This document shows positions 1 to 64,000 of a stretch of DNA of 64,000 nucleotides, piece after piece. Positions within the stretch are counted from its first letter, which is position 1; the number at the start of each line of letters is the position of its first letter. This DNA is from Macrostomum lignano (lineage: Eukaryota): the NCBI GenBank assembly GCA_002269645.1, contig NIVC01000036.1, positions 124,001 to 188,000 of the forward strand, read 5' to 3'. The notes under the pieces are model-generated. The model did not search any database and was not told the DNA's origin. It saw only the letters and a program-made list of their open reading frames with translations. Position numbers and translations under genes: made by a program.

Positions 1-275
1 TAACGAACAACTACCGTTGCCCTAAACTTCTAGCCAACTAGAGCATTTCCATCCATTGCAACTGCTCCGTTCATTCTATCTGTTCTACTCATTGCTTCCA
101 TCTTTTGAAGTATATATTAACTATAGTCGTGAAAAGCACAGCAAAATACGATTTCTCTTCACATATTCACGCCAGAATTCAGCTGTCCTGCTGTTCTGCT
201 TTGACTATTTTGGCAAGGAGTGCTCTGCAGGTAAGTGCTTGAAGCTGTTTATAGGTGCCAGATAGAGTATTTTTT

Positions 276-992
<717 letters not shown>

Positions 993-1426
993 TTCCCAAG
1001 CTGCAGCAGTGGTATTCAGCCTCTCCATTCCGCATCTCCTACAGTTTTACAATCTGTCAGAGTACACTATTGCTCAGTCAAGACTCATAGATGCGGTCAG
1101 TCAATCTAAATGGTAAAATATATTATGCATGACCTTTCTTGTCAGGAATTATCCTAATTAAATTCGTCTAAAGGTAGACAATAAAAGATAAACTTCGATT
1201 ATTACTGATCAGATGTTTCATAGATTCAATGCATGCAAGATTAAATTATGGCACTGTATTTGATCTCGTAAAATGTAACCAAATGTTTGAATACATCAAT
1301 CAAAAATCATACATCCGAACTAAACTGCTGCAACACACCTCTAGCAGAACAGTTGCGAGTCTTTGCAAGCGACATTCTCGCGAAGTTGAGCTCTACCAGC
1401 AGCAGCAGGAGCAGAAATCTCTAACC

Positions 1427-1531
1427 ATGACCAGCACTGGGGAAAACGGCGCAGACGCTCGCAGCAGCCTTGGCGTCCCCGACATCCTCATTGAGCATGT
1501 GGACTTAGTTGACAGCGCCGAACTGCATCAG
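1427..1531 (+). CDS. PRKAG: Candidate alternative first coding exon 1a of AMPK gamma (MTSTGENG...SAELHQ)
   Basis: ATG at 1427, 35 codons, CAG|GTGAGA donor at 1532, phase 0, matching the phase-0 acceptor at 20672. Confidence 0.5.
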
Positions 1532-1599
1532 GTGAGAGAGAGTGCGCTTGCATGCTCATGTCTCAGCAAATTGCGCAACAGCGTAATGCAGATGTAGAT

Positions 1600-2815
1600 A
1601 AGAGAAAGTGAAAGATGAGAAAAAATAGGAGACAGTAAAAATATTGAGAGGGAGATGTGAGAGAGAAAAGAGGAGAGAGAGGTGAGAGGAGAGAGGAGAG
1701 AAGATAAAGGAGAGAGGGACAGGAGAGAGGAGAGAGGTAAGGGGAGAGGAGAGAGGAGAGAGAGAGAGAGTAGAGAAGATAGAGGAGAGCAGAAAGAGGA
1801 GAGAGAAGAGAGAACAGAGGGGAGAGAAGAGAGAACAGAGGGGAGAGAAGAGAGAACAGAGGGGAGAGAAGAGAGAACAGAGGGGAGAGAAGAGGGAACA
1901 GAGGGGAGAGAACAGAGAACAGAGGGGAGAGAACAGAGAACAGAGTGAAGAGAAGAGAGAACAGAGGGGAGAGAAGAGAGAACAGAGGGGAGAGAACAGA
2001 GAACAGAGGGGAGAGAAGAGAGAACAGAGGGGAGAGAACAAAGAACAGAGGGGAGAGAAGAGGGAGCAGAGGGGAGAGAACAGAGAACAGAGGGGAGAGA
2101 AGAGGGAACAGAGGGGAGAGAAGAGAGAACAGAGGGGAGAGAAGAGAGAGCAGAGGGGAGAGAAGAGAGAACAGAGGGGAGAGAAGAGAGAGCAGAGGGG
2201 AGAAAACAAAGAACAGAGGGGAGAGAAGAGGGAGCAGAGGGGAGAGAACAAAGAACAGAGGGGAGAGAAGAGGGAGCAGAGGGGAGAGAACAGAGAACAG
2301 AGGGGAGAGAAGAGGGAACAGAGGGGAGAGAAGAGAGAACAGAGGGGAGAGAACAGAGAACAGAGGGGAGAGAAGAGAGAACAGAGGGGAGAGAAGAGGG
2401 AGCAGAGGGGAGAGAACAGAGAACAGAGGGGAGAGAAGAGAGAACAGAGGGGAGAGAAGAGAGAACAGAGGGGAGAGAAGAGAGAACAGAGGGGAGAGAA
2501 GAGAGAACAGAGGGGAGAGAAGAGAGAACAGAGGGGAGAGAAGAGAGAGCAGAGGGGAGAGAAGAGAGAACAGAGGGGAGAGAAGAGAGAGCAGAGGGGA
2601 GAGAAGAGAGAACAGAGGGGAGAGAAGAGAGAACAGAGGGGAGAGAAGAGAGAGCAGAGGGGAGAGAAGAGAGAACAGAGGGGAGAGAAGAGAGAACAGA
2701 GAGGAGAGAAGAGAGAGCAGAGGGGAGAGAAGAGAGAACAGAGGGGAGAGAAGAGAGAACAGAGGGGAGAGAAGAGAGAACAGAGGGGAGAGACGGGAGA
2801 GACGGGTAAGTGACG
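1600..2815 (+). repeat. Purine-rich (AG) minisatellite, ~20-bp units
   Basis: Repeated agagaacagaggggagagaag-type units. Confidence 0.95.
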
Positions 2816-3409
2816 GGAGAGGCAGTGAGCAGATGAGTAAGAAGAGGTCAATAATTCAGGAAAAAGATGCCAGGAATATTAATAACCAAAAATTAGCGCC
2901 AATTTCCAAAAAAGCGATCCTAGGATGCTCCTGATCCCAGCCCATCGCGTGTGCCTCGGGGATTGCCGCGCCTCCATCGCATATCTTTAAGCACTTTTGT
3001 GCCGTTGCCTTTCTGTACGCTGAAAAGAAAAAATTTCTGTCGAAGTACTTCCTCTCATCCCGCTCTAAGAAATTTTCAGTCTGAAAATTTGAGTAGAAAC
3101 AGAGTTGACGATTGCTATAATGCGCATATTCTACTCTCGTGTGACGGGTTAAAACGTTGATAGCACAAATGAAGGAATAGGCTTTTAGTGCAGCAAAATA
3201 ATTGGCGTATGAAGTTTAGTGATGAAAAACCGCCTTTCATAGCTAGAGCTTCTGATTATTTATAACTGGCATAGTATATTATTTTCTCATAGATGAGAAG
3301 CATCTGGCGCGCAAAATTCTTCCAAATTTAGAAGGGCTTGAAAGATATTTAGCTTGCTAAATACTGACTGCTATACAATCAATGCTGATTTTTCCAAGGG
3401 TTTGATTCA

Positions 3410-4990
3410 TTCTCTCCTTCTACCCTCTCCTTCTATCCTCTCCTTCTACCCTCTCCTACCCTCTCCTTCTACCCTCTCCTTCTACCCTCTCCTTCTACCC
3501 TCTCCTACCCTCTCCTTCTACCCTCTCCTTCTACCCTCTCCTTCTACCCTCTCCTTCTATCCTCTCCTTCTACCCTCTCCTACCCTCTCCTTCTACCCTC
3601 TCCTTCTACCCTCTCCTTCTACCCTCTCCTTCTATCCTCTACTTCTACCCTCTCCTTCTACCCTCTCCTTCTACCCTCTCCTTCTACCCTCTCCTTCTAC
3701 CCTCTCCTTCTAACCTCTCCTTCTACCCTCTCCTTCTACCCTCTCCTTCTACCCTCTCCTTCTATCCTCTCCTTCTACCCTCTCCTTCTAACCTCTCCTT
3801 CTACCCTCTCCTTCTACCCTCTCCTTCTACCCTCTCCTTCTATCCTCTCCTTCTACCCTCTCCTTCTACCCTCTCCTTCTATCCTCTCCTTCTACCCTCT
3901 CCTTCTACCCTCTCCTTCTACCCTCTCCTTCTACCCTCTTCTTCTACCCTCCCCTCTTCTTTTACCCTCTCCTTCTTCCCTCTTCTTCTACCCTCTTCTT
4001 CTACCCTCTTCTTCTACCCTCTTCTTCTACCCTCTTCTTCTACCCTCTTCTTCTACCCTCTCCTTCTACCCTCTCCTTCTACCCTCTCCTTCGACCCTCT
4101 CCTTCTACCCTCTTCTTCTACCCTCTTCTTCTACCCTCTTCTTCTACCCTCTCCTTCTACCCTCTCCTTCTACCCTCTTCTTCTACCCGCTCCTTCTACC
4201 CTCTCCTTCTACCCTCTCCTTCTACCCTCTTCTTCTACCCTCTTCTTCTGCCCTCTCCTTCTACCCTCTCCTTCTACCCTCTTCTTCTACCCTCTCCTTC
4301 TACCCTCTCCTTTTACCCTCTCCTTCTACCCTCTCCTTCTACCCTCTTCTTCTGCCCTCTCCTTCTACCCTCTTCTTCTACCCTCTTCTTCTGCCCTCTC
4401 CTTCTACCCTCTCCTTCTACCCTCTTCTTCTACCCTCTCCTTCTACCCTCTCCTTCTACCCTCTCCTTCTGCCCTCTCCTTCTACCCTCTTCTTCTACCC
4501 TCTTCTTCTGCCCTCTCCTTCTACCCTCTCCTTCTACCCTCTTCTTCTACCCTCTCCTTCTACCCTCTCCTTCTACCCTCTCCTTCTACCCTCTTCTTCT
4601 GCCCTCTCCTTCTACCCTCTCCTTCTACCCTCTTCTTCTACCCTCTCCTTCTACCCTCTCCTTTTACCCTCTCCTTCTACCCTCTCCTTCTACCCTCTTC
4701 TTCTGCCCTCTCCTTCTACCCTCTTCTTCTACCCTCTTCTTCTGCCCTCTCCTTCTACCCTCTCCTTCTACCCTCTTCTTCTACCCTCTCCTTCTACCCT
4801 CTCCTTCTACCCTCTCCTTCTGCCCTCTCCTTCTACCCTCTTCTTCTACCCTCTTCTTCTGCCCTCTCCTTCTACCCTCTCCTTCTACCCTCTTCTTCTA
4901 CCCTCTCCTTCTACCCTCTCCTTCTACCCTCTCCTTCTACCCTCTCCTTCTACCCTCTTCTTCTGCCCTCTCCTTCTACCCTCTCCTACT
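3410..4990 (+). repeat. Pyrimidine-rich 14-bp minisatellite (TCTACCCTCTCCTT)
   Basis: Direct tandem copies. Confidence 0.95.
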
Positions 4991-5324
4991 CCACCTTTTC
5001 TTCTACTTTCTCCTTTATTTCAATTTTCCCCAGCGTTTATCCGGCTCTGAGGGGATATTTGGGGCCAGTGCCCGCGCACTTCAACAATCACGCTGACAAA
5101 AACCCTTCATTAATTTGTTCAGCACTATCGCAAGTCCAAGCATGCAAGCACGATCGGGCCGGAACAGGCCACTTCCGATGTGGTTGGCGGCAGGCCCAGG
5201 GGTCGAAGTTTCACGCCGGTTCTCGTGAGTTCCGCTTCTTGTACAACATTTGATTGCTTGGTACAACAGTAGCTGTGGTTTCACAGATAATGGATAGGTT
5301 TAAAAACTGAGAAATTGACCTATT

Positions 5325-5447
5325 GATAAGTTGACCTATTGATAAACTGATCTTTTGTAAGTTGATTCATTGATTAGTTGACCTATTGATAAACTGATCT
5401 TTTGTAAGTTGATTCATTGATTAGTTGACCTATTGATAAGTTGACCA
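5325..5447 (+). repeat. Short tandem repeat built from GTTGACCTATTGATAA
   Basis: Several direct copies. Confidence 0.75.
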
Positions 5448-5707
5448 AGGGATGAAAACTCTGAAACGATAGTTTTTCTAAGAAAAATGTGACAAGTCGC
5501 TGCAGGTTAACCAAGAATCGCGATACTCTAAATTTCCCAAGGAATCGAGACCGCTATTGTACTTTATAGTCGCACAAATTTACTAAACTCGCAATCTGTA
5601 AAATGCCATTTCGGTAAAATGCTGGATAGTCAGAGTGGAGAATCCAAATCAAATTTACGTGTCGGGAGTCATGGAAGAGAAGGCGGGAGCCTTGAAACGA
5701 GAATTGC

Positions 5708-5936
<229 letters not shown>

Positions 5937-6389
5937 AGTATTATATTCAGTCAATGCTATTTATTGTTTACATCTAGTTTTGGAAAATTAGAAAAATCAC
6001 AGCTTCTTGTGTTTAGCAATGGTTTATACGATTATTCAGTTATTATTTAGCAAAGTCCCACTTTATTCTCTAGGCCGGGTTATACATTTGTACAGTCTGC
6101 ATGTACCTGTATCTCACGCATGCATGCAGTCTGTTTCTGTTTTTCTGTCTCAGCTTATCTATTATTTTCTCGAAAAATCCAGCACTGCCAGCCGACATAT
6201 CTGACACCTACAATCTCTCTGTTTCTATAATATTAGAGCGCGCCCTGCCTGCACCTTCTCAGATTAAAGCTGCACACTGAAAAAGTTGAAAAAAATTGCT
6301 CATAATTTATTCGCACGATTTCGAACTTAAAACTCGCGCGATACTCTGAGCCGCTAAAGGCGTCGTCGTAAGTTGCTTAGCTAGCTGCC

Positions 6390-6686
6390 ATGTCTTCCAC
6401 ATCAGCGACTAGTGGCAGTTTCTCAACCGATTCTTCGAGTAGGGAGCGACTTTACGCCAAAAATCGCGGCACCAACTCCAGCAGTAGCGGTGGCTTCAGC
6501 CGTCTATGGTCAAATTTCACTAAAGCGCCGTTTTCCTCGGCAACCGCAGCCGCGGGCGCTGGCGGGCGTCGTGCCAGGCTGATTCGGAGCAGAAAAGGGT
6601 ATTCAACTGGGGATCCGCCTAGCCAGCAGGATCTTGTGGTACCGCAGAAATATTTATTCGGCACTGGTCGTGGTGGCGATGCTGAG
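6390..6686 (+). CDS. PRKAG: Candidate alternative first coding exon 1b of AMPK gamma (MSSTSATSG...GGDAE)
   Basis: GCCATG start, 99 GC-rich Ser/Gly/Arg codons, GAG|GTAAGA donor at 6687, phase 0. Confidence 0.65.
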
Positions 6687-9600
6687 GTAAGACATGTAGT
6701 TAGACTAAATAGCATAAGATGCCAAGTCCCAAACAAGTAGTCTCTTAATCTTTGGTTTCAATAAACATACATGTATTCTATTCGCTTACTAAAACGTTCT
6801 AAAAGTTTCTCACATGTATAAGCGAGACGTGTACAGTCCGCATATTTTATGCTTGCTCTTAAAGTTAATTGATGCCATAAATTTATGGTTGCTATATGAA
6901 AGCTTATAAAACGATCCTAGCCATAGTACGTGTCTGAAAATATGCACATGTATTAACGGTTTCGAATTATAGCCGGCCTGATACTAGACACTGTGTGATA
7001 ACAGGTCAAAGTGTCTTACTTTGAATGTTTTGAATAATTTCGGTTTGGTAGCTCGAATAGATTTTATTCTCCTTTTTGCACTGCCAGTGAGAAAATTCAA
7101 ATTCGGGTCAGAGATATGTTTTTGCTTCAGTGCAGTGTTGGGTATTTTAGTGGTTTACTTAGCTGCATGTGTGCATATTTAAATTGTCTTTGATAACCAA
7201 ACGATAAGGTTCTATTTCCCTTGCTGTATCATGATTAGATTTTCTCAGGAAAAATGTTTAGATTGAGAGCTATGAACTGCTTGAACAACGGTTCGTTCTC
7301 CAATTCGTTGTTTCTTTGTTTTCTAATTTATCTACTTATAGTAGCCCGGTTTGATAACTTCGATCACTATTTTCACCGTGAAATAAGTGTAATGTATGTA
7401 TTGTATAGATGTAGTCTGTAGAATATCGCAAAATCATACATTATTAAAGTAATTCCTGTTAAGGGCATACACATAAAAATGGATTCTTGACCAAATTGAC
7501 GCTAGAACGTAACGGGATTGTCTCGTGAAAGCGTGGTATCATAGGACGCCAATCTATTTAAATTTTTAGTTTTTTAGAAACACTCTTCACTACTGGGCTG
7601 TACTGCCAACACCTGCCGTGCCTGCCCAAGAGAAACTGTTTTGTCTGATGTGCAATTTCCACTCACTTAAATCGAAGCTAGCCCCTAGTGAATTATCATT
7701 TGACGTACCAAATTTGCAAAATATTCATTTGAACTCATACTGAGTCGGAGGTTGGCTAAGCACTATGGAAAATGAATTCACGAACCTTACTTACCCACAC
7801 GGTTATTCGAAGCAGGATGTATGCAACATCAAGAGAGAAATATTCCTATTAGGAAACAGACGCTTAGACACTTCTCTAGAAGTTTTTGAAGAAACAGACC
7901 ACCCATGTGCCTCAAATATGGCTCAAGACTCTCGACGGGTTAGTCAAGAGGAACCTACTCTACTGTAGCTTTGACAACTACCAATGAAAGTAAAGATAAT
8001 GGTTATGGAAGCAAACTGGTGAGTTTAAATCCACAGCATTCGATATTCGATTATAAAACTAAAAAACCCTAATTTTTTATTCTTTATGAAGCAGTTATTT
8101 AAACAATTACTTGTCTTATCTTCAAAAATATTCATTTTTATTAACCATTTAGATATAAACTTATTTTAATATTCCTTAACACAGAAACTGCCTACTAGAA
8201 TAAGTAGTATACTGTTAGAAATAATATATTTGTAGGTTAAAAATTCTGGTAAATAAAATGTTTTTATTATAGTTATATTTCCAACTTTCATTTTCAAGTA
8301 TTACTGTCTTTTAGATAATATCTTTAAATAATGTATTGCCATAAATATGCTCAAATCCCTTTTTTCTGTGTGTTAGAAATTCTGAAGGTTCAGTTTATTT
8401 ATTAAAAATATTACAATTTAACTAAATCATAGACAGCCTTATAAATAGAGCTTTAGTTTATATTAGTATTAATGAAGTAGAAATAATCCTAAAGTTAATA
8501 AAAGACCATTTTCAACTATATCAGTATATTTATAAAGCTAATTCTATCTAAATAATTTTACCTGTGTAGCATAGCATGTAGCATCAGAGTGAGTGATTTA
8601 TATATCAATAGATAAATTAATTTGCTGCCACACAAGAATGCTGGTCAGTTTCTGTGAGCTGCATTTCTATCCATTGTTCCAGTGTCAGCTGAGTAGCCCC
8701 AGCATCAGCCAGGCTGTTGTTTTTATGTGAATCCAACCAGCCATTAGGGGTTAGGCATTAAGCATAACTGTTTGAGTTTGCAAGAAAACTTGCCTGTACA
8801 ATACACCACAATGACACACAAGCTTGCATTGACATTGTAGACCAAATAGTGAAATCGTGTTTTGTTTCTTGCAAAAAATCTGCCTATTGGTACCCTTGAT
8901 TGTCCAGAGAGAGAGAGAGAGAAGCTACTCGCACTGATTGCTAAATATAGAACCCCTAAACCATTGCTCTTGTTTATAACTTAGCTGCGAGCATAATCTG
9001 AAACCTTCTCTTCTTACCCAACTTACCCAAATAATAACCCCGTTTCTCATTTATTTCGCATCCGTTCGCGCTTCTAGCACTGTTGGTCAGAGGCTCAAAT
9101 GTACTACTATTAGCCCTAGCAACTCAAACAGATCTCTCTGGTCAAGCAAATCTGCACGGCAATCTGCTTTAAAAAATGTACTAATAGATTCAGTGCTGCA
9201 GAAATTAGACAGAGAGAGAGAGAGAAAGAAATGGCCAGAAAGGGAATGAAAAGCCAACAAAAACAACAGCCTGTCATTGGTCCACTCGCCCAGACCCCAC
9301 CCCTGACAGAAAGTACAGAGGCTCATGCTCTCTCCCCCCTCTCACTAAACCCGTCCTAGTTCGTCCACTGTGGCTAATTTCTAATTTCTCTCTCCTATTT
9401 CTCTCTACACCTTAATATATATATAAAAAACACTGGAGAAGTCCTCAGGACTCAACGATTTTCAATTATAAAAATCCTATTTGACTTCGTTGGGAAGAGA
9501 ACTCATAACGCGATAGACGTCTTCACTGACGAAACTACGGATCGGGTCTATACATCACTAAGTGTCTTATTCAGCCCTAAACCTGGAGTCCTCAAAAGAG

Positions 9601-9780
9601 TTTGACGACAGTCAACACGCTGTCGAATCGGACAGCGTATTCGACTTGCCGGACATCAGCGAGTTTCCATCGACATTGCCCGGAGCTGGCAGTCGAGGCC
9701 AGTCGCATCGTCTCTCAGGCGACAGCGGCATCGGCGAGGAGCTCTCGGCCATCAAGCGTCGTCGACGAAGGAACAGCTCG

Positions 9781-10065
9781 ATGCAACAGAAGCAGCAGAA
9801 TTGGCGCCGGCGCACCCGCAGTCAGGACGATAGATATTCGTCCACTGACGTGTCGTCAGCCGCTGAAGCTGCTGCCAACGAAGAGCGTCGAAGCACAGTT
9901 GGGAGTATTGGCAACGAGCTGCGGTCTTTGTTCCGCTTTGGCGGCGGCGCTGGTTCGAGTCTTGCTAATCGGTTGGGCGCTTCCTATCGTCGACTGTCTA
10001 AAAGTCGACGAAGCACGCAACGTAGTCAGTCTATCGCCGAGGAGGATGAGTATCACTGCGAGCAG
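9781..10065 (+). CDS. PRKAG: Candidate alternative first coding exon 1c of AMPK gamma (MQQKQQNW...YHCEQ; frame open from 9562)
   Basis: GC-rich open frame 9562-10065 with RxxS-rich sequence, CAG|GTCAGC donor at 10066, phase 0. Confidence 0.6.
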
Positions 10066-10077
10066 GTCAGCGTTGGG

Positions 10078-10545
10078 TAGGGGTGTTCGGGGTTCGGGGT
10101 AGGGTGTTAGGGTCGGGTTTTCGGGGTTTTCGGGTTCAAAGGAAAAATAACCTTTAGCTATTATAAAAGTAAATTTCTCCTAATGTCGTTTTGTAACGCT
10201 TTTTAAGTATAAAAAAGGTGAATATTTAGGTAAACCTTTGGATAAGTGGATGTTAAAGTAGACCTTAAGAATGAGGATTCAAATTATAGAGAGGAGAGGA
10301 GTGAAGACTTGAGATTGCTAGCTGATGACTAGAAAAGGAGTTAAGGAGTCAGGACTGCAAATGAGAACGAGAAGTAGACTACTAGAGGTACTTCAGGACG
10401 AGTAACTCCCTTCAGTCGTCACGCTTCGAAAAAAGATCATCACAGAAAGCCTGAGATGAAGCGTTCTCTTTTCAGGGAAGTTCGGGGTCGGGTCGGGTCG
10501 GGTTAAACCCCGAACCCGGAAAAAATGGAAACCCGAACACCCCTA
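10078..10545. mobile_element. Non-autonomous hAT-like DNA transposon (MITE)
   Basis: Perfect TIRs TAGGGGTGTTCGGG / CCCGAACACCCCTA; 8-bp flanks GCGTTGGG vs GCCTTGGT (6/8, decayed TSD). Confidence 0.75.
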
Positions 10546-10726
10546 GCCTTGGTTAGTTGAAGTTCGAAGTTGACATTTTTTATTATCCAAAATACGGAAT
10601 GTACCACATGGTAACTTGCTTCAAAGTCAGTTAAAGCAGTCTTACAGGGCATTCCTCAAGCAGAATTTAGCTATACTCAGTGCAGTGATACCGCTGTTTC
10701 AGGGTAAAATGGTTGTTTAGCAGAGA

Positions 10727-10950
10727 GGGGACTGTAGCCTAGTGGTCAGAGCGGCGGACTCATGACTTGAAGGTCGGGGGTTCGATTCCCGACCCCACTG
10801 GAACCATTTGTGTCCTTGAGCAAGACACTTAATTCTGCATTGCTTCAGTTCAACCAGCTGTAAAATGGGTGCCAGCATTAGCTGGAGTAATTGACCCCCC
10901 AGTCCTTGAACTGAACAGCCGTACGCAGCCTTCAGATGTACTTGGATTGG
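10727..10950 (+). mobile_element. tRNA-derived SINE with CORE-like central domain
   Basis: A box TAGCCTAGTGG, B box GGTTCGATTCC, then TGTGTCCTTGAGCAAGACACTTAA...CTGTAAAATGGG resembling the MIR/CORE consensus. Confidence 0.75.
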
Positions 10951-11364
10951 GATTTTGGGATATTTTGTTTTCTCTTTCGAACATTCTTCCGTGAAACTTA
11001 TTTGCCTGTCCCTGTGTCTGCTGCCTGTTAGGTAAAAGTCCATTAAGGCTTTTTAGGAAATAGAGATAGGCATGCAGGGACTCGGTTGCGTACAGGTGAG
11101 AGGCTTTTAAGCTGGGGAAAAATAAAAGTACATATTAAGCCGTTCTATGGGCTCTATGGGATAGCAGAAGATTGATATACGTTTCAAAGCTAGATTTTTG
11201 TGTCACGTGCCTTCCCGCAGGATATTTTCTTCCTTCCTCTTTCAGGAATTCCGCTTGTACTTTTGTGCCAACCTTCGGGGGTAGGGGCTTAAGGCTTTTC
11301 AAATATAGACTGCCTTTATTTTTTACAAACAGTTTTGTTAAAATTTTCACAGTCTATCATCTCA

Positions 11365-11665
11365 AGGGGGTCGCTTTCATAAGACCGAGACTTCATAAGA
11401 CCGAAACTTCATAAGACAGAAACTTCATAAGACAGAAACTTCATAAGACAGAAACTTCATAAGACAGAAACTTCATAAGACAGAAGCTTCATTAGACAGA
11501 AACTTCATAAGACCGAAACTTCATAAGACCGAAATTTCATAAGACCGAAACTTCATGAGACCGAAACTTCATAAGACCGAAATTTCACATCGTAGAAATC
11601 TTCATACAACAAGGATCATGCAGAATTTTCAGCGTTGTGAAATTTCGATCTTCTGAAGCCCCCCT
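11365..11665. mobile_element. MITE-like element with internal 16-bp tandem repeats (TTCATAAGACCGAAAC)
   Basis: About 12 tandem units; the right end GAAATTTCGATCTTCTGAAGCCCCCCT is an imperfect inverted copy of the left end. Confidence 0.6.
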
Positions 11666-12199
11666 CTGGGTTGTAAGAGTTAAATTTTTGTTTAATCTCG
11701 AGGAACTTAACGATCAAATTCTAGTCTAACACACATTCCAGCCTCTGCATTCAATGCTCCATGTTTAATAGAAGCTAGCATTAAATGAAACGTGTTGTTT
11801 TTCTTGTCCGTTCTCTGAGACAGCGTGAGCAGACACATTGCCCTCAACCTCTGTCGCTCTTCACATATCGCCCTGTCTAAACAATATTTTCTTTGGCTTG
11901 TTCTGATTTATTAATTTAAACTTCTCGTAGTGGTTCTCCTGTTATAGATGAGCTCAGTAAAGATGATGGACTATATGATCCCGAAGTGTAGAGTCTATCC
12001 TTTGGTCTAAAAATAATCCCACAGCATGTGTGTGTTTACTGTTTATCTAGATTTGGCTCGCGCGTCACGGGGGTTGCTTTTTACTGCACAGATTGCAATA
12101 TCAATACGCTTGAGTGAGACTGATACATTAGATATTCAGATTGATTGAGTAGATAGTGAGTTTGATAAATTATTTGTAGAGTACTGGTAAGAATTCATA

Positions 12200-12930
12200 G
12201 CGTAAAGATTGAGATCCATGGAGTAGAGAGTGATATTGGTAAAATGGAGACTGAGATTGATAGATTAGAAAGTGAGATAATTGAAGTAGAGATAGAGATA
12301 GATTGATACAGTGGAGAGTGAGATATATAGATTAGACAGTGAGTTTGATAAACTAGAGAGTGGGACTGATAGATTAGAGAGTGAGATTGATAGTCTAGAG
12401 AGTGAGACTGATAGATTAGAGAGATTGATAGACTAGAGAGTGGGACTGGTAAGATTAGAGAGTGAGATTGATGGACTAGAGAGTGAGATTTATAGATTAG
12501 AGACTGAGATTGATAGACTAGAGAGTGAGATTGATAGATTAGAGACTGAGATTGATAGATTAGAGAGTGAGATTGATAGATTAGAGAGTGAGATTATTAA
12601 AGCGGAGATTGAGATTGATAGATTAGAGACTGAGATTGATAGATTAGAGAGTGAGATTGATAGATTAGAGAGTGAGATTATTAAAGCGGAGATTGAGATT
12701 GATAGAGTAGAGAGTGAGATAGATATATTACGAAAGGAAATTCGCTGCCACCAATCGAAGCTCGATAAGGTTAAAGAGTGAGATTGATATAGTACAGATT
12801 GTGATTAATACTGGTAGATTAGAGAGATTGATAAATTGAGGATTGAGATTTATTGAGTAGATATTGAGATTGATTGATCCGACGTCGAGATGGATAGATA
12901 AAGAGTCATATTGATAGATTACTGTCAATA
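12200..12930 (+). repeat. 21-bp minisatellite (GAGAGTGAGATTGATAGATTA), translates as the heptad ESEIDRL
   Basis: Degenerate direct repeats; ORF 12440-12781. Confidence 0.8.
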
Positions 12931-13427
12931 AAAAATCATTTTTTTTGTATTGCCCGCGCAAGGAAGCAACTATTCCACTTTCTTGTTTTGTTGAAATATT
13001 CCCATGGGGCCGACCAACATTGGAGAGTAGCTATAGTCCTCGGGGAAATAATTATTTCTTTTACTAACTAAAAATAGAACAGACCCGAGAGTTATGGTCC
13101 AATCCTGGATCCACTTAGCGAACGGCATTAGCCGGACTTAATGGTATCTAAAAATAACTCATCAATCTTTGTTGCTCAAAAATATTCTAAGGGATCTCAG
13201 CTCAGCTTAGCTGTCGCCCGCCTTGAGTCAGAGAAACAAATTAGCGGGTGGGTCCGTCAGCATCCCTAATTCGTCATCAATCAAAGGGGTGTTTTTGCCA
13301 GCACTGGGCATCTTTTGACTGTACGAGTGTGTTCTCTGCTAGCAGATATTTTTAGGCCTTTTAGATCTATTTTTGTAGGGCTAAGGGCTAAATTTCTACT
13401 TGCCTTCACTCTGCCTTCCTCTCCTTG

Positions 13428-14240
13428 TCTACCTCTGCCCAGTCTCTTTGTCTACCTCTCTCCTCTCTCACCCACTCTATTTGGCTACCTCTCTCCTCTC
13501 TCATCCACTCTATTTGGCTACCTCTCTCCTCTCTCATCCACTCTATTTGTCTACCTCTCTCCTCTCTCATCCACTCTATTTGTCTACCTCTCTCCTCTCT
13601 CATCCACTCTATTTGTCTACCTCTCTCCTCTCTCATCCACTCTATTTGTCTACCTCTCTCCTCTCTCATCCACTCTATTTGTCTACCTCTCTCCTCTCTC
13701 ATCCACTCTATTTGTCTACCTCTCTCTTCTCTCATCCACTCTATTTGGCTACCTCTCTTCTCTCATCCACTCTATTTGTCTACCTCTCTCTTCTCTCATC
13801 CACTCTATTTGGCTACCTCTCTTCTCTCATCCACTCTATTTGTCTACCTCTCTCTTCTCTCATCCACTCTATTTGGCTACCTCTCTTCTCTCATCCACTC
13901 TATTTGTCTACCTCTCTCTTCTCTCATCCACTCTATTTGTCTACCTCTCTCTTCTCTCATCCACTCTATTTGTCTACCTCTCTTCTCTCATCCACTCTAT
14001 TTGGCTACCTCTCTTCTCTCATCCACTCTATTTGTCTACCTCTCTCTTCTCTCATCCACTCTATTTGTCTACCTCTCTCTTCTCTCATCCACTCTATTTG
14101 TCTACCTCTCTCTTCTCTCATCCACTCTATTTGTCTACCTCTCTCTTCTCTCATCCACTCTATTTGTCTACCTCTCTCTTCTCTCATCCACTCTATTTGG
14201 CTACCTCTCTTCTCTCATCCACTCTATTTTTCTACCTCTC
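13428..14240 (+). repeat. 33-bp pyrimidine-rich minisatellite
   Basis: Unit TCTCATCCACTCTATTTGTCTACCTCTCTCCTC. Confidence 0.95.
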
Positions 14241-14359
14241 ATCTTTCTCTTGAAAACTAAAGTAATATTAGTAGTGCAATTAATAATGTTAGTTCCGTTA
14301 TTTTCTGTCCCAATTTCCTTATACATAGTAGTTCAGTCAATGTGCATTTACACATTGAG

Positions 14360-14537
14360 ATAGGGTGAGATAAACACATTGAGATAGGGTGAGATAAACA
14401 CACAGGATAGGGTGAGATAAACTCACGGGATAGGGTGAGATAAACTCACGGATAGGGTGAGATAAACACACGGGATAGGGTGAGATAAACACACAGGATA
14501 GGGTGAGATAAACTCACGGGATAGGGTGAGATAAACA
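14360..14537 (+). repeat. ~24-bp tandem repeat (GATAGGGTGAGATAAACACACGG)
   Basis: About 7 direct copies. Confidence 0.9.
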
Positions 14538-15084
14538 AAATATTCTGCTATTTCGTACCTACCGCTACTAGTAGGCTTTTCAGAACATTCAAACCCTAAA
14601 TTAAACTTCTATGTAAAATTAGCAATTTCTTAGATGAGTGTTTAGTCTTTTGCTGAGCCATATAATATTATAAATCTGCGCAGATCTTAACCATCGGCAG
14701 TGGCACAGGAAGATTAATTTTGCAATGCACGCAGGTAATTAACAGGTGAAAATTTCAGTATATCGACAGATTTTAACAAAGCAGCCTTGTTTATGACTTG
14801 TTTTTTATGTGTTAAAAGTACACCCATAGGCGGCCCAGCTGCTGCTAAACAACATCTAATTACAAAATGATGTTTTTTTGATTCGTTGAACTACCGGGGT
14901 CAGAGTCTGCCGCACAGCTTTTAACATCGATTGGAGGGCTTCACTTCTATGTGTTTTCCCTAACTCGAATCCTTACTGCCTGCTGCAGCTCCTGTGCTAT
15001 ACTCTCGTATCTGATGCTAATGGAATGAAGCGGAACAATCTATGCGTAAATTCAGTACACGTGTGTGTGTGTGTTCTATCTATC

Positions 15085-16031
<947 letters not shown>

Positions 16032-16469
16032 TATACTTTTACTGCAGAGCGATCCCAAAGTGCATAGGGTCGGACCCTGGGACCAGGGCAGGGGGAGAAA
16101 TAAAGAAGCCTAAATGTTGTGCATGCGCGAGTATAAATAGAATTTCCCCATAGCAACTCCAGGGATCCGGGCATTGCAAGAGGAAAACGTAGACGAAAAA
16201 GTGCTTTGCACAGTGGCGCTTTCTTTAAAGAAATCCGCTGCCGGAATCCCATGGTACCCCCAAAGGGCGACAGGAAGGGTGTGGGAATGCAGGCAGGAGC
16301 CAGCGGCAGCGGCCTTGAAGAAAGAACTGACCAATGACTAGTGAATTGTCCTCCTTGATATGCTCACTGGCTAGTCACGTGAATTACCTTTGCCGATATT
16401 TGAAACTGATTGAAACTGTTTTGTTCATATTGGATATGATAAATTATGCCTGTAGTCTCGAATGAATGG

Positions 16470-16685
16470 GTGGGTGAATTTGTTAATGACTTGATAAGTG
16501 CATGAATGAGTGAGTGAGTAAGTGAGTGAGTGAGTGAATAAATAAGTGATTTAGTGAATGAGTGAATGAGTGAGTGAATGAGGGATTGAGTTAATGAATA
16601 AATGAGTGAGCGAGTGAGTGAATTAGTGAGTGAGTTGATAAGTTCATGAGTGATTGAGTTAGTGAGTGATTGAATCAGCGAGTCA
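16470..16685 (+). repeat. Degenerate (GAGT)n microsatellite
   Basis: Imperfect GAGT/GAAT runs. Confidence 0.8.
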
Positions 16686-17046
16686 CATGTGACAGGCACA
16701 AAGTGAGTTCAACTGTGTGATTAAGTTTATACATAGGGATTAACGTGAAATGATGAGAGAGATTCAGGCCAGACCTTTTGAATGTCAGACGTAGAAAAAC
16801 CAGACAGACTAAAAACAGCAATTTCGCAGTAGAATATGACATTTTCTCAACCGGCTACGATTAAGCCCCATAATAATGACTTACTGAATTTTATCACAAA
16901 TTTTCTATTCGTGGGAGCACAGAGAAAAACATTAGTAAGTCTCGGGCAATGTTATTTCAACTTCTCGATAGACTAAAACTGACATGTTGTTTGTATGTTT
17001 GTTTGTTATTTAGTATAAAAATCTTGAAAAGAGAAAATTTGGAAAT

Positions 17047-17497
17047 CCTTTCCGCTCTCGCCTCTCTCCTTTCCGCTCTCGCCTCTCTCCATTCCGCTCT
17101 CCCCTCTCTCCTTTCCGCTCTCCCCTCTCTCCATTCCGCTCTCGCCTCTCTCCTTTCCGCTCTCCCCTCTCTCCTTTCCGCTCTCCTCTCTCTCCTTTCC
17201 GCTCTCCTCTCTCTCCTTTCCGCTCTCCCCTCTCTCCTTTCCGCTCTTCCCTCTCTCCTTTCCGCTCTCCCCTCTCTCCTTTCCGCTCTCCTCTCTCCAT
17301 TCCGCTCTCCCCTCTCTCCATTCCGCTCTCGCCTCTCTCCTTTCCGCTCTCCCCTCTCTCCTTTCCGCTCTCCCCTCTCTCCATTCCACTCTCCCCTCTC
17401 TCCTTTCCGCTCTCCTCTCTCTTTTCCGCTCTCCTCTCTCTTTTCCGCTCTCCTCTCTCTTTTCCGCTCTCCCTACTCTTCCTACTCTCCCTTCTAC
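17047..17497 (+). repeat. CT-rich ~21-bp minisatellite
   Basis: CTTTCCGCTCTCCCCTCTCTC units. Confidence 0.92.
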
Positions 17498-18083
17498 TCT
17501 CGAAAAGTTCTTTTGCACTTACAACCTGCAATGTATTCTATAAGCCAAGTGACTGGGTTTCTTTACTGCTTGGCCCCAGTCAACAAAGCATAGCAGAAAG
17601 CAATGGAAAATGCTTATTGTGTAATTTCTGTGTCTGAGAGATTTCTCTACGCTCTTCAAATTTGCTAGCAGGCAAACAATGTTTAACTGCGCGTTTCCCA
17701 CTTTTTTTCCTTTTTCTTCGCTTCGTTGCTTCTTTGGCTTCTGAGCGGCCCATACGTAATAGTAAATTTGTGCTACTTTAATACTGACTATATTATTTGG
17801 CTTGCCAGGAGCGGTGCTTGTCTATCTGGTGCGAGCGAATTAAACGCTATTAGTAGCCGATGTACAAAGTGCAGAGTACAGAGAGTCACGTGTTTGCCCA
17901 TGCGCTCTGTCGTATGCTGGGTAGTGTCCGTTGGAGATGCGCTATGAAGCTGCCCTATATTTTATATTTCAGCCGCGATCCCCCAAGCAAGTTTGAGTTT
18001 GGCGTTGAATACTCGCGCTTGACTAATGCCTGACTCCTTTTCAGTCTAGTGCTTCTAACAACCTGCCCTGTCTTCTTCAAACT

Positions 18084-19040
18084 GTCTCTTCTTCTTCTCC
18101 CTCCTCTCCCTCTCCTTCTTCTCCCTCTCCCTCTCCTTCTTCCTCTTCTCCCTCTCCTTCTTCTCCCTCTCCCTCTCCTTCTTCTCCCTCCTCTCCCTCT
18201 CCTTCTTCTCCCTCTCCCTCTCCTTCTTCTCCCTCCTCTCCCTCTCCTTCTTCTCCCTCCTCTCCCTCTCCTTCTTCTCCCTCTCCCTCTCCTTCTTCTC
18301 CCTCTCCCTCTCCTTCTTCTCCCTCTCCCTCTCCTTCTTCTCCCTCCTCTCCCTCTCCTTCTTCTCCCTCTCCCTCTCCTTCTTCTCCCTCCTCTCCCTC
18401 TCCTTCTTCTCCCTCTCCCTCTCCTTCTTCTCCCTCCTCTCCCTCTCCTTCTTCTCCCTCTCCCTCTCCTTCTTCTCCCTCTCCCTCTCCTTCTTCTCCC
18501 TCCTCTCCCTCTCCTTCTTCTCCCTCTCCCTCTCCTTCTTCTCCCTCTCCCTCTCCTTCTTCTCCCTCCTCTCCCTCTCCTTCTTCTCCCTCTCCCTCTC
18601 CTTCTTCTCCCTCTCCCTCTCCTTCTTCTCCCTCCTCTCCCTCTCCTTCTTCTCCCTCTCCCTCTCCTTCTTCTCCCTCCTCTCCCTCTCCTTCTTCTCC
18701 CTCCTCTCCCTCTCCTTCTTCTCCCTCCTCTCCCTCTCCTTCTTCTCCCTCCTCTCCCTCTCCTTCTTCTCCCTCTCCCTCTCCCTCTCCTTCTCCCTCT
18801 TCTCCCTCCTCTCCCTCTCCCTCTTCTCCCTCTCCCTCTCCTTCTTCCTCTTCTCCCTCTCCCTCTCCTTCTCCCTCTTCTCCCTCCTCTCCCTCTCCCT
18901 CTTCTCCCTCTCCCTCTCCTTCTTCCTCTTCTCCCTCCTCTCCCTCTCCCTCTTCTCCCTCTCCCTCTCCTTCTCCCTCTTCTCCCTCCTCTCCCTCTCC
19001 CTCTTCTCCCTCTCCCTCTCCTTCTCCCTCTTCTCCCTCC
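18084..19040 (+). repeat. Pure C/T low-complexity tandem repeat
   Basis: Almost no A or G over ~950 bp. Confidence 0.97.
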
Positions 19041-19511
19041 TAGCCGGAGAGCCTCACAGGCCTCCTTAAGTTGTTTTTGTATATTTGCACTTTTCTGAAC
19101 TAGCATTTTTGAATTGGTTCTCAACATACATTCTAGATTGACGCTCAGTTGAGCATTTTATTGAGGACTTAATGTTGACTGACTCAACCTCAGCTGCAAT
19201 GCAAATATTTGGCTAATCGCGTATGCATATTGAATCAAGCAGCCTTATAGTTATAGTCAGTAGTTATTTGGTAACTGAATTAATTTTCCAACCAGTTCAG
19301 TCAGGGCCCAAATTTATGACCTTGGAACCAATTTATGGATAGCTAGTTAAGTTTAAAATCTTGGCTATCTACGTATATATTAGTCATGCATCTGTTTTTT
19401 TTTTTTTTTATTTCCGCATTTTGCAATTCTTTTTATTTTATTACTGTACATCGTAAAAGAAAATGTGCTAGATTATGTGCTAGATGTGCTAGATCATTTG
19501 GGGCTTGTGTA

Positions 19512-20565
19512 ATACCCCCCGTGAGCCTTGACATCTCAGTAATACCCTCCGTGAGCCTTGACATCTCAGTAATACCCTCCGTGAGCCTTGACATCTCAGT
19601 AATACCCTCCGTGAGCCTTGACATCTCAGTAATACCCTCCGTGAGCCTTGACATCTCAGTAATACCCTCCGTGAGTCTTGACATCTCAGAAATTCCCCCG
19701 GTGAGCCTTGACATCTCAGAAATTCCCCCGGTGAGCCTTGACATCTCAGTAATACCCTCCGTGAGCCTTGATACCTCAGAAATTCCCCCGGTGAGCCTTG
19801 ATACCTCAGAAATTCCCCCGGTGAGCTTTGACATCTCAGGAATTCCCCCGGTGAGCCCTGACATCTCAGAAATTCCCCCGGTGAGCCTTGACATCTCAGA
19901 AATTCCCCCGGTGAGCCTTGACATCTCAGAAATTCCCCCGGTGAGCCTTGACATCTCAGAAATTCCCCCGGTGAGCCTTGACATCTCAGTAATTCCTCCG
20001 GTGAGCCTTGACATCTCAGATATTCCCCCGGTGAGCCTTGACATCTCAGAAATTCCCCCGCTGAGCCTTGACATCTCAGTAATTCCCCCGGTGAGCCTTG
20101 ACATCTCAGTAATACCCTCCGTGAACATTGACATCTCAGTAATACCCTCCGTGAACATTGACATCTCAGTAATACCCTCCGTGAACATTGACATCTCAGT
20201 AATACCCTCCGTGAACATTGACATCTCAGTAATACCCTCCATGAACATTGACATCTCAGTAATACCCTCCGTGAGCCTTGACATCTCAGTAATACCCTCC
20301 GTGAACATTGACATCTCAGTAATACCCTCCGTGAACATTGACATCTCAGTAATACCCTCCGTGAACATTGACATCTCAGTAATACCCTCCGTGAGCCTTG
20401 ACATCTCAGTAATACCCTCCGTGAACATTGACATCTCAGTAATACCCTCCGTGAACATTGACATCTCAGTAATACCCTCCGTGAACATTGACATCTCAGT
20501 AATACCCTCCGTGAACATTGACATCTCAGTAATACCCTCCGTGAGCCTTGACATCTCAGTAATAA
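19512..20565 (+). repeat. 30-bp minisatellite (GTGAGCCTTGACATCTCAGTAATACCCTCC), ~35 copies
   Basis: Direct copies with clustered variants; ends ~105 bp before the acceptor at 20672. Confidence 0.97.
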
Positions 20566-20671
20566 GCCATGGTGCCCGCAGCCCTCCTGCGAATATTATA
20601 CTCATTTTCCTGCTGTTTATACTTCTATTTAATAAGGCACATTTAGCTGTGGCTTTTTCCCTCCCTGACAG

Positions 20672-23600
20672 TCGACCAACGCGCCCGGAGCTGAAGGCGG
20701 CCAGTCTCAGGTGCCCGATCGGCCACGGCGCAACTCGGACCAAGGCCGAGTCCGCATCGTTGCCCCGGCAACCGCCGGCGCGGCTTCGTCGAGCGGCTCC
20801 TCGGCTTCGAATCGACGCTCGACAGTGAAGCAGTTTTTCGACAATTTCCGGCCGCGAGCCAAGTCCGAGTGCGCCCAGTCCATCGCTAGGCCGGCCGGCG
20901 GGAAGAACAGGAAAGCCAGCGGGGAAGAGAACGACTCGTCCTCGACTGCGGCAAACGGCGACAAACTCGACAGCAGCGTCGACGGCAATCTGGCAACAAT
21001 TCGTCAGGGTGAAGAGTTTGTTGGCGCAGCTGTTCAAAGCTCGAAGAAGCGGTCGCGCAGTCCGCTGGGCCTCGTGAACCGGCTGAAGAGCTTGGCTGTG
21101 TCGTCCAACTCGACCGGACCGTCGGAGGCTGGCGGCTCGTCCTCTGCCGCCGCCGCCGCCGGAGATCAAAGCCGCTACCGGAGGCGATCCGGAACTGCCA
21201 GCATTGCCGGGTCCCAGCCGGGCCAGCTGCACAGCCTGCCGCATCCCAGCGAGATGCCGCTCGACTGCGCCTATCACGACGACGTCTGCGTTGACAAGCG
21301 GAACCGGATTCGAAAGGTGGGTCAACTTTTTTGGATTTTCTGGCCTTGAAATGTTTGGATTTTCCAGATTATGGAAATCCTTGTAGGATTCGCTGTTTGG
21401 ATTTCCCAGATTAGGGAAATCCTTGTAGGATTCCCTGTTTGGATTTCCCAGATTAGGGAAATCCTTGTAGGATTCCCTGTTTGGATTTCCCAGATTAGGG
21501 AAATCCTTGTAGGATTCCCTGTTTGGATTTCCCAGATTAGAGAAATTCTTGTAGGATTCCCTGTTTGGATTTCCCAGATTAGGGAAATCCTTGTAGGATT
21601 CCCTGTTTGGATTTCCCAGATTAGGGAAATCCTTGTAGGATTCCCTGTTTGGATTTTCCAGATTAGGTAAATCCCTGGGAATTCCTGGTTTGGATTTCCC
21701 TTATCTGGGAAATTCCTAGGTATTCCCTGTTGGATTTCCCGGTCTTAGGGTTTCTCAGATAAGGAAATCACTAGGGAGGTTCTCCGTTTGTTTTTTTTTT
21801 GTTGTGGGCGTTTTCCACAGTTGCGAAATCTTTCGTATTTATCCAGTTGGAAATTCCCCGGGGTTTTCCAAGTTGGAATTTTCCTGGGATTTTTACATTT
21901 TGGAATTTCTATAATTTTCTAAATAACTTGAATGCTCTAGTTTTCACAGTTTAAATTCCTGGGACTTCTTACCTCCCTGGGATTCTTCCACTTTGGAACA
22001 CCCAGGGTTTCGTTTCTGGGGATTCGTAAGTTTTCTTGTTTTTTACATGCAAATTCTGCATTAAGTACTCACCCTGGTGGGTCTCATCACTAGAATCCCC
22101 CTGATGGGGTTTCCTCATTTAGGGATTCCCCTGATGGGCTTCCCTCGTTTAGGGATTCCCCTGATGGGCTTCCCTCGTTTAGGGATTCCCCTGATGGGCT
22201 TCCCTCGTTTAGGGATTCCCCTGATGGGCTTCCCTCGTTTAGAGATTCCCCTGATGGGCTTCCCTCGTTTAGGGATTCCCTGATGGGCTTCCCTCGTTTA
22301 GGGATTCCCCTGATGGGCTTCCCTCGTTTAGGGATTCCCCTGATGGGCTTCCCTCGTTTAGAGATTCCCCTGATGGGCTTCCCTCGTTTAGGGATTCCCC
22401 TGATGGGCTTCCCTCGTTTAGGGATTCCCCTGATGGGCTTCCCTCGTTTAGGGATTCCCCTGATGGGCTTCCCTCGTTTAGAGATTCCCCTGATGGGCTT
22501 CCCTCGTTTAGGGATTTTCTTAATGGGTTTCCTCGTTTATGGAATCCCATGACGGGGTTTCCTAGCTAAGGAATTTCCCTGATCTATCATAAAAACACAG
22601 TGTCTTTTCACTATTTAATCGGAAAAAATATTATAACTACTCGGAAAAATTGCATAACGCTTATGACAATATAATCTTGTTTATTTGCTTCTATTACTAA
22701 CTAAACATAAAGTACACATCATTCCGATTGGTATTTTAGGCTATTTCAGTGGATGAGTCTTACAGCAACCCGGTAAGATCCCACAGTAGCTTAATTGCTC
22801 ATTAATGAGCAAATGTCTCGTGCACTCAACCATTTCTAGTGCCCATTGTGTAGTCTGTGCCGTGATTTTCTTAATAAACTCTACATTTTTATCGCAAACG
22901 TTTATGGTTGCTAATTATTTTCTATAAATTTAGCATCATTCTCCCCAGTAGCTTAGGTGTGGAACAGTCTATGGCCAAAGTCCCTCCCTCAGTGTAGCCT
23001 AGGTGTCACAATAGTCTATGGCCAAAGTCCCTCCCTCAGTGTAGCCTAGGTGTCACAATAGTCTATGGCCAAAGTCCCTCCCTCAGTGTAGCCTAGGTGT
23101 CACAATAGTCTATGGCCAAAGTCCCTCCCTCAGTGTAGCCTAGGTGTCACAATAGTCTATGGCCAAAGTCCCTCCCTCAGTGTAGCCTAGGTGTCACAAT
23201 AGTCTATAGCCAAAGTCCCTCCCTCAGTGTAGCTTAGGTGTCACAATAGTCTATAGCCAAAGTCCCTCCCTCAGTGTAGCTGTAGCCTAGGTGTCACAAT
23301 AGTCTATGGCCCAACTCGCTCTTTAGTGCAGCCTAGGCGTCAGAATAGTCTATGGCCCAACTCCCTCCTTTCCGTCTAAAATGTGAGAATAGTCTATGGC
23401 CCACCTGCGTTTAAAGTCAATTTCTTTATCCGTGATTATGCTTGCGATTATTGCTTTTACTAAACGCGATTATAAACCTATTATAAAGCTTGTTTCTTTC
23501 GATAATAATCATTATAATATCTTAGATATATTGGCACTTAATATGAAAGGTTTGATTTACTTTGCACTTTACTATCAGTAGACTGTGAATATTGCGCGCG

Positions 23601-26600
23601 TTTTTTCTGATAATTTTTCCTCCAATAAGTGCATTAGATAAAAGTGATAACTTGTGAGATTTATTGGTTCTAGATATAACATACTTAAGTATATAATTCA
23701 CTGTAAATTTTTGTTCCCACAGAACTCATACCCACCACAGGCCGGCAATATTCAAGACAGACATCGCGATCTGTTTGAAAATCTGAGCCACTCTGCCGAT
23801 GTTGAGGGTGAGTTATGTGGATTGTTGCAGCTTCAAACTGCAAGGCATTGTAACAAAGTTTAGTCTCAGTTGAACTTAATTTCTTCAATTTTTGGTTCAG
23901 TTAACTGAATGTTATTAAATTCAATTCAATTGGTTTAGGTGTCGAATAGTCTATGGCCCAAGTCCCTCCCTCAGTGTAGCTTAGGCGTCACAATAGTCTA
24001 TGGTCCAACTCCCTCTCCAGTGCAGCCTAGGTGTCACAATAGTCTATGGTCCAACTCCCTCTCCAGTGCAGCCTAGGTGTCACAATAGTCTATGGTCCAA
24101 CTCCCTCTCCAGTGCAGCCTAGGTGTCACAATAGTCTATGGTCCAACTCCCTCTCCATTGCAGCCTAGTTTTCACAAAAGTCTATGGTCCAACTCCCTCT
24201 CCATTGCAGCCTAGGTGTCACAATAGTCTATGGTCCAACTCCCTCTCCAGTGCAGCCTAGGCGTCGGAATAGTCTATGGTCCAACTCCCTCTCCAGTGCA
24301 GCCTAGTCGTCGCAATAGTCTATTAGATTGAATTAAATTAGTTTGATTTGATTGATTGATTTGTTTTAATCAACTTACAATTAAATTCAAGTTAATTCAA
24401 TTCATTTTGAATTCGTTAGTTAAAAACAGACGAAGCCTCAGAAAGTTATGTTAGCTCTGTACGAGCGTAAATTTGTTTCACTAGTTTAATGATTAGTTTG
24501 AATTTTGTGTAGATTTTCTTTGTTTTACTTTGTTAATTTTATATTTGATTCAGTCTTAATAGCTAGTAATGACCACAGATACTCTAGTATATGTGGATTT
24601 TACCTAGTAATTAAGAATTTCCATCTCAAACGGTCCCACAGGCCAGTGCAGCATTTTGTCCCCAGCTGCCGTAGCAGAGTCCCAGGCTCGTTCCCGGCGC
24701 CTCTCCGGCCCCAACCTGCCAATGCCGGCTCGTTTAGCTGCGCCAAGCGCTGTTGGCGCCGTTGCTGGCTCCAATTCTGGCGCCCCAGATCTGGGCTGCT
24801 GCGGGCGTCGGCGCACCTTGTCTGGCGCCGCCACCTTGAGCACTAAGGACGTGCAGGTGACCGAGAATGACAAGTACATCATCTTCAAGTCCAAATGCCA
24901 GAAATCGGACTGCTTCAGTGCCAACCTGGAGGAGATTCAACTGGAGCTGGCGCTGGGCCAGCCAAGCCAAGTGTTTGAGCTGTTCACCCGCCATCACACT
25001 TGCTACGATTTGATTCCAACTAGCAGCAAGCTGCTGGTGTTTGACACCAACCTCAACGTGAGGAAGGCATTCTTTGCTTTGGTCTACAACGGCCTGAGAG
25101 CTGCGCCGCTGTGGGACTCGGACAGGCAGAAATTTGTTGGCATACTCACTGTGACTGATTTCATCTACATTCTGCACAAGTACTACAGGTGAGAAATTGA
25201 GACAGTCGGGGCCGCCGGACACACTGTGTAAGTGCGTACCGTTTGTGTGTGTGAGCGCCTAACGGTTCAGCCCGCAGCAAGGGGAAAGGCAAGTTTAAAG
25301 CCCCGCCACCCCAACCCCTAACCGCGCAGACAACCCCCAGCCAATCGCCGCCGCGCAAGGAGAGAAAATAATGCGCATTGGCCAGCCAGGGTTTGGGGAG
25401 GTGTAGACAGACAGACAGGGGTAGAGAGAAAAGCTCCCAGCCAGCCAACCAGCGAGCAGTAAGTAATTATAGCAAGTAGCAAGGGTCAAAGATGACAAAG
25501 TACTAACACAACACAACCAGTAATTAACGCTACATATCGGATATACAAAGGTGCAATATCTTGTTGTCCAGTGTGTTTTTCTATTTTTCAGTTACCCTAA
25601 TGGTTTGGGGGCCGTTGCCTAATGGTCTACCGCAGCGCTCTCATATTCCACCGGCCTATGCTCGATTCCAAGTGCAGTCACACTAATTGGGGGGGGGGGT
25701 AACTTGGAATCTGGGCTTAAATCTGCAATCAACGACCTTGAGGGCCAACCCCCTATCAAGACACAGTGAAGTGTACATGCTCAACGATAGATAAAGTTAG
25801 GTCCGCTTTACACTCCTGTGCGAGTGTGTGCATGCTCAGGGGAGTCGGCGGAATGGGCAGTAATGCCTCTAATCCAAATCCGCAGCCAGATGTCGTTAAT
25901 AAGCCCCACACGCCTCTCGCCCTGGCCAGGTCCGCCCTCGTCCCCATGGAGGTGCTGGAGACGCATCGCATCAGCACCTGGCAAGCCGAATTAAGCAGTC
26001 AGCTCAAACCTTTGACTTGGATCTCGCCTGAGGCTTCACTCTACGACGCTATTCGAGTCCTGCTTCACTCGCGAGTCCACCGCCTGCCGGTTATCGATCC
26101 GCTAACTGGCAACGCGCTGTACATTGTCACTCACAAGCGGGTGCTGAAATTCATCTGCCTGTACGCCCACCAGCTGCCCATGCCCGGCTGGCTGGACCAA
26201 CCGATTATCCAGCTGGGCATCGGCACCCATTCTAATATTGTTACGGTCAGCGGGACCACTTCGTTAGTGAAAGTCCTGTCGCTGTTTGTGCAGAACAGGG
26301 TCAGCGCTCTGCCTGTGCTGAGCTCGGATGGCCGCCTCACCGATATCTACTCCAAGTTCGACGTGATTGTGAGCTTTCTAGCTGGCTGCTGAGTCTTGCA
26401 TGAACATCTGTCTCTCTCTCCTCTCCATCTCCTCTCCCTCTCCCTCTCCCTCTCCTCTCCCTCTCCTCTCCATCTCCTCTCCCTCTCCCTCTCCCTCTCC
26501 TCTCCCTCTCCTCTCTCCCTCTCCCTCTCCTCTCCATTGCCCTCACCGCTCATCTCCATCTCCCTCTCCCTCTCCATCTCCCTCTCCTCCCCCTCTCCCT

Positions 26601-27258
26601 CTCCCTCTCCCTCTCCTCTCCATTGCCCTCACCGCTCATCTCCATCTCCCTCTCCCTCTCCATTTCCCTCTCCATCTCCCTCTCCCTCTCCCTATCCATC
26701 TCTTCTTTCTCCCTTCTCTTCATCTCCATCTCCCTGTCCATGTACCTTTCTTCTTCATCTCTGGCTCTGTCTTCCTTTCTAGTATTTTTCCTCCAACAGT
26801 CTCTGGTCTCTTCTCTCCCCTCTCTCCCGCCTCCCTCACCTCGTCCATGACCTAGACCGCCTCTTCTCCAAGGTATTCCGCTTCATTTCTATTGTGTGGC
26901 TCAGCCTAATAGAGGTGGTTTAAATCTTAATCATTAAATAAATTTAACTTTGCAGAACCTGGCCGCTACGAAAACGTACAACAACTTGGACATCTCCGTA
27001 GCCGAGGCTCTCCAATACAGACGCGAGCGCTTCGAAGGTGTCAGCAAGTGCAGCTCGGATGCCACGCTGAAAGCTGTGATTGACCAGCTGGTCCAAGACG
27101 AAGTGCACCGGCTGGTTATAGTGGACCAAGACAATCGAGTCACCGGAATGGTGTCCCTGTCGGACGTGCTCAACGCTCTGGTGCGAGACTACGAGCGACT
27201 GGCTGACCACTGCAGCCAACCGGGCGTTGCTAGGGAAACTCTTGAGACCGGTCTGTAA
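20672..27258 (+). CDS. PRKAG: 5'-AMP-activated protein kinase gamma subunit, shared exons 20672-21316, 22740-22772, 23723-23807, 24642-25188, 25930-26368, 26956-27258
   Basis: Four CBS domains with canonical motifs ([55 protein letters not shown]) and an N-terminal FRPRAKS. All introns are GT-AG with consistent phases 0/0/1/2/0; the six exons total 2052 nt = 683 aa + stop. Confidence 0.93.
21352..21670 (+). repeat. 42-bp intronic minisatellite
   Basis: About 7 copies of GGAAATCCTTGTAGGATTCCCTGTTTGGATTTCCCAGATTAG. Confidence 0.93.
22095..22560 (+). repeat. 30-bp intronic minisatellite
   Basis: About 15 copies of GGGATTCCCCTGATGGGCTTCCCTCGTTTA. Confidence 0.95.
22950..24325 (+). repeat. Two related 46-47-bp arrays (22950-23400 and 23935-24325) flanking exon 23723-23807
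   Basis: Shared core GCCTAGGTGTCACAATAGTCTATGG. Confidence 0.92.
26405..26830 (+). repeat. CT-rich low-complexity repeat in last AMPK gamma intron
   Basis: CTCCCT/CTCCAT runs. Confidence 0.9.
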
Positions 27259-27306
27259 ACTGCCGGATGACGTCACAACTGCTTGATTGAATCTGTTTCT
27301 TCGCAC

Positions 27307-27934
27307 TGCGCGATTTTTAATTAACCGTCAGGTTTTTTTACGATTGGGTTTTCTCGGGGCCAAGCCAGGGCTTTTTATTATGGGTAGCGCGCCTTGGGGC
27401 GCCATCTTGGGGGCGCCGTCTTGATGGCGCCGTCTTGGGGGTGCCGTCTTGATGGCGCCGTCTTGGGGGCGCCGTCTTGGGAGCGCCGTCTTGCGGATAC
27501 CGTCTTGAAGGCGCCGTCTTGGGGGCGCCGTCTTTGGGGCGCCGTCTTGGGGGCGCCATCTTTTCGGCGCCATCGTAAGGGACGTCATCTTGGGGGTGGA
27601 GGGGGGGGAGGCACCAGCGCCAAGGGGCGCCAGCACCAAGGGGCGCCAGCACCAAGGGGCGCCAGCACCAAGGGGCGCCAGCACCAAGGGGCGCCAGCAC
27701 CAAGGGGCGCCAGCACCAAGGGGCGCCAGCACCAAGGGGCGCCAGCACCAAGGGGCGCCAGCACCGAGGGGCGCCAGCACCAAGGGGCGCCAGCACCAAG
27801 GGGCGCCAGCACCAAGGGGCGCCAGCACCAAGGGGCGCCAGCACCAAGGGGCGCCAGCACCAAGGGGCGCCAGCACCAAGGGGCGCCAGCACCAAGGGGC
27901 ACCAGCACCAAGGGGCGCCAGCACTAATCGCGCA
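27307..27934. repeat. GC-rich GGCGCC-containing arrays in two loosely inverted arms, bounded by 9-bp inverted repeats
   Basis: Left arm of GGCGCCGTCTTG units, right arm of CAAGGGGCGCCAGCAC units; TGCGCGATT / AATCGCGCA at the ends. Confidence 0.7.
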
Positions 27935-28627
27935 ATTAATTACATCCACCTTGTCTTTCTTCCTTCAGCTCCTATCCCTGCTCATAGTACATAATCTTAG
28001 CTTGTTCAGACTAGTCTATTATAACTAATTGTAGAAAGTATAAAAGTAAGATCGACTACATACTACAGTAGAAACTGGCCTTCCATTTTAAACACGTGTT
28101 TATTGTAAATTCATTCTGTGTCTCATTTGTCCTTCAGTCTTTACTCCGCGCTCAAATTTCTATATAATAACTTAGGTCGTATGCAGTGCACCGTTCGTTC
28201 TGCTTGTTTATTAATTATATTCAACGGTGACCTTAAAGATACTGTATTTTCTTATTTTTTGTTATTTTTGTAACTGCAGTTTTCATATTCTGCGTCTCTT
28301 ATTTTACCTTTCCCTCGACTTCCGTTGTTTTGAATGAAATAATAGTTTCGTCATTTCGTAAGCCTGATAATCTTGAAAATTAGAAAAATTTGTTAATTGA
28401 AAACTAGCTAATATTGTGCTCCAATTCGATAATAATAACGCTCGTATTAATATAATAAATTTACATCTTTTTCAGGGTATAGTGTACGCAACTAAGCTAA
28501 CCAAAGGTACATGCCCTCATGACCTTACTCTCCAAGGCCTATGTGTACAGTGTACATTCACCCGCCTCACTTCTGAATGAATGCCATTCTCCCAAAGCCC
28601 ATCACTTGATTGTAGGGCTCTTTTCAA

Positions 28628-29750
28628 GCTAAACATCGCTTGAATGTACGCACATTCCCGGCCCAGCCCCCCCCCCAGAAAACTATCGCCCGATTGTGGC
28701 CCAGTCCCCCCAGAAAACTATCGCTTGAATGTACGCACATTCCCGGCCCAGCCCCCCCCCCCCAGAAAACTATCGCCCGATTGTGGCCCAGTCCCCCCAG
28801 AAAACTATCGCTTGAATGTACGCACATTCCCAGCCCAGCCCCCCCCAGAAAACTATCGCCCGATTGTGGCCCAGTCCCCCAGAAAACTATCGCTTGAATG
28901 TACGCACATTCCCGGCCCTGCCCCCCCCCAGAAAACTATCGCCCGATTGTGGCCCAGTCCCCCAGAAAACTATCGCTTGAATGTACGCACATTCCCGGCC
29001 CTGCCCCCCCCAGAAAACTATCGCCCGATTGTGGCCCAGTCCCCCCAGAAAACTATCGCTTGAATGTACGCATATTCCCGGCCCAGCCCCCCCCCAGAAA
29101 ACTATCGCCCGATTGTGGCCCAGTCCCCCCAGAAAACTATCGCTTGAATGTACGCACATTCCCGGCCCTGCCCCCCCCCCAGAAAACTATCGCCCGATTG
29201 TGGCCCAGTCCCCCCAGAAAACTATCGCTTGAATGTACGCATATTCCCGGCCCAGCCCCCCCCCCAGAAAACTATCGCCCGATTGTGGCCCAGTCCCCCC
29301 AGAAAACTATCGCTTGAATGTACGCACATTCCCGGCCCTGCCCCCCCCCAGAAAACTATCGCCCGATTGTGGCCCAGTCCCCCCAGAAAACTATCGCTTG
29401 AATGTACGCACATTCCCGGCCCTGCCCCCCCCCCCAGAAAACTATCGCCCGATTGTGGCCCAGTCCCCCCAGAAAACTATCGCTTGAATGTACGCACATT
29501 CCCGGCCCTGCCCCCCCCCAGAAAACTATCGCCCGATTGTGGCCCAGTCCCCCCAGAAAACTATCGCTTGAATGTACGCATATTCCCGGCCCAGCCCCCC
29601 CCCCCAGAAAACTATCGCCCGATTGTGGCCCAGTCCCCCCAGAAAACTATCGCTTGAATGTACGCACATTCCCGGCCCAGCCCCCCCCCCCAGAAAACTA
29701 TCGCCCGATTGTGGCCCAGTCCCCAGAAAACCATCGCTTGAATATACGCA
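28628..29750 (+). repeat. ~83-bp tandem repeat, ~13 copies
   Basis: Unit CGCTTGAATGTACGCACATTCCCGGCCC...CAGAAAACTAT with variable C-runs. Confidence 0.95.
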
Positions 29751-30284
29751 CTCCCTCGATCCCTCCAAGCCCAAGCCCCCGCCCCCCGCCTAACCAACCG
29801 TCATTTTAATGTACTCGTACATTTACATCTACGCACTCTCATTCCAGTCTCCGAACCAACCATCGTTTGAGTGTACTTAACAATAATGTTTATTGCATAG
29901 TTTTCTATTAAATTAACAGCCCCATATCCCCACTTTTGAGGCTGAAACCAATAAAAATACTGTTGAAACATTTGACCCTGCTTTTTTGCATGCATGATTG
30001 AGCTTCTGGCGTTTTTTTAGTTCCACCACCTACGTCACAACCCCAACGCAACTTCTGCACCAAACATGCAATGCGAATTTAATAACTTGTTTGTTTTTGG
30101 TTGTTAAATAATGAGAAACGTCTGTGCGCACCTGCTGTTTTCTAGACTTAAAACTATATAAAGATAAAATATAAAACAAAAGTAATAACTTCTGAAAAAT
30201 TGACGTCAATTTAGCTTTAGAACAAAGTCGATGTTTTTGCCTTTCTCATTTCGTCGTTCTTAATTTTTTTCCGTTTGATTTCCG

Positions 30285-32897
30285 TGTCTCTCTGCTGACA
30301 CTACCGCCTCCCCTGACACTCTACTGTCTCTCTGCTGACACTACCGCCTCCCCTGACACTCTACTGTCTCTCTGCTGACACTACCGCCTCCCCTGACACT
30401 CTATTGTCTCTCTGCTGACACTACCGCCTCCCCTGACACTCTATTGTCTCTCTGCTGACACTAACGGCTAACGCCTCCCCTGACACTCTACTCTCTCTCC
30501 TGACACTACCGCCTCCCCTGACACTCTACAGTCTCTCTGCTGACACTACCGCCTCCCCTGACACTCTACAGTCTCTCTGCTGACACTACCGCCTCCCCTG
30601 GCACTCTACTCTCTCTCTGCTGACACTACCGCCTCCCCTGACACTCTATTGTCTCTCTGCTGACACTACCGCCTCCCCTGACACTCTATTGTCTCTCTGC
30701 TGACACTACCGCCTCCCCTGACACTCTACTGTCTCTCTGCTGACACTACCGCCTCCCCTGACACTCTATTGTCTCTCTGCTGGCACTACCGCCTCCCCTG
30801 ACACTCTATTGTCTCTCTGCTGGCACTACCGCCTCCCCTGGCACTCTACTCTCTCTCTGCTGACACTACCGCCTCCCCTGACACTCTATTGTCTCTCTGC
30901 TGACACTACCGCCTCCCCTGACACTCTATTGTCTCTCTGCTGACACTAACGGCTAACGCCTCCCCTGACACTCTATTGTCTCTCTGCTGGCACTACCGCC
31001 TCCCCTGACACTCTATTGTCTCTCTGCTGACACTACCGCCTCCCCTGACACTCTATTGTCTCTCTGCTGACACTACCGCCTCCCCTGACACTCTATTGTC
31101 TCTCTGCTGACACTACCGCCTCCCCTGACACTCTATTGTCTCTCTGCTGGCACTACCGCCTCCCCTGGCACTCTACTCTCTCTCTGCTGACACTACCGCC
31201 TCCCCTGACACTCTATTGTCTCTCTGCTGACACTACCGCCTCCCCTGACACTCTATTGTCTCTCTGCTGACACTACCGCCTCCCCTGACACTCTATTGTC
31301 TCTCTGCTGACACTACCGCCTCCCTTGACACTCTACTGTCTCTCTGCTGACACTAACGGCTAACGCCTCCCCTGACACTCTACTGTCTCTCTGCTGACAC
31401 TACCGCCTCCCCTGACACTCTATTGTCTCTCTGCTGACACTACCGCCTCCCCTGACACTCTACTCTCTCTCTGCTGACACTACCGCCTCCCCTGACACTC
31501 TATTGTCTCTCTGCTGACACTAACGGCTAACGCCTCCCCTGACACTCTACTGACACTAACGGATAACGCCTCCCCTGACACTCTACTGTCTCTCTGCTGG
31601 CACTACCGCCTCCCCTGGCACTCTACTCTCTCTCTGCTGACACTACCGCCTCCCCTGACACTCTATTGTCTCTCTGCTGACACTACCGCCTCCCCTGACA
31701 CTCTACTGTCTCTCTGCTGACACTAACGGCTAACGCCTCCCCTGACACTCTACTGTCTCTCTGCTGACACTACCGCCTCCCCTGACACTCTACTGTCTCT
31801 CTGCTGACACTACCGCCTCCCCTGACACTCTACTGTCTCTCTGCTGACACTACCGCCTCCCCTGACACTCTATTGTCTCTCTGCTGACACTACCGCCTCC
31901 CCTGACACTCTATTGTCTCTCTGCTGACACTAACGGCTAACGCCTCCCCTGACACTCTACTCTCTCTCCTGACACTACCGCCTCCCCTGACACTCTACAG
32001 TCTCTCTGCTGGCACTACCGCCTCCCCTGACACTCTATTGTCTCTCTGCTGACACTACCGCCTCCCCTGGCACTCTACTCTCTCTCTGCTGACACTACCG
32101 CCTCCCCTGACACTCTATTGTCTCTCTGCTGACACTACCGCCTCCCCTGACACTCTATTGTCTCTCTGCTGACACTACCGCCTCCCCTGACACTCTACTG
32201 TCTCTCTGCTGACACTACCGCCTCCCCTGACACTCTATTGTCTCTCTGCTGGCACTACCGCCTCCCCTGACACTCTATTGTCTCTCTGCTGACACTAACG
32301 GCTAACGCCTCCCCTGACACTCTACTGTCTCTCTGCTGACACTACCGCCTCCCCTGACACTCTACTCTCTCTCTGCTGACACTACCGCCTCCCCTGACAC
32401 TCTATTGTCTCTCTGCTGACACTAACGGCTAACGCCTCCCCTGACACTCTACTGACACTAACGGATAACGCCTCCCCTGACACTCTACTGTCTCTCTGCT
32501 GACACTACCGCCTCCCTTGACACTCTACTGTCTCTCTGCTGACACTAACGTCTAACGCCTCCCCTGACACTCTACTCTCTCTCTGCTGACACTAACGGCT
32601 AACGCCTCCCCTGACACTCTACTGACACTAACGGCTAACGCCTCCCCTGACACTCTACAGTCTCTCTGCTGACACTAACGGCTAACGCCTCCCCTGACAC
32701 TCTACTGGCACTAACGGCTAACGCCTCCCCTGACACTCTACAGTCTCTCTGCTGACACTAACGGCTAACGCCTCCCCTGACACTCTACAGTCTCTCTGCT
32801 GAAACTAACGGCTAACGCCTCCCCTGACACTCTACTGTCTCTCTGCTGACACTACCGGCTAACGCCTCCCCTGACACTCTACAGTCTCTCTGCTGAC
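30285..32897 (+). repeat. 40-bp satellite array, ~65 copies
   Basis: Unit CTGACACTACCGCCTCCCCTGACACTCTACTGTCTCTCTG. Confidence 0.98.
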
Positions 32898-33100
32898 CAC
32901 CCTTACTACGCGCGTACTTCCACTGGCTCCCTCCTGGCACCCTACTACATATAGAGGTTCTAATAACTGTGCCTATCGAAATAAATACACTATATACCAT
33001 AAACGCTATTTTTTCTGCAATTTAAATGCTACTTTAAGTACTACCCATTGTCAACACATTTTTTAAGTTTCAATAACTCTAAAACACTTTTTTCAGTCAC

Positions 33101-33771
33101 GATTTAGCAAGTGTTTTAATGCAGCTAGTCAAGAGGTTTAATGATAAGGCAGAAGTAGTTTTCAAACTCCCTTTATTGATGCCATTTTGGCAGCGCACTG
33201 GTAAAAAATCGATCGAACAGGGTTTATAATAAAAAAATCAATTAGCACAAATCATTTAGAAAATGCAAACCAAAGCCAATTCATTTTTGTCTAAATCATC
33301 TAAAATCTAATTAAATACGAATGATTGTTGATAAAATATTTCACACTACTAAAAGTAGAAGTATCCAATACGAAATTTAAAAAAGCATCTACAGCTCGTA
33401 AAAAACTAATAAAAACGGCCAAGAGTATAAATATTGATTGAATCGTCAGGATGGTAATGGAAGAGTACATAAATAGCACTAGCCATCAATGTTGAAAAAA
33501 AAATAATAACCGACAAAAAATTATTGTAGTTACAGCTATTACATACGCTTCGAATTTTTGGAAACCATGAGCTATTAATTACTACATAAAAACTGTAATT
33601 AGTAACATGAACTGCATATTTTGAAACAACGGTAAATTTTTTAAGGAACTAAATATTTGTTTGAAAGTGTTTAGGTGGCACTGTTTTGATCCAAAATGGC
33701 ACCATCATCTGAAGAGAACACATAAAAGTCGAAAATTAGAACGTTAAAATCGCAAAACTATTTGTCAAAGC
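33101..33771 (+). repeat. AT-rich ~670-bp interspersed segment, second copy at 59429-60105
   Basis: Both copies begin GATTTAGCAAGTGTTTTAATGCAGCTAG and end TTTGTC(A/T)AAGCT, with scattered substitutions. Confidence 0.92.
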
Positions 33772-33782
33772 TGCGCCCCCCA

Positions 33783-34195
33783 TGGGAGACAACAAAGGAA
33801 CCTACCTACCCACATACATACATACAGACAACTTATTTTTAGTATATGGACTTGCAATCTGCGCCCCCCCCTTGGGAGACAACAAAGGAACCTACCTACC
33901 CACATACATACATACAGACAACTCATTTTTAGTATGGACTAGCAATCTGCGCCCCTCGTTGGGAGACAACAAAGGAACCTACCTACCCACATACATACAT
34001 ACAGACAACTCATTTTTAGTATATGGACTAGCAATCTGCGCCCCTCGTTGGGAGACAACAAAGGAACCTACCTACCCACATACATACATACAGACAACTC
34101 ATTTGCTAGTATATGAACTAGCAATCTGCGCCCCCCCCCTTTGGGAGACAACAAAGGAATCTACCTACCCTCATACATACATACAGACAACGATT
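33783..34195 (+). repeat. ~88-bp tandem repeat containing (CATA)n, ~5 copies
   Basis: GGGAGACAACAAAGGAACCTACCTACCCACATACATAC units. Confidence 0.92.
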
Positions 34196-34955
34196 ATTAA
34201 CTTTTTTGAATAATCAACTACCTGTACGTTTTGATCTTGTACAGACGTCACTATTGTTTATCTCTAAAAGCAGGTCGGCAAACTTTTTTTACCTCAAGGG
34301 CCAAATAAAGAATCCAGATCATTGCTGCGGGTCAGACGAGAAAGGAAGAATAGAGGAGAGAGTTAAGAGAAGAATCAAGAGGCGAGATAAGAGATGAGAT
34401 GAGATAGAATATAAGAAATACATGTAAGAGATCAGAGGAGAGAAGAAAGGGGAGATGACAGATGAGAAGACAAACCTTAAGCGGACCGGATTTCAGCAAT
34501 TCACCCCTACGGTATGAACCTAGAAATCTTAGCAACTCTCCCATAGTCCCAACAACACAAGGGGGTTGTGTGCACCCTGCATGCTGCTTTTTTAAGCAGC
34601 ATTGTTTCAGTTCTTTTATTAGAATGCCGCGGAATTAGAAAACGGAAGTTACTTTTTGATATGTCCGGTACTTAAAAATGAAAATTTAGAGGCCAAGCTC
34701 CGAATTTAGCACACCATATTTTTTCCAAAAGCGAAAACTTTTCACCAAAGTACAATTATACCATGATAAAAAAGGAGATGATAGATCATATGGTTTTTAC
34801 TTTTAAAGTTAAAGCGCGTTTTATTTTTTTTTAATTAGAAAGTACCGGAAGTTACGCGTATATGTACTTTTTTTAAAGTACCGGTACCGGAACAAGTGCC
34901 GGAAGTTGCTTCTCTTGGAATCGAAAGTTACGTAACCGTAGCACTGTTGACAGGG

Positions 34956-35348
34956 CGGTGACCGGACATTTCGTCAACCAGACATTACGGGAACTCAGCA
35001 AATTGTGTAGCTGATTATTATAGCTGCACCAGCCAGAGAATGTGAGAAGTAGTAATGCGATTTCAAATTTTTTAACACATTGTCCAACACTTTTTGGAAG
35101 TAAATTTTAGTAGAAACTTTCGGTCCTCAATGGTGTCGCAATACTCGTACCATGGTACCTGAATACCATGCACATGGTTTCAATATTTTGTATGATAAAA
35201 CTTAAAACTTAAACTTAAATATGTTAACGTTAACGGCTAACATGACGGACGAAAAATTCTGGCTTGAACCAAATGTCCGGTTGCCGTAATGTCTGATTGA
35301 CAAAATACCAGTTAACGAAATGCCGTTTGACGAAATGTCCTGGAACCG
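34956..35348. mobile_element. MITE with ~22-bp imperfect TIRs
   Basis: CGGTGACCGGACATTTCGTCAA ... TTGACGAAATGTCCTGGAACCG. Confidence 0.6.
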
Positions 35349-36158
35349 ACAGGACAATTCTTTTATTGTTCAATCCTATCCAGGAAAAAACGGTGCTAAT
35401 TTGGCATCCGGGGTCCAAATTTCATCCGATATCAACAAAATTAAAGCTGATTTGTCTGTGTCAGAAATTGAAAATTTGCGGGTTGACAATTTTATTTAGG
35501 GGGGGGGAGAGTTTGGGTCGCCAACATGAGTATTAGGGGCACCAATTTTTAAAGCTAGGGGCGAAAAAATGCGTGTAGGGGGGAGAAAAATCAAGTTTAG
35601 GGAGCGCGAACTCTTAGGTTTTTTGAGGGGGGCCGCCATCCCCCCTAAATCCGCCCCTGGAGATTGGCCCTCAAGGCCGTTAATTGCACGAGCAGACCCA
35701 AGCCAATTTGGAGTCACATCGTCCAAAAACTGATTTAGCAACCACCATCACAAGCTCGAAAAGGGTTAAGGTTACAGCTTGTGCCTTTTCGAGCTTGTGG
35801 TGGTGGTTGCTAAGCTTTTCGAGCTTGTGACTTTTCGAGCTTGTGATGGTGGTTGCTAAACTTTTCGAGCTTGTGATGGTGACCCCACTATCTGTGTCGA
35901 ACGTAACGACTATACAATAATTGAATACAAATATGAGTCCATTACACTGCTTGATTATGCATACTCACCGTTCTCTTCACTGTCGCTCATCGTCTCAGCA
36001 GTCAGTCCGTCGTCCAAAATAAGAACTTTACTAGCGGCGGCTATTGTCGCCTCGAATTTCTGAGCCGTTCCAGCTGACGTTGGCGCGCTACAGTCGAGCA
36101 CAGCCAACTGGTAGTCCAGCGATGCCGCTTGACAGCGCAGCCGATCCCAGCCAGCCTG

Positions 36159-37786
36159 TCACTTCCTGGTTGGAAGCGGCCAATAATTTCCCTGCTGGGA
36201 TCGAAGCATCCGAAGCTGCTTCAGGCAGCGCGGAGAGACTATTACAATCAATAGTATTCGACGATTTGTGTAGCGTTTTTGTTCTGCGGGTTTTTATGGG
36301 TGAAGTAGATTTGCTTTAACGCTACTATTAGTAGTTTTAGTTTAAGGAAATATATCAGTATATAGGCTAGTTAAGTCGTTCGCGTTAACTTTAGAATCTC
36401 GGAACAGGCTGGGCCACAGAATCACTGTGATGGTTTTGTCTCGCATAGAGACGCCTAACCGCAGTCACTCCTGTGAAACTTGTCTCTGCCTGGCTGAAAG
36501 CTTGTAATGAGTGAGTAGGCTGGGTTGGAGGGTAATAGTGGATCGGGAAGGGCTGTGGGTAGCTGTATAGGAAGGCAGGCCTATACCTGTACCAAGGTGC
36601 TCTGACGGTATCCCCCAGGCGCCCTCTGAGCGTACAGCCAGCGACCCTATTAAAGCTGGAGTGTGCCAGAACCAGGACTGAGTCTGAGCAGGACGAGACC
36701 GTTGGCACGGTCACTATAGAAATGGCGGGTTGGCGAAGCAAAGGGTGAAATAGTCCCGGCGATTAGCCCTCCTGCCGCTTCAAAGATAAGAGACTGTCTG
36801 GCAAGAGTACCCGGGGTTTAGTGGGGGGGGAGGCTCCTCGAGGGTAGCCACGGCCGTGGGGGCGGTCATAAGACCGTTTTTTTGGCTCTTCTAACCCTGG
36901 AGAAGGCACGGGCTTCCCTGATTGGTTCACTCAACCCTCTCTAGGCCCGGGGAGGTTTTGATATCCACTTGAGTCTGGAGTAGGCGTACGCCCTGATAGC
37001 TGGGGGTTTGTACAGTCCTCTTTAGCCTAGTCTAGAAACTTAGTGTACATTAGTGCACTCCCCAGCGTGGAACTCCCAAGGACCACTAGTAGATAGTCCG
37101 TGGGACTTAAGTAGTCCGTGGGAACTCCAAGGTATGCTAGTGGCGTAAGAGCCTGCTCTATGGCTAAGGCGCCGGATTTACTTATTTTAGTTAGTTAGTT
37201 AGAGTTGGGAGAGATGTAGGGAGGTAGGGAGGAATGTAGGGTGCAAGGTAGAGATGTAGGGAGCTAGGGAGAGATGTAGGGAGCTAGGGAGAGACGTAGG
37301 GAGCTAGGGAGAGATGCAGGGAGCCAGGAAGCCCAGAATGAAGGAATGAAGGCGCAGATTTCGCAGATATTCACCTAACAAAGTAGCCAGAGCCATCAAG
37401 GTCACAGACATGACTGACGCCACTGCAGCGCAAGCAACTACTACTATTGTTATGTATGCACTAAGGAGACGGAGTCATTCGGTTGTTGTCAGACGATTGC
37501 GAGAGTTTTGTACTCATATATTTCAGAGCGCTCCCGCCAAGCGTCTTCTAGGCCTCTTGGCTTTCTTTAAATTCTGCTCTGCTCTACTTTATAAAATAAC
37601 TTACTGTGGTGGTTCCCAGGTGTCTATGGCCCTGGGCCCACACACAGCAACTATAACTAGTATGTGGATAGTAGCAGTAGTAGAGCCAATTGTAGCCATT
37701 CCGTCGCAGTCGCATTCGTCCAGTTTTTCAGCGCTTTGGTCAACAGTAGTTCCCTTATTGATTAAATAATGTTGCTTGGCTTTCAT
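36159..37786 (-). CDS. Putative small single-pass membrane protein; exons 37786-37605, 37460-37375, 36238-36159
   Basis: Donors CA|GTAAGT and G|GTGAAT, acceptor CCGTCTCCTTAG, phases 2 and 1 consistent. The spliced product has a hydrophobic AYITIVVVACAAVASVMSVTLMALATLLG followed by a basic tail. The third exon is the least certain. Confidence 0.45.
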
Positions 37787-40700
37787 TCACTGCTCTTTCA
37801 GACCTGAAAGTTGTTTTAAAATGCAATTAGGTCGCTCTTCACTAGCTCAAATTAATGCAGAATGGCGCTCTGCTGAAATTCAACTTGAGCGCCTTCCTGA
37901 CATCCAAATTGACGTCTTCCCGACACCCAAATTGACGTCTTCCTGACACCCAAATTGACGTCTTCCCGACACCCAAATTGACGTCTTCCTGACACCCAAA
38001 TTGACGTCTTCCTGACACCCAAATTGACGTCTTCCCGACACCCAAATTGACGTCTTCCTGACACCCAAATTGACGTCTTCCCGACACCCAAATTGACGTC
38101 TTCCTGACACCCAAATTGACGTCTTCCTGACATCCAAATTGACGTCTTCCCGACACCCAAATTGACGTCTTCCTGACATCCAAATTGACGTCTTCCTGAC
38201 ATCCAAATTGACGTCTTCCTGACACCCAAATTGACGTCTTCCTGACACCCAAATTGACGTCTTCCTGACATCCAAATTGACGTCTTCCTGACACCCAAAT
38301 TGACGTCTTCCCGACACCCAAATTGACATCTTCCCGACAGCCAAATTGACATCTTCCCGACATCCAAATTGACGTCTTCCTGACATACAAATTGGCGTCT
38401 TCCCGACACCCAAATTGACATCTTCCCGACATCCAAATTGACGTCTTCCCGACACCCAAATTGACGTCTTCCTGACACCCAAATTGACGTCTTCCTGACA
38501 TCCAAATTGACGTCTTCCTGACACCCAAATTGACGTCTTCCTGACACCCAAATTGACGTCTTCCTGACACCCAAATTGACGTCTTCCTGACATCCAAGTT
38601 GACGTCTTCCCGACACCCAAATTGACGTCTTCCTGACATCCAAATTGACGTCTTCCTGACACCCAAATTGACGTCTTCCCGACACCCAAATTGACATCTT
38701 CCCGACATCCAAATTGACATCTTCCCGACACCCAAATTTACATCTTCCCGACACCCAAATTGACATCTTCCCGACATCCAAATTGACGTCTTCCCGACAC
38801 CCAAATTGACATCTTCCCGACAGCCAAATTGACATCTTCCCGACATCCAAATTGACGTCTTCCCGACACCCAAATTGACGTCTTCCCGACATCCGAATCG
38901 ACACGCTCCTGTCTCAAAAATTGGTGCGAAAATCTTACCTGTCAGATGTAGAACTCGAGGGTCTGCCTGAAGCACATGTATGCTTATCTGCAAGCGATTA
39001 CAAATGCTTTTAAAGGAAAAATTTTGAGCAGGCTTAAATATCAGGACCAGCTAATTTTACCTTGGGATAGTTGTCTTCGTTAGTCACGAGCTCTAGAAAT
39101 ATCTCGTGCCACTCATCCGGTGTGAGAATGCTCAGCATGTTCAGCTTGCACCAGACTGCCTCGCAGCTGGCCTGCGAATATTGCGTGTTGTGCTGCTGAG
39201 CGCTCAGCACATACAAGCGCGCGACAATACTGTACGCAGGCACGAACTCATGCACACGCTCACACAGGGTGTACAGTGGCCTTTTGACTTTCCAATCGTC
39301 AGGCATGTACACCCTCTGTGCCTTGGAAGTTGGCCCTCATGGCTGTGAATCGCGCGAAAACCCACCGGCCTACCCACAGTGTCAGAAACTGGCAGACAAA
39401 TGACACATAATGACAGATTCGATGACAGCCACTATGACAGACGCTAAGACAGACACTATGAAAGACACTTTGACAGACACTATGACAGACACTATGACAG
39501 ACACTATGACAGACACCATGACAGACGCTAAGACAGACACTATGACAGACACTATGACAGACGCTAAGACAGACACTATGACAGACACTATGACAGACGC
39601 TAAGACAGACACTATGACAGACGCTAAGACAGACACTATGACAGACACCATGACAGACACTATGACAGACACTATGACAGACGCTAAGACAGACACTATG
39701 ACAGACACTATGACAGACGCTAAGACAGACACTATGACAGACACTATGACAGACACTATGACAGACACCATGACAGACACTATGACAGACACTATGACAG
39801 ACACCATGACAGACACTATGACAGACACTATGACAGACACCATGACAGACACTATGACAGACACTATGACAGACACGATGACAGACACTATGACAGACGC
39901 TAAGACAGACACTACGACAGACACTATGACAGACACTATGACAGACACCATGACAGACACTATGACAGACACCATGACAGACACTATGACAGACACTATG
40001 ACAGACACGATGACAGACACTATGACAGACGCTAAGACAGACACTACGACAGACACTATGACAGACACTATGACAGACACTATGACAGACACTAAGACAG
40101 ACGCTAAGACAGACACTATGACAGACGCTAAGACAGACACTAAGACAGACACTATGACAGACGCTATGACAGACACTATGACAGACACTATGACAGACAC
40201 TATGACAGACACTATGACAGACGCTAAGACAGACACTACGACAGACACTATGACAGACACTATGACAGACACTATGACAGACACCATGACAGACACTATG
40301 ACAGACACTATGACAGACACCATGACAGACACTATGACAGACACTATGACAGACACGATGACAGACACTATGACAGACGCTAAGACAGACACTACGACAG
40401 ACACTATGACAGACACTATGACAGACACCATGACAGACACTATGACAGACACCATGACAGACACTATGACAGACACTATGACAGACACGATGACAGACAC
40501 TATGACAGACGCTAAGACAGACACTACGACAGACACTATGACAGACACTATGACAGACACTATGACAGACACTAAGACAGACGCTAAGACAGACACTATG
40601 ACAGACGCTAAGACAGACACTAAGACAGACACTATGACAGACGCTATGACAGACACTATGACAGACACTATGACAGACACTATGACAGACACTATGACAG

Positions 40701-41319
40701 ACGCTAAGACAGACACTACGACAGACACTATGACAGACACTATGACAGACACTATGACAGACGCTAAGACAGACACTATGACAGACACTATGACAGACAC
40801 TATGACAGACACTATGACAGACACTATGACAGACACTATGACAGACACCATGACAGACACTATGACAGACACTATGACAGACACTATGACAGACACTATG
40901 ACAGACATTAAGACAGGCACTGAGACAGAGTCGGAGCTGATTCTATTAGTTTTATGACGGCTAAACCAACGATAGACACTCGAGAGAAGAAATGATTGGA
41001 GAAGATGCATTGCCGCTTGACAATAGACATATATATTACTCCAAGCTTTCGCTCATCAATTGTAAGTTAAACTAAGCTCCTTAAAAATGCGCGCATGGCT
41101 TAAATTTCACAGGTGAACAACTCTTTTTAATAAAAATCGACCAGTTTCGCAGGTTTGTTGCTTTTTGCTCATCTAACCTTTTTTACTAAATACGTGCGCA
41201 ATTGAACCGAAAGAAGAGGCTCAGATAACAGATTTTATAGTGGAATATCATTTTAGAGGTGGTAAGCCCCGAAAAAAGCTTACCTGCTGATTACTGAGTA
41301 CGATGCGTGCTCGGACCAT
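37787..41319 (-). CDS. Putative unknown small protein; exons 41319-41284, 39388 (or 39315)-39061, 38987-38939, 37803-37787
   Basis: Donors CAG|GTAAGC, AAG|GTAAAA, G|GTAAGA; acceptors TGTCTGCCAG, CGCTTGCAG, ACTTTCAG. The protein-like core is [24 protein letters not shown]...NYPK. The longer exon 2 is one base too long for frame. Confidence 0.45.
37897..38895 (+). repeat. 23/24-bp intronic minisatellite (CCCAAATTGACGTCTTCCTGACA)
   Basis: About 42 direct copies. Confidence 0.97.
39408..40915 (+). repeat. 12-bp minisatellite (ATGACAGACACT) with a 480-bp higher-order duplication
   Basis: About 125 units; lines 39781-40260 are identical to 40261-40740. Confidence 0.97.
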
Positions 41320-42544
41320 TCTAACCTGGGGGAGCGCGGCGCGGCTTTATCTACGAGTATCACTCTGTGCGCAAACGGAATAAGCTACAATACATTACGA
41401 TACGCCGTGAGTGTGGTTCACTGGCATACTAGTTAGTTTAGTTCTTCTGCACACTTACAGCAACTTTTACAAGTCACCATGCAGCATTCAAAACCCGTCA
41501 AAATATTCAATGAAATTTGATAACAAAGTAGCAAAATATCAATAACACGATCCCGATATATTTCTTGTCCATCATAAGCCGGACAGACCATCTCGGGACT
41601 CAAATCGCGCGATGCATTTTTTGAGATGTTCGGTTTTTAAAAGCAAATTCTGGGCCTTTCGGAGTTTTACTGTTAGTAATATAATTTTCATCCCAGTTTT
41701 GACTTAACACCTATAACCAAAAGCTCTTCAAAAGGCTATGTCAGTTTGATGTCAGTTCAGGACTCCAACCGAAATGAAAGACAGCAGACTAATTAGTTTA
41801 ATGAGGCGCAACACCTCCGCAGTAGGTGAGATTGACCCCGATAGAAGCGGGAGGAGGCACAACTCTCGCCAGTAGAACGGCAGGTAAACATCCTGATAAG
41901 CCCGCAGTACGATGGACAATTAAGAAAATTTTGAAGTCGATCCTTCTGGGACAGTTCCGTAGCCACCCTTCTGGGAAACCCGGTCGAGCCCCAGCGACGC
42001 CTCGTGTTGGCGCTCGGCCCGACCTGAAGAAGCAAACGACATTTCAATGGCTCACTACATAAAAAACGTTGGAACAAGCGCTGTTCTAGAGCTATAAGCT
42101 ATTTTCCTGACATTAATTCGTGGATTGAGTTTTCTTGCTAGAGAAGCGTGACACGGGCTGTAATCGATCAGTTTCAGATGATTCACTACATACACAGTAA
42201 GAATGAATTAGTGATTTATACAATTGCAAGACAGCGCCAGCAAATGAAGTTCTTTTAACAAAAAATCAATACGTATAAGTATAGTTTTGAATAATAAAAC
42301 ACGTATATTATAATGAATGAATTTGATATAAAATTTTTATATTTCTAAGAGGTCTCTCTTTAAAGAGAATGCTGTGAAAGATGGATCACTGACAATTTGT
42401 GACACTTCAGTCTACCTTGCGGTGAAATTGTTAGTTGGTACAAAAAGCTACAATCTAAAACAAAATAGCTAGCTCATTAAAATTGAAAACATCATAAGAG
42501 ACACATTACCAACATTCTTGCGCTACACAAACAAGCAAGGAATT

Positions 42545-44518
42545 TCACACAGGTACAGTTGTGTGGGTTTGTTCTAATAGCACTGTAGTATGATTGCCAC
42601 CGGCGCAGCTCGTGCCAGCGCAGATGTAACGGTTCTGATAGATTCGAAACAGCACAGCAACAGTCAGGAGCAGCAGCAGAAGCAGCCAAGTTAGACAGCG
42701 ACGAGCCAGCACTGGTCGCAGTGGCGGCAGCGAGTCCTGCTGCTCGATGCTCACTTCGGATTCGCTCTCGTACGGTGTGTCGTAGATCTGTGACGCGTGC
42801 CGAATCCGTTTCGGACGAATCTCGGGTAGCAACGGAGTTATTTCATTAGCGCCGCCTGGCGAAGCGGCTGCAAGAAGTTTGGCCGATGAATCTGACCCTG
42901 CGACTCGGTGCTGAGCATCGCTGACTTCCTTCTCCCAATTGGTGCGCAGGACAATCACCCAGAATACGAGGGTTTCACCGGCAAGACCGATCAGCAAACC
43001 GATCCAGAAGCCGCGAATCTCCATCGAAGTGAGCAGACTCAACGGAATGCCGATAGGCATGGCCACTGCACAGTACGCAATGAGATTGACCACTGCACCA
43101 ATAAACTGCCTACCGCTGCCCTTCAGCACACCTGAAGCAGTCGCTGAGAGTCCGTCAACGTAGGGAAACGGAGCGTATATGGTCAGCAGATCAGAGGCGG
43201 CGTCTCTCACTACCGGGTCGCTGGTGAACAGGCTGGCAATGTAGAAGTGACACGTAGAGAAAAAGAGGCAGATAATTGTTGACATTGTGAGAATCATTGT
43301 CACAGCTACTTTGTAGGTGTGTTTAGCCTTCTCAATCTGCTTAGCTCCAATGTGCTGACCAACCCGGATGTTCACAGCTATGGACATCCCCAGCGAGACC
43401 ATGTAGGACAGGACGGAAGCTTGGAATACGATGCCCTGAGCTGCCAGCTGAAGAGTGCTGATGCCGCCGGCAATGAAGGTACCGATCTGAGGAAAGGATA
43501 AAAGAACACAATGTGCGACAAAAACCCTCTTAGCTGTCTCTGTCAATCGGGTACATTTATTTACGCAAAGTAGATGTTCAATGTGATATGGGAGTGAGCG
43601 CGTTTAAAACGGAAAAAGACAACCGTAAAATTTTATTTCCCCTCAAATTCATTGTGATATTAAATATCTAATTCAAAAAGCATCAGCTGTGCTTACCTGG
43701 AAGCATAATTCCTCCATCGCTACGAGCAGAAGGCCTGGCACAGCCAGCCGGACGAATCCGCCGATGTCGTACAGAGCTTCAATCGTCCAGCCGTCCCACG
43801 TGTCCTCATAGACGCCCGACACTCGAATGTACGCGATTATACAGGCGCACATCACGAACAGCGACGCTGCCTGACACGCTGCGGACGCCTCGTACTGAAA
43901 GCCCAGCACGTAGATTGCGATGTACTGAGACACTGCGTTGAACACGTTCCCGATGAAGGCGCAGATCAGAGGCGGGTACACTCGGTTCTGAGTCTGCAGG
44001 TACCGAGCCAGCACCAGAAACGTGTAGTCAAAGAACACGCCCGGCATGAAGATCAGGATGTATTGCGATGTCATGTCACTGACTACTGGGTCCTGACCCA
44101 ACAGAAGCAGCAACGGCTTGATGTTCAGGTTCAAGCAGTACACAGGGATCAGGAACATGTACATGACAATGAGACTGCGCTGCAGATAGAGACCGACTCT
44201 CTTCCTGTAGGCGCTGCCGTAGGTCTGAGCGAAGTACGTGTCGCATGCGGTGGACAGGCCAAGACCGATACTCAGGCCCGCAACGCTGATGAGCGTGCAG
44301 GCGAGAGCGGCCGCGTCCAGCTGTTCCTTGGACAGGTGGCCGCACATGATCACGCTGATGGTCTGCAAGAAGATCTGGAAGAAGCACGTGAGGAACGACG
44401 GCAAGTGCAGCTTGCCGATCTCGCGGAACTCCTTCCAGTATCCGAGCGGGAAAAACCGCTCGCCGAAGCGTCTCGGGAGTTGCTTCACGTTTTGCTGAAC
44501 TGTTGCCTTCTTTGTCAT
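42545..44518 (-). CDS. SLC47A: MATE family (SLC47) transporter; exons 44537/ATG 44518-43697 and 43486-42545; 587 aa from own ATG
   Basis: Motifs GLSTACDTYFAQTYG, RVGLYLQRS, RYLQTQ, TWDGWT, RLAVPG, IRVGQHIGA, GVLKGSGRQFIGAVVN, GFWIGL, LRTNWEKE and a C-terminal extra TM; 210-bp phase-0 GT-AG intron. Confidence 0.93.
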
Positions 44519-44688
44519 TCGAAATGGGATTTTTAACCTGTGGAGAGAACAAATTTCATTGAAATTGATTGAAATTTGCTGCAAAAATGAGGAGCACAGT
44601 ATTTTGTTAAGTTTTATAACCAGTTTACCAGCTAAATATGCCATCAACGGTCTGTATTTTATCCAACTTACATGTAGAAAACTCCATC

Positions 44689-45315
44689 AAGACTGCAGAT
44701 TTTGAGCATCAAGACTGTAGATTTTGAGCATCAAGACTGCAGATTTTGAGCATCAAGACTGCAGATTTTGAGCATCAAGACTGCAGATTTTGAGCATCAA
44801 GACTGTAGATTTTGAGCATCAAGACTGCAGATTTTGAGCATCAAGACTGTAGATTTTGAGCACCAAGACTGCAGATTTTGAGCATCAAGACTGTAGATTT
44901 TGAGCATCAAGACTGCAGATTTTGAGCATCAAGACTGCAGATTTTGAGCATCAAGACTGTAGATTTTGAGCATCAAGACTGCAGATTTTGAGCATCAAGA
45001 CTGCAGATTTTGAGTAGCAAGACTGCAGATTTTGAGCATCAAGACTGTAGATTTTGAGCTTCAAGACTGTAGATTTTGAGCATCAAGACTGCAGATTTTG
45101 AGCATCAAGACTGTAGATGTTGAGCATCAAGACTGCAGATTTTGAGTAGCAAGACTGCAGATTTTGAGCATCAAGACTGTAGATTTTGAGTAGCAAGACT
45201 GCAGATTTTGAGCATCAAGACTGTAGATGTTGAGCATCAAGACTGTAGATTTTGATTAGCAAGACTGCAGATTTTGATTAGCAAGACTGCAGATTTTGAG
45301 CATCTGCGGTAGATT
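44689..45315 (+). repeat. 22-bp intronic minisatellite (GCATCAAGACTGCAGATTTTGA)
   Basis: About 28 direct copies. Confidence 0.96.
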
Positions 45316-45401
45316 TTGAAATCACGAATCTATATATATATATATATATATCGATTGGATCTAATCAGACTCAAAATGAAGACGCTGAACTCAAAACTCA
45401 C

Positions 45402-45748
45402 CTAAAGGTGAACACGGACACTACAATACTGATAACCAGCAGCTGCAGCATCAGCACAGCGTACACCCTGGTGATGAAGCCACGTCGCATGGCGGGATCA
45501 GAGAAGCTGGGCCCAGCCTCAAAACCGCCGCCGACACCTCCGCCACCTTCAATGATGGCCACGGCGTCGTGACCTTCAGGACGAGAGTGGGCGTAGCCCC
45601 CGCCAGCGGTGGCAGGCGGCTGACTGGAGTCGCCAGTGGCCACAGGTGCGTACTGCACCGACGGGTAGGCCGGCTTCACCGCGTCTGTGTAGCTGGGCAG
45701 CTGCCGCTGCTGCCCTGCCTGCTGCTCCGCTGTTTGGTCTTGCTTCTC
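45402..45748 (-). CDS. Lifeguard/TMBIM-like exon (N-terminal tail + TM1), probably preceded by a 12-codon exon at 48036-48001
   Basis: FSDPAMRRGFITRVYAVLMLQLL matches the TMBIM RRGFIRKVY signature; acceptor CTATCTTCCAG, donor AG|GTGAGT (phase 2). Confidence 0.8.
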
Positions 45749-45814
45749 CTGGAAGATAGATTTTTTTCTCTGGAGGACTTATAATTCAAACAATATTGTC
45801 TACACAGCAAGGCT

Positions 45815-46610
45815 AGGGATCTGGGAGGCTGACCCAGCAACTGAGGATCTGGGAGGCTGGCCCAGCAACTGAGGATCTGGGAGGCTGACCCAGCAGATGA
45901 GGATCTGGGAGGCTGACCAAGCAACTAAGAATATCGGAGGCTGGCCCAGCAACTGACACTCTGGGAGGCTGACCCAGCAGATGAGGATTTGGGAGGCTGG
46001 CCCAGAAGATGAGGATCTGGGAGGCTGGCCCAGCAACTGAGGATCTGGGAGGCTGGCCCAGCAACTGAGGATCTGGGAGGCTGGCCCAGCAACTGAGGAT
46101 CTGGGAGGCTGACCCAGCAGATGAGGATCTGGGAGGCTGGCCCAGCAACTGAGGATCCGGGAGGCTGGCCCAGCAACTCAGGATCTGGGAGGCTGGCCCA
46201 GCAACTGAGGATCTGGGAGGCTGGCTCAGCAACTCAGGATCTGGGAGGCTGGCCCAGAAACTGGGGATCTGGGAGGCTGGCCCAGCAACTGAGGATCGGG
46301 AGGCTGGCTCAGCAACTCAGGATCTGGGAGGCTGGCCCAGAAACTGGGGATCTGGGAGGCTGGCCCAGCAACTGAGGATCCGGGAGGCTGGCCCAGCAAC
46401 TCAGGATCTGGGAGGCTGGCCCAGCAACTGAGGATCCGGGAGGCTGGCTCAGCAACTCAGGATCTGGGAGGCTGGCCCAGAAACTGGGGATCTGGGAGGC
46501 TGGCCCAGCAACTGAGGATCTGGGAGGCTGGCCCAGCAACTGAGGATCTGGGAGGCTGGCCCAGCAGCTGAGGATCTGGGAGGCTGGCCCGGCAACTGAG
46601 GATCTGGGAA
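45815..46610 (+). repeat. 28-bp GC-rich minisatellite (GAGGATCTGGGAGGCTGGCCCAGCAACT)
   Basis: About 28 direct copies. Confidence 0.96.
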
Positions 46611-46759
46611 AATTTAAATGCGCATCAGACTACTTTTAGTAGCGTAGAGCTAAGAGCCCCCCCCCGAGAATAACTTTTTGTTTGCAGTCGAAAGAAGATT
46701 AAAAGCATCAAATTGACGATAAATTTATACATGTAAATATTTGCGCTTTTAGAAAAAAG

Positions 46760-47466
46760 TAGGGAGAGGGGAGAGGGTAGAGAGGAGAGAGGCTAGAGAG
46801 GATATTGGGTAGAGAGGATATAGGGTAGAGAGGAGAGAGGGTAGAGAGGATATAGGGTAGAGAGGATATAGGGTAGAGAGGAGAGAGGGTAGAGAGGATA
46901 TAGGGTAGAGAGGATATAGGGTAGAGAGGAGAGAGGGTAGAGAGGATATAGGGTAGAGAGGATATAGGGTAGAGAGGAGAGAGGGTAGAGAGGATATAGG
47001 GTAGAGAGGATATAGGGTAAAGATCGGATATAGGGTAAAGAGGATATAGGGTAGAAAGGAGAGAGGGTAGAGAGGATATAGGGTAGAGAGGAGAGAGGGT
47101 AGAGAGGATATAGGGTAGAGAGGATATAGGGTAGAGAGGATATAGGGTAGAGAGGAGAGAGGGTAGAGAGGATATAGGGTAGAGAGGATATAGGGTAAAG
47201 ATCGGATATAGGGTAAAGAGGATATAGGGTAGAAAGGAGAGAGGGTAGAGAGGATATAGGGTAGAGAGGAGAGAGGGTAGAGAGGATATAGGGTAGAGAG
47301 GATATAGGGTAGAGAGGATATAGGGTAGAGAGGAGAGAGGGTAGAGAGGAGAGGGGAGAGAAGAGACACAAACCTTGGGCGGGCCGGGCCGGATTGCTAT
47401 TGTGAAGATTCAAAGGACCCGAGGGCCGGAGAGAGAGGCTTGACGGGCCGGACTTGCCGACCCCTG
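46760..47466. repeat. 16-bp purine-rich array ending in a hAT-MITE-like terminus
   Basis: GGGTAGAGAGGATATA units, followed by GGGCCGGACTTGCCGACCCCTG; a related left-end-like fragment lies at 34268-34510. Confidence 0.7.
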
Positions 47467-48974
47467 CTTTAACCAAAGGATTGGTTAAAAGTGGAGCAAT
47501 GCTAGGGGGGATTGAGTGAAAACTGTCTTAGTTTTTTGCTTTTTGGGTTTGTTGAAAATTTGAAATTCGGAAATTTGAGGTAGCTTAAAGCCACCTTAGT
47601 GAATTTTGGGGGGGGGGTTTACTAGGCCGAAACTTCACATTGCCGAGTATGCTCTTCCATAAGGTTCGGCCTAGTGAAAGAGTGCTTTTGGGCAAAGTGA
47701 AATTTTTGCCTAATGAAAGCGCCCCGTGAATTTGGTGCGGTTGTTTTTTATGGAGTTTAATATTTGTACGTTTGTAACTCACACTGCAATGTGATTGTGA
47801 AAGTATGTATTGCTAAAAATACCAACCCTTTCGTTTCAGATGACACACTAATCTCGAAGTATAGATAGTTACAAGCAGATACAGTTGTTCATTGTAGTAA
47901 ATGTAAGACAGGACAAGTATGCAAAACAGATTGGGCGTCGTTGTTGAAAGGCTAAACTTTGTAATTAAAATGTAAAAAATATAGTAACTGTAACATTCAC
48001 CTGTAACAGGTATACCCCTGTACTTTCAGGGATCATCGACGTTAGTTATTGATGACTACAACGGCATTTATGACGTAGCAAATTCGAGATGTAGTTAGCG
48101 ATTAATTAATTATTAGTTATTTATTTTATAAGTTATTTATTTATTAGTTAGCAGTTGGCAGTTGGCAATTGGCGACAATGAACTAGCCGGTTCAGACAAT
48201 GAATAGATGAAGTCAATGGTTTATCGAATCGAAGAACTGACGACTGGATAGGCGGCCAATTGTAAATTATGTCCCGGTGGGACCGCCAAAAATATATGAC
48301 GTAGCAAATTCGAGATGTAGTTAGCGATTAATTAATTATTAGTTATTTATTTATTAGCTGTTTATTTATTAGTTAGCTAGTTCAATTATTAGTAGTGTTG
48401 ACACGCAGAGTACGAGACAAAATGCCGAGTTTAGGAGAGTATACAAAAACGAGCGCGAGGCAACAATTTAAATTGGCGGGGAAATCCGATTCATTTAAAC
48501 CTAAGATGTCTATCAAAAAAGTAATAACTTGGATTTAAATAAATAAAACTTAAAGTACATTTTTTCTAAATAAATTACATTAAATTAAGATGCTAACGAC
48601 GTCGTCACACATTGGTACGATAGAGAGGCCAATATATAGAATCCGAGACTCTAAAAATGCGAACTGATCGGACACAAATAACACCTTAATAAGAAATGTT
48701 AGTAAAATTTATTGCTTAATAAGCTATATATATACACGATTGGCTATTATAGGACCAAACATCTTGGACAGCTAATAATAAAATACGTTTTTAACAAGAT
48801 CAATTCACAGTCTGTAGAACGATGCGGGACTGTATATTATAATGATACAACATAAAGAAGTTTATGTTTTTTGTTTGTTTCTCTTTCTCTCTAATCATTT
48901 TTAAGTCCATCATCTATTGGGCGCAATCTCGTCGCTAAAAATGTTAACTTTATCGAACATGCACTTGTAATCTC

Positions 48975-49892
48975 CTACTGACGACTGAAGCCAAGCAGTA
49001 TGAGAAAGATGTAGACAACATCCACGTAGATCTGCATAGCTCCGTAGACGTACTCCTCCTCGGATAGATCGTGCCTACGACTGCCGACAACGCGCTGGGT
49101 GTCGAAGATGAGGAACAGCACGAACAGCAACGCCAGCAGGCCGCCATAGACGCAGTCAAGAATCTTGGCGGTCATTGAGAAATTCGGATCGCCCCTGTAC
49201 ACAAAGAAGGTGACCAAGCAGGACAGTCCGAACAGGAACACCACCAGGCTAAAACCGAACAGCAAGCCGCTGCACATGGTGAAGTCGTAGCGAGTCTGCA
49301 CAGCGAACAGGGTGACGCCAAGGCACACGGCGGCGGTGACGCCAAGGCACACGGCCACCGTGTTAGTCTGATAGCACGAAGCAATAACTCCAGTCATGAA
49401 GGACAAGCTAGCCGTGAAGATGGCCAAAGAAATAAAATTTCCAGGAAATCTACGACGCAGCGGTGTAATGCAGACCAGAGCAAAGTACATGATAATAAAG
49501 ATTCCATAGGACACGTGGAACAGCCACAGATTGGATCTGGCAAATTGTTTCACAGGTTTCACAGCCGAGAAAATGATCACAACAGTGAAGGTGACCAACA
49601 GTTGGGCAAACAGTATCAGATAGACTTTGCGGATGAAGCCGCGCCGGATCTCTTTATTGTCGAGGCCGCGGATAGCGAATTCGCCAACTTCATTGGTGGC
49701 GCCAGATTCCACATCACCGGCAGATCCAGGCTGGTTACTAAAGCCTTCATTTTTTATGCCTCCTGTGCCCGAGCCCTGAGCCTGAGCAGAGCCAGCCTTT
49801 TGCGGACAGTCAGTGTAAGCTTCTGCCGGATATGGAGGCGGCTGCACCTTAACTTCATTAGGATAATTTTTCAAAGGCTGATCAGCAGACAT
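48975..49892 (-). CDS. TMBIM: Protein lifeguard (TMBIM/FAIM2/GRINA-like), intronless CDS, 305 aa
   Basis: Complete Bax-inhibitor-1 family domain (IRRGFIRKVY, RRRFPGNF, QTRYDFT, FDTQ, EEYVYGAMQIYVD) and an N-terminal PPPY; upstream acceptor at 49946-49948. Confidence 0.95.
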   Translation of the reverse strand: MSADQPLKNYPNEVKVQPPPYPAEAYTDCPQKAGSAQAQGSGTGGIKNEGFSNQPGSAGDVESGATNEVGEFAIRGLDNKEIRRGFIRKVYLILFAQLLVTFTVVIIFSAVKPVKQFARSNLWLFHVSYGIFIIMYFALVCITPLRRRFPGNFISLAIFTASLSFMTGVIASCYQTNTVAVCLGVTAAVCLGVTLFAVQTRYDFTMCSGLLFGFSLVVFLFGLSCLVTFFVYRGDPNFSMTAKILDCVYGGLLALLFVLFLIFDTQRVVGSRRHDLSEEEYVYGAMQIYVDVVYIFLILLGFSRQ

Positions 49893-52800
49893 GGTTACAA
49901 TTGGTTTCAGTTTTTTTGTTATAACTTTAATCTGTTAGCAATAAGCTGAAGGATAGAATTGGTAAAAAATTGGCATTTTAGGTTAGCATGATTAGCAATG
50001 TTACTTACTATAATTCCTATTTTAAGTAGCCTAGCAAAATTGACACAAAGCAACCTCTAAAATTACACTGGCTATTCAATTTAGTTTTGACTAAAACAGA
50101 AATGTTAGTTCTGCAGCTGACCCAAAAGCTAAGAAAAAATGATCTTTTTGTTGCCAGAGTTTGGCAAAAAGTCAAAAATCCTTTACAACAGGTTGCTTGA
50201 TGGCCTGACTAGGGTGGGGGGGCTGGCTTGACTAAGTATTTTTCTGGTCCCTTGTGTGTGGCCCCTACTTCCATTGCATTGTCACCCCTCAGATTAACCA
50301 GTAGGTGACATGTAGACATAGAGAGAAGTGGGCTAATGCCTCAACTGATAGCAATCCTAGGCAGTTGTTCTCTATCCTTTATTTGCCTATCATAGCACTA
50401 TACTTGGATTCAACCACAAGGACATCAGGATGGTAGCCATGACCATCTTGGGCATTTCTACCACTAAGAAAAATAACCATTCTTTTAGTAAAAAATGCTA
50501 AAAATGTGTCTTTACTTAGTATAGGCTGACCTGAATTTCTGCTTATGAATTCTACCAGTTGAAGACTACTAGACAAGCAACTATTTACCTCCACAACTCT
50601 GTATATGGACCAAGTAACAGACAATAATACTTTCAGATGCCCCTAGAGAAAAAAAAGCAATAGCTATCTATGGTTGCCTAGGCTTGATAGAATGGGTAGC
50701 AACATCTTCCTTTAAAAATAAAGTTATTTAAATTTGTTTTCTTATTTGATTCTCAACAAGGCTAGTTGTAATTTTAGTAAAAAAAACTGGATTACCATTA
50801 TAGAGAATGAAAAGTCTGCCCACATTGCTAGAATTTTTTAGCTTTAACTATTAACATCAACTAGCTATTTTCAATTCAATAGAAATTATTTGGAACCTTG
50901 AAAATGAATCTCTTTGTATATACTAAAACTGACACATTTTCTACATATCTAAATCTTAAGGTATACCATAGTTTAGAGGATGCTATTATCTAGGGAACTT
51001 TTCCATGTAATAGCATATAGAAGTGATTGTTATTTAATTTTTGGCACAATAAGCAAAATATCTTTTATATAACCAATATTAGATAAGCTGTCTTTGTGCA
51101 AATGATAAACCTGTTTACTAGTATATCTAAATTAAACTTTTTTAACCAAATTTTGCTAAAATAGTCATCATCAAAATTAGTCAAAAATAAATTGAATGGT
51201 TTTTATAGAATTTCCTAAATGAAAAATATACTTAGTATATGCTGTATAAAACAAAATAATAAATATATAATTATGAAATTATATATAATTGTTTATAGGC
51301 CTAAATGTAATTATATTAAATTTATATTTCCAACTATAAAAAAATCTTTTTTTGTATGTTTGTGTTTAAATTACTTTGCTATATACTTCCAAACTGCTTA
51401 ACTTAATTACATCAATTTTTGCACCCACCCTAAACTTACTACAAAAACTATCTTAGGCTACCTTAGAACTTCCTAAGTTTAGGCCCTTAAGACTTCCATA
51501 TACTAAAAATGGTATTCTTATCTCAAAGTGCAAAAAAACTGATAGTGCATTTTTTCACCAAATCCTTTGCAGTGCTGCTCCACTTATGCCTATACCAATA
51601 ATCTTTAAATTTTACATATAGTTTAAACTATTTCAATGCAATTTTGTTAAATTTCAAGTCTTAAAGTTAATCCTAATTGATATTGTATACTTTTAAAGTT
51701 AGTCTGTTATTTTAGAATGAAAGCCAGCTTAAACTTTGCTCACCTTTTCCTTCCTAATCTGGGCCCAGATGCGTAAGAGGTTTTAAAAGTGGCTTAAATT
51801 TAGCTGCCATAAGTTTGCTCCACATAAAGACTTCAAACTTGATATAAAATGAGAGAAAAGAGAGGAAAAGGAAAGAGAAGGGAAGAAAGGGTCTAGGATT
51901 CTAAGAGATTTTTTGCTTAGCTTACTTTGTTAATTGATCAATAACTCTTCTTTAATCATGGCTAGACACCCTGCTACAACCACTACTTTAATCCTTATTG
52001 CAGATGCATAACCTGCAGCAGACCTATGCAACTTTAACCTAACAATGTGCAATTTGATTATAATAATAGCCACCAACAAAGTGATGATTTACTAGTTAGC
52101 TATGTACCACCTACTGGCCAACCAACAATGATATACCACCTATCCTAGATAGCTATCAATGTAGCTACAGAAATAGAAAAATGGTCATTTCATTGATAGC
52201 TGCTACTATAGGCTTGCCTTCAATGCTAGACATAAGCATTTATCCAAAAGGGATCCTTCTTTGAGGCCAGTCATTTGCCTATGACCTAGCTAATCAACCT
52301 TATTTATTTACTAATGGGCTATACCAGCTATGTAGGCCAAGTAGGAAAATACTTGGCAGCGATGCAAAAACATTGCTGTCTAGACCATTGTGGACTAGCA
52401 AAACTTCATCCAGGACATCTGCAGTTAGTATAAGACTAGGGGCCTACAAGACTATCTACTACAGCTAAAAGAACCTAACAGAACCTTCAAGGCCCTATTC
52501 AATATGGATGCTGACCAATTTGGCAACAAATAAATTTGGTAACAGAGATTCAAAATGGACCAATTCAGTGAAAGCAAATTTGGCAAAAATCTAGGCAGAT
52601 TTAGTGACAATTAATGAAAGAAAAAATTGTGTATAATTTGGATAGTTCCTTTAATATAATTTAATTCTTAATTGCATATTAGCTTTCCCTTGTCATTAGG
52701 TTTTTTTATCCATTATTTATCCTTGTGAGTTTTAAAAGTCCTTTCCAAAAATGTTTGCTACTTTAAGGTTGGGTGGCCTTATAAGCAAAAATGTTTGGAA

Positions 52801-53112
52801 CTTGAAAAACAAGCAAAACAATTTTCTTGTATGCCTAATAAGGTCTTCCTATTTGTTACAATGTTGGAAAAATTGATTTGCAAAAATATGGCCATGCGGA
52901 GAAAAATGAAAAAATGAAAAAATGTCAAGTGTCCCTTATTGTACCACTACATTCTTGATGCGAAATGTCTAATTTAACAAAGCTTTTTTGGTTACTTTTT
53001 ATAAACTTTTACAAGCATTTGAAAAAAAAGCCTTAATTTTATATAATTTGTTTTAACTTGTCTTTAACGAGTTTAATTGTAAAAGGCTTCTTTTAATACT
53101 GGGGATATACGG

Positions 53113-54090
53113 GGAAAAAACTGGTGCTTCCCTATCTCCACAGTGTATTAAATTGATATTCGATTTCGAGTACTTCTGCTTGCTCTCTGTCGCTGACAAT
53201 TGACATGCAGGGCTTTACCCAGACACTAATAATCGATTATCATAACTCAAACTGAACTCAAAGCTTCATGCTCGAGAACTATTCGAGAAAAACTGATGTG
53301 ATCCTATCTCCACAGTGTACTAGATTGATATTCGATTTCGAGTACTTCTGCTTGCTCTCTGTCGCTGAAAATTGACATGCAGGGCTTTACCCAGACACTA
53401 ATCGATTATCATAACTCAAACTGAACTCAAAGCTTCATGCTCGAGAACTATTCGAGAAAAACTGATGTGATCCTATCTCCACGGTGTATTAGATTGATAT
53501 TCGAGTTCGAGTACTTCTACTTGCTCACAGCTGTCGCAGAAAATTGACATGCAGGACTTCACCCAGACACTAATCGATTATCATAACTCAAACTGAACTC
53601 AAAGCATTTGGTTTACAATGTGACCCATAGAATGCATTTAACAGCAGAAAGAAACAAAATTACTGCTTGTTTTGCTTCATTTTTGCTAGATGAAAATGCG
53701 CTTGCTATGCTGTAACATGCCTTTTAAACTTTTTTCCACAATCGGCGAGTGTTGCGTCCGCTATTTTAACCTAATGATTAAATTATTATTTAATTAAAGG
53801 ATTAAGACTAAAGAGCTAATTGAATTTCATCTAAATTATAATTTATTCAGTGCAAAAAGAACTTTCAACTCAATATAAAATGTTACACTATATAACTGTA
53901 GAAAAAGGAACATCAGTTTTTCTCGAATAGTTCTCGAGCATGAAGCTTTGAGTTCAGTTTGAGTTATGATAATCGATTAGTGTCTGGGTGAAGCCCTGCA
54001 TGTCAATTTTCAGCGACAGAGAGCAAGCAGAAGTACTCGAAATCGAATATCAATTTAATACACTGTGGAGATAGGAACATCAGTTTTTTG
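53113..54090. mobile_element. Foldback-type element: three tandem ~170-bp units, ~300-bp spacer, one inverted unit
   Basis: CCTATCTCCAC at 53131, 53303 and 53472; 53903-54090 is the reverse complement of the unit. Confidence 0.8.
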
Positions 54091-54253
54091 CAAATTGTAA
54101 AAAATCCTTTCAATCTGTAGCCATAATTTTTTTCAAGTCGGTTTATCTCGTGGGTGATGTTTTTTCGTAAAAAATCATGGCATTTGGTGCTTTAAAAGCA
54201 GAGATTTTTGTTATTTCCGAATATCGATCTTGAATATCGCTCGGGGGAATCCC

Positions 54254-54630
54254 TGTAACATTTATGTACAAAATCATCTATCCATACGAAATTCAAACTC
54301 GTGCAAAACTAAGAAAACTTTGTTTTACTGTTTGTATTTTCAGAAATATTTCTCCAATTTATTTTTTTGTTTTAAACAAAAATCAAAGCTAGTATAAATA
54401 GACAAGTTTTTGAAGCCAGAAGAGACAAACTTGGTTTGCGGACTCAAGTCTCAAAGCAAGCCTTAATAGTGCACGTATAACAATGAGTTTTCAAGAAATA
54501 TTCAAGAAGTGTTTTTCGAAATTTGATATGGAAAGAAGTATAGCCCTAGTATAACTCAGTATATAGCTTTAGGACAATTCATAAAGACAGATGAATAACC
54601 CCTAATACAACTTGGTGACAGCAGTGGGAT
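54254..54630 (+). mobile_element. Probable LTR end plus tRNA-Leu primer-binding site of a second LTR element
   Basis: ...AATACA (54609) followed by TGGTGACAGCAGTGGGAT (54613), close to the complement of eukaryotic tRNA-Leu 3' ends; the LTR 5' boundary is uncertain. Confidence 0.45.
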
Positions 54631-55267
54631 ACTTTCAATGAGAGCAATCGCCCCTAAAAGTAGGCCTACACTATAAAAAGATTGTAATACCCTGCTTTGT
54701 TTTTGTGTTACGTCTTTGCACAAATCACGTAGTCACTAAGTAAAGCAACTTAGAAGTTTAGTCAGCTCAAGGCTCTGGCTTTTGCGCCGTGTGTATTTCT
54801 AGCGCGTTAGCGTCTAACTTAGCGAACTATTTCTCTTTAATCCAGCTCAACTTCAGCTCGCAGGCTTGCCCATAGACATAGTTCGTACTAAAGGCATACA
54901 TATCAGTCCTCCTTTTCTTAAAAAAAAGTTGGGCAAAAAAAGTCAAAACAGTTCAGTTCAGTTAATTCGCAACAAAAAATCCGGTTTCTTCAGTTTTGAC
55001 CGGTCACGCAAAACACGTTGGTTCGGATGCTGTTTCACATCTTGGCCGTCCTTTGGCTTGATGTCGAAGCTTGATGACGCGGCTAACTTTCGAGTTTTGT
55101 CTATGGCCCGCGAAGACTTGCCAGTCTGACCATGATGCTCTAGATTTGGTCCCGTCGATTCAGCTTCCTCGTTTGCATCCTTTTTCAACTTGTAGCTATT
55201 CTTGGCATTGCGTGCTTGCGTTAGTTCTGTGTCGAAATCACACTGTGGCTGGGGCACAACTTCGGTT

Positions 55268-58084
55268 TCAGATTTGATCGATGACCCACGTGTCGTTTCC
55301 AGTTTGTCCGTTGACTTCCACGTGGTAGGACAGCGGCCCAGTCTGCTTCAACACTTTGGCTTGAGCCCACTTGTTTTCTTTTTCCCTCCTGAAATCAAGA
55401 GCTAGCACTATATCTCCAGCCTGAAACTCTCGGTGAGGAATATGTTCCCGGCGCATCATCTGCTTATTTTGCGAATCCAGGACTCTCCCGTATGTGTCTG
55501 GCTTCGGGAAGTCCTTGTGCGCCTTACATACGCAAGCATTATCTCGGCAGGTGACTTGCCCGTTGTGCTATGAGGCGTGCTTCTATAGCGGAATAGGAAA
55601 TTGTGCAGGCCCAGCATGGCATCATCGTGCCTCTTCATGCCTGCTCTGATCGCATTCTTGGCTGTTTGAACCATTCGCTCACTGAGCCCGTTGGTTCTTG
55701 GATGTCCCACAGCACTGAAGATGTGATGGATGTTATTTCGCTTGGTGAATTCAGCAAACTCCTGTGATGCAAACTGGCTTCCATTGTCGGTCAGTATCTG
55801 TCGAGGTATTCCAAACCGAGCAAAGTCTCTCGAAAGCGTTGAATGGTGTTCGCGGCACTGGCAACTTTCATTGGAAAAACCTCTACCCATTTTGATGTGG
55901 CATCCACGATTACCAACCAATTGAATCCGAAACACGGTCCGAAAAATCTGCCTGAAGTCTCGTCCATGGCTTTTCTGGCCAACTCAACGGGTGAACAGCA
56001 GATTCTGGTGGTTTGCTTCGCTGCAGTTCGCATCCCTTGCATTGTTTCACAGCTCTTTCAATCTGTTGGTCGATTCCCGGAGACCAAACGTGCAGGCGAG
56101 CGATCGATTTCATCGATACAATCCCAAGCTGTCCTTCGTGCAGCAGGTTCAAAACTTGGTGTTGGAGGCTAGATGGAATGATGGCGCGTATAACCCAGAA
56201 GATGACTCCCTGCTCAAGACAGAGTTCGTTTCCTTTCTGACGGTATATCTCAAGCTCAAATTCACATTTCTCCGGCCAACCGTTCTGGCAGAACCTGATT
56301 ACCTTGCTCAGAATAGGATCCCTGGCTGTCTCTCGACGAATCTCGACAGCGGTGATAGGCAGTTCTTGAAGTCGACGTTCCATGACTTTGTCCACTCGGG
56401 GCGTCGAACTTGGCAATGGCAACCTGGATAACGCATCAGCGTTGCCGTGGTCCTCTGTCTTTCGAAATCTTATCTCGTACTGATGAGCAGAGAGCAAGAC
56501 TGCCCAACGTTGCAATCTGCTAGCTGCGATGCTCGGGATGTCCTTCTTTTTTCCGAAAGTAGTAATTTGAGGCTTATGGTCTGTTACCAAAATAAACTTG
56601 TTCCCGAATAGATACTGATGGAACTTCTTGATCCCGAATATGATTGATAGCGCTTCTTTTTCCAACTGAGAATAATTCTGCTCCGCTGGTGACAGTGTCC
56701 TTGATGCGTAACTGATAGGCAGTTCAGCACCACCTGGCATTGTGTGGGACAGAACACATCCGAGCCCATACTTCGAAGCATCAGTGTGTAGGATGATCGG
56801 CTTCTTTGGGTCGAAATGCACCAGCAGCCGGTCCGATATCAGAATTGACTTCACAGAGTAAGCAGCTTGGCACTGACTGCTCCAGCTGAATGTCACATCG
56901 TTTCTCAGGAGTCGGTTGAGTGGCGCCAGAACAGTTGATGAGTTGGGTATGAATTTCCCATAGTAGTTAATAAGTCCAACCAAGGATCGAACCTCGGACA
57001 CACTGGTAGGATTCGGTGCGTTTCGCACAGCAATTACCTTGTCAGGAGATGGGTGCAGTCCGTCATTATTGATAATATGACCCATGAATTCTACTTTTTG
57101 CAGCCGAAACTTGCACTTGTCCTTGTTGAGTCTGACACCCCTGTATTGCAGTGTCTTCAACACTTCATGCAGTTTCTGATCGTGTTCCTTGAGTGACCTT
57201 CCCGATATTAGAATATCATCGATGTAAGCAACAACTTCCAGTCCACAGAGAATTTTCTCAATCGCTTCTTGGAACTGAGCAGGAGCAGAAGCCAAGCCCA
57301 TTGTTAGTCGATTGTACTGGTACAATCCCAAGTGTGTATTGATGCTCGTAAATTTTCTGCTGCTTTCTTCCAACTCCAGCTGCAGAAAAGCTTGAGAAAT
57401 GTCCAGCTTGGAAAAGTACTTCCCACCATTCAAAGTAGCAAACATTTCCTCCTGTCGAGGTAGTGGATACTTGTCCACTTCCAGCTGTGGATTAATAGTC
57501 CTCTTGAAGTCCGCGCAGATCCTGATTGATTTCCCATCTTTCTTCAGCACTGGCACAATGGGAGAAGCACAATTTGATGAACTCAGCTTTGATATGATCC
57601 CTTCGTTGACAAGGTTATTGAAGCTTCTTCATTGCAAACGGTACAGGTCTGCTCTTGTGAAACTTCGGACAGTAATCCTCACGAACAATGATTCTTGCTT
57701 TCGCGTTGTTAATGAGTCCGAGTCCAGACGAAAACACCTCCGGGTAACCTCAAAGATGGATTTTGGTGAAAAGGTGCTTCCAATTTCAGCCACGTGGACA
57801 ACCTTCTGCCAATCCAGCTTGATATTCAGCCAGTCCCTTCCTAGCAAATTCGATCCGTTGCCCTTAACCACCAAAACTTTCAGCTTATGCTGCAGTCCTC
57901 CATGAGTGACTTCGACTAGAGCTTCACCGAGCGTCGGAATTGCATGGTTCGAGTAAATAAACAGTCGCGTTGACGTCTTGCTCAGCTCCAACCCAATATC
58001 CTTGTAGCAATGCTCGTTGATTAGCGTTCTGTCGGCTCGTGTATCGATGCTGAACTCAACATTTGTACCTTGCAGCTTGATCAC
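55268..58084 (-). pseudogene. pol: Gypsy Pol split across several frames (protease, RT, RNase H, integrase, GPY/F)
   Basis: IDTRAD (degenerate DTG), LDISQAF and YIDD, TDASKYGLG, NADALSR, VDATSKW/TDNGSQF/GLSERMV, GPLSY; at least four frame changes. Confidence 0.9.
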
Positions 58085-58172
58085 ACACCTGTATGGAGAG
58101 CTGACAGTTGAAATGTCGCAATCGCGCCAACGAACAGTTTGTATTTCGCCACTTGATCCTTCACTATCAGAT

Positions 58173-58994
58173 TCAGTCTTCAGCCATTACTACTCTTGTC
58201 TTCTTGCAGAAACCAGGTTTATTTCGTATGTACCTATGTCGGCTGGCACTTCCGTTTGAGGTCTTCGTTCGGCATGCGCGTTCGTGATGTCCCTGCTTGG
58301 AACACTTTGAGCAAACCTTTTCTCGGAATGGACAACTCTTGGCCCAATGGTCAGTTCCATGGCAACGATAGCATCCACTCTTGGCACTGCGTCCGGCTTT
58401 GTCAAACTTTGTACTTTGACTATGCTTAGGTCGGCTACCTTTGGACAAGTTGATGGTATGTACAGACGACCCAGCTATAGCAGCAACCCCTCGATCAGCA
58501 GTCTCCATAGCTGTTGCTAGAGTCAGAGCTGTATCCAGTGTGAGCTTGTCCTCTTGGAGCAGCCGCTGTTGAATTAGTTTGTTTCCAATGCCGCAGACGA
58601 GTCGATCTCTCAATGCATCATCTAGGAACTTCTCGAATTCGCAGGTTGATGCCAGCTTTCTCAGACCCACTAAGTAATCGCTTACAGTCCCACCTTCATT
58701 CTGGTTGCGATGGTAGAAGTTGTATCTCTCCACAATGAGTTTCTTCTTTGGAGCAAAGTAATCCCGCAGCGCTTTCTGAAGAGTTGCGTACGTTTCGTCC
58801 TTGGGCTTCTTAGGAGACACCAGATCTCGAAGCAGCGCGTAGCAGTCATCACCGATTGCTGTGATCAGTGTAGCCCGCTTTTTGGCCTCGTCTTCAATCT
58901 CCAGGATGAACAACTGCTCCAGTCGCTCCTCGAAGGCTTCCCATTTGTCTGGCTGGTAGGTGGAGAATTCGCCGATTTTCATCTTCGTCGCCAT
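58173..58994 (-). CDS. gag: Gypsy Gag with two CCHC zinc knuckles
   Basis: CYRCHGTDHWAKSC and CSKCSKQGHHERAC; LRDRLVCGI motif. Confidence 0.9.
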   Translation of the reverse strand: MATKMKIGEFSTYQPDKWEAFEERLEQLFILEIEDEAKKRATLITAIGDDCYALLRDLVSPKKPKDETYATLQKALRDYFAPKKKLIVERYNFYHRNQNEGGTVSDYLVGLRKLASTCEFEKFLDDALRDRLVCGIGNKLIQQRLLQEDKLTLDTALTLATAMETADRGVAAIAGSSVHTINLSKGSRPKHSQSTKFDKAGRSAKSGCYRCHGTDHWAKSCPFREKVCSKCSKQGHHERACRTKTSNGSASRHRYIRNKPGFCKKTRVVMAED

Positions 58995-59117
58995 TGTTAC
59001 GTCTTTGCACAAATCACGTAGTCACTAAGTAAAGCAACTTAGAAGTTTAGTCAGCTCAAGGCTCTGGCTTTTACGCCGTGTGTATTTCTTGCGCGTTAGC
59101 GTCTAACTTAGCGAACT

Positions 59118-59428
59118 CCCCTGACACTCTACTGTCTCTCTGCTGACACTACCGCCTCCCCTGACACTCTACTGTCTCTCTGCTGATACTACCGCCTCCC
59201 CTGACACTCTACTGTCTCTCTGCTGACACTACCGCCTCCCCTGACACTCTACTGTCTCTCTGCTGACACTACCGCCTCCCCTGACACTCTACTGTCTCTC
59301 TGCTGATACTACCGCCTCCCCTGACACTCTACTGTCTCTCTGCTGACACTACCGCCTCCCCTGACACTCTACTGTCTCTCTGCTGACACTACCGCCTCCC
59401 CTGACACTACTGTCTCTCTGCTGACACT
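59118..59428 (+). repeat. Second array of the 40-bp satellite (~8 copies)
   Basis: Same unit as 30285-32897. Confidence 0.97.
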
Positions 59429-60484
59429 GATTTAGCAAGTGTTTTAATGCAGCTAGTCAAGAGGTTTAATGATAAGGCAGAAGTAGTTTTCAAACTCCCT
59501 TTATTGATGCCATTTTGGCAGCGCACTGGTAAAAAATTGATCGAACAGGGTTTATAATAAAAAATCAATTAGCACAAATCATTTAGAAAATGCAAACCAA
59601 AGCCAATTCATTTTTGTCTAAATTATCTAAAATCTAATTAAATACGAATGATTGTTGATAAAATATTGCACACTACTAAAAGTAGAAGTAGCCAATACGA
59701 AATTTAAAAAAGCATCTACGGCTCGTAAAAAACAAATAAAAACGGCCAAGAGTATAAATATTGATTGAATCGTCAGGATGGTAATGGAAGAGTACATAAA
59801 TAGCACTAGTCTATCAAATGTTGTAAAAAAACAAAAAATAATAACCGACAAAAAATTATTGTAGTTACAGCTATTACATACGCTTCGAATTTTTGGAAAC
59901 CATGAGCTATTAATTACTACTTAAAAAACTGTAATTAGTAACATGAACTGCACATTTTGAAAAAACGGTAAATTTTTTAAAGAACTAAATATTTGTTTGA
60001 AAGTGTTTAGGTGGCACTGTTTTGATCCAAAATGGCACCATCATCTGAAGAGAACACATAACAATCGAAAACAGAACGTTAAACTCACAAAACCATTTGT
60101 CTAAGCTAAGATTAGAATGTCAGAGCCAATCAGACCCATCCAATAGGGCACTTCCACTTCCATATTTTAGCACATTATTAATGTGTGTAAAAACTGGCAC
60201 CATTATGCTAAAAATGGCAAAATTACGCTAAAATGGCACCATTATGCTAAATGGCACAATATGCTAAAAATGGCACCATTAGGGTAAAAATGGCACCATT
60301 ATGCTAAGCGCAAATTCATATCTCTCAAATGACCTTATAAAAATTTTCTAATTTTCAATAAATTCATAATGGTCATAGAAACGATTCTCTAAGAAATGTC
60401 ACTAAAGTACATAATGCTCTATTTAAAGTTAATTGCGGCACCCAATTGATGCAATCAGAGAAAGGCGAACTGCAGAAGCCCAAT

Positions 60485-61027
60485 TCAAGCTCGGCGGCCC
60501 ATCAGTCCGGCCGGCGCCGCGGTCCCGCCGCCAGTGGTCTGGAAGAGTCTGCGCACCGCCAGCACCTGAGCGGCTGCCGCCGAAACCACGCCGAAAATCT
60601 CCACAAGCGACCAGGCGCCAACCCGACCGAGTGTGGCCTCCGCTGCCAACCTGTCCGCCGCCTCGTTAAGCCGCATCCGGCGCTGATAATTGGAGATTGA
60701 CACGAGGTTGGCTCCGATAATCTGCATCGAATCCAGCATGACTTTGCGGCGTTCCTGATCGTCTTCATCCAAACTGGACGACGATGAAGATGACGACAAA
60801 TCCGGAAATTCCAGCGACTCGCTCTCTTCTCGGCCCGAGCGGAGGGCAAAGTAGACCAGCTTTCTGGCTAAAGCAGAAAATTCATTTGAGAAACAGGCGC
60901 GATAGATGCCCGGCTTGGTGACAGAGAACACTCGGCCTCCCTGAGTCTCTTTGTCGGCTGAGAACACTGGCTCGCCATCGGGGTCAAAGAGGCGGACATT
61001 GATGTCCACATTACCGCCTGATAGAAC
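60485..61027 (-). CDS. TMED: TMED/p24 (GOLD domain) cargo receptor, last exon; upstream exon(s) not identified
   Basis: VLSGGNVDINVRLFDPDG, GIYRACFSNEFS, RKLVYF, coiled coil, WSLVE-TM-LRRLF-like end; acceptor CCCGCCCACAG at 61028-61030, 543 nt = 181 codons. Confidence 0.85.
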   Translation of the reverse strand, partial: VLSGGNVDINVRLFDPDGEPVFSADKETQGGRVFSVTKPGIYRACFSNEFSALARKLVYFALRSGREESESLEFPDLSSSSSSSSLDEDDQERRKVMLDSMQIIGANLVSISNYQRRMRLNEAADRLAAEATLGRVGAWSLVEIFGVVSAAAAQVLAVRRLFQTTGGGTAAPAGLMGRRA

Positions 61028-61305
61028 CTGTGGGCGGGATCAATTTTAAACAAAATTGAGAGAAAATTTGACATTAAGTTCATAAGTTTGCTATATTGCA
61101 ACTTATAAAGTTTTAAATTTTTCATTTGTTATACTGCATTCAGAAAAACAATAAGTTTAAAAAACAAATAAAAAGTGGTTAAAATTCTACGAAAGGATAA
61201 AAAAAGTGCATTGATTAAAATGTTTAAAGAAATCCTATTTAAATTAAAGTACAGAGATCGTTAACTCATTTGACAGCTTTGATTTATCATAAACATTAAT
61301 TAGCT

Positions 61306-64000
61306 TGTAGTGACCTTCGAGAAATTTATATTCGTACGTTTTCTAGAAAGTTCTGTGTCTGAAGCAATTTCTTATTTACTGCATTTCAATATATTTAATA
61401 ATTAACAAGTATTCGCAGTCTGTGGGTAAAACTAGCGATAAATAACTAGCAGTATTTTCTTAACAATCATTTTGTTATAATGCATAATATATTTCTAGAA
61501 CTTTCCGGAAGAGCATCTCAACATTATAAATATATACAACAGCTCAGCTGGAATCTCTTCACGAATCTTTTTCTAGATTCCAATAACATTATTCTATAAA
61601 ATCATTAACCAGTTGAACCACCGCCTTGCTTTCGCCTCATTACTGAAAAACCCCTTACAATGGTCCGGTGAGGCGTCGAGCGATCTCTTTCAGAATGCGT
61701 GTGCATACGCACGCCCGTGACCGCTCATCATGCCATCATTCGCGATCAGCACCGCCGTCGCTACCAACGCCGAAACATAGCACACCACTGTCTACTGCCA
61801 GCGTCATCACTTCTCAGCGTGTCTCCCGTCGCCGTCATGTAATATAAATTTAGCTAAACCGTCGCCAACCTCCCTGTTCCCACATCTAAAAACGACACGG
61901 TATCTCGTCGGTGACCAAATAAACTACGCCTACACGGGCTCACGAACGGCCATCCGATCGAGCCATCCGCGCAGCTACATGTATGACCTCCACGTATACG
62001 TACCAGCGACATCAACCGCAGCACCGCGCAGACGCGACGTTAGCACTGGGTCTCATCCATCGCGAAAAACTCAATTAGCAATCCACAATAAACCGGCTGG
62101 CACTACTGGCGAGTCTACACATTGCAACCTTCTACGAGGTTCCTCGATAAGCCGGTGGTCAACCAGCTGGCCTAACCCGGACGACACCCATGAATCTTTT
62201 CGGTTCTGTTTCAGCCGCAGAGCGACTACCCGCCTTGATCCCTGGCGCCTATCCGTAGTTCAGGAGTCGTCTGTCTGCAACTCGGCAACTTCCGTAGGTC
62301 GCACCAGCCCCAGCGCCATTCCGCCATTCTGGAGCAACGCAGGAAGACGCACGAGTGGACCAGCCGCCGTTCCATTCGACACATCTACCGCGAAGCGACA
62401 TTACCACATTCAGCCAGCAATCATCACCACGAAACCATCAGCATCGACATCCATCTCGTGCGCTTCGCCTGGTACCTTCGGCCGCAGAGCGACAACCCGC
62501 CAATTTCTCCGGTACACCTCATCCAGGGTGTCGTCTGTCTGCATCCGGCAGCACCCAGTTTGGTCCCACGTCCGACAATCCGCCAACCGGAGCACCAGTC
62601 GAGGACACAAGTGGATCGATCGCCATCAGATCAGACTCCATCGCCGAATCCATTCGAATTGACAGTAACTTATCCTAAGTACCGCATTTCATCGCATATT
62701 TTCAAACCATAGATACTGTACTTTTCCATAGGGACTCCGTCTTCCGCGGGGGGACTGTTGTAGTGACCTTCGAGAAATTTATATTCGTACGTTTTCTAGA
62801 AAGTTCTGTGTCTGAAGCAATTTCTTATTTACTGCATTTCAATATATTTAATAATTAACAAGTATTCGCAGTCTGTGGGTAAAACTAGCGATAAATAACT
62901 AGCAGTATTTTCTTAACAATCATTTTGTTATAATGCATAATATATTTCTAGAACTTTCCGGAAGAGCATCTCAACATTATAAATATATACAGCAGCTCAG
63001 CTGGAATCTCTTCACGAATCTTTTTCTAGATTCCAATAACATTATTCTATAAAATCATTAACCAGTTGAACCACCGCCTTGCTTTCGCCTCATTACTGAA
63101 AAACCCCTTACAATGGTCCGGTGAGGCGTCGAGCGATCTCTTTCAGAATGCGTGTGCATACGCACGCCCGTGACCGCTCATCATGCCATCATTCGCGATC
63201 AGCACCGCCGTCGCTACCAACGCCGAAACATAGCACACCACTGTCTACTGCCCAGCGTCATCACTTCTCAGCGTGTCTCCCATCGCCGTCATGTAATATA
63301 AATTTAGCTAAACCGTCGCCAACCTCCCTGTTCCCACATCTAAAAACGACACGGTATCTCGTCGGTGACCAAATAAACTACGCCTACACGGGCTCACGAA
63401 CGGCCATCCGATCGAGCCATCCGCGCAGCTACATGTATGACCTCCACGTATACGTACCAGCGACATCAACCGCAGCACCGCGCAGACGCGACGTTAGCAC
63501 TGGGTCTCATCCATCGCGAAAAACTCAATTAGCAATCCACAATAAACCGGCTGGCACTACTGGCGAGTCTACACATTGCAACCTTCTACGAGGTTCCTCG
63601 ATAAGCCGGTGGTCAACCAGCTGGCCTAACCCGGACGACACCCATGAATCTTCTCGGTTCTGTTTCAGCCGCAGAGCGACTACCCGCCTTGATCCCTGGC
63701 GCCTATCCGTAGTTCAGGAGTCGTCTGTCTGCAAACTGGCAATAACCCGCAGGTCGTTCCAAACTACAGCGACAAACCGCCATCCTGGAGCAGTGCCGCA
63801 GAGACCACGGACTTGTTAACCGCCAAAATGTACAATCAGTCTGAACTCCTCGACCGCAGTGCGAGCCCAGCTGCCCCTATCCGTCTCGCGGTGAACCCAG
63901 TCGTCATCTGTATTAATTTTCAGCAGCGTAATTTCAACCTGGACTTTATTCACAGTAACCCAGCATCTAATTAACATTAATTAACCGTTATACCTTAGGG
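61306..64000 (+). mobile_element. Tandem LTR element: LTR 61306-61659, internal 61660-62758, LTR 62759-63112, second internal region from 63113
   Basis: Two near-identical 354-bp TGTA..TACA repeats, each followed by PBS TGGTCCGGTGAGG; G-rich PPT before the second LTR; no pol motifs visible. Confidence 0.88.

Follow-up and report, generated by a model that had tools for sequence, protein, structure and literature searches.

A 64-kb stretch of the Macrostomum lignano contig NIVC01000036.1 (the window, in which all features described here lie on the (-) strand) contains what is probably a genuine young chimeric gene, with a probability that we put at roughly 0.7: exon 1 of a Lifeguard gene, LfgB, joined to the gene of a MATE drug/toxin transporter through a break within introns, probably started by a spliced leader (SL) and putatively functional. 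An in-frame union of a Lifeguard N-terminus with MATE had been proposed in a preliminary description of this DNA and is borne out, with the junction exactly as predicted; taken as a whole, the observation made there is partly confirmed and its interpretation partly supported.

Gene structure and support for the splice junction

The LfgB-derived coding exon (45402..45748) codes for a Pro/Gly-rich, disordered tail containing LPSY, an RRGFITRVY motif and the first Lifeguard transmembrane segment (TM1), in agreement with the proposal that Lifeguard had contributed an LPSY tail and TM1, and it ends in the phase 2 donor TTTAG|GTGAGT. The MATE frame is entered in phase 2 through the acceptor ctctccacag|G at 44537, and both sites stand as originally described. 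The MATE exon (43697..44537; Pfam MatE, E=1.2e-52) encodes a basic cytosolic linker, the N-lobe, the start of TM7 and an MEELCFQ motif; it is followed by an intron (43487..43696; GTAAGC...CCTCAG) whose position is kept in three non-chimeric MATE loci (L002, L005 and L006), and by a last exon (42545..43486) encoding the C-lobe together with a long loop, a 13th TM and a short tail that contains an NHT sequon, ending in a TGA stop at 42547-42545. The MATE part aligns with human MATE1 (hMATE1, PDB 9r10) over hMATE1 residues 31-566 (E=2.7e-91), the last exon reaching the hMATE1 C-terminal helix.

The chimera corresponds to GenBank PAA92974.1 (Mlig026869.g1), a 5'-partial product of 699 aa, in an annotation that rests on RNA evidence only (StringTie/TACO, de novo transcriptome, TBONE, TransDecoder; PMC5730564). 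Its CDS spans 45718..42545, and because 699 residues are accounted for by 317+841+942 nt, only the 45402|44537 splice fits. Two UniProt models from the ML2 assembly, A0A1I8HQ88 and A0A1I8HLX9, have the identical junction (...VSVFTF-R-LKIPFRM...) in slightly different sequence, so that the junction first read from the DNA is matched exactly by the RNA-derived CDS and by both ML2 models. Substitutions among the chimeric copies (the window and the UniProt models) are nested, which indicates that the fusion is older than their divergence.

Parental loci and the rearrangement breakpoint

Both parents are intact elsewhere, Lifeguard in the order LfgA-LfgB-KANSL2 at two loci (L003 and L004; LfgB is PAA67687.1 and PAA77473.1), and MATE in the order PDZ-CLAMP-MATE-MATE at L002, L005 and L006, where it has its own 56-aa exon 1. 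The LfgB-derived exon is 97.98% and 97.7% identical in nucleotides to exon 1 of LfgB in L003 and L004, without gaps, and its donor is the native LfgB donor, also present in L003, where the next exon opens C|GAGTCGGTG (S-ESVKKW). Nucleotide identity to the non-chimeric copies is 97.0-97.1% for the MATE exon at 43697..44537 and 97.6-98.1% for the last exon. The suggestion that a partial duplicate of the neighbouring Lifeguard gene had been the donor does not hold, as that gene, LfgA, is only 48% identical over 31 aa. LfgA (48975..49892) is an intronless gene of 305 aa with a full Bax1-I domain (Pfam, E=7.5e-29); it is the tandem partner upstream of LfgB, in an order shared by the window, L003 and L004, and its window copy compares with theirs at a dN/dS of 0.13-0.19. 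By its sequence, the source of the 5' exon is identified as LfgB, which stands second in the conserved LfgA-LfgB tandem, in a homeologous copy that has been truncated. LfgB exons 2 onward are absent from the whole 64-kb window, in line with the earlier failure to find further Lifeguard exons, and so is MATE exon 1.

The chimeric intron is itself composite. Its 5' part (44686..45401) is LfgB intron 1, collinear with L003 and L004 down to 44685/44686, and contains, besides a (TA)n run, about 28 copies of a 22-bp satellite, CTCAAAATCTGCAGTCTTGATG (45304-44685; TRF). L003 has 19 copies of the satellite in its LfgB intron and L004 has 18, and it is absent from the three MATE loci. At the breakpoint (44685..44686) the satellite passes into MATE intron 1 (...CAGTCTTGAT|GGAGTT...) with about 1 nt of microhomology (G), and homology to the three non-chimeric MATE loci starts exactly there (L002 11634, L005 12515, L006 11060). 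The 3' part (44538..44685) consists of the final 148 bp of MATE intron 1, 94.6-94.8% identical to those loci, and ends in the acceptor ttctctccacag|, which in all three joins MATE's own exon 1 in phase 2 (...NPTTE|LKIPFRM). Since LfgB intron 1 and MATE intron 1 are both of phase 2, the fusion is in frame.

Could the two loci have been mis-joined during assembly inside repetitive DNA? The junction does lie at the edge of a 620-bp satellite, repeats make up over half the genome and its assembly is redundant (PMC5730564), and the Mlig_3_7 and ML2 assemblies share one PacBio data set (PMC8629364, PMC5730564). However, the satellite occurs on one side only and the three MATE loci have unique sequence at this point, so there is no shared repeat to cause collapse; each flank is 2-6% divergent from all the other copies found, and hence the window has not been pasted together from L002 and L003. 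The RNA-only annotation, moreover, contains a precise in-frame intron, and the recurrence of the junction in two ML2 models of slightly different sequence makes a mis-join unlikely. We regard an artefact as very improbable.

The rearrangement would thus have occurred on one of several homeologous or duplicated copies of the genome, by a DNA break within the 22-bp satellite of LfgB intron 1 that was joined to MATE intron 1, 148 bp upstream of its acceptor. Such a join would have eliminated LfgB exons 2 onward together with MATE's own first exon, and left the native LfgB donor (45402) and the native MATE acceptor (44537) to be spliced together in frame.

Start of translation

Immediately upstream of the LfgB-derived exon is a polypyrimidine tract with an acceptor, cTTCCAG| (45749..45775), a candidate SL trans-splice site: TTCCAG|G at 45749|45748 matches the M. 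lignano SL acceptor motif [T/C]TNCAG (PMC8629364). The SL, CGGTCTCTTACTGCGAAGACTCAATTTATTGCATG, is 35 nt long and its 3' end is ATG (PMC8629364); joined at 45748, this ATG is in frame and opens an ORF of 710 codons. Three models (P0157, P0155 and P0156) begin exactly at the first codon of the LfgB-derived exon, which is free of ATGs over its first 87 codons, and all ATGs within the first 520 nt are in frame. Translation from the SL AUG is established in flatworms (Cheng et al. 2006 JBC, as cited in PMC9851317). The mRNA 5' end would then come from trans-splicing at 45749|45748, and the chimera most likely takes its start codon from the leader's terminal AUG, giving a product of 710 aa; we infer SL use from these features because the annotated transcript starts at 45718, 30 nt inside the exon.

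A cis-spliced 12-codon exon (48001..48036) had instead been proposed to supply the start. The resulting sum, 36+347+841+942 = 2166 nt, is indeed open for 721 codons and a stop, although this holds as a reading only, the first exon being unsupported. The exon has an open frame, a phase 0 GT and an ATG, the last of which L003 and L004 share, but its GTGAAT donor deviates from the M. lignano consensus GT[G/A]AG (PMC8629364), and homology to the native Lifeguard loci ends at 48013, short of the donor at 48001; this donor is not conserved in L003 and L004, where the frame runs into a stop with no phase 0 donor. Exons of this kind occur at chance level, with five equally good candidates in the 3.2-kb interval and 23 if any GT donor is allowed, and none of the gene models includes this one, three of them starting at the first base of the next exon. 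A four-exon gene of 721 aa therefore has very little to recommend it.

MATE might also be made without the Lifeguard part, from the internal ATG at 44518, either by leaky scanning across a leader derived from Lifeguard or from a separate or SL-bearing mRNA beginning at 44537. Every copy conserves the Met at 44518, scanning from the 5' end to this codon would meet no out-of-frame ATG and so is not blocked, and the LfgB-derived exon is without detectable constraint (see below); to our knowledge, an extra N-terminal TM is unprecedented in MATE. Against this, three in-frame ATGs lie upstream of 44518, one of them (CCCGCCATGC) in strong context, and 44518 is not the native start, since the parental genes initiate 56 codons upstream, in exon 1. 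Trans-splicing at 44537, raised in the preliminary description, would place the SL ATG out of frame and open a 154-codon ORF overlapping the MATE start, and CCACAG, the acceptor there, has no T where [T/C]TNCAG requires one. With the RNA-derived and ML2 models all joining both parts, we consider an internal start improbable, and the SL-started chimera of 710 aa is the product discussed below.

Predicted product and topology

The predicted product consists of the disordered Lifeguard tail, one added hydrophobic helix (TM0, the TM1 of Lifeguard; residues 96-114), a very basic linker of 47 residues, a 12-TM MATE core and a 13th TM. It had been argued that the added TM would invert the topology of MATE. 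The charge balance speaks for the opposite: the N-terminal flank of TM0 carries +2 and the C-terminal flank +5, and the linker has 12 K/R against 3 D/E, so that TM0, with a linker far more positive than its N-flank, should insert N-out. The orientation of the MATE core would then probably be unchanged, and the Lifeguard tail would lie outside the cytosol, its LPSY beyond the reach of Nedd4-type ligases. AlphaFold models the MATE core with pLDDT above 90 and the helix at 652-687 with 86-95, and TM0, left undocked, with only about 52-54.

Selection and possible decay

Amino-acid change is faster in the chimera (omega 0.3-0.9) than in its parents (0.12 or less). The MATE part has a dN/dS of 0.31-0.42, and comparisons between parental copies give 0.02-0.12; the LfgB-derived exon, for which this analysis had been called for, has five non-synonymous and two to three synonymous changes (omega 0.6-0.9). 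Substitutions in that exon (7/347) accumulate at the same rate as in its non-coding flanks (3/170), and it thus appears to evolve about neutrally, which bears on the preliminary suggestion that it could retarget MATE to the Golgi or lysosome. The MATE moiety behaves differently, with window-specific substitutions at 35/1783 coding positions versus 35/752 in the flanking non-coding DNA, a coding rate 0.42 of the non-coding one (Fisher p=3e-4). Comparison of the window with the other copies finds no indels in coding sequence and eight in the 752 nt of non-coding flanks; the probability of zero coding indels is 6e-9, or 8e-5 at half the non-coding rate. The 2130 nt of coding sequence contain no stop and no frameshift. 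On these comparisons the MATE moiety is judged to be still under purifying selection, though relaxed, and some of the measured constraint may predate the fusion.

These data bear on a further alternative, which is possible though we think it unlikely: that the locus does exist and is transcribed, yet is degenerating into a pseudogene as a by-product of genome reduction after polyploidy, a single rearrangement having truncated a redundant Lifeguard and a redundant MATE copy to leave a transcript that makes no useful protein. In each half omega stands 3-10 fold above that of the parental copies, the LfgB-derived exon changes at the non-coding rate, and redundancy is provided by two intact LfgB and at least three intact MATE copies. 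N201S, E397Q and Y536C replace the equivalents of hMATE1 N82, E278 and Y417, residues invariant in every outgroup MATE, the first two being conserved substrate-cavity residues altered in the chimeric copies only; such replacements could reflect decay rather than new function. The adjacent second tandem MATE gene is a remnant (MATE-2; 41827..42153), its first exon (42042-41932) fused to its 3' end and about 1.8 kb missing relative to L002, L005 and L006 (window 42151|41915 corresponds to L002 14160...16831), so that this haplotype is losing genes. Against decay stand the intact frame, the absence of coding indels and the reduced coding substitution rate, the persistence of the fusion while at least two or three chimeric copies diverged, and the presence of the chimera in an RNA-only annotation. 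We favor a genuine and putatively functional chimeric gene, in which the LfgB-derived exon may serve mainly to provide a MATE copy deprived of its own first exon with a 5' exon, a trans-splice acceptor and upstream regulatory DNA.

Comparison with known systems

Like the SLC47 and eukaryotic MATE proteins (human MATE1, PDB 9r10; AtDTX14, PDB 5Y50), the chimera has two MatE repeats, and it shares with hMATE1 the animal-type 13th C-terminal helix. The equivalent of the proton-site Glu273 is kept (M-E-E-L-C-F-Q), as is an acidic residue at the Glu389/Asp383 position; the hMATE1 Glu278 equivalent is Gln and that of Asn82 is Ser. The chimera departs from these proteins in that the soluble parental N-terminus of 56 aa has given way to an extra N-terminal TM and a foreign tail of 95 residues.

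Its first 115 residues are 96% identical to M. lignano LfgB, covering the Pro/Gly-rich LPSY tail, RRGFITRVY and TM1, and the splice donor, upstream acceptor and upstream DNA are likewise alike. Only about the first 30 of the 207 positions of the TMBIM domain (Bax1-I, PF01027) are retained, Pfam does not detect Bax1-I in the chimera, and Lifeguard TM2-TM7, the channel and pH-sensor part, is absent from the window; the chimera cannot act as a TMBIM channel.

The consensus SL acceptor, in-frame SL ATG and lack of an early ATG are shared with flatworm slORFs, which start at the 3'-terminal AUG of the SL, with the difference that here the SL start is read from sequence and the GenBank model is simply 5'-partial.

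Young chimeric genes formed by intron-mediated exon shuffling or rearrangement include Drosophila jingwei and the tandem-duplication chimeras of D. yakuba. The gene described here has in common with them two parents intact elsewhere, breakpoints in introns of equal phase, the body of one gene placed behind the 5' exon and regulatory DNA of a second, and faster amino-acid evolution after fusion. It differs in its origin, which lies in a redundant copy within a recent polyploid and not in retroposition, in a start codon that is probably supplied by the SL and not encoded by the gene, and in joining two polytopic membrane proteins, through which an odd number of TMs has been added.

Gene structure and transcript models

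The minus strand between window positions 42000 and 48600 reads as a Lifeguard-derived exon at 45748-45402 that ends in the donor TTTAG|GTGAGT, an acceptor ttctctccacag|G at 44537 that opens a MATE exon extending to the donor GTAAGC at 43697, and a last exon from 43486 to the stop at 42545. The preliminary description had proposed an in-frame Lifeguard::MATE gene spliced at 45402|44537, and on this the parental loci, the breakpoint mapped at base level and the RNA-derived gene models agree. With the 12-codon first exon that it added, the four exons (36+347+841+942 = 2166 nt) are open over 721 codons and their product matches Pfam MatE at E=1.2e-52; a full Pfam Bax1-I domain occurs solely in the neighbouring 305-aa gene at 49892-48975 and is absent from the chimera.

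An exact sequence match to the neighbouring Lifeguard protein assigns the window to contig NIVC01000036.1 of assembly GCA_002269645.1, and homology hits and cluster names point to Macrostomum lignano. The GenBank gene call on this contig spans 45718..42545 and encodes 699 residues, as 317+841+942 nt do once the stop is subtracted; no splice other than 45402|44537 fits this length. Its protein, PAA92974.1 (BOX15_Mlig026869g1), is flagged 'partial'. Because the GenBank annotation of this genome was derived from RNA evidence only – StringTie and TACO on STAR alignments, a de novo transcriptome, spliced leader (SL) and poly(A) read peaks (TBONE), and TransDecoder (PMC5730564) – such a CDS implies transcript support for the junction. 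Two UniProt models from the older ML2 assembly, A0A1I8HQ88 (394 aa) and A0A1I8HLX9 (215 aa), also read ...VSVFTF-R-LKIPFRM..., and together with the GenBank CDS they are indirect evidence that a chimeric transcript exists. The entries are currently named hypothetical protein (as in GenBank), MATE or, for one UniProt model, 'GDT1 family protein', and a full-text literature search by gene identifier returned no paper on Mlig026869; as far as could be seen, the gene is present in the databases but seemingly unrecognised as a fusion.

The two ML2 models also bear on whether the junction is an assembly mis-join: they argue against it, although ML2 and the current assembly were built from the same PacBio reads. 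Both flanks of the junction differ by 2-6% from every other copy, indicating that the window is a diverged copy in its own right, not one pasted together from known copies, and no repeat common to the Lifeguard and MATE loci is found at the junction. Collapse of a shared repeat was rejected as a cause of mis-joining, as a 22-bp satellite of the Lifeguard loci is missing from the MATE loci. We consider a mis-join barely credible. Among the substitutions, S201, L205, S206 and A214 are common to all chimeric copies, P138 is shared by the window and A0A1I8HQ88, and T125 and A128 are confined to the window, a nesting that makes the fusion older than the split between at least two or three chimeric copies or alleles.

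Parental loci and breakpoint

A search with the chimera identified four 649-aa non-chimeric MATE proteins and, in UniProt, a Lifeguard model whose N-terminal stretch is nearly identical. The 115-aa Lifeguard exon used alone gave no match in a word-based homology search; its identity came from the chimera search and from a search with LfgB, one of two tandem Lifeguard paralogues (LfgA and LfgB), which in reconstructed form recovers two GenBank proteins, PAA67687.1 and PAA77473.1. The arrangement LfgA-LfgB-KANSL2(-Erf4) is conserved at two intact Lifeguard loci, L003 and L004, and the arrangement PDZ-CLAMP-MATE-MATE at three intact MATE loci, L002, L005 and L006.

At L003, as in the window, the LfgB exon ends TTTAG|GTGAGT and the intron after it contains the (TA)n run and the 22-bp satellite; the exon that comes next starts C|GAGTCGGTG to give ...VFTF-S-ESVKKW. 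At L002 the MATE gene has an exon 1 of its own, with an ATG, 56 soluble residues and the donor GA|GTAAGT, then an intron with a distinct 31-bp satellite, and an acceptor as in the window, ctccacag|GTTAAAAATCCC, giving ...NPTTE|LKIPFRM. Both introns are of phase 2. Collinearity of the window with the Lifeguard loci extends from at least 53068 to the satellite (28 copies of the 22-bp unit in the window, 19 in L003, 18 in L004 and none in L002, L005 or L006), and that with all three MATE loci starts at exactly 44685; the breakpoint, 44686|44685, reads ...CAGTCTTGAT|GGAGTT... and has about one base of microhomology. The event is an intron-to-intron rearrangement that fused two genes in frame, with both parents identified and the breakpoint mapped in same-phase introns.

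The donor had earlier been taken to be a partial duplicate of the neighbouring LfgA, but the match to that gene is weak (48% over 31 residues, tblastn E=3e-4, covering the RxGFIxKVY-type motif and TM1), and 110 of 115 residues are instead identical to LfgB. The absence of further Lifeguard exons was borne out: tblastn and blastn with intact LfgB find just LfgA and exon 1 in the whole window, which disposes of a nested arrangement with the MATE gene inside a long Lifeguard intron and the rest of Lifeguard downstream. Nothing in the 64 kb matches LfgB exons 2 onward (coding for TM2-7) or MATE exon 1. A simple local deletion or tandem duplication of adjacent Lifeguard and MATE loci was rejected at the 10-kb scale, as Lifeguard and MATE loci have no sequence in common across their 10-kb flanks.

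The second tandem MATE gene (MATE-2; 41827-42153 in the window, minus strand; L002 14160-16831) keeps its first exon (MSFASSGRAERQ..., 42042-41932) and 3' end and lacks about 1.8 kb of coding sequence that all three non-chimeric loci have; the haplotype thus carries a second gene-disrupting deletion beside the fusion. At the parental loci MATE-2 matches MATE-1 at 96.3-96.8% identity over its first large exon (L002 15158-15915, L005 16040-16798 and L006 14591-15349 against window 44467-43709) but at only 84.4-84.5% over its last exon, which suggests, from sequence identity, gene conversion of the N-lobe exon between the tandem genes. A Ty3/gypsy-type retrotransposon pol ORF (55456-58084, minus strand; RVT_1, RT_RNaseH, Integrase_H2C2) lies about 6 kb upstream of LfgA. 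Dense satellite arrays are found at 37881-38902 (23 bp x44), 39410-40929 (12 bp x127, ATGACAGACACT, with long spurious ORFs on both strands), 45817-46609 (28 bp x28) and 46774-47350 (16 bp x36); the 12-bp, 23-bp and 28-bp arrays also occur at the parental loci, at 86-92% identity. We note that UniProt A0A1I8GI27 (519 aa, the ML2 'Protein lifeguard 1') merges LfgA and LfgB by read-through, so that a single chain holds two full Bax1-I proteins; this database artefact is distinct from the real Lifeguard::MATE fusion.

The 5' end and start codon

The first 87 codons of the Lifeguard-derived exon contain no ATG. The 12-codon exon previously invoked to supply one performs at chance level: its donor reads GTGAAT, the homology with L003 and L004 stops at 48013, before that donor, after which those loci reach a stop, and the 3.2-kb interval contains five candidates of equal quality (23 with any GT). 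The four-exon form is accordingly so improbable as to be nearly negligible. An upstream cis exon implied by UniProt A0A1I8FNY9 (model P0033, '...SKM|GT') was also discarded, being the antisense of a Tc1/mariner-like transposon found in L003 only and not in the window. This Tc1/mariner/IS630-like element (L003 6788-8124, frameshifted reverse-strand ORFs at 6936-7583 and 7513-7971, Pfam DDE_3 and HTH_23) sits between LfgA and LfgB in this copy only, and its antisense provides the false N-terminus of A0A1I8FNY9, ending ...RRKM.

The M. lignano SL, CGGTCTCTTACTGCGAAGACTCAATTTATTGCATG, has a terminal ATG, and its acceptor motif is [T/C]TNCAG (PMC8629364). The acceptor of the Lifeguard exon, TTCCAG|GAGAAG, fits this motif and needs no upstream cis donor; an SL joined at 45748 places its ATG in frame with a 710-codon ORF, and each of the four ATGs within the first 520 nt is in frame as well. 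PAA77473.1 and the two ML2 chimeras, as three independent models, have the first codon of this exon as their exact start, which is what trimming of the SL should leave, a hint in the same direction; the GenBank model of the chimera begins 30 nt into the exon. In flatworms, initiation at the SL AUG is established (Cheng et al. 2006, as cited in PMC9851317). An SL-supplied start codon thus appears to be a better explanation of this locus than the 12-codon exon. We note that the L004 LfgB acceptor (about 9995-10000) is TTCCTG|GAG, not TTCCAG|GAG, and yet PAA77473.1 starts exactly at the first codon of the exon; its boundary may reflect multi-mapping SL reads from the other copy, or the L004 copy may be splice-defective.

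Production of the MATE part on its own, with SL trans-splicing at 44537, had been offered as an alternative. An SL joined there puts its ATG out of frame and opens a 154-codon ORF that spans the MATE start, so that productive trans-splicing at this site was rejected. MATE-only translation is very unlikely.

Evolutionary rates

All dN/dS values are Nei-Gojobori estimates. For the MATE part they are 0.02-0.12 among the three parental copies (dS 0.023-0.045) and 0.31-0.42 between the window and those copies (dS 0.046-0.058). Window-specific substitutions number 35/1783 in MATE coding sequence versus 35/752 in adjacent non-coding sequence (Fisher p=3e-4), and indels between the window and the others number none in coding versus eight in non-coding sequence (P(0)=6e-9, or 8e-5 if half fall on the window branch). 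We read the MATE half as probably constrained, though relaxed or shifted; part of the measured constraint may be older than the fusion, pre- and post-fusion constraint being inseparable here.

The LfgB exon differs between L003 and L004 by no non-synonymous and one synonymous change, and between the window and these loci by five non-synonymous and two to three synonymous changes. The dN/dS of this exon, a check put forward in the preliminary description, is 0.6-0.9, which equals the neutral rate, and its substitution rate is that of the flanks (7/347 vs 3/170); LfgA in the window gives 0.13-0.19 against L003 and L004. In our reading the Lifeguard half shows no detectable constraint. That the locus is real but a decaying relic is unlikely, though to be taken seriously: the neutral rate of the Lifeguard exon lies on one side of this question, and the lower substitution rate and intact frame of the MATE coding sequence on the other.

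Features of the predicted protein

The MATE part aligns with human MATE1 (PDB 9r10) over chimera residues 150-680 (phmmer E=2.7e-91), with two MatE repeats (two Pfam stretches) in a 12-TM core of N-lobe and C-lobe; AlphaFold pLDDT is 86-98 for the core and TM13, and above 90 for the core. Three of its 22 amino-acid differences, N201S, E397Q and Y536C (hMATE1 N82, E278 and Y417 in the 9r10 alignment), lie at positions invariant in all outgroups, and hMATE1 M-E273-W-W-A-Y-E278 corresponds to M-E-E-L-C-F-Q in the window. S201 and Q397 also occur in the chimeric model P0156, versus N and E in the three parental copies and in 10/10 outgroup MATEs compared. Asn82 and Glu278 of hMATE1 are among the ligand-contacting cavity residues (PMC11423340), and this conserved pair is lost in the chimera. 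The conserved C-lobe acidic pair of the proton site, Glu273 and Glu389 in hMATE1 or Glu265 and Asp383 in AtDTX14 (PMC5696359), is kept as E and D, the latter in ...PYVDGLSAT....

On the Lifeguard side, the complete 7-TM Bax1-I domain (residues 86-295 of intact LfgB by Pfam) is missing, and what remains is a Lifeguard-type tail and an RxGFIxKVY-type motif leading into TM1. No segment of the predicted protein is more hydrophobic than this added helix, TM0 (residues 96-114). Its flanks carry net charges of +2 on the N-side and +5 on the C-side, and the 47-residue linker to MATE TM1 has 12 K/R versus 3 D/E. Positive-inside and charge-difference rules govern TM orientation, and the MATE N-terminus is normally cytosolic. 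The charge balance of the flanks and linker suggests that the linker would be cytosolic and TM0 would insert N-out, leaving the MATE core in its native orientation and putting the 95-residue acidic, disordered Lifeguard tail, with its LPSY motif, outside the cytosol. An NHT sequon in the C-terminal tail after TM13 is consistent with an external C-terminus. AlphaFold predicts the TM0 helix at low confidence (pLDDT about 52-54; 30-40 for the tail), which neither supports nor contradicts the N-out topology and allows no conclusion on docking of the helix to the MATE core. At 45430-45425 (TM0 residues 106-107) the adjacent codons ACC GGT (TG) have become ATC AGT (IS), making the now partner-less helix more hydrophobic; this could be adaptive or chance.

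Discussion

We conclude, with a probability of roughly 70%, that this is a real, expressed, in-frame chimeric gene as described here. That it is in addition a functional innovation is quite unlikely: it would be a 14-helix MATE in which TM0 acts either as an N-out signal-anchor displaying the Lifeguard tail on the luminal or extracellular side, or as a helix redirecting the transporter to another membrane, the cavity changes E278Q and N82S (hMATE1 numbering) shifting substrate or ion coupling in either case. If true, this would be topology-compatible exon shuffling between two polytopic membrane proteins caught in the act, with an SL-AUG start.

Young chimeras with intact parents and a base-mapped breakpoint are useful natural experiments. 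Addition of an odd number of helices to a transporter of fixed topology offers a direct test of how far membrane topology tolerates exon shuffling, and SL trans-splicing can make such fusions viable, the leader contributing cap and 5' end and even an AUG. The locus also illustrates how redundant copies in a recent polyploid are rearranged at the level of genes, and since M. lignano is a transgenic model, the predictions are testable. The current database names mislead, and the entries merit a flag as a Lifeguard::MATE fusion.

Compared with known systems, the chimera passes the domain tests of a eukaryotic SLC47-like MATE but fails at two conserved cavity residues, and it fails the defining test of a TMBIM protein, with about 30 of 207 Bax1-I positions left. 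As a young chimeric gene with accelerated evolution it resembles the products of intron-mediated exon shuffling; it is unusual in that two polytopic membrane proteins are joined and an odd number of helices is added, in a start codon likely reliant on the spliced leader, and in having arisen on one of the redundant copies of a recent polyploid. What it exemplifies, in clean and testable form, is a known kind of event and not a new kind of system.
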